Positions 1 through 64,000 of a DNA stretch of 64,000 bases are shown piece after piece. How positions within the stretch are numbered: position 1 is the first letter of the stretch; every line of letters begins with the position of its first letter. Below the pieces are notes generated by a model that was not told where the DNA came from, made no database searches, and worked only from the letters and a program-made list of their open reading frames with translations. Source of the DNA: Macrostomum lignano. Taxonomy: Eukaryota. Location of the stretch: contig NIVC01000434.1 in the NCBI GenBank assembly GCA_002269645.1, positions 124,001-188,000 on the forward strand. The letters are read 5' to 3'. The translations under genes and the position numbers were made by a program.

Positions 1-1395
1 TTCCCCCTGTAAGCCCTGACATCTCAACAATTCACCCTGTAAGCCTTGACATCTCAGCATTACCCCCATGAGGCTTTACATCTCAACAATTACCCCGTGA
101 GCCTTGACATCTCAGCAATTCCCCCTGTAAGCCTTGACATCTCAGCAATTCCCCCTGTAAGCCTTGACATCTCAACATTTCCCCCTGTAAGCCTTGACAT
201 CTCAGCAATTCCCCCTGTAAGCCTTGACATCTCAGCAATTCCCCCTGTAAGCTTTGACATCTCAACAATTCCCCCTGTAAGCCTTGACATCTCAGCAATT
301 CCCCCTGTAAGCCCTGACATCTCAACAATTCACCCTGTAAGCCTTGACATCTCAGCAATTCCCCCTGTAAGCCTTGACATCTCAGCAATTCCCCCTGTAA
401 GCCCTGACATCTCAACAATTCACCCTGTAAGCCTTGACATCTCGGCATTACCCCCATGAGGCTTTACATCTCAACAATTACCCCGTGAGCCTTGACATCT
501 CAGCAATTCCCCCTGTAAGCCTTGACATCTCAGCAATTCCCCCTGTAAGCCTTGACATCTCAGCAATTCCCCCTGTAAGCTTTGACATCTCAACAATTCC
601 CCCTGTAAGCCTTGACATCTCAGCAATTCCCCCTGTAAGCCCTGACATCTCAACAATTCACCCTGTAAGCCTTGACATCTCAGCAATTCCCCCTGTAAGC
701 CTTGACATCTCAGCAATTCCCCCTGTAAGCCCTGACATCTCAACAATTCACCCTGTAAGCCTTGACATCTCGGCATTACCCCCATGAGGCTTTACATCTC
801 AACAATTACCCCGTGAGCCTTGACATCTCAGCAATTCCCCCTGTAAGCCTTGACATCTCAGCAATTCCCCCTGTAAGCCTTGACATCTCAGCAATTCCCC
901 CTGTGAGCCTTGACACTTCAGCAATTCCCCCTGTAAGCCCTGACATCTCAGCAATCCCCCCTGTAAGCCTTGACATCTCGGCAATTCCCCCTGTAAGCCT
1001 TGACCTCTCAGCAATTACCCCTGTGAGCCTTGACATCTCCGCTTTGAGCCTTGACATCTCCGCTTTGAGCCTTGACATCTCAGCAATTCCCCCTGTAAGC
1101 CTTGACATCTCAACATTTCCCCCTGTAAGCCTTGACATCTCAGCAATTCCCCCTGTAAGCCTTGACATCTCAACATTTCCCCCTGTAAGCCTTGACATCT
1201 AAGCAATTCCCCCTGTAAGCCTTGACACTTCAGCAATTCCCCCTGTAAGCCCTGACATCTCAGCAATTCCCCCTGTGAGCCCGGACACTTCAGCAATTCC
1301 CCCTGTAAGCCCTGACATCTCAGCAATTCCCCCTTTGAGCCCGGACACTTCAGCAATTCCCCCTGTACTCGTAAGCTTGGACATCTCAGCAATTC
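1..1395. repeat. 30-bp minisatellite array (CTCAGCAATTCCCCCTGTAAGCCTTGACAT), runs off the window start
   Basis: Direct tandem periodicity; a variant block CATTACCCCCATGAGGCTTTAC recurs at ~58, ~446, ~774. The ORFs called here are repeat artefacts. Confidence 0.95.
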
Positions 1396-1632
1396 CGATC
1401 CGGAAAATACTGCCCTATGGTCTTCATCTGTCTGTGATACAAAACTTATTTGAGTGTTTTTGGAGTCTAGTCTCTACTCCAGATTTTATTTATAGGACTC
1501 CCTTGGCCAGGTGAAATGTAGATACAGGGTGAGAGACTTATAAGGCTCAACCAGATGCAGCAGCACATCTTCGGGGTTAAAAAATGGTAAAGACATTCTT
1601 TTCTCTCTCTCTCTCTCCTAGCTTTTTCTTAG

Positions 1633-9778
<8,146 letters not shown>

Positions 9779-11189
9779 CCTGACGAGGTCTGATCAGTCG
9801 ACTTTTTGATAGTTTCACTAGCCACAACCAGCTACTGTAAAATTTTCAATCGTGAACGAAAAGCCACTGCTAAAAGCTACCATACTTGTTTTCCTATTAT
9901 TGCAATGTACCTTTTTCTGTGCTCGCTTCGCTGACCGCAGATGTACTGTTATATTGTCAGAAGGGTCGGCCAGGGACTCACAAATAAGCCGTCTCGACCA
10001 CGCCCTTGTTTCCCGATTTAGTCAGTTTCCAATAAGCTACTGAGTCAGTCCGTGCGTTATCAATGGATTTACCTGCGTCACGCTACCTGAATGACGTAAT
10101 TTAACTGTGTCTTCCTTTTACAGTTTTGCTCGTCGGTCAAATTTTCTGTAAGCATTATTACTAAAATGTGCACAAAATCTACGGCCGTATTTCTACCTAT
10201 ATGCCTATAGCTACCCCTTAGAACCCGCGCATGCCAGCTTAAGGACCGCACGCAGCAGTTTCTATAAAGGTACGATTACTTTCGATGTAGCTTTAATTAC
10301 TTCGAACGCTGAGGTTTTCACTTTTGTTTAAACGACGAATTCCTTAAAATTTGCGTTGTACTTTCAAATCGCTAATATTCATAGTCGGATAATAATTTTT
10401 GCCTTCAACATCCGCTTGTGAAGTCATGCAGAATGTGATTGCAGTCGCCTACCCATAATAATAGCTTAGATTCGTGCAGGTAACTCAATACCTGGCTCTG
10501 TAGTAGCTAGCTAGATTATCTACTCGTGACAGCGCTAAGTCCCCTTTTCACTAGCCTTCTATAGCTCTCCACTCTTCAAGTTAATTAGGCAGGTTTTGGC
10601 CGAGAGTCCCTCGGGTCTTCTTATTTTTGTCGTCCTTTGACAATTCGACTCTCGAACTAACAGGCTAATGAGACTCGCGCAGTCCATGCGCTTGTTTTAA
10701 TTAGCTAAAAGCTTATTTCGAAACTCTCCATTCGAACCTTCTTTTCTAGACTAAAAAGTACCACCCTAATATCGCTAAGGCTAAATCAAAGATGCATCGA
10801 GTTGCAAAGACTTCGGAAAATTTCGTTTGTATTTCTGCCAATACTTTTAGGTAATCTCGTCAATTTTTGTGAATGCTCAGCACAAAGTCAACTAAAAAAT
10901 AATTAATGCCTATTGTGAACCGGTCAGCCTGTCAGTTTTTGTTTATTAAAAGTCATTAAAAAATCGCCTTAAACTATTCATGGAGTCGAGCGGACAGGAT
11001 TCGTTCCGTATTAAACGCTTCGCTTTGCTAGGTCTTATGAATAATTTACCGACTATAAAATAAAGACTTTGCCACTGCTTTTTTGCGACCACAAACTCTT
11101 GCTTCTTAATTCTTGTGATCACAATCGTGTGTTTTCAGCACAGGATCAGCTGATATCTTTATTTCTAATAATAATTAACAATTGATTAC

Positions 11190-11412
11190 ATGCACCTGAA
11201 CTAATGAGCAGATGTGCAACCGACAGCTCAGCCGCAGCTATTGCGCGGCGCATCTGTGGGCTGCGTACGGCTGTTCAGTCGCCAAACACCCTCAATTACT
11301 CCAGCTAATGCTGGCACCCATTTTACAGCTGGGTGAACTGAAGCAATGCAGAGTTAAGTGTATTGCTCAGGGACACAGATTGTTCCGAGTGGGATCGGGA
11401 ATCGAACCCACG
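11190..11412 (-). mobile_element. tRNA-headed CORE-like SINE, head truncated
   Basis: Reverse complement carries B box GGTTCGATTCC then GTGTCCCTGAGCAATACACTTAACTCTGC...CTGTAAAATGGG; homologous to 13625-13870. Confidence 0.75.
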
Positions 11413-12210
11413 GGAATTTTCATAGGAAATTTTCAAAGTCCCTCTATCGCCTTAAAGATTCAAATAAAATGCAAGTATATAGTTTAAATAATTAATCGAT
11501 TTCTCTTTCAAAAAATTTAATAAGAGCTAGAATTTTAATTGGAAAACTTCCCATTCTACAGTATATATATTAATGTTTCTAACTAATTAGCGTGTACCCT
11601 CGCCCCCATGAGTCACTCAGTTGCATGCGTCAGTCATTTCAGCATATTCAACATGTTAGTCAACGAGCCACGCCTTTTAACTGCTTGACGAACCCACTTC
11701 AGCTCACAACATAAGCTTGAGCTTCTCTACATGGACAGACCCATTTTTAGCCAGCAGATTCCTTCCTACCGGCTCCCTCTCCGCATCGAGCATCAGGAGC
11801 TTAGATTTTGTCTATCGTTTTCTCTGCTCTTACCTTCGTTTTTTTGGATGGAGAGCTGCCACACCCAAGAGCTGCCACTCCCTCGCCCGCCTCTCAAACT
11901 CTTCCTTCCTGCGTTCCCTTCTACTCGCCATCTCGCCGTTCTCACGCTCAGCCGCGTGCGCGAGGAATCCTACAATAAGGCGACCATCGCTGTTTGATTC
12001 GATCTTCTTCTCCAATCGGCCCTTGCTTGTTCGTCCTTCCTATAACATCATCCTCTTCCTAACTGTAGAAGAAATCCCTCAATACAATTTTTCACTGACC
12101 AAGGCCTCGGTCAGACAGCCGTCATATCCTTGTCTAGTGTGGTTGAGAATTAAAGGTATCAAGCCTCTACATGGTTGTGAAATACAGCAACCACATTAGT
12201 CTGAATTGCA

Positions 12211-13479
12211 ATGCTTTCTTCTGCCGACGAAAATTCAACTTCTACCGCGCCTAACTCGTGCGATCTTGTCCAGTTGAAGCCATCCTGGATTGCGGCCTGC
12301 TCCGTTGGACTCAATGGTGGAGTGGGCCTGATTGGCTTATTATTGGTTGGCATCAACCTGGTCGCCCTGTCCCGCGATCAGGTCATGCGCCCAGCAGCCA
12401 AGCTGCCCTACACCGCCGCGGGCATCGCCAACGTCGGCATCTACGCCAGCATGCAGCTGGACTCTGCTCGAGTCCTCCTGTCAGCTACCACAGCTTCGTT
12501 TGTTTTGCCTTCGCCGCTGCGACTTCTGCACGCTGCAGTTTATGCAACCTGCACAGAGTTCATCCTGCTCGCTGGTGCAGTTGCCGCTCTTCAACGCCTG
12601 GCTGCCGCTCGACTATTAGAGGACAGACGAGTTCTGAACAGTGCCGGATTACCTGCCGCAGCTCTCCTAATTGGGGGCGCCATTTTGGCTATTAAGAACG
12701 CCTCCGTCGGTTATTTGACGCCAATCAATCTGACACCTCTGGCAGTGAGCAGCATGGCACAGGATTTGCTGCGACAGTCGAAGCGTGAACCGCGGTTACC
12801 CCCGTTGATAGTTGGTCATGCGGCCGCGACAGTGACGCTGCTGTGCGCCGGACTTGCACTCAGTCTCGCCAGTTATACAGCCTCAAGCCGACGCCGAAGA
12901 AAGCTGTCAGCGACAGTGTCAACCACTCAACGCGGCTTGCCAATGTCATCGGTGTCCTCGAATAACAACGCAGCCACAACAACCAATGCAACAGCTATTG
13001 CCGTTACAGCGATATCATCTGTTGTACCAAGCGCTTCTATTAGCACTCTGGCTTCATTTCCCACCGCTGCTACAACCACTGCTTCAGTGGACACGCTGTG
13101 TCCGAACCCCACCGCTGCCACCAGTGCGTCATCCCGGAGCGGCTTATCATCAACGCGTTCCCGGGCAACCCGACGCCAGCTATCGGCGGCTTTGTTTGCC
13201 GCTTTTCACGCCGTGCTCCTGACTGTTATTGCGCTTTGCTTGGCCTGTCAGATATTCATGGCTACTTGGAAGGAAAGCAGTGACTATCTGATTCCTGAGA
13301 CAACGAACCGCCAATGCGACTCGGAGTGGATGGAGCACTCAGGATTGTTTCTACTGTACTCCACGACTGCAGTTTGCGTGCCTCACTTACTACTATGCGG
13401 ACGAACTTTCGTATACTATGTATGCCTCACCAGCTTCAGGACAGCATTGAGGTCTGTGCTGTGTTCTAACCCGGCCTGA
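12211..13479 (+). CDS. Intronless divergent class A-like 7TM receptor, 422 aa
   Basis: ATG-to-stop ORF with about seven hydrophobic segments, a long Ser/Thr-rich third loop and a helix-8-like end VYYVCLTSFRTALRSVLC; DRY position reads LQRL. Confidence 0.65.
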   Translation: MLSSADENSTSTAPNSCDLVQLKPSWIAACSVGLNGGVGLIGLLLVGINLVALSRDQVMRPAAKLPYTAAGIANVGIYASMQLDSARVLLSATTASFVLPSPLRLLHAAVYATCTEFILLAGAVAALQRLAAARLLEDRRVLNSAGLPAAALLIGGAILAIKNASVGYLTPINLTPLAVSSMAQDLLRQSKREPRLPPLIVGHAAATVTLLCAGLALSLASYTASSRRRRKLSATVSTTQRGLPMSSVSSNNNAATTTNATAIAVTAISSVVPSASISTLASFPTAATTTASVDTLCPNPTAATSASSRSGLSSTRSRATRRQLSAALFAAFHAVLLTVIALCLACQIFMATWKESSDYLIPETTNRQCDSEWMEHSGLFLLYSTTAVCVPHLLLCGRTFVYYVCLTSFRTALRSVLCSNPA

Positions 13480-13624
13480 ATACGCAGAACGAACTGATTG
13501 AATTTTGTTGCATAAATACACTGTATTTTTACGAGCTAATATCTGAAATTGGCTGTTTGTTCGGTAACACACTCGCACAGTACTCTTGTTGCATGCGTGT
13601 ATCAATGTGTTTCCGTTTCCTTTG

Positions 13625-13870
13625 TAGCCTAAAATGGTTAGAGCGTCAGACTCACGACTGAAAGGTCGAGGGTTCGATTCCTGATCCCACTTAAAACAAT
13701 TTGGTGTCCTTGAGCAAGACACTTAACTCTGCATCGCTTCAGTTCACCCAGCTGTGCAATGGGTGCCAGCATTAGCTGGGGTGATTGAGGGTGTGTGGCG
13801 ACTCCCCAGTCCGTGGGGCACCCACAGTCGGTTGCACATCCCATAGGGCAAGGTGTAATAAAAAGCTTGC
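13625..13870 (+). mobile_element. tRNA-headed CORE-like SINE
   Basis: A box TAGCCTAAAATGG, B box GGTTCGATTCC, then GTGTCCTTGAGCAAGACACTTAACTC resembling the MIR CORE segment; second copy at 11.2-11.4 kb. Confidence 0.8.
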
Positions 13871-15287
13871 CTAATCGAATTACCGGTATTGTGCGCAATG
13901 ACACTAATTTAAGGATACGACCTTAATGAATATAAGGTTCTTCGTTTTCATTTAACGCATAAATTTATAGGTACTAAGCGATCAAAATACTCGTATCATT
14001 TGACGAGTAGTCTAAGCTAGTGTGGCATTAGCATCAAAGTAAAATAAAAATAAAAATGCAATTGAACTCTGTGCTTGGGTATAGTGCGTGTAGTTGGGTT
14101 TAAGAAGCAGTTTTTTTTCTGCTTATTAGGTAAGGTTATTTGCGTTGTATTTTATCTGAGGTATTAATGTTTAATATATATTAGCGGTACACTTAGTATA
14201 GAAGTATCTGACTTGAATTCCCTGTGCGCAACAAGTAGGTAGTTTGACAGCAAATCGTTGGTGAGTGCTTTTTTTCAGAAAAAAGGATTGGCAGGAGAGC
14301 ACGGAAGCGGCTGCAAGCAGGTGAGAAAAGAACGGCGCAAATTTTGTTTCAAATTTAAAAGGCGAAAAACCAAACGCAAAAATAGGGCGCGCGTTCGTTT
14401 GACACGGCCTCCGACAAAAGCGAAATATTGCAACACTGAATGAAACTCAATCGACCAGATAAAACCGATTGAGGCAAATTTATGGTTGATCATTGGGAGA
14501 GTTGCTGGTCAGCCAAAAAAATAAATAAAACAGCACATCCTCGCCATTAGGGAAAAGCATTTGGCAAATAACAGATTCTTGTTCGAGATTGTTGCAAAGT
14601 AGGGTTTAGCAATGAAAATTAACAGTGTTTTAAGCAATATTTATGTATAAACTACGCATTTTCATAACTCAGTAGCGTAGCAGGTTGAAACAGCAAACTG
14701 GGACTTGAATCTGGTCAAATCTGACAACTGAACGCGACGGATTGCGCCATGCTTCCAAACGCAGAATTGAAGACTTGGAATATTATAAAAAATGAAAACT
14801 ACAATATTGGCAAGTGAACGCAAACAGTGCAAGGTTGAGCAAGCAAAGTCGACGAACTGTAATACTAAGGAAGCCTATAGTAGTTATTGCGCATGGCTTA
14901 AGAACGCAAAAATCTTATTTAAACGGCAACTACAGCGGAAATGCACCAAGTCACCGGCACCCTGGATCTTTATACTCAGCTTCCAGACTGTCCTCGCTTA
15001 AGAAATAAACTTCTTGGGATAAAAATATGAAAGTTGGAAAAATGTTTGAAAGAAAGACAGAAAAATGAACAGACTCTTCGGTTTTCCTATACTCGTGTAA
15101 AAGACGGCGGGTGCACAAAACTTTCGCTCATCCCAGACAACTGTCCGCACGAGCAGACCTTCAATAACAGCCCCTCAACCTGATGTTTTCACTCCACTCT
15201 ATATCCCGAATCAAACATTAGAACACTGTGACATGTTTTTTTCACCTGACAAATAATTAGTCCATCCGAAATCGCAGCTCCATCCGT

Positions 15288-15700
15288 TTACAAGCGATGG
15301 CCCAGAAGCTTGAAGTCGTGACGAGATGGTTCACCAAACGGACCAATGCTGCCAAAGAGCAGATCGCTGCAGTCCAGCAGCTGTTGCTGCTGCTGCGACT
15401 TCGATGTCTGCTGTCCCTGCGGCTGCAGCTGGTTAAACAGCATGGATGAGGCCAAAGATGATGAGTCAGAGTTGCCGCTATTAACATTACCAGCCCTGCT
15501 GCTGGATGAATAGCAGCACGACGGAGTTGGTGGACTGCTGAAATTGCCACCAAGGAAATCGAAACTGCCGACAGATTTATAACTGTGCTGCTGCTGCTGC
15601 TGCTGCTGCTGCATAGGCGAACCGATGATGCCGTAGATTCCCAGGCCACTGCAGATTCCGTTATCAATGGACGAGATGGGGGAATCGTTGCCATTATCTG

Positions 15701-15731
<31 letters not shown>

Positions 15732-16799
15732 ACCGCTGCTGCCGCTTCTAGGGTCGGAGATGGCTCCGTACTCGCCGTGACCGGCCGCCGACCCACCGTT
15801 ACTATGGGCCTGGGTGGTACTGTTGTTGCTAGTCGACGAAGCTGTCGCAGCAGCGGCGGCGGCGGCGGCGGCGGCGGCCAGCGCAGGCAGGCTATAGTAG
15901 AGCAGCTCACCGTTCTGCCCGATCACGGCTGGAGCGGCCGCGGCGGTCGGGCCCGATCCGCCAGCTGAACTGTTGGCCGTGGTTTTCAAGCAAGTGGGCA
16001 GGCTAGAGGCAAGCAGCTGGGCAGCAGCCGAAGCCGACACAGCATCCAATGGCGCTGCTGCGGTTGGCCATTGCAGAGCAGACGCCGAACAGGCCACCGT
16101 CGGGCAGACGTTCGAAGTTGACGTGGAAGCGGCGGCGGTGGCAGTTGGCGCAGCAATGATCTGGGCGGCGCCAACGCCGGGAGCGGCAGTTGAGAACAAC
16201 GGCAGCTGAGGAGCGCCGCCCAGATAGATTGGCGTGCAGTAGCCAAATGGCAGAGCCGTGAGCAGCTGAGGCAGACCCGAGTCTGGCCGGCGGTAAAGCA
16301 GGTACTGCACTGGCGCAGCCGTAGCAGAATCCGGTAGAAAGGCAGTAGCAGTTGCCGACCCATCAATAGCACCACCAGCGCTGCTTCCGCTGTTGTTACC
16401 GTGCTCCATCTTGGTAGACAACTTCTTAACAGCCTTGGATATGTTCAGCTTGCGATCCTTGAATATGATGTTGTCATACTCGGACGAGTTTAATATCGCC
16501 TGGGCCATTTCACGAGTTTCAAACGTGACAAATCCGTAGCCCTTTGAGACTCCGGTTTTATCAGAGATAATCTTTATATCCTTGATCTCAGCCTTGTTAA
16601 ACTTCTCAGCCAAGAAGGCGCGCAACTCGCTCACGTTCGCATGCGACGGAATGCCGCCCACAAAAATGCGATTCTCAATCACAGTTTCTAGCTGAGGCGT
16701 CTGCTGCGGCTGAGACGGCTGCTGCTGCTGCGGCTTCGGCGAAGCTGGCTGCGATCGAACCGGAGACAAAATCATCGACGTTGCAACATCAGTGGCCAT
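15288..16799 (-). CDS. boule: Boule/DAZ-family RRM protein, 503 aa, uninterrupted ORF
   Basis: NRIFVGGI (RNP2) and DKTGVSKGYGFVTFET (RNP1) are the Boule/DAZL RRM signature; low-complexity Ala/Ser/Gln tail. Confidence 0.88.
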
Positions 16800-17239
16800 G
16801 GCGGGTACTTCCGTTGAATACGCTTCGATGAGAGCAAGATTTCTGACTGACGACCAGCGCTTCTCTTAAAACCTTCTAATAACTAACTTGATAAGCCAGA
16901 TCGAGCGGTCCCGCGCGGCCCGAGCTCAGCTGCCCAGCTGTGGCGAACAGTTGCTCATCTTGTCTATGGGGCCAACTGGACACAGTTGGAGTCCATTATC
17001 GCATAAACAAACTATGTCAAGCATGACACATCATTGGTTTCAGTGCGCAAGTACTATTATACCCAACATACGTAAGCGACTCTTACAGCATGAACAGAGA
17101 AGGTTATATATATATATTATATTATAATATTATATCGCTACGATTCTCAAAATTTTCTTCTTTACTCAAAAATCTTCTTTACTGCGTTTGACGGACGAAT
17201 CTTAAATAAAGGTCTTTCCTTTGGAGCTTTATAGGGCAT

Positions 17240-18135
17240 GTCTCAAGGGAGATTATCCTTTTCAGAGAAGAATCAAGGGAGATTATCCTTTTCAGAGAAG
17301 AATCAAGGGAGATTATACTTTTCAGAGAAGAATCTCAAGGGAGATTATCCTTTTCAGAGAAGAATCTCAAGGGAGATTATCCTTTTCAGAGAAGAATCAA
17401 GGGAGATTATCCTTTTCAGAGAAGAATCAAGGGAGATTATCCTTTTCAGAGAAGAATCTCAAGGGAGATTATCCTTTTCAGAGAAGAATCTCAAGGGAGA
17501 TTATACTTTTCAGAGAAGAATCTCAAGGGAGATTATCCTTTTCAGAGAAGAATCAAGGGAGATTATCCTTTTCAGAGAATCTCAAAGGAGATTATCCTTT
17601 TCAGAGAAGAATCTCAAGGGAGATTATCCTTTTAGAGAAGAATCTCAAGGGAGATTATCCTTTTCAGAGAAGAATCTCAAGGGAGATGATCCTTTCAGGG
17701 AAGAATCTCAAGGGAGATTATCCTTTCAGGGAAGAATCTCAAGGGAGATTATCATTTTCAGAGAAGAAAAAAATCACAAGGAGATTATTTTTTTCTTGGA
17801 TGAAACTCAAGGAAGATTATGCTTCAGAGAATCTCAAGGGAGATTATCCTATTCAGAGCAGAATCTCAAGGGAGATCATCATTTTCAGAGAATCTCAAGG
17901 GAGATTATCCTATTCAGAGCAGAATCTCAAGGGAGATCATCCTTTTCAGAGAATCTCAAGGGAGATTATACTTTTCAGAGAAGAATCTCAAGAGAGATTA
18001 TCCTTTTCAGAGAAGAATCAAGGGAGATTATCCTTTTCAGAGAAGAATCAAGGGAGATTATCCTTTTCAGAGAAGAGTCTCAAGAGAGATAATCTTTTTC
18101 AGAGAAGAATCTCAAAGGAGATTATCCTTTTGAAA
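17240..18135. repeat. 28-30-bp minisatellite (GAGAAGAATCTCAAGGGAGATTATCCTTTTCA)
   Basis: Direct tandem periodicity; all frames give repeat peptides. Confidence 0.93.
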
Positions 18136-18864
18136 GACAAATCGGAGAGCTTTGACAAGAGCAACTGATGTTATTCACCCGAGTAGTGTAAATTCTCCGA
18201 ATAGGATTAAGACTTTAATACACATTTTCAAGAAAAAATAAAAATAATTTTAAGCAAATATCTTTTTAATTTTTGTTTGTAGGTAAGTTAGAAACTATGC
18301 ATAGAATATATTAAATATATTAAATAAGTTAATAGCAAAGTATGAAAATATATAAGTAGAGGCACGAGAGGGCTTTTCTATTTAGATAGAAATCAAATTA
18401 TATTCCAAAGATTATATCAAGCACGGGTCGATGAACTACTAATTGATTTTTATAACATGTTAACACATAGAGTACTAAGAAAGCGCATCATTTTTGTAGG
18501 CTACTAAGAGCTACATAAATAAACCATTTTGCAAGCTAGAAAGAGCATGTGATTCCAAATTAATATTAGACAGAGTATGATCGGAATAATAAGTAGCTAG
18601 CAGGAATAAGTAGTATGCGCAGGATATTAAATAGCATCGAATCATGACGATTGATAAACAAATGTGTGATTAAAATATTTTAGGCCTGTTTTGATAAGCA
18701 AAAAATCAACGTATAAAGGACGGTTAAAGTCAATGGAAACGTGATAGGTGTCAAATTATCTAGGAAGTTTATGGGTATAACTGCATGACATCATTTTCCT
18801 TTCTTTTTCTTTTTTCTTGTCATTTGTCCTTTTTCTTCTTTACATAACGATTGAGCAGATGAGA

Positions 18865-19700
18865 ATCCTACAGAAGGCGCCGCAACCACCTCAGAATCCT
18901 TCAGAAGGCGCCGCAACCACCTCAGAATCCTTCAGAAGGCGCCGCTACCACCTCAGAATCCTTCAGAAGGCGCCGCTACCACCTCCGAATATTTCAGAAG
19001 GCGCCGCTACCACCTCAGAATCCTTCAGAAGGCGCCGCTACCACCTCAGAATCCTTCAGAAGGCGCCGCTACCACCTCCGAATATTTCAGAGGGCGCCGC
19101 AACCACCTCAGAATCCTTCAGAAGGCGCCGCAACCACCTCAGAATCCTTCAGAAGGCGCCGCTACCACCTCAGAATCCTTCAGAAGGCGCCGCTAACACC
19201 TCAGAATCCTTCAGAAGGCGCCGCTACCACCTCAGAATCCTTCAGAAGGCGCCGCTACCACCTCAGAATCCTTCAGAAGGCGCCGCTACCACCTCAGAAT
19301 CCTTCAGAAGGCGCCGCTAACACCTCAGAATCCTTCAGAAGGCGCCGCTACCACCTCAGAATCCTTTAGAAGGCGCCGCTACCACCTCAGAATCCTTCAG
19401 AAGGCGCCGCTACCACCTCAGAATCCTTCAGAAGGCGCCGCTACCACCTCAGAATCCTTCAGAAGGCGCCGCTACCACCTCAGAATCCTTTAGAAGGCGC
19501 CGCTACCACCTCAGAATCCTTCAGAAGGCGCCGCTACCACCTCAGAATCCTTCAGAAGGCGCCGCTACCACCTCCGAATCCTTCAGAAGGCGCCGCAACC
19601 ACCTCAGAATCCTTCAGAAGGCGCCGCTACCACCTCAGAAGGCGCCGCAACCACCTCAGAATCCTTCAGAAGGCGCCGCTACCACCCACCTCCGAATACT
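18865..19700. repeat. 31-bp minisatellite (CAGAAGGCGCCGCTACCACCTCAGAATCCTT)
   Basis: Direct tandem periodicity. Confidence 0.93.
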
Positions 19701-20477
19701 TCAGTTCGTAAAAAATCCACTTTATTTTTCAAAGTGGATAGATAATTCATCAGTTACGGTAAATGAGCGAGTAACAACTTCAATACGTAATACTTTGTTA
19801 TAAAAAATCTCATTGAGCTTCGCTTCAAAAAGGATTTGATCAGAATTTTTTAAATACGGAAATTTTTACGCCTCGTTGTGAAGCTGAAGCCCAACAGAAA
19901 GTTACAAAAGTTACGATTCGTTAATTTGAAAATAAAATGTGAAAACAAAATAATACGAGAATTTCAGTTAATAACAATAATAATATCTGGAAATTAGCTG
20001 GGCTTTCAAATTAGCTCTGGTGTTGGAGTGAAATCAAACTCAGACTACGCTTTAGACTAATTAAGAAAATTACAGCCAAGAATTCCTGTACACGGGGTTT
20101 CTAAATAATAATGAGGGTAAAAGGTGGGAGTAAACACAGCTGTATATGTAAAGGCTATTGCCTCGTCGTCTAATTAGTAGTACTTTCTTTCCAATACATT
20201 ACAATAGCAATCCGACCCGCTCAAGGTTTGTACCTCTTCTCAGCTCTCTTCTTTAATCTCATCTCTATCTTCTCTATTCTCCCTCCTCTGATCCGCAGTC
20301 AATGCGCTAGGTTCTCTATCTGGCCCTGTGCCAGACGATTCACAGGTTAATAGATTTTGCTCTTTTTTCATAGCGCCAAATAGGGTTTCACCATAGACAA
20401 ATTCTGCCCTGAAATATCCGGCTTGACACAAAAAATCACACAGAATCAACTGCTGGACAAGATAAATTGTAAACTGT

Positions 20478-23400
20478 TCAGGTTCGCGACCCTCTCTGCA
20501 GCAGCAGGGATCCTCGATCACCTTCGCCACTGCCGCCGCCGCCGCCGCCTCCGCTGCCACCAGCGCCGCCACCATTAGCGGCCGAATCGTCCGAACTGGC
20601 CGAGTGTGGCAGCGAACAGTCGCGGCTAACAACGCAGAGAAATTCGCCATGATTATCGTCTGAGCTGCCATAATTATAACTGCTACCGGTGCTGATTAAT
20701 TGCTCGAATTTCCAGCCATCGCTAATAGTGCTGACCATTGGCGCGAGCTCCTCTTCTGAGCACTGGAACACCCGATAGACTGGCCGGCTGGACCGGCCGC
20801 ACAATGGACAACCAGAATTGCCAAGACGGTTTTGTTCTTCTCGACGCTTTCTAGCCAGACTAATGAGGCTGGTGATGTTGTAGAATTCGGCCTCTTCTAG
20901 TACGCCATCGAGGCTAAGATTGGCCCCCATAATTAGCTTGCCATGGCGCAGGTAATTCAGCACAATGCCAAAGTACTTTGGATCGCGATCAATTAGGAAT
21001 GCACCATGCTCATCCTGAACAAATGTAAGGTGGTGGCACAGGTTTAGTTGTAAATTAGTATTCATAAGTTAGAATTTTTAGGATTGCGATTGATAGGATT
21101 AGGATCCTATCCTACCTCTAGTTTTGGGATCCTATCATATATCTCTGGTAGCAAAAATGCATATCATAAATGAAAAGGAACAGCCAAGGTCAATAGAATA
21201 ATCACTAATAAGTGGGCCTTTAGTAGATAGTCATATTCATTCATAATTTCATTTAAATTAAAAAAAATTTTTAATTACAAAGGAATGAAAGCTAAATAAC
21301 CCATAGAAGCTTACAAAATGACTAGAAAAATTAAACATAAATAATGAATACCAAATACCAAATATCACAACAGCAAATGTGAAAACAAGCATTTGACAAA
21401 TTTGTTTTTATTTAAATTGACTTTCTAGAGCAGACAAATGTAATAATTGTTCTTTACCTAAATTGTTATGTATGCTTGTGCATATATGTCTTCTATTTGA
21501 ATGCACCCCACAGACAGCAACATTTCTTTTTTAGCCAATGAGAAGAAATCAGTGGCGCAACCAGGATTTTCTTAAGGGGGGGGGGGGCGGAGCAGACCAG
21601 CAGCTTCTACGAGTGCATCTGTTGACTATTGGATTATGGATACACTACGAACAGAACAGTCTCTTGAAGTTTGTGAATTGTGACCAATTATAAACAAACA
21701 CAAAATGCCAAATGGTCAGGAAATCAAGGGTGATGAATGAAACATTGCTAGTAATTTAATCAATGTGTTAATTTATTTAAACAAATGGAAAAGGCGCAAC
21801 TTCAAATTGGTTACTTCTATTTAACAAAATTGCAACTGTGCAAAGCAAAAATACTTGTTATAGTTGTCAACAGGGGAATGATTATTTATTTTTTCAGATT
21901 CAGATACTGTGCTCTATGTCCCGCATCCCAGAGGGGGGCATACAATTGCTAGTTAGAAGGAAAACATAAAATTTGATTCGCTGTCAGTTACCAGTCTACA
22001 TTCATTGCTTCTGCTTCATTAAGGCAAATCAAAATCAAAATGCTGCCCGTCGGTGCTGATCCATCTGCAAGAACTTAGTCACTGCAGCATTGCTCACTTC
22101 AGAAGTGTTGGATAGCAGCTCTCGGTGGATGAACATAAGTGCCAGGCCATTTAGTCGCTCTTCACCCATAGTGCTGCGCAGGTAACTTTTGACAAACTTC
22201 AGTGTCGAAAACGAGCGCTCTCCAGTGGCTGTTGATACTCTGGTAAAGTTGCATAGATCATGAGCAGTGCATGCATATTCGGAAAGCAGTCACTATCGCA
22301 AACTTTCAAAGACTCAGTAATAGTTGACGGGCGCGGGCGATTTTTAGGTTCGCCGTTCTTCCACAGCCGTTGCCACAGCTTGAATTCCGCTTCTATTAAG
22401 TCCATCTCATCAGTTGGTAGGTAGTTAGCGAAGTGGACTGCGGCACTAGTCACGTCTGAAAACTCACAGCGCACACAATTGTTAGGCAAAATGGCTGAGA
22501 GTCCGGAAGCAATTGATTTTAGACTTTTGAATCGATCGTCAAAATTAGCTAGCGTCGAATCCAGGAATGGATAATAAGCGTTTAATCGCCTGTTTTTTGC
22601 AGAAACAGGAATTGCAGCAGCAGCTCGAACTCGAAGCGACTCCAACTCCGACTGGGGGGACTGCGAGTCCTGGTCCCCGGTCCCAATTATCTTTACCGTT
22701 CATAGATCTAGATCTAGACTAGATCTCTCCTGCTTTGCAGCTTTTTGCGTGTTGATTTAATTACTTAATTGACTGAAATCTTAATAAGTCAAGTCAACAG
22801 ACAATTGCCGTTAGAACAGTTAATATCCAAGTATTCCTAATGTTAAAAACTCTGCTCTGCTCTTATACCAGTAGGCAATAACAACAGTAGAAATAACAGT
22901 CAGAAATTGAACTTGTACTGTACATCATCGATCCTCTTTACATGTACATCTTTCTTTGGGAAGGGTGAGGTGGGGACGGGGTGGGGAAGGCAGGCATCAG
23001 TGTAGAGACACCAAGACTAGGCCCACCTCAGGCTCAGCCACACATTTCCTTTCCCTTGGACCACGTCCATCACCACTCTTCCTTGCCTCCTTCCCTTGTC
23101 TAATGTCCAAAACTACACATTTCGATTAAAACACAACACTGAAGACTCAATAACAACTACTGTACATTTGGGCCTTGGCATGGTTGGCTTGGGTTGGGGA
23201 GCTAGCTTGTTTAGGGTAGGATAGGAAGGGAAGGGAAGAGGGTCAGACTGCCAATAGCAAAAGGGCCAATAGGCATGATAGTGATAGGGAGGAAGGCGGT
23301 TTAGCTTAAGCTTACAAAACTGCAGTCTGCTGTGCCCAGCCGGGGCTGCCTGCCTGCCAAGCAACATATTTGGTTACTTAACTCCAGTAGGCTTTCCTTC

Positions 23401-25101
23401 TAAATCTAAACTGTAAACAGAAAAGTTGTTAGTATTACCTCAATCCCTCAATATCTTCAATGAACAAAAATCATGTCTTATTCTATTTGGTCAGACGGTC
23501 ACCTGTAAGGGGGGGGGGCCACCTCCTCCCCTAGTTGCGCTAGTGGAAGAAATTTAACTCAGATTGGATTGGTTAATAGTTCAACACAAAGCAGTCAATG
23601 ATACAAAAATTTTGCACCTGTTGGACTAAGTGCTAAGCTCAATAGACTAAATTTTAACAACTACAGTCTTCTAGCACCAATGTGCATTAGCACAAAACAG
23701 TCTTGTTTATAAGAAGACTTATAAGAATAACTTGCACATTGGAGGAAGACTATGCTTATACTATACAGTTTGTTTATTTATATGTATTCTTGCACACACA
23801 TTATTCATACCTGTATAAAATCTGCTAAGCTTTGAGAATATAGGCTTGAGTAAATCTTTCCCACAGTTAACAATTTGATAAAACTGAAACAATACATTTT
23901 CTTTTGGACTATAGACACCATAGTGCAGAAGGATGTCCATGTACAACAGAACTTTAATAAAAAAAATTTGACTTGTTATATAACAGTAGGATGGGGATTG
24001 AAAAATGGTACTACTAGTATACAATAAGGTACAATAGGAATTGACACAAATATAAATATAATATATTCTAATTTTCTAGAAAGTGCAAAGTAAAACAATA
24101 ATTATGTTGTTATTTACTGACTGCACACAATGCACATCAGTTAGGAAAACAAAACAAATATGAAAGTTTTCTTATGCATGAATTTTGTTTGTGATTTTTC
24201 TTTCATTGGCAACAGTACCATAATGAATGAGTTTTAAATATGGAAATGACTTACAAATTATGGTTAATGAAAAAATACTTTTTGATGTTTGACTCGTGTA
24301 TGATTGTATGATAGTGTACAATATAGCACCCCCAAAAAAGAGTGATGTATGATATGTACGACAGGTGATCCTTGTGTATGATAGAAATTTCTATCATATA
24401 TCTATCCTTCTGCACTATGGTATATATAGACACAATAATGATATAATAGCAAAGGCTGTCAAATCTTGCTAACCAAGCAGCAATGGGGGTAAAGGAATAA
24501 GCAAGCATAAAAGCAAATATATCACCATAGTCAAGATCATGGCACGTCTGCACTAGAATGAATCCTATCAAAAAAATTTGATTACATCATGTGCTGGAAC
24601 ATATCTTATCAAAAAAGTTTGCTTGCACTATGCGCCAAAACTAATCCTATCAAAAAAGTTTGCTCCTGCCATATACTGCAACTTTTTGAAAAAACAAAAA
24701 TCAGTACTTTTCTATTTGATAAAATATTAGTAAAATAAAACTTGTAGGCCTATTTAAATCTGTTTCATAGAAAATGACCATAGTTAGGCCTATTCCACAC
24801 AAAAAACACAACAAATTGTTAATTATAGGTGAAAACGACTAAATATAATAAAGTTTATGCAGTAAAAAATTACCTTGTCACTTTTCAAGACAGAATCTTC
24901 TTGAACAAGTCTTGCTAGAAAAGATTCATTGTACTGCAATAATGTTGATCGGGTTGTAACAAATGTTTTGCCACCAACATTAAGTCTAATCCATCGAGAG
25001 TGTGCTCCTCCTTGAGCATTGTTTTGTAACGTCAAACCAGCACTTAATGAAGCCGTTATGTGACCGTGTCCATTGTTGGAAGGTCTTTGGTTATCAGACA
25101 T
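20478..25101 (-). CDS. KCTD5: BTB/POZ protein of the KCTD5/2/17 group, 2 coding exons, ~254 aa
   Basis: Exon 25101-24874 ([18 protein letters not shown]...KSDK|gt) and exon 21014-20478 ([27 protein letters not shown]...[26 protein letters not shown]); phase-0 junction. Confidence 0.9.
21550..23545 (-). mobile_element. Internally deleted hAT DNA transposon in the KCTD5 intron
   Basis: TIRs CAGTGGCGCAACCAGG / CACTAGCGCAACTAGG (13/16); 8-bp TSD GAAGAAAT at 21542-21549 and 23546-23553; frameshifted hAT C-terminal dimerisation domain ([38 protein letters not shown]) at ~22100-22645. Confidence 0.92.
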
Positions 25102-26999
25102 CTTTGAGTTTGTCAAGTATTATTATTAATAATTAATAGGTATTAACTTTAAGTCTTAACGCTAATAATACTGCCCTGCTGTAGATCAATACTATAAAGT
25201 GTTAGAAGCGGCAAAGAATAACCAGATAATTTTTTGTGACTTTGTAGGCGCAAATATTTTTTGATTTCTAAGAGTTAAAAATATTGCACTTTATACGGTG
25301 ATCAGAGTACTAACTACTGAATTCACCGGCACTTGGGTTCACCGGATTTTTAACTTTATTTTTAAGGCTTAAAAATATACATAATCGATAGCGCAAGTAA
25401 AACTAGAGATGCGCCTAGATTTTTGGCTCTGCGCGTTGCCCCTGGACATCAGGAGGGCGATTTTTGTTATTTTTTGGGGGTGAAACCGGCGGTGAACCCA
25501 ATAAATCCTTCCAGAGAGCTGAAAACCTGTTATGCAATATTTCAAAGCAAAATATAGGCAGATTTCGACGTGCGCATAAAATTTCAGCGTTGCGCGTTGC
25601 TCCTGAACTGCAGGAGAACGTTTTTTTGTTAAATTCCGGTGTTGAATGACTGCCGCTGAACTCCGCGGTGAACGAAATTAAGTGCGTTTCCCGAGTCGAA
25701 AAATAGTAAATTTTCCTATTAAAAAAGTTATCAAATTAAAGTTTTATCACTTTCATCAGCATTTTTGCACTCAATTTTGTGTTGACTGTTAAGCTATTTA
25801 TTTTAATGCAAAGCGAAAACATTAAAAAATATTTCGAACTGCGAGTCTTTATTGCGCAACGTGGCAGCAGGCAGTTACAGCGCACTTGCGCATAAAAAAT
25901 ACATTATATTTATACGCCGTGTGGTATTTTTGTGGCCATACTTAATAATGAAGCCTTTTATGCTGTTTTACTTCCTATATTTTTAGATTTATTTTTCAAT
26001 TACGTCTTGAAACATGCAGTCAAAGTGTTAATATCAGTATAGGCAATAAAATAAAATTGGCATTTCTTGGCTTGATGCTTTTTACAACTTGTTAAAACCT
26101 CTATTTTAATATTTCTTCTCTTCTAATAAGTCAAATTATAAACATAATATCTATTTAAGATTCCATAGTGCTTTTCCATTAAGTATAAATTCAATTATAT
26201 CAGGCAGGCACTTAGTATACTTTTATAAAATAATAACTATAACATGCAATAAAAATATTGACTATACTAGCCTATTTAATTACTTGTAATTTTATGTAAT
26301 ATTACTAGCCAATAAATATTTTTATATTTGATTTCATTGTAATTATAAAAAATTTAAAAAATTCTGTATATTTATAACATTGTTGACTCATAAAATTCTT
26401 TCTTGTTTTTTCTCCTAACCATAATTAATATTTCAAAAAATATACATCAAGAATTATTAATTTTTCTTGATTTGTAAATAAAAATATTACCCTGCAATTT
26501 TCAATATTTTTCATGTATTTTATGTAAAATGCGCAATTTCATGTGTTTTTTGTGTTTCCATCAGTTTAGCTTGGGCTAACTAGAAACTGCAGACTGACAG
26601 AATGCATTTCTTTCTCCGGGATATTGTTTCTTTCTAAGTTAAAGAGACCAATATGCTCATTAGGAGTAGCTTTATGCCCAGAAGCACAGTACGCACAATA
26701 AATTGTGTTTTTTGTGTTTCCATCAGTTTAGCCTGTTATTGGGCTTTCTAGAAACTGAAGACTGACAGAATGTATCCCTTTTTCAGGGATACTGTTTCTT
26801 TCCAAGTTAAAGAGACGAATCTGCTTCATACCAACGTCTTAATCGCTAAAATCACAGTAACACAATAAATTCGGAACCCACTTTCCCTTTTTACTCGCGT
26901 TTATTAACGATGCGTACACTGTTTTCGAAGCGCAAGGTCCTCTACCTGCGAATGCTGCTTTTTGTCGGCGTTTGAGTTGAGTTGATGTTCAAGAAGCGA

Positions 27000-27262
27000 C
27001 AGCTCTAGGACCAGATGGACAAGATGTCTATGCCACGTTTCCTACTGCGGAAGTGAAAAAGTACGAGGATTTGATCAAGAAGTTTGATGTCTACTGCCAG
27101 CCTCTCTCCAACGAGACATTTGAAAGCTATCAGCTGCGCACCAGAATGCAAGGAGAAGCGGAGGACTTCGACCAGTTCATGGGTTCTCTACGCCAGCTCG
27201 TGAAGCGCTGCAACTACAGCAAACCTGACAACGACGAGATCAAGAACAGCATCTTCGATAGC
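27000..27262 (+). pseudogene. Ty3/gypsy gag fragment inside the foldback element
   Basis: KYEDLIKKFDVYCQPLSNETFESYQLRTRMQGEAEDFDQFMGSLRQLVKRCNY resembles LTR-retrotransposon capsid; truncated at both ends. Confidence 0.7.
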
Positions 27263-27620
27263 TTACAGCCTGTCCTTCTGGCTGTTGGGGTGAAGCGCGA
27301 GAAGCGCGGGCCCGCTCACGATACGCCCGAAGGTTCTTGGCCTGGTCCAGCGCGCGCTGGATCAGGCCGGACCTCCGGGTGCTCCTGGCGGGTCTGCGAT
27401 TGCGATTTCCGGTTTCAGCAGCGCGAACTGCCTTACCGGGCATAGGATCGGCCGTTTGCCTCGGCTTCTTTGCCGGAGGAGCCTGGGCCCCAGTTCCGGT
27501 TTCGGAAGCCTTGGCATTCTTGGCTTCATCAGCTTTCCGCTCCTCGCAACGGAGGATGGTCAGCTGAGTCAGACCAAGAGCCTCTTCACGGCAATCGATT
27601 CTCGAACCAGAATCGGTTCG
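27263..27620 (-). pseudogene. Probable retroelement ORF1-type fragment inside the foldback element
   Basis: GC-rich, basic, low-complexity open frame abutting the gag piece; family not identifiable by eye. Confidence 0.4.
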
Positions 27621-27824
27621 GATTTCCAAGAAAAAAAGCAGTATAACTATTTAACTTTGTTGAATGTTTGACTGCCTTAACAGCCTCAATTCGCACTATT
27701 TTTCACTTTCTTCTTGGCTATTGCCATTTAATAATCACAATTTTAAAGCACTAATATCCCTCTAGTTTAGGAGACAAAAAGTTATACTTTACAAATTGGT
27801 TCTGGTTCTAGAACCAGAACAAGC

Positions 27825-28690
27825 AATATGAAGAGCCTTCCCCTTCAATATGGATTGTGGACTTAGGCGGCAAGTGCTCAGCCCAGTCATTAGAGAGCCC
27901 TAGGATCACCGTAGCCCCCTTCTCCTTGCGGGAAGTGGCGTGGTGTAGGAGCCCGTTGACCTCAAGGTCAGGGTGCAGCTTTAGCAATATTTGCCTAAGC
28001 TGATCTCCGGACTTAATGGCACTGCCGGCCGGGATCCAGACGCGAAAGCGCTGGCGAAGACGAGCTTGCCGAGCTTCTTGGGCCAGTTCAGCTTTGGCAG
28101 AAGCTCGCGTAGACTGCGGCTGCTCTCCTCCGAGCTGCACCAGATGAAGATGCAGCCGTCGGTCTTGGCGGACTTGACCACGCTCACAGGGCGGCCCGCC
28201 AGGAGCTGGTCGATGAGCGCAGCATCGATGGTGCGCCAGGCACTGTCGAGCTCGTCGGCCGTGAGGTCTTGCTCTTCCCCGAAGACGATGACCGCCGGTT
28301 GGAGCTTGACCTTTGAGGCGTAATTAGTGCGGCGGTTTCCCAGCTCACCAGCGGGGGTTGTATCCTTGGGGCAGGGGTTGCTGTGGCTCCTTTCGGGCCA
28401 ACAGCAGCCTCGTCCTCCCTAGGTTCCCCCTCCGCCGGTGGTCGGCCCGCAGTCGCCGTCGCCGCTCGTTGCGGCGTTGGTTGCGGGCGCGTCGGGCTTC
28501 AGCGGAGGGCCCGGTTGCGCGTGCGGGCATGTCACCGGCCGAGCCGGCGGCAAGCCCATCTGCCCCCTGTGGGGCGGCGCTCGTGCCAGAGTCACCGGCC
28601 GGAGTTGCCGGGGCCCCGGCTTCAGCGGGGTTGAAAGAGGCGGATGACGCCATAGCTGAAAGCGGGAAGGATGAGATGAGGCACGGTGCT
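27825..28690 (-). pseudogene. Non-LTR retrotransposon ORF1 fragment (LOA/R1-like, frameshifted)
   Basis: Ala/Arg-rich start, then SAWRTIDAALIDQL...DGCIFIWCSSEESSRSLRELL..LNW and RFRVWIP...ILLKLHPDL...GATVILGL across frameshifts. Confidence 0.55.
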
Positions 28691-29275
28691 GATGAGATGA
28701 GACGCTTCGCTTCGCTGAAGGCCATCTCGCATTTTGCGTCCCAGTTCCATGGCGTGTCCTTGCGCAGGAGCGCTGTTAGCGGCTCGGCGACGTGAGACAG
28801 GTTCTTGATGTAGAACTGGAAGAACTTTGCAAAGCCAAGGAATGAGGCTAACTTTGCCGTATTGGTGGGTGCCTTAAGTCCCGATACGGACTCGGTGTGC
28901 GACTGGAGAGGTTGAATTCCCGCTGCGCTGACGCGGTGTCCAACGAACTCGATCTCCGACGCCTTGAAGGTTGCACTTCTTGAGGTTGACGGTTACTCGA
29001 TGCTGCAGCAGCTTGTCCAGTACCTGAAGTACGCGACTTTCGTGCTCAGCTTCAGTACCGGCGTGAACGGCGATGTCGTCTTGATAGTGAACGACGCCTC
29101 TGATGCCTTGGAGGATCTTGCCGACGAGCTTCTGGAAGGCCGCCGGATCCGAGCTGATGCCGAACGGCATGCGTCTGAAACGGTAGAGGCCGAATTCGGT
29201 GTGGAAGCAGGTCAGATTCTTGGCGTCATCGTGCAGAGGCAGCTGTAGATACGACTGGTTGAGGTTGATTCGTGA
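28690..29275 (-). pseudogene. Ty3/gypsy reverse transcriptase fragment inside the foldback element
   Basis: FSRINLNQSYLQL..TCFHTEFGLYRFRRMPFGISS.PAAFQ..VHYQDDIAV, then after a frameshift FVGHRVSA.GI.P..FLGFAKFF..WNWD.KCEMAF. Confidence 0.9.
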
Positions 29276-31844
29276 GAAAAACTTCGAATTGTAAACCTCA
29301 AATATATTACTAATTAAAAATTTTAAAACACGTTTCCATTCTTTTGAATTAGAATAGCAGGTATGTTCAGAGCTAAAATAATTCTGGTTTAACAATTTTA
29401 TGCCTTACTTGATTTCATTCACAACTCTCGCTGCACTACTCATAGTAAAGTAGTAAAGATGTATCAATGTTGTTGCAACAACATTGCCAATTTTGACAAT
29501 GGCACGACAAAAAATTTCTTGTGACAACATTGATGTCAACAATTCAGCAACACGAGGAATATCCGTAAAAAGGAATACATTCTGTCAGTCTTCAGTTTCT
29601 AGAAAGCCCAATAACAGGCTAAACTGATGGAAACACAAAAAACACAATTTATTGTGCGTACTGTGCTTCTGGGCATAAAGCTACTCCTAATGAGCATATT
29701 GGTCTCCTTAACTTAGAAAGAAGCAATATCCCGGAGAAAGAAATGCATTCTGTCAGTCTGCAGTTTCTAGATAGCCCAATAACAGGCTAAACTGATGGAA
29801 ACACAAAAAACACAATTTATTGTGCGTACTGTGCTTCTGGGCATAAAGCTACTCCTAATGAGCATATTGGTCTCTTTAACTTAGAAAGAAACAATATCCC
29901 GGAGAAAGAAATGCATTCTGTCAGTCTGCAGTTTCTAGTTAGCCCAAGCTAAACTGATGGAAACACAAAAAACACATGAAATTGCGCATTTTACATAAAA
30001 TACATGAAAAATATTGAAAATTGCAGGGTAATATTTTTATTTACAAATCAAGAAAAATTAATAATTCTTGATGTATATTTTTTGAAATATTAATTATGGT
30101 TAGGAGAAAAAACAAGAAAGAATTTTATGAGTCAACAATGTTATAAATATACAGAATTTTTTAAATTTTTTATAATTACAATGAAATCAAATATAAAAAT
30201 ATTTATTGGCTAGTAATATTACATAAAATTACAAGTAATTAAATAGGCTAGTATAGTCAATATTTTTATTGCATGTTATAGTTATTATTTTATAAAAGTA
30301 TACTAAGTGCCTGCCTGATATAATTGAATTTATACTTAATGGAAAAGCACTATGGAATCTTAAATAGATATTATGTTTATAATTTGACTTATTAGAAGAG
30401 AAGAAATATTAAAATAGAGGTTTTAACAAGTTGTAAAAAGCATCAAGCCAAGAAATGCCAATTTTATTTTATTGCCTATACTGATATTAACACTTTGACT
30501 GCATGTTTCAAGACGTAATTGAAAAATAAATCTAAAAATATAGGAAGTAAAACAGCATAAAAGGCTTCATTATTAAGTATGGCCACAAAAATACCACACG
30601 GCGTATAAATATAATGTATTTTTTATGCGCAAGTGCGCTGTAACTGCCTGCTGCCACGTTGCGCAATAAAGACTCGCAGTTCGAAATATTTTTTAATGTT
30701 TTCGCTTTGCATTAAAATAAATAGCTTAACAGTCAACACAAAATTGAGTGCAAAAATGCTGATGAAAGTGATAAAACTTTAATTTGATAACTTTTTTAAT
30801 AGGAAAATTTACTATTTTTCGACTCGGGAAACGCACTTAATTTCGTTCACCGCGGAGTTCAGCGGCAGTCATTCAACACCGGAATTTAACAAAAAAACGT
30901 TCTCCTGCAGTTCAGGAGCAACGCGCAACGCTGAAATTTTATGCGCACGTCGAAATCTGCCTATATTTTGCTTTGAAATATTGCATAACAGGTTTTCAGC
31001 TCTCTGGAAGGATTTATTGGGTTCACCGCCGGTTTCACCCCCAAAAAATAACAAAAATCGCCCTCCTGATGTCCAGGGGCAACGCGCAGAGCCAAAAATC
31101 TAGGCGCATCTCTAGTTTTACTTGCGCTATCGATTATGTATATTTTTAAGCCTTAAAAATAAAGTTAAAAATCCGGTGAACCCAAGTGCCGGTGAATTCA
31201 GTAGTTAGTGATCAGAGTTCCATTAGTTTTCCATGAAACTTTAAAATTTAAAAACAAAGTTCCTGATTAACAAAAAAGTAAACTCTATAAAACATAAGGA
31301 GGTACTCAAGTCGTAGTTTTGTTAAATAAAGATTAAAACTAAACATTTAAAGTAAAACTGTATCTTTTTATTAGGGTCAAACACCTTGTTCGAAAGTGTT
31401 TTTTATTTAAAAGCAAAAAGGTTTCCCTGAAACTGAAACTTGAAAGTGTGTATTTTAACTCTCATCTAAGCTTTGCTGGCCAATTGACGTGGGCCTCGGG
31501 CTGGATGTCTGAACCTGAATATCTACTCATTGTGCTGGTCGTTTTTGTGACTTGTATCTCAAAAATGCGCGACCTGTATGTTCTTAATTGCATAGGTTTT
31601 TGGAAAATGTCAATATTTGTTTGTTAAATTATTTTGAGTAATTGACTACACAAAATTAATCTATGGACTATATTTTAAATAAGAATGACTAATTTTAAGG
31701 GACTTAAGCCTGATTAGCACTATCTTTATGCTTCAAAACTTGTTATAACGTACCTGATCTCTTAAAGCTTCTAGCAGTCTATGGCCAATAAGCAATACAG
31801 CCAAAATTATGGTTATAATAATTTGGTAGGGGACTACACAAAAC

Positions 31845-33673
31845 GGCTACAGGTCAAAAGGGCGACAGATCAAAAGGGCGACAGTTAAAAGGGCCACAGT
31901 CAAAAGGGCGACAGTCAAAAGGGCGACAGTTACAGTGTATTTATATTGAAAATACGAGTTCCATGTACATTAAAAGTATTTGTTAAAAGCAGTAAACATG
32001 TATCATACTTGTATTTGTTAAAATGCATTGTTAAAATTGTACGAGTCAGTTAAAATGGGTATGTTAAAAGCTGGACACGTATTGGACAGACTATTAAATG
32101 TTAAAATGTGGTTCAGTAAGGTCCATTTATTTCACTAACCGCCTTCAGTAGATCATCCGCCGAGTGGTTGCCACGCCTGAATTCTCTCCAGTATTTGAAG
32201 TACTGGGCCTGCATACTTCGGTATCTGTTGCGCTGTACGCGGCGCATTACTCCTTGGGAGAGGAGCTGCACCTCTACGGGGATCATTGCGCTTCATTGAA
32301 TAGGAGCTTGATGAGCAGGTAGAATTGGATGTTTCCTCGCTTGGCTCTGTAGTTTAGAGCGTGATGCCAGCTCTCTAAGTCATTGTTGGTCCTAACCGCC
32401 TGTTGAAGTAAAGAAAAATATTTTTTTTCTGGCTGCCTAGCAGTAGCGGATTTAAAGGGGGCGCGCGCACCCCGTCGAGTTTGATTTTTTCTTTTTTTCT
32501 ATGGAAAGTACACATTTTCAGGTACATATATATGTACATCATGATATGCATAAACATGCACCTTAATTAGTACTCTGCGTCCATGTGCACTTTTACTCCT
32601 ACATGTGCATTTTACTTGTACATGTACTTTTTACATGCATTGTACTGTCTTTTCCAAGTTCTCTCCAAGATTGCAGTGATATTTTCCGGGCATATAACAG
32701 ATTTTTTTCATAACTTTACCTGTCTGTATACGGAGATGTCATGGACATTCCAGATGGAGCTGGTGATCCACGTCACTTGGACATAGTCGCACAGGGCAGA
32801 CAGGAGAGGTGTTAGAGTAGTCTCAATGCGGAGACAGTAAAATGTCATCGCGATATGCTGAGGTGGCAGGAAGGGGAGCGCCATCAGCTTTCCTCTGCTG
32901 GTCTATGAAGTGGAGGATGGTTGTGGTGACTGTGGCCTTTGGTGAAGGTATCACCCTTTTGAACCACTGTGGCGCCACAGTGTGCTTTGCGCTGCGAGCA
33001 TCGCCAGTATGTGTTGTTGCCACAAGTCCGTGACACACCAAAGCTGTACTGACCATCCACGATTAATACATCTTTCTTCTTGTTTGAGCCATCACGAATC
33101 AGTTCAAAATCTGCAATCTCCCGTGCTGTGATCTCCCAAGGAGCTGGATCTCAAATGCTTATGCCAGTGTCCGTTGGCACACCATCCTGACTAACATCAT
33201 TTCCATCCACATCCTCGCTCACATCCTCACCCTGAGTGATATCCTCATCCTCAAAAATTACCTCTACCGATGGTTGATCGGCATCCTGCTCAGGAGTATG
33301 ATCGCTGACAGTGTCCTGTGGCTGTTGCTGCAGGATACTACAGTTACTGCACCTCCAGTCAAAGTTGTCCAAATGCTGAAGAGCGCGATATTGCTCTTGT
33401 GTAATGCTGCTGTTGCATGTTCGGTGTTGCCAATGATGGCAGCCATCACACTGCAAGCCTTGCTGACATTGGCGGACCTCATACAAGTACAAATTGTCAG
33501 CACAAAAATTGTTATTGCTAAGATTCTAAGATTTTCTAAGAAACGAGGTTTCCCATCCTTCCACTTAAGTAGTTCTTGGTCTAATACCTTGTCGCCCTTT
33601 TGACTGTCGCCCTTTTGACTATCGCCCTTTTAACTGTCGCCCTTTTCATCTGTCACCCTTTTGATCGGTTGCC
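31845..33673 (-). mobile_element. Non-autonomous Mutator (MULE) derivative carrying PHD, FLYWCH and transposase C-terminal remnants
   Basis: ~85-bp TIRs built of TCAAAAGGGCGACAG subrepeats; 8-bp TSD CACAAAAC at 31837-31844 and 33674-33681; CDGCHHWQHRTC..WRCSNC (PHD), YWRCSQRKAHCGA..HHNH (FLYWCH), RTNNDLESWH (MULE C-terminal motif); catalytic core missing. Confidence 0.9.
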
Positions 33674-36600
33674 CACAAAACTATAGAAGTAAAGAAGACA
33701 TATTACTATCTGCTAGCCATGAAAAAAAGATTTGGCCAGTGCAGCTATGAGAATTTGTTTATGGTATCACTCTATCAGCACTAGAGAATCAATTTCCCAA
33801 GGAATTTTTGGATTGTGCCTTGTGAATCCTAGAGAATTTATTTTATTGTCATTCTATTCTATAGTTGGGAAGGTGACAATGTGACATGTATCTTGGGATT
33901 TCCTAGTGTACAATGGGTGCCAACCAATTTTGGCAACAAACAAATTTGATGACAGAGATTAATAATGGACCAATTTAACAAAAGCTAATTTAGCAACAAT
34001 CTGGGCAAATTTGGCGATAATTAATAAAGGGAAAAAATTGTGTATAATTTAGATAATTACTTTAATACAATGGTATTCTTCAGTGCATATTGGCTTTCCC
34101 TTTTAATTGAGTTTGTTTTATCTATCATTAATCCTTGTGAGTTTTGCAAGTCCTTTCCAAGAAATGTTTATTAATTTAAGGTTGGGCAGCCTTGTAATAA
34201 GCAAAGACCTTTGAGACTTGTAAAAATGAGAAAAACAATTTTCTTGTATGCCTAATAAGGTCTTTCCATTGGTTACAATGTTGGAGAAAGGGATTCGCAA
34301 AAATATGCCATGCAAAGAAAAATGACAATTTTAAAATTTCAAATGGTCCCCATGTACCATGTACATTGTACATATACCACATTCTCAAAATAAGCAGGAT
34401 ATCCAATGTAACAACACACCAACTGCAACTGCTTTCCAACCCCCTTTAAATCTGCCCTTGGGGCCTAATATATGCATATATACATTTGTCAAAAAAGTCC
34501 AGAGATAGAAAATGTGTGCTTAACATCTATGCTTGTGGGAAGTATTAATAGTAAAACATTATAGTTATATAGCAACTAGATAACAGTAGCAAATAGCAAT
34601 GAAAAATGAGCAGTTTGTAATATTCATTGAAAAATCTATTTGAAATAATGCAGTTTTGCAGTAAAAAAGCATAGATGAAGTACTCTTAATCAGATAGTAG
34701 AATAGTGGTTAGAATTTCTCACTAAAATATGATGGCTAAACATAGTATATAGCCTCTATTGGGGGTACAAGGAAGACAATAAATGAAGTTATTCCATTAT
34801 ATTGTACATTTAATATGCACATAGCTAGACATTTTTTATAGAGGCATATAACTAATAAGACTACTGCTTTATGTATTATGTAATATAACTTTTATACAAT
34901 TACATGCACTATCCACTGTGCCCACAGCCCTACAAGGGGGTACATCCCCTTATCCCCCTTGCCTATGGCATTGCTTGGCATACATTCTAATATACAAATG
35001 GATAGTATAGCATGTAAAAATGAATCTGTTACATAGTTTCACTTTTTTTGTCATATTTTAGCATGCAATCAACTACTACCTAAATTTCATTCTGGTATGC
35101 ATTTGCCACCTTCTTGAGTATGGTTTTTACCCCCTTTTTGGGTCTAGGGATGCAGTTACCTGCAGCTGCTATGAATTCATTATGCTAGAAAACAAACTGA
35201 CAATTCAGTGGTAATGGGATTAATCATTTGATTTAACAGTTGACATAATATTTAATTGTTTATGTCTTGATTCATTTATTGTGTGACAGGCCTTTTGGCT
35301 CTGTCTTTCTAAACTTCTAACTATTAGTGTTTATTAAATATCCTACGAGCTGCCACCAAAGTTGTTACAGGCCTTTCACCTCTTACTTTATCAATTTTAA
35401 TCCCACCGATTTGCCAACTACAGTTATCCTGATTATACTTGCTTTTACTCCCTAACTATTTCTTAGAATTTCATTTAAATATTTCTGGGTAGCGTTCTTA
35501 GTAGCGTTTCTGGTAGCTTATGGCTTGCTTTCTGGTAGCGTTCTAGTAGCTTATGGCCTGAGCGGTCTAGTACTGGTATATGTATTAGTGTATAGTCCTA
35601 ATCGGGCGTTCACCGAGACTAGAGGGTCACGGCGCCTCTCTTAGTATATCTCCAAGAATTAGTCCCAATTCCCTTCTCTTAGCAAATTTCTTAGAATCGT
35701 TTCACAGGTTTTGCAAATTAATAAGTCGCTATTTAGCTCAAAGACTTTGAAATGGTTTAGATTGAACTGCTTATTCTGTTCGCAATTATTTGCTCACGGG
35801 TAAAAGACAGTTGTTTTATTTGCTATAAAATCGCTCCTATATATAGTGGTTTCCCCCCCCCATACGATTAAAACAAAAAAATAATTCCCCAATTTATTTT
35901 GCGCAGTAAAACAAAAATATTCGGTACGGTAAAACAAAATATTTATCTAGTATTTCGCACAAGTTTAGTTTCTAAGAAAACATACCTTTATTGCTCAAAA
36001 TTCGTACAGTATTGAAGCACTACTACAACTGATATGCATAACTGAGTTGCTAATATTCAAAGTGAAAAGAAAAAACTTGTTATAGTTGGTTTGCATTTAG
36101 TATAGAATAATTTAAACAGCCCATACTATGTCCTTTTCTTTTTAATTTTTAACTATGCTTTTTAAAATTTGTTTTTTTGTATTTTCATTGTAGGCTTTCT
36201 TTTTTTGTTTATTTTGAACTCTTAGTCTGACCCTTATTGAGGCATTTATTGTGGATTTTTACAATTACCTTATTTTTATTGACCATTTGTCAATGCCCCT
36301 ATATCATATATAAAAATTTCTACCAAAATACATTCAAAGCTTCTAACTCCTAACTGTCTACATTCATCTATCTTAACAAAAGTACCAATAGAAGTAGTAA
36401 ATAGAAATAGAAATGATAAAACAGCTGCTTATTTAAGAAAAATGTTACTCTTGTGCCAGATGATGTTTCAATGTTTCATTACTAGCTGTTGTTTCTATTT
36501 GATATAATAATCAACAAACTGTCACGTTAGATTACCAAATAGTTAACATATGATCTATATTCTATGCTGGAGATTATGTAGGTTGTGCTATAAATTTCTG

Positions 36601-36921
36601 GCTTAAGTTGGTTTGGAGATTAGACATTAGCATTGGCATGGACAAAAACAGCAATAATGCAAAAACATTATGAAAAATGTTTTTTGTTTTTACTTTATAT
36701 TCCTATATACTAAAAATTATTTGTCTCTAGATATCTAGGTATGTGGTTAATTTTAGAAAAAAAATGGCTCAAGCAATTTTTGCAAAACTTGTACTTAAAC
36801 ATTAAACTAATTTAAAATTTATGATATAAAACTGACATAATTGAGTACTTCTAAGCCATATACCAATAACTTCAATAATAAATTGTTTTGTAATCAAGTG
36901 AATTGGTTTCCATTAACCATC

Positions 36922-38307
36922 ATGTATGGACAGCAGCCATATTCAATGGGCAGCCACAGTTCACCAATGCCACCTGCTACCAGCCAATCCAGTGGTGGAG
37001 GCGGTAGCACCAGCTTTGACTCCAATGTTCTGGGACTCTTGCGCAATATGGAACGCGAAGATTTGCAGAAGTTAAATGATCAAACAATTGAAACTTTAAT
37101 CTCTGACGATACTGATGTAAGTTTTTCTAGATTTGTTTTTCATGAATAGTGTGTGCAATTCAAATATATAATAGGTAAACGGCGGGAGTAACTATAGCTT
37201 TATTACATTATGATATTGCCTCGTCATCTCATTTGTGCTTCAAGAGCTGTTTAGACAAAAAAATTTTTTATTTTGTAAGTTTTATTTTTTTAAATAATAA
37301 GAAACAAGACGATGTTCATCTTGATTTTGCTTTACTAGCAGTAGAAAAAAATAGAAAGTCTTCATTTTTCAAATTTCAAAAAAAAATCAAATGATTTTTC
37401 TACTTACAGTAAAAAAAGTGGGAAAATACTTAGGAAAGCAAACTATAATGACCCATGAGGTACATGTGTACATGTCTAAGTCAGATAGTGTACATGTCTA
37501 AGTCAGAGTGTACATGTCTAAGTCAGAGAGTGTACATGTCTAAGTCAGAGAGTGTACATGTCTGATGATTCCAAAGTCAGATCCACTGTACACCCTTTGC
37601 GAGCGTGTTTATGAGCGCTGTGCTCAGGAGTCAGCGGATTGGGCAGAATTGCCTCATTGCTGGTCAGGGAACGATTTTGCTGGAGGCCTTTGTGACTAAA
37701 AATGAACTATTTACACCCCGGTTGGCTCCAAGAATCATTGGCAATTATTTTAAATTTGTTTTTACTCCAGTTAAACAAACTGCAAGAGGTCAAGCTAACC
37801 GAGAGCGCCACAAATCGCAGCCTGGCTGAGCACAATCTCAGCCAGCAGTCCCGAATCGAACAGGGTCGCCGAGCTCTGATCTCGGCGCATAAAGAGGCCG
37901 CAGATCTGGGCCGTCATCACCGAGAGCTCACTAGCCGCCTATCCGGCGGTCAGCAGGGCGAATCCCTTGAGACCCTGCACTCGCTGCTTCAATCTGCCTG
38001 CTTAGAAGCCGAAGAGAAAAGCGATTCAATTCTGGACCAGTTTCAATCCAAGCGAATGTCCCTGCCGGAGTTTATTAATAAATACACGGAAGCCAGGGCG
38101 CTGTATCACACTAGGCGGGCTAAAACTGACAAAGTTACCGAGATTTCTAATCAAAGAATTGTTCAGGCCTCGTCAGCTTATCGGACTACCAACATGCCTC
38201 CTGCAATGCCGCCTGTGGGACCGTTCGGTCCGCCGCCCGTGCCGCCGCAGCATGCCGCCATGCCGCCATATTATTATCCGCCTAATTACTACGGCGGTCG
38301 ACCTTGA
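36922..38307 (+). CDS. VPS37: ESCRT-I subunit VPS37 (Mod(r) domain), 2 exons, ~243 aa
   Basis: Exons 36922-37116 and 37771-38307, phase 0; NRSLAEHNL..., EAEEKSDSILDQF..FINKYTEARALYHTRRAKTDK; Pro/Tyr-rich tail. Confidence 0.82.
37465..37565. repeat. Short 20-22-bp tandem repeat (GTGTACATGTCTAAGTCAGA) in the VPS37 intron
   Basis: About five units visible. Confidence 0.8.
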
Positions 38308-39346
38308 ATTTAATTGGTTTGTTATTATCTGCTGGCTGCTGTTGGCTTGTGCGGTGTCTGCGGCAGCTCATGACTGCAGTCTGCAGAGACCGCATATTTT
38401 TTTACCGTTGAGATTCTAGTTCTGTCTTGCGAGTATGACATTCTCCCCTTCAGCCTCCCAGCTCCTTTGAAGTTTGAATTCCTAATTCCGGTTATTTCCC
38501 TTCAATTCATCTTTCCGACTCTTAGAAATGTAATTTACCATTTCCTTCTTCTTTCCGGGAAAGTTAGACGACCTTTCCCGTGAATCTGAAATTCTCTCTA
38601 GCTTTAATTTCTTTTGGATATTAAAAAAACAATACATCATATCTCAAACTTTTTAGATCGTCTGACGGAAAGATTGCAACAATGGTCAGAGACAAACAGT
38701 GATTTTGATTACTCAATTAACTCAATTATTGTGTATTCATAATGAAGTGCTGCAAAGTGCTTTGTTTCATCTCTCTTAGTAATGGAGCCAATGTGAATTT
38801 TTTATTTTTGTAAATACTTTCCTAAGAGTTCAACCCTATGAAAATTAAATATCGTTCATATATCTACTGCACGTGAAGGATGCTATAATTCTTTTTTAAA
38901 AGTACTCGATTTGCACTAAGCTATTTATTACCCCGACTGCACTCTGTGTTGCTACTGTTCAATTCAGTTTCTATTCATGGTTGTCCAATGCTGTTGAGCT
39001 TTGACTTTTAATTGAAACCATAGAAAGAGAAACTATTGGCTAATTATTACTTCATAGTACACTTCAAGGCTATGCAAATAAAAGCTTTGTTAAAAATGAG
39101 TGCTATCTGCTTTCAGTGTCGATTTTATTTACGTTGTAGTATCAATGTAGCACAAAATTTCCCCAGTTCTAAATATTCATTCGTAGCGCTCAGATCTTGA
39201 TTGCTTAGCCACTTCCAGTCCCGCAATTCCTCAATATCCTTACCACCCTCCAAGATTCTCATTGCTAGACAGATCCCAATACTTGCTCACCTATCAGGCG
39301 AATCACTACATATTAACCGGCATCGTCACGGCGCATTGAATTTCAG

Positions 39347-41848
39347 TATTTTCGTTTGTTAAAAAATCTGCTTGCTGCTGCTTCTAAAAGCAGACAGCGG
39401 CTAAACGCATTTTCTGGTCCGTCTCAGCTTCGAGTCTTGTCATCGTCAGCTACTAAGGAGAATCAAGCCCAAGTTATCCGTTGCCATAGCGACAAGAAAC
39501 GCGAAGATAAAAGCCGCTCGAATGGCGGCACTTTTGCCGCTGTAACCGCCTCAGTTGCTATGGCGACTGTTGCCGTTAACAGAGATAAAAATAATGAAGA
39601 AAAAGATAAGCCTGAAAATGCGAATTTGCCCACTGTCACATTAGAAGAGGTTGCAAAGCACAACAGCTTGCAGACAGGTGTCTGGGTTATTTATCAGGTA
39701 ATTGCTGCTTGGTGAGCACATGATTATCGATAAAAACACAAGTGATTTTCAGTGGCGAGTACAGCTGCTTATCAAAGGCGATTAATAATGTTGTGAGTAC
39801 GAATGATTATCAATGTCAAGCAAAAACGATCAATTGCGAGCACATATGATTTGTAAATAGTGAGTGCAAATTATTATCAATAGCGAGCGCAAATGATTGT
39901 CAATGGCGAGCGCAAATGATTGTCGATGGCGAGCAAAAGTTGATTATGAGTATAAATGGTGAGTACAGATGATTATCAATGATGAGCACAGGATATGATC
40001 AATGGTAAGCACAGGCTACTTCACTCCAACTCCAGAACACAGTGTACGACGTGACCAACTTCGTAGACAGCCACCCAGGCGGCGAGAAGATACTACTAGC
40101 CGCTGGCAAAGACGTCGAACCATTCTGGGATCTGTACGCGGTGCACAAGTCTCCGCACGTGCTGAGCATCCTAGCTGAGTACGCCATCGCTCGTCTGACA
40201 GCAGCAGATGCTCTTGAGCTTCAGCGTCGCAAAGCTTCCGAACAATCAGACGACGGTGGCAAGTTTGCCAACGAGCCAAAACGTTCACCTCTGCTGGTGC
40301 CAATTAATAAACGACCTTACAATGCGATGTCACCGCCAGAAATTCTCATGGACCACTACTACACTCCCAATGCCATTCATTTTGTTAGAAACCATCTGCC
40401 AGTGCCTAAGCTACCCGAGGACGCCAATTCTTACAGGGTCAAACTGGATCTGAAGGATCCAACTAACGAAGAGAAAGTCAATCGCAGTCTAAACGTTACT
40501 GTTGAGCAATTGCGCAACGATTTTCCTCGAGTTAGTTACGACGTTACGCTTGCATGCGCCGGCAATAGGCGCAACGAGATGGCGCAATGGCGTCAAGCTA
40601 GAGGTCTGGAATGGCGCCAAACTGCGGTGTCGAACGCGCGCTGGACTGGCGCGCCTCTGCATTTGGTGCTGAAGAAGCTATTTGGTTTAGACTTGGATAA
40701 GGCTAGGAAACTGGGCTACAGGCATGTGCAGTTTGAAGGCATGGATGGGGACAGCATTACAGGCGACTTTTATGGCGCTTCGGTGCCTGTGGAAGTGGCG
40801 CTTGATGAGTCGCGTGGTCTCCTGCTGGCGTACGAGATGAACGGAGAGGCGATACCAGCCGATCATGGGTATCCGCTGAGGGTTATTGTGCCTGGTTAGT
40901 GGCTTTATTGGCTTCTGTGTCTATGTTAGTTCACTGCTCTGTGTTAAGCGTGAGAACCGTTTCTAAACTGTACAAGCTAGATTCTAGAGAGTTGTCTAAA
41001 ATCTACCCATAAGATTCTCGAAATATTCTTAGAATCGTCTCTAATTCGCCCTGGGAATCACATTTGAGACACTTACCCTAGAATTTCCAATAAACCATAC
41101 TGAAAACAATCTTTTCCACTACTTAATATTTCTACAAAATAAACTAATTTAAAATTGTCTCTGAAAGCCGACCCTGAGAAATGCTAAAAATCATTCTGAC
41201 GAGATAAAAACCGTATGAAACACCAAAGCGTAAAATCCATCAAACAAAAAACTCGGCATCGCAGGCGCCATCGGAGCCCGCAGCGTCAAGTGGCTTTGCC
41301 GCATCGCTCTCAGCCGGCAAGAGAGCTCCAGCTTCTGGCTGCGTAGCGACTACAAGACGTTTCAACCCTCCTTGTACACACCAACTGTTGAAGATTTCGT
41401 TCGGGCGCCTGCTCAACTTTATTGGCCAGTGGTTAGCGCCATCTGTTGGCCGCCGGATGGTCACGTGATCAGGGACGGCTACGGCGCTGACGAAGACGAA
41501 GTTGTGCAAATCCGTGGCTACGCGTTCAGCGGCGCCGGAGCTGGCGTAGTCCGAGTGGAAGTGACCACGGACGACGGCAATACGTGGCAATTGGCCCAGT
41601 GGTGTAACTTGGATGATGCTCCTGATGATGTTGATGATTCTTTGCATCAACCGTTCGGTCAGCGCTGGGCTTGGCGCCTTTGGGAGGCGACGGTTCCAGC
41701 GCCGAAGCCTGGCCAAAGTGTCACCATAGCTTGCAAAGCTGTTGACGATAATGGGAATCAACAGCCGGAACGATGGAGGTCGGTGTGGAATGCTCGGGGT
41801 CTGCTTGGCAACGCGTGGCATCGAGTCACCGTGAAGAGAGACCAGTAG
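39347..41848 (+). CDS. SUOX: Sulfite oxidase copy 1 (targeting leader + cytochrome b5 + Mo-cofactor + dimerisation domains), ~597 aa plus an unlocated initiator
   Basis: Exons 39347-39697, 40036-40894, 41265-41848; HPGG, FVRNH, LACAGNRR, DHGYPLRVIVPG|AIGARSVKWL, DYK, WNARG; frame intact; exon 1 starts at an acceptor with no ATG. Confidence 0.93.
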
Positions 41849-41910
41849 ATCGCGACTGGGGAGTGTCTCATCCGCATGGGTTTTTCCGCTACGTGCGTAC
41901 CCCGTAAGAA

Positions 41911-41950
41911 CCGTAAAGACGATCTCTTGTTGTGAGGACCCAATACTTAT
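41911..41950 (+). ncRNA. Degenerate spliced-leader-like sequence (pseudogene or variant)
   Basis: CCGTAAAGACGATCTCTTGTTGTGAGGACCCAAT matches 28/34 of the Macrostomum SL exon as I recall it (CCGTAAAGACGGTCTCTTACTGCGAAGACTCAAT...); terminal ATG, donor and Sm site not seen. The reference is from memory. Confidence 0.5.
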
Positions 41951-41952
41951 AG

Positions 41953-43708
<1,756 letters not shown>

Positions 43709-45729
43709 TATAGATCAGTTTATACATCGCAATTGAAAGCAATAGTTCCAGCGGTATTGTGAGCTAAAATCAAATACAAAGAATCTATCAACAACGCGAT
43801 TAGTCTTATTGTTAGCAGCCAAAGATTATGGCATTGCTAAGCACTCTAAGTTGTTCGTTGCTTTGAAAATAAGCTGTAGTGGTTCCCTTGCTAGAGCGTC
43901 ATGACGCCTGCTATCTGTGACCACAGTAATGCAGCATCAGCTACTACAGCAGTATAGCAAGGCGTAACCTTACTATACTGATACCTGTACAACCCACACA
44001 GAGGCACCTAGGAATGTCGCAACACCGCAAGTTTCAGTGGAAAATCTATTACACCAAAGTGACTCCCGATCATCCTACTAACTGTATCTCAGGTACGTGT
44101 AAGACTATACGCCTGTCGATTTCAGCTAGCTACAGTAATCCAAGTCGGGCACTTGTACCGAGTCACTAAAGTAATAACTTATCATAATATACCAGCTCTG
44201 CTTATCATCTGATAGAACCATGCATCAAATCACTCCTTAGTTTCGTTTCTTTCGGATGGATGCTCATTCTGCCAGAGCATAGAAAACTCTTTCTAGTCAA
44301 AGCGCCCCTTTCATACTCTTCACATACTCTTTCTCATAGCCCTTCATATTCTTCATACAGAGGATGAGAAAGAAGTATCAAGGCGCCAAGGTTAGGGGAA
44401 TAGGTTGTATGAGGCTGCAAATGGGAGTTGTCTTGACTGGAAAAACTCCTTTTGGCTTTGGAAACCGGAGCGATGTCATGGTGATGGTGAAGAAGACTGA
44501 AAAGTGCTCATCAGCAACTCCTAGGGCACTGTGGTAAGCACACTGTGGCAGTCACTTTTTACAGGGTGGGTGTATGAAAACTACATTTTTAAATGAAGCT
44601 GCTATTTCAGACTATATACAAACATAATGAGATCATAAAATTGCTATATAAATGTGTTGCTCTAAGACTGTAAGTGTTGTCCCTTGATCTTGATGCAAAT
44701 AAAAGCATTGCAGCGTGCTTTGATAAACATAAGAGGTTTTTGCTTCTCAGTGTCAAAAAAAGTAATCTTTTTCTTCATTATTGATTATTTTCTTGATGTT
44801 TAAGTGTCGAAATAGCAGATCCCAGAACCCCCAGATCCTCAGTTGTTAGGCCACTTCCAACATTGATTCAGAGCACAGGAATTTCCCGCAGATGATTTGC
44901 CCGCAACGCTGAACTAACAGTAATGTAAAATAGATTTAGCTAATTGCCGACCAAGGCAAGCTTTTTTACTGGGTTAAGAAAAGAGACACTTTTATTACCA
45001 GCGAGGCTTTATTATCATGGGGTGAGAGACTTTAGCTAAATACTAATAAAACGCGAAAAAAGGCTAGGTTTCTCTGTTAATAGTGGGCTGACGGGTTAGA
45101 AGTCAAATCTCGCTGTAGTTGAAGCAATGAAAGGGACAGAAAAGGGTGTGGACTTTGGACTCTGCAGCTCCGCGTGGCAGTCTTTCCGGGGAGGGTGTAA
45201 TTGTACAACTTTGCATGGATAGTTAGCGCTGGCTGAGCTCATGACATTAGACAAGGACGAAAAGCCAAAACTCTTGACCTTACATTACTGACCTAGTTTT
45301 TTTAAAGTTATACTATGTAGCAATGATAAGGAGCTGTCAGATTGACAAAAACTCCAATTCAAACTTGAAACACTAGTGTATGACGTACGAGTACAGCAAA
45401 ACAGGTGCATTTTTGTGTATGAAGAATAATATCGTGATAAAGCCAGGTATAGTTAGATTTAAGAGCTTTTATCTAATCCCTGGATTTTACTAATTTCTAC
45501 TTTGCACTATAAGAAAAAGCATTGCGGGCAAATCTCAGAGGTCAATTCTCATTGCCTCCAACATTCCAGATCCTCCGTTATTGGGCATCCCCCCAGATCT
45601 TCAGTTGCTAAGCCACCCATATCCCTCAGTTGCTAGGCCACCCTTTCAGATCATCAGTAGCTAGGCAGATGCCACAATACTTGCTCCTAGCAGACCACCT
45701 TCTACACTTGAACCGGCATTGAATTTCAG

Positions 45730-48103
45730 TATTTGCGTCAGCTAAAGAATCTCACTGGGACAGCGGTATGCTGTCGCCAGCTGCTTGCTGCTGCTTCTAA
45801 AAGCAGCCAGCGTCTAAACGCATTTTCTGGTCCGTCTCAGCTTCGAGTCTTGTCATCTTCAGTTACTAGGGAGAATCAAGCCCAGGTTAACCGTTGCCAT
45901 GGAGACAAGGAACGCCAAGAAAAAAGCGGCTCAAATGGCGGCACTTTTGCTGCTGTAGCCGCCACTGCTGCCTCTGTTGCTATGGCGACTGTTGCGGTTA
46001 ACAAAGATACTAATAATGATGAAAAAGATACCTCTGGAAATGCAGCGAATTTGCCCAGTGTCACATTAGAAGAGGTTGCAAAGCACAACAGCTTGCAGAC
46101 AGGTGTCTGGGTTATTTATCAGGTAATTGCTGCTTGGTAAGATAATTACTATACTATACAGATACTTGAGTACTCGTACAGTTCCATCTTTTAAGTACAC
46201 GAAATAATTAATGGTGAGCACAGATGATTATCAATGGTGAGCACAGATAGTGATGAATGGTAAGCACAGGCTACTTCACTCCAACTCCAGAACACAGTGT
46301 ACGACGTGACCAACTTCGTAGACAGCCACCCAGGCGGCGAGAAGATACTACTAGCCGCTGGCAAAGACGTCGAACCATTCTGGGATCTGTACGCGGTGCA
46401 CAAGTCTCCGCACGTGCTGAGCATCCTAGCTGAGTACGCCATCGCCCGTCTGACAGCAGCAGATGCTCTTGAGCTTCAGCGTCGCAAAGCTTCCGAACAA
46501 TCAGACGACGGTGGCAAGTTTGCCAACGAGCCAAAACGTTCACCTCTGCTGGTGCCAATTAATAAACGACCTTACAATGCGATGTCACCGCCAGAAATTC
46601 TCATGGACCACTACTACACTCCCAATGCCATTCATTTTGTTAGAAACCATCTGCCAGTGCCTAAGCTACCCGAGGACGCCAATTCCCACAGGGTCAAACT
46701 GGATCTGAAGGATCCAACTAACGAAGAGAAAGTCAATCGCAGTCTAAACGTTACTGTTGAGCAATTGCGCAACGATTTTCCTCGAGTTAGTTACGACGTT
46801 ACGCTTGCATGCGCCGGCAATAGGCGCAACGAGATGGCGCAATGGCGTCAAGCTAGAGGTCTGGAATGGCGCCAAACTGCGGTGTCGAACGCGCGCTGGA
46901 CTGGCGCGCCTCTGCATTTGGTGCTGAAGAAGCTATTTGGTTTAGACTTGGATAAGGCTAGGAAACTGGGCTACAGGCATGTGCAGTTTGAAGGCATGGA
47001 TGGGGACAGCATTACAGGCGACTTTTATGGCGCTTCGGTGCCTGTGGAAGTGGCGCTTGATGAGTCGCGTGGTCTCCTGCTGGCGTACGAGATGAACGGA
47101 GAGGCGATACCAGCTGATCATGGGTATCCGCTGAGGGTTATTGTGCCTGGTTAGTGGCTTTATTGGCTTCTGTGTCTATGATAGTTCACTGCTCTGTGTT
47201 AAGCGTGAGAACCGTTTCTAAACTGTACAAGCTAGATTCTAGAGAGTTGTCTAAAATCTACCCATAAGATTCTCGAAATATTCTTAGAATCGTCTCTAAT
47301 TCGCCCTGGGAATCACATTTGAGACACTTACCCTAGAATTTCCAATAAACCATACTGAAAACAATCTTTTCCACTACTTAATATTTCTACAAAATAAACT
47401 AATTTAAAATTGTCTCTGAAAGCCGACCCTGAGAAATGCTAAAAATCATTCTGACGAGATAAAAACCGTATAAAACACCAAAGCGTAAAATCCATCAAAC
47501 AAAAAACTCGGCATCGCAGGCGCCATCGGAGCCCGCAGCGTCAAGTGGCTTTGCCGCATCGCTCTCAGCCGGCAAGAGAGCTCCAGCTTCTGGCTGCGTA
47601 GCGACTACAAGACGTTTCAACCCTCCTTGTACACACCAACTGTTGAAGATTTCGTTCGGGCGCCTGCTCAACTTTATTGGCCAGTGGTTAGCGCAATCTG
47701 TTGGCCGCCAGATGGTCACGTGATCAGGGACGGCTACGGCGCCGACGAAGACGAAGTTGTGCAAATCCGTGGCTACGCGTTCAGCGGCGCCGGAGCTGGT
47801 GTAGTCCGAGTGGAAGTGACCACGGACGACGGCAATACGTGGCAATTGGCCCAGTGGTGTAACTTGGATGATGCTCCTGATGATGTAGATGATTCTTTGC
47901 ATCAACCGTTCGGTCAGCGCTGGGCTTGGCGCCTTTGGGAGGCGACGGTTCCAGCGCCGAAGCCTGGCCAAAGTGTCACCATAGCTTGCAAAGCTGTTAA
48001 CGATAATGGGAATCAACAGCCGGAACGATGGAGCTCGGTGTGGAATGCTCGGGGTCTGCTTGGCAACGCGTGGCATCGAGTCACCGTGAAGAGAGGCCAG
48101 TAG
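45730..48103 (+). CDS. SUOX: Sulfite oxidase copy 2 (tandem paralog)
   Basis: Exons 45730-46122, 46291-47149, 47520-48103; exons 2-3 lie exactly 6255 bp from copy 1; same motifs, frame intact; exon 1 starts at an acceptor with no ATG. Confidence 0.93.
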
Positions 48104-48934
48104 ATCGCGACTGGGAAGTGTCTCATGTCTTATATAGTTTTTTGTTGAGCCTTTGACTAATCTTATCACTCGTAATGTACTTTTTCTCGGCTCGGTCTTC
48201 TTATCTTTTTTTTTCTTCCCGCTCTAATCTAGTCTATCTCCATCTAATCTCGTCTAATTTGATCTTTCCTCTTCTTTTCCAAGAAGTCGCCAATGCAAGC
48301 AACCATGAAGCAGGCTTGAGTCTAGACGACGATTTATTTATTTAATATTTTTAAACATTTATCTGCATGTAGTACTCGTATTTTTTAGACTTACTCAGCG
48401 AAAGCTATCAGTCTAAACAATGTTTTAAACGCATACAATATTTGCTTTCTGCACGTTTAACCATACCACAGGTGCTTTATCATTAGCTTATTGAATTATC
48501 ATAATTGGTTTAATTATTCACTTGATATCTCAATAATTTTTTGTCTGGCGCCTTTACCTGTTGTTTTGGACGAATCTCGTTTGATGCAAACAATTTTTGC
48601 ATGCATGTACAGTAATTTGCTATTTTAGTTTAACTAGTTTGTCAGATTTTTTTATTATGGTCATGGCTATTTTCCTTTTTTCTCAATACGTCAGGTTTAT
48701 AAAATGATGCAAATTTAAATTGTTTTATCTCATTAATTTTTCTATCCGTTGGTGTCTGCAGCTGGCCACAGATAACAAAACGTTAACGTTTTTTGTATAA
48801 AAATATACCAAATAGCTACATTAGAAATTGAGGCACATGAAAGTTTTAAGTTCTTCCACACCTCATTAGTTTCTATGGCATATAATCATTGCCATAGTTT
48901 CCCCAGTGTGAACACCTTACCAACTTTAAAAATC

Positions 48935-49140
48935 TCTCACCCTCAATGTACAGTCCTTGCCAACCCCAATAATCTCTCACCCTCAATGTACAGTCCTTGC
49001 CAACCCAATAATCTCTCACCCTCAATGTTCAGGCCTTGCCAACCCCAATAATCTCTCACCCTTAATGTACAGGCCTTGCCAACCCCAATAATCTCTCACC
49101 CTCAATGTACAGCCCTTGCCAACTCCAATAATCTCTCACC
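48935..49140. repeat. ~40-bp tandem repeat (CCAACCCCAATAATCTCTCACCCTCAATGTACAGTCCTTG)
   Basis: About five units. Confidence 0.85.
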
Positions 49141-49879
49141 CAGTTTACGGCCCTTACCAATTATTTCTCACACATCATTTATTCAGATAAAAGCCCCAAA
49201 TTTAGTCATTGTAATTAAGTTTTGTTTGACAATTAAATATCATTGTTTTCTTATCTTTATTGTTTCTAGACTTTATTAACTTCGCTTTCATTCCAATACC
49301 TCGCTTTATGTATTGAAAGTTTAGCTTGTTCTATTCATTGCACAGATTTTTTGGTTACTGACAGAATCTCGTGTGTTTTACTATGAAAGCTTTTTTCTAA
49401 TCTAAAACCATTATTTAACCCCTTTTATTGCTCAAAATCCTACCATCCTAAAATAGCTATCGCTATGATATTTGATCAAATCATGCATGCGTTGATCGCT
49501 TCTTCAATATGAAAATAAATTTAAACTCAACTAAATAAACTGCAGATTCAGCCTTTAAGATCAAGTATTAATAATTACGTATACAACGATAAATGTATAG
49601 ATAGTCTGGCTTTGCCTAATTATAGGTAACAAGCTGTTAAAACCCGCGGATTTTGAACCCGGGGAATTCCAATCCCCGGAACTATTTTTGCATATTGAGA
49701 TTAAACTCAAACAAAAACATTTATTAGTTGGGATAGAGTTAAACATAAAAATAGAGTACATTCGTGTAAAATTAGGATTTGAGGCAAACATTGATATTGT
49801 TGGCTGGGGTGCTGCGCAGAATGTCAGGAAAACTCTGGCCTCTACCTCTGCCTCTCCCTATTTCCATTGCATCCTTTGA

Positions 49880-50309
49880 AACTTCTATCTTCTCTTCTGT
49901 TTTCTCACTTCTCTCTTGTCTCTTGTCTCTTCTCTCTCCTCTCATCTCTTCTTTCTTTTCTCCTCTGTCCCCTCTTCTTTTGTCTCTTCCCTCTATTCGT
50001 TTCTCTCTCCTTTCCTCTCTTCTCTCTCGTCTCTGCTCTCTCATCTCTCCTTTCTCCTCTTTTATCTCTTCTCATTTCTCTCTGCTCTCTCCTCTCTCTT
50101 CTCTCTCTACTCTCTACTCTCTCTTCCCTCTCCTCTCCTCTCTTCTCACTCATTACATTACCCTCTCTCAACACTTCCCTCATCTCTCCTCTCTCCTTTC
50201 TCTTCTCTTCTCTCCACTCTTTCCTCTCATCTCTTCTATCGTCTCTTTTCTCACCTCTCTTCTCTCTCATCTTTGCTCTCTTATCTTTTCTCTCTTATCT
50301 CTTCTCATC

Positions 50310-50357
<48 letters not shown>

Positions 50358-51420
50358 TCTCTGCTCTCTCCTGTCTCATCTCTCTTCTCTCTAATCTCTC
50401 CCCTCTTTCCTTTCATCTCTTGTCCTTCCCCTCTTTCCCCTGTCTTCTCGATTCCCTCCCTCCCCTCCTCTCTCTCTTCACTCACTTCTCTCTCCTTTTG
50501 TATCACCTCTCATCTCTTATTTCTTATCTCTCCTCTTTCCTCTGTCATCTGTCATCTTTACTCTCTTATACTCGTATGCTCTCTCACCTCTCTTCTTTGT
50601 ACTCTTCTCTTTCCCCTCTTTTGACTCCTCTCTTTCCTTTCTCCTTTTTCCTTTCTCCTCTTCTCTTCTCTTCTCTTCTCTCCCCTCTTCTATACTCTCT
50701 CCCTCTCTTGTCTTCTCTCTTTTCTCTCACTCTCCTCTCTCGTCTCTTATATCGTCTGTTCACTCTCATTCCCCTCTCTCTTCTGTCATCTCTACTCTCC
50801 TCTCTACTGTGCACTCTTTTCTTTCCCCTCTTCTGACTCCTCTCTTTCCTTACTCCTCTCTTCTCTTCCCTCTTCTATACTCTCTCCCCTCTATTCTCTT
50901 TTCTCGTCTCTCCGCACTCTGCTCTCTCTTCCTTCATCTCTCATCTCTACTCTACTCTCTCATATTTCCTTTCATCTTACTCATCTCTACAATCTCATAT
51001 CTTTCCTCTCTCCTCCTCTTCCCTTTACTCTATCATCTCTCCTTTGTCCTCTCTTCTTTCTCAACTCTCTCTCATCTCTATCTTCTCTCTTCTCACTCGT
51101 CTCTCCCCCTCTTATCTCCTCTCCTCTATCCTTTCTAATCCCCCCTCTCGATACTCTCATCTCTTTGTTCTCTCATCTCACTCTTCTCTACTCTCCTCTC
51201 TCATCGATCCTCTGTCTCATCTCTCCCCTCTTCTCTCTCCATCTTCTCACCTCTACTATTTCCTCTTCCTTCTCTCTCCCCTCCTCTTGCTTCTTTGTCC
51301 CATATTCTCTGCTCTCTCCTCAACCTCCTCGTACGTCTCTCCTGTTATCTTCTATCTTTTCTTTTATCCCCTCTCGCCCCTCCTCCCTTTCTAATAGTCT
51401 ATTTCTTTTCACTCTCATCT
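49880..51420. repeat. 1.5-kb CT-rich polypyrimidine low-complexity tract
   Basis: Strongly pyrimidine-rich on +, includes a (CT)n run; the Leu/Ser ORFs are artefacts. Confidence 0.95.
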
Positions 51421-52119
51421 GGCCCGTAGCCATGAGCTGAATTCTTTATCTGGCCTTTGAGATAAAAATCTGCCGATCCCTGCTTCGAAAGCCAGTTTGT
51501 GGGACGTAGTACTATCATGGTTGTTATCATTTCCCATGCTTTAATCACGTCATCTTTCTGGTCAATTAGCAGCCCTGAGAGAAATTTGTATATCTCCAGC
51601 TCCACCACCACAGTCTGCAGCAGTCTAACAACCATGGAAATACGCATTTCTTAGGAGGCCGTTTAAATTTTAAAGTACCTTATGCGAATCTTAATGTTAA
51701 AATTTTTATGGTGTAACTTATTTAGTAGGATTACATTGTAATAAGTTATTCATTAATTTTTCGATATTTTTATAAACCATCCCACATCGCCTTGATTTGC
51801 CATCCTTGTTTAACTGCTGCAGACTTGTCCATTCAGAGGAAAGGAAAATGGTTTAAAATTGAATCTCTCGCTTAACTGTCTCTCCTCTCCACGCCTCTCC
51901 ACTCGCGGGGGTACAGAGAAGGCTATTAAAAAGTTATTCCAAAACACTGTACATTCGCTATGTACATTCAGTCCTCTCGCCTGACCTTTCGTCTGAGCTG
52001 GGGGAATGAGTGAGTGAACGGCACAAACAACAGAAAAAGCAGACAAAATTCACATGCTTACAGTTTCTGTCCTGATTGAGATACAGAGTTGAGACTTTAC
52101 ATGTAGGCAGAGAATGAGT

Positions 52120-52642
52120 CAATAAAGAATTGTGTCAAATTTGAAGTCAATCGCTTTATTTGGAGCAAACTTATGGCAGCTGAAAGTTAGTCAATTTTGA
52201 AACCCTTTTACACATCTGGGCCCGGGATCGAGAAAGAGAGGCAGGCGGGCGGAGGTTGGGGTGGTTGCTACGCTGAAAAAAACAGCCTAACTTTAAAAGT
52301 GCACAGCGCCGTTCAGGATTAACTTTGAAACTCGAAATTTTACATGATTGTTCCAAAATAGTTGAAGATTATCTGTGTCAAATTTGAAGAGAATCGGTAA
52401 AAGTGGAATGGCGCTATGGAGGATTTAGTGAAAAAATCGCGCATTTTGAGCAGTTTTTTGTACTTTTAGGTAGGAAGACTCAAATTTAGGAAATTTAAAG
52501 GTAGCCTAAGACATTCTCCGTAGTGAGTTTAGGGTGGGTGTAAAATTTGGTGTCATTTGGTTGAGCGGTTTGGGAGTCCATAGCGATCAAAATTGTCCAC
52601 ACACACACACACAGAGTTTTGATTTTTATAGGTAGAGATTTA
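52120..52642 (+). mobile_element. Possible non-autonomous Helentron/DINE-like element 3' part
   Basis: Repeated GTGTCAAATTTGAAG, then AAATTTGG..AGCGGTTTGGGAG..(CA)n..TTTTTATAGGTAGAGAT|TT, a layout I associate with such elements; 5' end not found. Confidence 0.35.
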
Positions 52643-53009
52643 ATATCTCAACATATTTTTGAGACTTATAAGAGACCACTAAGCCAACGCGTTACAATTT
52701 TTCAATAGATTGATGCCGTATATTTACAGCTTTTTATAAAGGACTTTGAAGATCTTCGACCTACGAGTAAATCCTCCCTCTATGCATGAGATTCCCATTG
52801 ACTGATTTTCTCCAGTTCCTGCCTCAAAGCTTGAGATTCCCCATCAAGAATTTGACCTGCTTAAAAGACTCTAAATTATACAGATCTGTGCGTGCGTGCA
52901 AATAGGTAGCTAATAATACGAGCAATATCAGTACAAATGTAATATAATTAATAAATAGTTTTAAATTTGCAATGTTCATGGAGGATTAATGAATCAGTTG
53001 AGCGATGGT

Positions 53010-54440
53010 TCACACCAGCTCTTGACCTTTGTCTTCGAGCAATTTGTGTCTCGTGCCCTCGCCATTGCCGCCTCCACTCAGAGCCGCTGAGCTCTGAACA
53101 TTGTCGATATTGTCGTCCACAGCTTCATCTTTGACGGCGGCAGCGTCATGGGAGTTCCCATCAACTTGATGCTCTAACTGCTGCTGCCGTTGTTGTTGTT
53201 GTTGGTTTCGTTGACGTAGGTGCCGACCGAGTACCACTGCTCCAGCAATGAGGCAGATTCCGCCAACTACAGCTGCTGCGGAGCCGAGGCCCAGTGGCTC
53301 GAGGTCGCTACGGTCGCGGACTAGCAGTTGGCGGACTGCGATTGTGTTTGTGATGGGTGCGCGATTGTTGATGTTAATATAGAGGGGAAAGGGGTTTGAG
53401 AGACTGGCCTGGGGTGGAGAGGGGTTTGAGAGAGGCCTGGAAAGGAGTGGGGTTTGAGAGCCTGGCCTGAGGAGGGGTGGGGTTTGAAAGACTGGGGCTG
53501 GGGAAGGGTGTAGGGGGTTGGAGAGACTGGTCTGGGGAGGGTTGGGGTTGGAGAGACTGGCCTGGGGAGGGGGGTGTAGGAGACAGGCCTGGAGAGGGGT
53601 GGAGTTGAGAGACTGCCTGGATAAAAGTGTGTGGGGGGTTAAGAGACTGGCCTGGGGAGGGGTGTAGGGGGTTGGAGAGACTGCCCTGGGGAGGGTTGGG
53701 GTTTGAGAGACTGGTCTGGGGGGGGGGTTGGAGAGACTGGCCTGGGGAGGGTGTAGGGGGTTGGAGAGACTGGCCTGGGGAGGGGTGTAGGGGGTTGGAG
53801 ACTGGCCTGGGGAGGGTTGGGGTTGGAGAGACTGGCCTGGGGAGGGGTGTAGGGGGTTGGAGAGACTGGCCTGGGGAGGGGTGTAGGGGGTTGGAGACTG
53901 GCCTGGGGAGGGTTGGGGTTGGAGAGACTGCCCTGGGGAGGGGTGGGGTTTGAGAGACTGGCCTGGGGAGAGGTTTGAGAGACTTGCTTTGGGAGGGATG
54001 GTGGTTTGAGAGACTCCTCGGCTGGAGTGGTCCGTTTTAAAAGACGTGTCGTGGGAGAGACATAAATTCCAAATCCTACACAGACCTGGCTCGGGCTCCT
54101 CTCCTCTGCAACGGGGCTCGCGGGCGCAGATATCAAATCTGGCGGCCCTCTGCTCGGCAGTCTCGGACACTACCTGGTGAGCAGGAGTTGTCGGTGCAGC
54201 TGCAATTGATGAAGCGTTCCAGTCTCCGGGCGGCATGATGGCAGCCAGATAATCTGCGCAGTTCGGACAGGCCCGGCACCGTCCGGTCGCTTCATCTCGA
54301 TAGCGACTCTCGCCGCAGTCGCCTGAGTCTCCGCGACTGCCTCCGCCGGCGCCGCTCACATGTTGGACTTGAATTGCTGCTAGTAGCAAGAGGGCCGCTG
54401 GCGGTAGCAGTAGGTGCAGTCGGCTTCCCATCTGGACCAT
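53010..54440 (-). CDS. TNF-receptor-like type I membrane protein with one Cys-rich domain (226 aa spliced; 476 aa if the intron is read through)
   Basis: Signal peptide; CGESRYRDEATGRCRACPNC...C..C resembles CRD1 of TROY/XEDAR/TACI-type receptors; exons 54440-54086 and 53335-53010 (phase 1); TM AAAVVGGICLIAGAVVL followed by RHLRQR; no death domain. Confidence 0.65.
   Translation of the reverse strand: MVQMGSRLHLLLPPAALLLLAAIQVQHVSGAGGGSRGDSGDCGESRYRDEATGRCRACPNCADYLAAIMPPGDWNASSIAAAPTTPAHQVVSETAEQRAARFDICAREPRCRGEEPEPGLCRIWNLCLSHDTSFKTDHSSRGVSQTTIPPKASLSNLSPGQSLKPHPSPGQSLQPQPSPGQSPTPYTPPQASLSNPLHPSPGQSLQPQPSPGQSPTPYTPPQASLSNPLHPPQASLSNPPPRPVSQTPTLPRAVSPTPYTPPQASLLTPHTLLSRQSLNSTPLQACLLHPPPQASLSNPNPPQTSLSNPLHPSPAPVFQTPPLLRPGSQTPLLSRPLSNPSPPQASLSNPFPLYININNRAPITNTIAVRQLLVRDRSDLEPLGLGSAAAVVGGICLIAGAVVLGRHLRQRNQQQQQRQQQLEHQVDGNSHDAAAVKDEAVDDNIDNVQSSAALSGGGNGEGTRHKLLEDKGQELV
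53385..54010. repeat. G-rich degenerate minisatellite in the TNFR-like intron
   Basis: GAGAGACTGGCCTGGGGAGGGTGTAGGGGGTT-type units. Confidence 0.85.
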
Positions 54441-54689
54441 CCTGACTGGTTTTGATCGTTGATTATTGAATTGGAGTTATTACATTAGCTCGCACTTTTC
54501 GCACAAACATTTACGAGCGTATACCTGTAAGCTCAATACTCAAAGGTCATTAACTTCAAAACTCAAAACTCATGCTCAAAACTTCATTAAATTTAGCTTT
54601 AATATATATAGTGAAATTTTTAAGCTTAGTTTCTAAAAGATCTTAGAGATTTAGTATATTGTGAATATCAGGTAACAAGACAACGGGCC

Positions 54690-55150
54690 GTTGACAAAAC
54701 TCGCAGCCACCAGTGTGTGGCTTCAAAGCACAAGGAGAGGCACAATGGGCTGCATGACGCCCATCTGCCGGCGATCCCGCCCTGCCGTCCTCTGTACTTC
54801 CCCCGCCCTCCGCAGGGGACATGGCTGTTTTGCCAGGAATCGTCAGCTCCAGGAACAAATCCGCAATGAGGAATGCTCATTCAGCCTCTCTGGTGTTGAG
54901 AATGCGGAGCACTTCATCTGTGAATGCCCCGCCTTTACCCAGGACAGGCTCACCTACCTCGCCCCAAACTCGGACCTCTCCGACGTTTTCAGGCCCGAGA
55001 ACCTTTGCCAGCTCGTCCGCTACCTAAGGCCTACCGGGCGAGCGACAATCCACCTCCTGGACTCTCCGGAGGGGGGACCGCGCTGCGGACACCGCGACAC
55101 CGATGGATCTCCCAGCATAGCTGCAGCTATCGTATTTGCAGCTGAATAAA
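54690..55150 (+). mobile_element. 3' fragment of an RNase H-type LINE, degenerate
   Basis: [29 protein letters not shown] is the same C-terminal zinc-knuckle region as the LINE at 42-43.7 kb. Confidence 0.75.
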
Positions 55151-55879
55151 ATCGATACTTACTTTTTCAAGTTGAAATTCTAATAAAATAGTGACAACTT
55201 GGTAAAAATTCAAAACAGCGCGAAGGTCTTGTCAGTTAAGCTGCCCTGTTGTGCATTTAGTTGTTTTTCCAAAATACAAATGCGCAGTATAATTCTGTAG
55301 CTATATACAGCGTATACGCAGCTGCAAGTACAACAGTTAAAGCAAAAGCTGTAGAGATCGAGAACAGAAAGGAAAGAAAAGTTTTGAGCCAATACCAGTA
55401 AGGGGAGGCGGTGGCAAGCCGCTGCTATGAGTTCGATCTATAACACTGGTGAGTGTACATTCAACCAATTGCTTCAGTTGTGCTGCCTTTAGCCATAAGA
55501 AACCCCTGTCTTTTTTCAAGCGCTTCGACTACTGAATGCAAATGGAGCTGAGGGCTTCTATATGCCTCTGCTACTGACCATTAAAGTGCATGCTTTTCTT
55601 TGCCTGCTATTCTGTGTATTGTTTTAACACTTCTTGTGGAGTACATGTGTACACTGTAGCTATGAATGCTAGTACATTTTAATTTGATAGATAGATGCTT
55701 CAATATACTTTGGTTGAAAAAGAACTTACCTTATCCTGAGTGCATTTTTAATGCATATCTGCTTCGGCCTTGGGCTTGCGCTTACTGCAGTCTGCAGTGA
55801 CACAAGCAGGAATTTAAATTTGAGGTTGTCCCTAATTGTCTTCTCTGCATCTTGATGGATCTCTGTTGTCCACGTTTGA

Positions 55880-56275
55880 GCCCCGTGTCTCATGGTTAGC
55901 GCCGCTGTCTCTTGGTTAGCGCCGCTGTCTCTTGGTCAGCGCCCCTGTCCCATGGTTAGCGCCGCTGTCTCATGGTCAGCGCCCCTGTCTCATGGTTAGC
56001 GCCGCTGTCTCATGGTCAGCGCCCCTGTCTCATGGTTAGCGCCGCTGTCTCTTGGTTAGCGCCGCTGTCTCTTGGTCAGCGCCCCTGTCCCATGGTTAGC
56101 GCCGCTGTCTCATGGTTAGCGCCGCTGTCTCATGGTTAGCGCCGCTGTCTCATGGTCAGCGCCCCTGTCTCATGGTTAGCGCCGCTGTCTCATGGTCAGC
56201 GCCCCTGTCTCATGGTTAGCGCCCCTGTCCCATGGTTAGCGCCGCTGTCTCTTGGTTAGCGCCCCTGTCTCTTGG
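55880..56275. repeat. 20-bp minisatellite (CATGGTTAGCGCCGCTGTCT)
   Basis: Tandem units; reverse complement resembles the 2.3-2.8 kb array. Confidence 0.92.
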
Positions 56276-56982
56276 CTCCCCTATCTCTTGCTTGGAGCAA
56301 GGACTACTCAACTATGACGGGAAACCACAAAAATTGTTATTGCTCTCGATAGGAGGCAGACCCTATGTTTATCTGCGGTGTCTTTCTTATAGTTCTATTG
56401 ATATTCATAAAGCTTATGTTGATGTAAAATAATAATGTTTCCCAAACCCCACCTCTCCCCCAGGCCATTCTCTAAGCTTCACCCTTCAACCACTCTCCAG
56501 GCCCCAGTCTCTCAGTGCATAGAATTCTAGATATTAGCCTTATCCAGGAAATTTAAAATGCAGGTTAATATCAATATTTAGAATTCTATGCTCATTCCGT
56601 CAGTGTTTACTGCATCCTCTGTTTACGTTGCCGGATGTGTTTATCACAGGTGACAACGGTATCTTGTTATTGAGAGTAAAGGATGCATAATCTGACAATT
56701 GTTAAAGCTGCTGGAAAGCGGAAGCAAAATTTAGCTCTGTAGGGAGAGGCAAGAGAAGTAAATACATTATCCAGATTTGACTAACTATACAACCAAAATT
56801 GATATAGTATACTACCCTTGCTTAAAGCTGTTCTTAGAATCGATTTAATTTAATTTCATAAACATCATCGCTAACTGCAGCCTATACTTGTATACATATA
56901 TAGCTCGTATGGGCATGAAATTCCGCACCAAAATTTGTCTAACAGGCAAGAATTCAAGGCAAATTTGTTCCTTTGCAACAGA

Positions 56983-61515
<4,533 letters not shown>

Positions 61516-61829
61516 AGGCTTACTAGCACTTGAACTATACGAGAGTATATTAAAAAGACGACTACCTATGCATATTCGGTTTTAATTTCAGCTCTACCAG
61601 CTAAACTCAATAAGAAATGAATAGTTTTATATGATCTTGACTAATCAATCAATACTAATATACTCGTATATGTATGCACGTGACCGATATGAGGCAGTTT
61701 TGATTATTTATCTAATCTACATGTTGTATAATAGGCGTATAATTCCTTGTACTCCAGTGGGACCTACCCCATGTTCTCCACTGTGATACCCCCTCCCTCC
61801 CGTGACATCTCTCATGCTCTCTACTGTGG

Positions 61830-62165
61830 CACCCCCCTGTTCCCCGGTGTGACATCCCCTGTTCAACCAGTGTGGCATCCCCTGCTCAACCAGTGTGGCA
61901 TCCCCTGCTCAACCAGTGTGGCATCCCCTGCTCAACCAGTGTGGCATCCCCTGTTCAACCAGTGTGGCATCCCCTGTTCCCCGGTGTGACATCCCCTGTT
62001 CAACCAGTGTGGCATCCCCTGCTCAACCAGTGTGGCATCCCCTGCTCAACCAGTCTGGCATCCCCTGTTCCCCAGTGTGGCATCCCCTGTTCCCCAGTGT
62101 GGCATCCCCTGTTCCCCAGTCTGGCATCCCCTGTTCCCCAGTCTGGCATCCCCTGTTCTCCCAGC
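61830..62165. repeat. 22-23-bp minisatellite (CAGTGTGGCATCCCCTGCTCAAC)
   Basis: Direct tandem periodicity. Confidence 0.9.
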
Positions 62166-63136
62166 AAAGAATGGCAGCCGAGGAGCAGAACAGCAGAAGT
62201 ACCGATTATAGAGCTGTGGCTGGCACAGCAAGATAAAAACACTTTTTATTAGCTATACAAATAATTCCTTTACTTTCAAACGAGCTCATGCGGTTACTAA
62301 CGCATCGGGTGCCGTTATATGATATGCTATTTATAACTTTCGTACAGTTTCAAACACAAAAATTTATTAGCAAAAGTGTTATAAATCGTCACTTTTTACA
62401 GATTATTAATAAGGCCTTTCTTTATACCATTATTGAGTAAAAACTTCAGTTAAATTGCAATAAGAAATATTTTGGCTCGAGACATAAACATGATAAAAAT
62501 GTAATATTGGAAATGTCTATTACAAGTCTCTTTGTAAACACAACATTTGCTACTTATTAAAATAGCAATAGTAAGTTATTAATCGTGAAGGGAATCAGCT
62601 GTTAAAAGGAATTTTACATTGCATAGCAACAACAAGCGACGTTTTGACAACAAAAAGAGTTAATAATAATTATAATCAGTTACTACTATTAAAATTGTAT
62701 ATATTATTAAAAACAGCCAAGGAGGAAATTAACTGGCACAAATTCGGTAATAACTGTTAACCGCACAGCCAGATGGATGATGTTACCTGTATGCCGCACG
62801 GCATCAGACATTACACTGTAGTAAATGTAGCCCTGTCTACAACTATAAAATATGATCATTTTGGTCCAATTATTAAAAGTGCTGTCCTGACACAGCGCAC
62901 AACACAGTTGATGAAAAAACACATTTTTAAGGCTTAGCGCAGATTTTAGCACTGAAGAAGGACTGCAGATGACTGACAGGACAGCGCAGTAATTGCAAAT
63001 TTTACAACATTTCAATAGTATCATACATGAAATCTTCTCCCATGTTCGACTACTATGCCGGCATGAAGGTTGGCCAAGAAAGAAATTAGAAAAATAAGTT
63101 AACTGGTTAGCAATATACCGGCTGGCTAAATGGCAG

Positions 63137-63138
63137 TC

Positions 63139-63179
<41 letters not shown>

Positions 63180-63186
63180 GGCAGAA

Positions 63187-63217
<31 letters not shown>

Positions 63218-63228
63218 AAGACACACAG

Positions 63229-63269
<41 letters not shown>

Positions 63270-63280
63270 AAGACACACAG

Positions 63281-63327
<47 letters not shown>

Positions 63328-63498
63328 GGCAGACAGACAGACAGACAGACAGACAGGCAGGCAGACAGGCAGAAAGACACACAGACAGACGGACAGACAG
63401 ACAGACACACAGACAGACAGACAGACAGGCAGGCAGACAGACAGACAGACAGACAGACAGGCAGGCAGACAGGCAGAAAGACAGACAGACAGACAGGC

Positions 63499-63539
<41 letters not shown>

Positions 63540-63654
63540 CACAGACAGACGGACAGACAGACAGACACACAGACAGACAGACAGACACACAGACAGACAG
63601 ACAGACAGACAGACACACAGACAGACAGACAGACAGAAAGACACACAGACAGGC

Positions 63655-63689
<35 letters not shown>

Positions 63690-63855
63690 AAGACACACAG
63701 ACAGGCAGACAGACAGACAGACACACAGACAGACAGACAGACAGAAAGACACACAGACAGGCAGACAGACAGACACACAACAGGCAGACAGACAGACAGA
63801 AAGACACACAGACAGGCAGACAGACAGACACACAGACAGGCAGACAGACAGACAA
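63137..63855. repeat. (CAGA)n compound microsatellite
   Basis: Tetranucleotide run with GAAA/CACA/GGCA variants. Confidence 0.97.
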
Positions 63856-64000
63856 AATACAAACATAAAAAGAGGAACAGAGGACATACAAAAACACAGA
63901 CAAGCAGAAGTCAGCACTATCAAATCGGTGAGACAACATTGGAAAATCAAACTTATAATTAAGCACAGCACAGCTAGAAGCACATGAGGAGATAAAGTTA

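Follow-up and report, generated by a model that had tools for sequence, protein, structure and literature searches.

Tandem sulfite oxidase genes

We have analysed a window of 64,000 nucleotides from contig NIVC01000434.1 of the Macrostomum lignano assembly Mlig_3_7 (positions are those of the window), in which a sulfite oxidase (SUOX) gene is duplicated in tandem and neither copy has a start codon of its own for the targeting peptide. Both copies are intact three-exon reading frames on the forward strand, near-identical in exons 2 and 3 and with first exons of two distinct types. Exon 1 of copy 1 (39347..39697) opens in phase 0 with TAT TTT CGT (YFRLLKNL), directly after a TTTCAG (39341..39346), and its 117 codons encode a basic presequence, then the hydrophobic sorting segment GGTFAAVTASVAMATVAV and then the beginning of the cytochrome b5 domain. 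Exon 2 (40036..40894) carries the b5 and molybdopterin-binding domains and exon 3 (41265..41848) the Mo-co dimerisation domain, ending in TAG. Copy 2 repeats this arrangement, with TTTCAG at 45724..45729, exon 1 at 45730..46122 (phase 0, 131 codons, opening YLRQLKNL), exon 2 at 46291..47149 and exon 3 at 47520..48103, also closed by TAG.

An in-frame stop precedes each first exon, a TAA 11 codons upstream in copy 1 (39314..39316), with no ATG between it and the exon, and a TGA 7 codons upstream in copy 2 (45709..45711). The earliest in-frame ATG is found at 39560 in copy 1 (SVAMATVAV, exon codon 72) and at 45982 in copy 2 (exon codon 85), which leaves 71 and 84 codons, respectively, free of an in-frame ATG. 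This bears out what the initial annotation of this DNA had described: coding exons that follow TTTCAG directly in phase 0, no start codon in either copy, and a first in-frame ATG that lies beyond the presequence.

The identity of the genes is clear from their three-domain SUOX architecture (Pfam Cyt-b5, 1e-16; Oxidored_molyb, 4e-49; Mo-co_dimer, 4e-31) and from the best matches outside Macrostomum, which for both copies are annotated animal mitochondrial sulfite oxidases with 45-49% identity. Between the copies there is a 5'-truncated fragment of a non-LTR retrotransposon (41963..43709, forward strand; the end of a reverse transcriptase plus RNase H and a (GTAA)n tail), flanked on both sides by the 13-bp target-site duplication TATAGATCAGTTT. 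The site is empty at a related locus of the same assembly, L003.

Upstream of copy 1, on the same strand, lies a VPS37-like gene (36841..38307; Pfam Mod_r), whose GenBank model Mlig004372g4 begins at 36841. Its stop is 1,039 nt from the copy-1 acceptor, right at the published (repeat-adjusted) operon distance threshold of 1 kb. The two genes probably form one transcription unit, as supported by the prefix Mlig004372 shared by the VPS37 and copy-1 models, which were separated by the TBONE step of the annotation pipeline. Neither an acceptor nor spliced leader-like bases were found at the VPS37 start or at the downstream 226-aa gene, and position 36841 is probably a transcription start, since no AG precedes it.

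The spliced leader and its putative acceptors

The M. lignano spliced leader (SL) is 35 nt long (CGGTCTCTTACTGCGAAGACTCAATTTATTGCATG) and ends in ATG (...TTGCATG) (PMC8629364), as the initial annotation had stated for flatworm leaders in general; this terminal ATG is the only one that it contains. The published trans-acceptor motif of this species is [T/C]TNCAG, present at only 44% of its trans-splice sites (PMC8629364), and the TTTCAG of both SUOX copies fits it. When the leader is joined to either exon in a modelled mRNA, its AUG is the first one and is in frame with the SUOX reading frame. Exon 1 of copy 2 has a further AG at 45740-45741, and the leader's ATG joined there would also be in frame.

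We propose that a pre-mRNA, probably a single unit from the VPS37-like gene onward, would be trans-spliced at TTTCAG, the 35-nt leader giving its terminal AUG to the SUOX mRNA. The junctions would read ...UUGCAUG|UAU UUU CGU in copy 1 and ...UUGCAUG|UAU UUG CGU in copy 2, and translation would start at the donated AUG with Met-Tyr-Phe/Leu-Arg, followed by a presequence that should direct mitochondrial import and has two parts, first a basic, matrix-targeting one and after it a hydrophobic stop-transfer segment of the kind found in other animal SUOX. To this explanation, in which both genes encode a mitochondrial sulfite oxidase whose initiator Met is absent from the gene and in which SL joining, initiation and import are the inferred steps, we assign a probability of roughly 0.85. 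The suggestion that the leader supplies Met1, and that the targeting peptide relies on trans-splicing, gains indirect support from the acceptor motif, the boundaries of gene models, the cut between the VPS37 and copy-1 models, SL-like bases at related loci and the layout of the N-terminus.

Neither an SL RNA gene nor a long match to the leader was found within the window. Two 10-mer matches to its end, at 26243 (reverse strand) and 30266 (forward strand), each represent a copy of an AT-rich inverted repeat. Nor did a second case come from the window's genes for dynamin-like, RRM and BTB proteins, as they have their own ATG or consist of internal exons.

Spliced leader bases at related loci

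At two related loci, L002 and L003, copy 2 is the sole intact SUOX gene, the counterpart of copy 1 being truncated in the former and frameshifted in the latter. The bases before exon 1 read gaatttcag in the window, gaatGCATg in copy 2 of L002 and gaattCATg in copy 2 of L003, so that the acceptor hexamer is TGCATG and TTCATG, respectively, with the 3-4 bases next to the exon swapped for the end of the leader (GCATG, CATG). Taken literally, the ATG in front of TAT would be a genomic start codon, these relatives would need no trans-splicing and only the copies in the window would depend on the leader. The assembly indeed has gaatgcATGTAT and gaattcATGTAT at these sites, a TGA stands in frame six codons ahead of each, and in both cases the gene concerned is the lone intact SUOX of its locus. 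However, all of the changed bases (7/7) match the leader's 3' end, contiguously from the junction and including a non-coding G at -5 in L002. Mlig_3_7 was polished by Pilon with RNA-seq, and the SL-like bases are therefore most likely an imprint of reads that span SL junctions. Besides, in exons 2-3 copy 2 of the window is nearest to that of L003 (14 differences, against 24-26), and the CATG state common to L002 and L003 is at odds with this copy tree, which favours a read-derived imprint over inheritance. The gene models at both loci still begin past the ATG. Finally, the UniProt protein A0A1I8GEZ7, predicted from the older assembly ML2, splices straight onto YLRQ, which requires that one haplotype or more have an AG there. 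We consider a true genomic ATG unlikely for these reasons.

Were it real, to which we give a similarly low probability, related copies of one gene would have both an SL-donated start (AG and no ATG) and a genome-fixed one (acceptor lost, GCATG). Conversion from a reverse-transcribed SL-mRNA would be a possible origin, and we would be looking at a snapshot of the interconversion between supplied and encoded starts. Under the imprint reading, Mlig_3_7 seems to have the 3' bases of the leader written over the last bases of the outron, destroying the AG acceptor and creating a false genomic ATG. In an unbiased scan of the clustered substitutions that separate the window from L002 and L003, the SUOX acceptor was the only place in unique DNA to give 5 or more bases of the leader's end. 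A cluster at 56910 was rejected, as it marks the region, rich in indels, where transcription of a fibrinogen-like gene starts.

Gene models and an upstream exon

Five RNA-seq-guided GenBank models cover the three loci; all are "5' partial", have Y, F, R or Q as their first residue and open 0-3 codons past the acceptor. As their starts spread over 0-9 nt from it, not every model places the boundary to the exact base. PAA83074.1, for example, is the copy-2 model minus the leading YLR and otherwise an exact match. In the Mlig_3_7 pipeline the leader was removed before mapping, and the sites where TBONE splits units are limited to trans-splice or poly(A) signals. Models such as those of SUOX were left partial because the ATG had been trimmed with the leader. 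Mlig004372g5 (98 aa, 39347-44296) begins exactly at the first base of copy-1 exon 1. We rejected it as an alternative splice form, as it corresponds to a transcript of an L002-type deletion haplotype projected onto the scaffold, with a false intron of 4.65 kb. Full-length copy 1 is without annotation, and the sole copy-1-type model derives from the deletion haplotype. In UniProt there are chimeric VPS37-SUOX proteins (A0A1I8FXP4, A0A1I8GEZ7 and A0A1I8G0E6; 709-919 aa), the outcome of predictors having to take an ATG from elsewhere. A search with the Met-extended N-termini of both copies for a transcript-derived product in a collection of 5.8 billion proteins returned only two of the GenBank partial models, and the Mlig gene identifiers had no match in the supplements of Wudarski 2017.

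The same models bear on the possibility that a cis-spliced upstream exon provides the ATG, since such an exon is absent from 5/5 of them. Either acceptor could be used in cis, and flatworm acceptors often serve both splicing modes, as described in PMC12582326; moreover, copy 2 has a phase-0 candidate upstream, with an ATG at 44652 and a consensus donor gtaagt at 44670. For copy 1, however, no phase-0 ATG exon with a GT[AG]AG donor was found between the VPS37 stop and the acceptor, and the exon that the initial annotation had named as a candidate, ATG|gtcaga at 38682, is missing from every gene model and its donor departs from the consensus. Each copy would need an exon of its own, as the upstream regions are unrelated past about 200 nt, and the SL-like bases found at L002 and L003 speak for SL junctions instead. 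We regard a cis-spliced start as very improbable.

The presequence and the internal methionine

The leading 40 residues contain 6-7 Arg/Lys and 0-1 Asp/Glu. They are followed by a hydrophobic stretch of 18 residues (mean Eisenberg hydrophobicity 0.58-0.64) which can be aligned to the signal for intermembrane-space sorting in animal SUOX, so that both composition and orthologue alignment give the two-part layout of a basic part and a sorting segment. With one Met added, the b5 motif LPxxTxEEV lies 95 and 109 residues from the start in copies 1 and 2, compared to roughly 80-95 for the SUOX of fish and insects, and layout and length agree with those of the orthologues.

Initiation at the internal Met (39560 or 45982), which would leave the upstream frame as an untranslated leader and yield a cytosolic enzyme without presequence, is favoured by its strong Kozak context (G at -3 and +4, against a weak T at -3 and +4 for the AUG of the leader), but has hardly any likelihood given that the frame before this Met, laid out like SUOX presequences, is open for 71-84 codons in 6/6 copies, beyond chance and under coding constraint as its indels among paralogues and related loci (30, 9, 3 and 3 nt) are multiples of three and its pN/pS is below 1 (0.26-0.7), that the Met itself sits within the hydrophobic segment, and that out-of-frame AUGs come before it. 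These AUGs, one in copy 1 and three in copy 2, to which an unspliced outron adds more, also speak against the earlier proposal that a transcript escaping trans-splicing would give a leaderless enzyme.

Implications

SUOX would be a clear gene-level example of a mechanism known in flatworms. The Met taken from the leader would here stand at the head of a mitochondrial presequence, and the location of an essential detoxifying enzyme would therefore depend on trans-splicing. It also illustrates how genes that start at the AUG of the leader are mis-annotated, as seen in the five partial GenBank models and the chimeric UniProt proteins. If the overwriting by SL bases were general, acceptor-motif statistics would be distorted and the design of promoters and 5' ends for M. 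lignano transgenesis would be affected. The practical value of this case may be larger than its biological one.

Comparison with known systems

Like animal mitochondrial SUOX, the two copies have the three Pfam domains, 45-49% identity and a basic part plus a hydrophobic segment that aligns to LAGLLAGTGAVLAYGL of fish SUOX; they differ in that the start codon would lie outside the gene and in that the gene is a tandem duplicate. The use of the 3' AUG of flatworm leaders as initiator Met was reported by Cheng, Cohen, Ndegwa and Davis (2006, J Biol Chem 281:733), a study cited by PMC9851317, PMC12582326 and PMC7653826, and the reading frames involved have been termed "slORFs" (PMC9851317). The figures for Schistosoma mansoni are 28% of trans-spliced transcripts in frame with the AUG of the leader and more than 40 cDNAs that need it. 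These cases share with ours a leader ending in AUG, an acceptor that sets this AUG in frame with a startless reading frame, and a conserved N-terminus that needs it. The differences are that M. lignano is a free-living macrostomorph, that the gene is SUOX, that the Met opens a mitochondrial presequence and that our case is known from the genome sequence. The phytochelatin synthase of S. mansoni is not a precedent, as the gene is not trans-spliced. Macrostomum annotators have already remarked on the leader's final ATG acting as start codon (Wiberg et al., 2023, PMC10468722), a general remark made without a gene-level case or a consequence for targeting.

Alternative trans-splicing underlies the dual targeting of the isoleucyl-tRNA synthetase of Trypanosoma brucei (Rettig et al., 2012, PMC3273800), and there too it sets whether a mitochondrial presequence is translated. 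In T. brucei, a choice between two acceptors keeps or drops a genome-encoded AUG together with the presequence, whereas in M. lignano the leader itself would donate the AUG to SUOX and nothing points to a second, cytosolic isoform. SUOX would thus be a new example and not a new mechanism, as initiation at the AUG of the leader was already known in flatworms and had been remarked upon for Macrostomum.

Gene structure and identity

The two tandem sulfite oxidase (SUOX) genes of the window, both on the + strand, have GT-AG introns and intact ORFs, with exons at 39347-39697, 40036-40894 and 41265-41848 in copy 1 and at 45730-46122, 46291-47149 and 47520-48103 in copy 2. Both contain the Pfam domains Cyt-b5, Oxidored_molyb and Mo-co_dimer. 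The product of 39347-41848 shares 92-93% identity with Macrostomum lignano proteins in GenBank and UniProt, and its next-best matches are animal mitochondrial sulfite oxidases (45-49% identity). GenBank PAA83074.1 (BOX15_Mlig005869g1, labelled "partial"), which maps to NIVC01000434.1 (604,198 bp; assembly Mlig_3_7, GCA_002269645.1), is exactly copy 2 less its first three residues. The flatworm origin assumed in the initial annotation is correct. No transcript-derived product of the SUOX copies was found in the protein collection searched. Intron 1 of both carries a 23-bp minisatellite (about ATGATTATCAATGGTGAGCACAG), with 7-8 units in copy 1 (39830-40014) and 3 in copy 2 (46203-46269).

The initial annotation had proposed that neither copy has a start codon of its own and that Met1 comes from the spliced leader (SL). 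The structural part of this proposal holds: each first exon begins directly after TTTCAG in phase 0, there is an in-frame stop 11 codons upstream in copy 1 (TAA, 39314) and 7 codons upstream in copy 2 (TGA, 45709) with no ATG in between, and the first in-frame ATG appears only at codon 72 (39560) and codon 85 (45982), respectively.

Coding constraint before the internal methionine

We compared six exon-1 copies, two from the window and two from each of the related Mlig_3_7 loci NIVC01001835.1 (L002) and NIVC01000164.1 (L003). In all six the frame is open from the TAT codon, and every indel (30, 9, 3 and 3 nt) is a multiple of three. The pN/pS of the pre-Met part is 0.26-0.7. SUOX is an enzyme of the intermembrane space with a two-part presequence, and the N-terminal layout of both copies, as read from the sequence, fits this arrangement. 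The first 40 positions of the Met-extended N-terminus have 6-7 Arg/Lys and 0-1 acidic residues, and are followed by an 18-residue hydrophobic segment (GGTFAAVTASVAMATVAV) flanked by charged residues, which aligns with the LAGLLAGTGAVLAYGL segment of SUOX from fish and insects. Met1 lies 95 residues from the b5 motif LPxxTxEEV in copy 1 and 109 in copy 2, compared with roughly 80-95 in orthologues. A protein started at the internal Met would lack both signal parts, because this Met is located within the hydrophobic segment.

Source of the start codon

The 35-nt M. lignano SL is CGGTCTCTTACTGCGAAGACTCAATTTATTGCATG (PMC8629364), and it has no ATG other than the terminal one. The top motif at trans-splice acceptors of this species is [T/C]TNCAG, and TTTCAG is found at both SUOX sites. 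Joining of the SL at the acceptors of copies 1 and 2 would produce the predicted junctions TTATTGCATGTATTTTCGTTTG and TTATTGCATGTATTTGCGTCAG. A second AG is found 12 nt into exon 1 of copy 2 (45740-45742, gcgtcag/CTAAAG); an SL ATG joined there would also be in frame and give M-LKNL. The GenBank model of copy 2 starts 7-9 nt past the main acceptor and fits neither AG exactly.

The Mlig_3_7 annotation is based on RNA-seq, with SL reads trimmed of the leader before mapping, and its TBONE pipeline divides a transcription unit into genes only where there is a trans-splice or poly(A) signal (PMC5730564). Five models of this pipeline span SUOX first exons at the three loci, all flagged "partial", and they start at YLRQLKNL, RQLKNL, QLKNL, YFRLLKNL and FRLLKNL, that is, 0-3 codons past the acceptor. 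Mlig004372g3 and g5, which model the copy-1 exon, have the same unit prefix as the upstream VPS37-like gene (g1, g2, g4), and all were therefore probably cut from one transcription unit. The VPS37 model start (36841) is probably a real transcription start, since no AG precedes it, and 1,039 nt separate the VPS37 stop from the copy-1 acceptor, a gap on the borderline of the 1-kb limit published for operons. In the older ML2 assembly, the ab initio models A0A1I8FXP4, A0A1I8GEZ7 and A0A1I8G0E6 (UniProt, 709-919 aa) fuse the VPS37-like gene to SUOX, likely because SUOX lacks an ATG of its own.

One alternative would be that translation begins at the internal Met, where the Kozak context is better (G at both -3 and +4; the SL AUG has T at both positions). 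Out-of-frame AUGs precede it, though, one in copy 1 and three in copy 2 (ORFs of 7-19 codons), and the upstream reading frame is conserved. On the same grounds the corollary of the initial annotation, that a transcript escaping trans-splicing would give a leaderless enzyme, is unsupported and unlikely; leaky scanning might yield a minor cytosolic form. Against a cis-spliced upstream exon bringing the ATG, none of the five gene models has one, copy 1 has no upstream phase-0 ATG exon with a consensus donor GT[AG]AG (the ATG/gtcaga at 38682 suggested in the initial annotation has a non-consensus donor), and the one candidate upstream of copy 2 (ATG 44652, donor 44670) is supported by nothing.

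SL-like bases at the acceptors of related loci

Direct comparison of the junctions brings further evidence for an SL-supplied start. In copy 1, gaatttcag precedes TATTTTCG in the window and in L002, and gaatttcTg precedes it in L003. In copy 2, TATTTGCG is preceded by gaatttcag in the window, by gaatGCATg in L002 and by gaattCATg in L003. The replaced bases (L002:9993-10000, GCATG; L003:9990-9994, CATG) correspond to window 45724-45729. All seven changed bases match the SL end (...TTGCATG), contiguously back from the junction, so that the AG is lost and an ATG is made directly before TAT. The ATG-bearing forms in these two scaffolds are GAATGCATGTATTTGCG and GAATTCATGTATTTGCG, against the contrasting form GAATTTCAGTATTTGCG.

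We consider it probable that these bases are an imprint of SL-junction reads left by polishing. Mlig_3_7 was polished by Pilon with Illumina DNA and STAR-mapped RNA-seq (assembly paper, Methods), and STAR was run end-to-end in the transcriptome work (PMC5730564). Reads beginning a few bases within the SL would in that case carry terminal mismatches that could outvote the genomic reads. In favour of an imprint, the L002 base at -5, a non-coding G, is also the SL base; the CATG state is common to L002 and L003, yet window copy 2 is nearest to L003 copy 2 (with exons 2-3 showing 14 differences, vs. 24-26 to L002); and A0A1I8GEZ7 is spliced straight onto YLRQ, so an AG is needed there. An unbiased scan for substitution clusters over about 50 kb of alignment revealed no other site making an SL suffix of at least 5 bases in unique DNA. 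That the ATG is real genomic sequence at these two loci appears improbable, and even so it would still mark Met-Tyr-Leu-Arg as the true N-terminus. If polishing is responsible, the imprint amounts to read-level evidence for the SL-TAT junction of copy 2. Such an artefact of Mlig_3_7 would remove the AG acceptor and create a false genomic ATG, and it may be widespread.

Status of copy 1 and divergence of the tandem copies

L003 has a window-like tandem pair, while L002 has a full copy 2 and only an exon-1 remnant of copy 1, the rest being lost in a 4.65-kb deletion haplotype (window 39620-44274 vs. L002:8535-8550). The leftover is a remnant, presumably trans-spliced, that encodes a 92-aa peptide. 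Full-length copy 1 is unannotated; the only model of its type, Mlig004372g5 (98 aa, span 39347-44296), represents a transcript from the L002-type deletion haplotype that was projected on the window scaffold with a false non-canonical intron (39620-44274), which leaves full-length copy 1 a putatively expressed gene. Its counterparts at both other loci are degenerate. That of L003 (L003:3777-6330) is probably a pseudogene, judging from a 5-nt deletion in exon 2 (window 40839-40843), inside its conserved YEMNGE region; the single A-to-T change that makes its acceptor CTG in place of CAG is ambiguous.

In exons 2-3, the window copies differ from each other at 12 of 1,443 nt, less than from their L002 and L003 counterparts (14-32 differences). 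Exon 1 of copies 1 and 2 differs at about 19% of synonymous sites and by three indels, and both exon-1 types are present at all three loci. This pattern points to a gene conversion that affected the 3' part, with two distinct presequences persisting.

Repeats and mobile elements

A 5'-truncated non-LTR retrotransposon fragment (41963-43709), with the end of a reverse transcriptase, RNase H and a (GTAA)n tail, is bounded by a 13-bp target-site duplication (TATAGATCAGTTT), and in L003 this site is empty. Instead, that locus carries another insert, about 1.55 kb long and GC-rich at its ends (6393-7948), adjoining repeated ACCGTAAAG. Two copies of an AT-rich repeat, each at least 300 bp long, lie in inverted orientation about 4 kb from each other (26150-26350, -; 30150-30500, +). 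The repeat includes a 10-mer that matches the SL suffix by chance, and an RVT_1 ORF is located between the arms (28874-29395, -). Long simple or tandem-repeat tracts occupy 49780-50840, 53400-54000, 55870-56260, 58440-58830 and 59700-60730. One is strongly CT-skewed and gives artificial Ser/Leu-rich ORFs, and the others are arrays with a period of about 20-36 bp and a copy number that varies between related loci.

Comparison with known systems

An SL-supplied start is known in flatworms. The SL AUG as initiator Met goes back to Cheng et al. 2006, as cited in a passage of PMC9851317, which also states that 28% of the S. mansoni transcripts undergoing trans-splicing have the SL AUG in frame and that more than 40 cDNAs need it. 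For Macrostomum, a remark on annotation in Wiberg et al. (PMC10468722) takes the final SL ATG as start codon. In our literature search, no paper attributed dependence on the SL AUG to SUOX or to any M. lignano gene, and SUOX is thus a new example of a known mechanism. A related case is the IleRS of T. brucei, where trans-splicing also controls a mitochondrial presequence, there by choice between two acceptors (PMC3273800).
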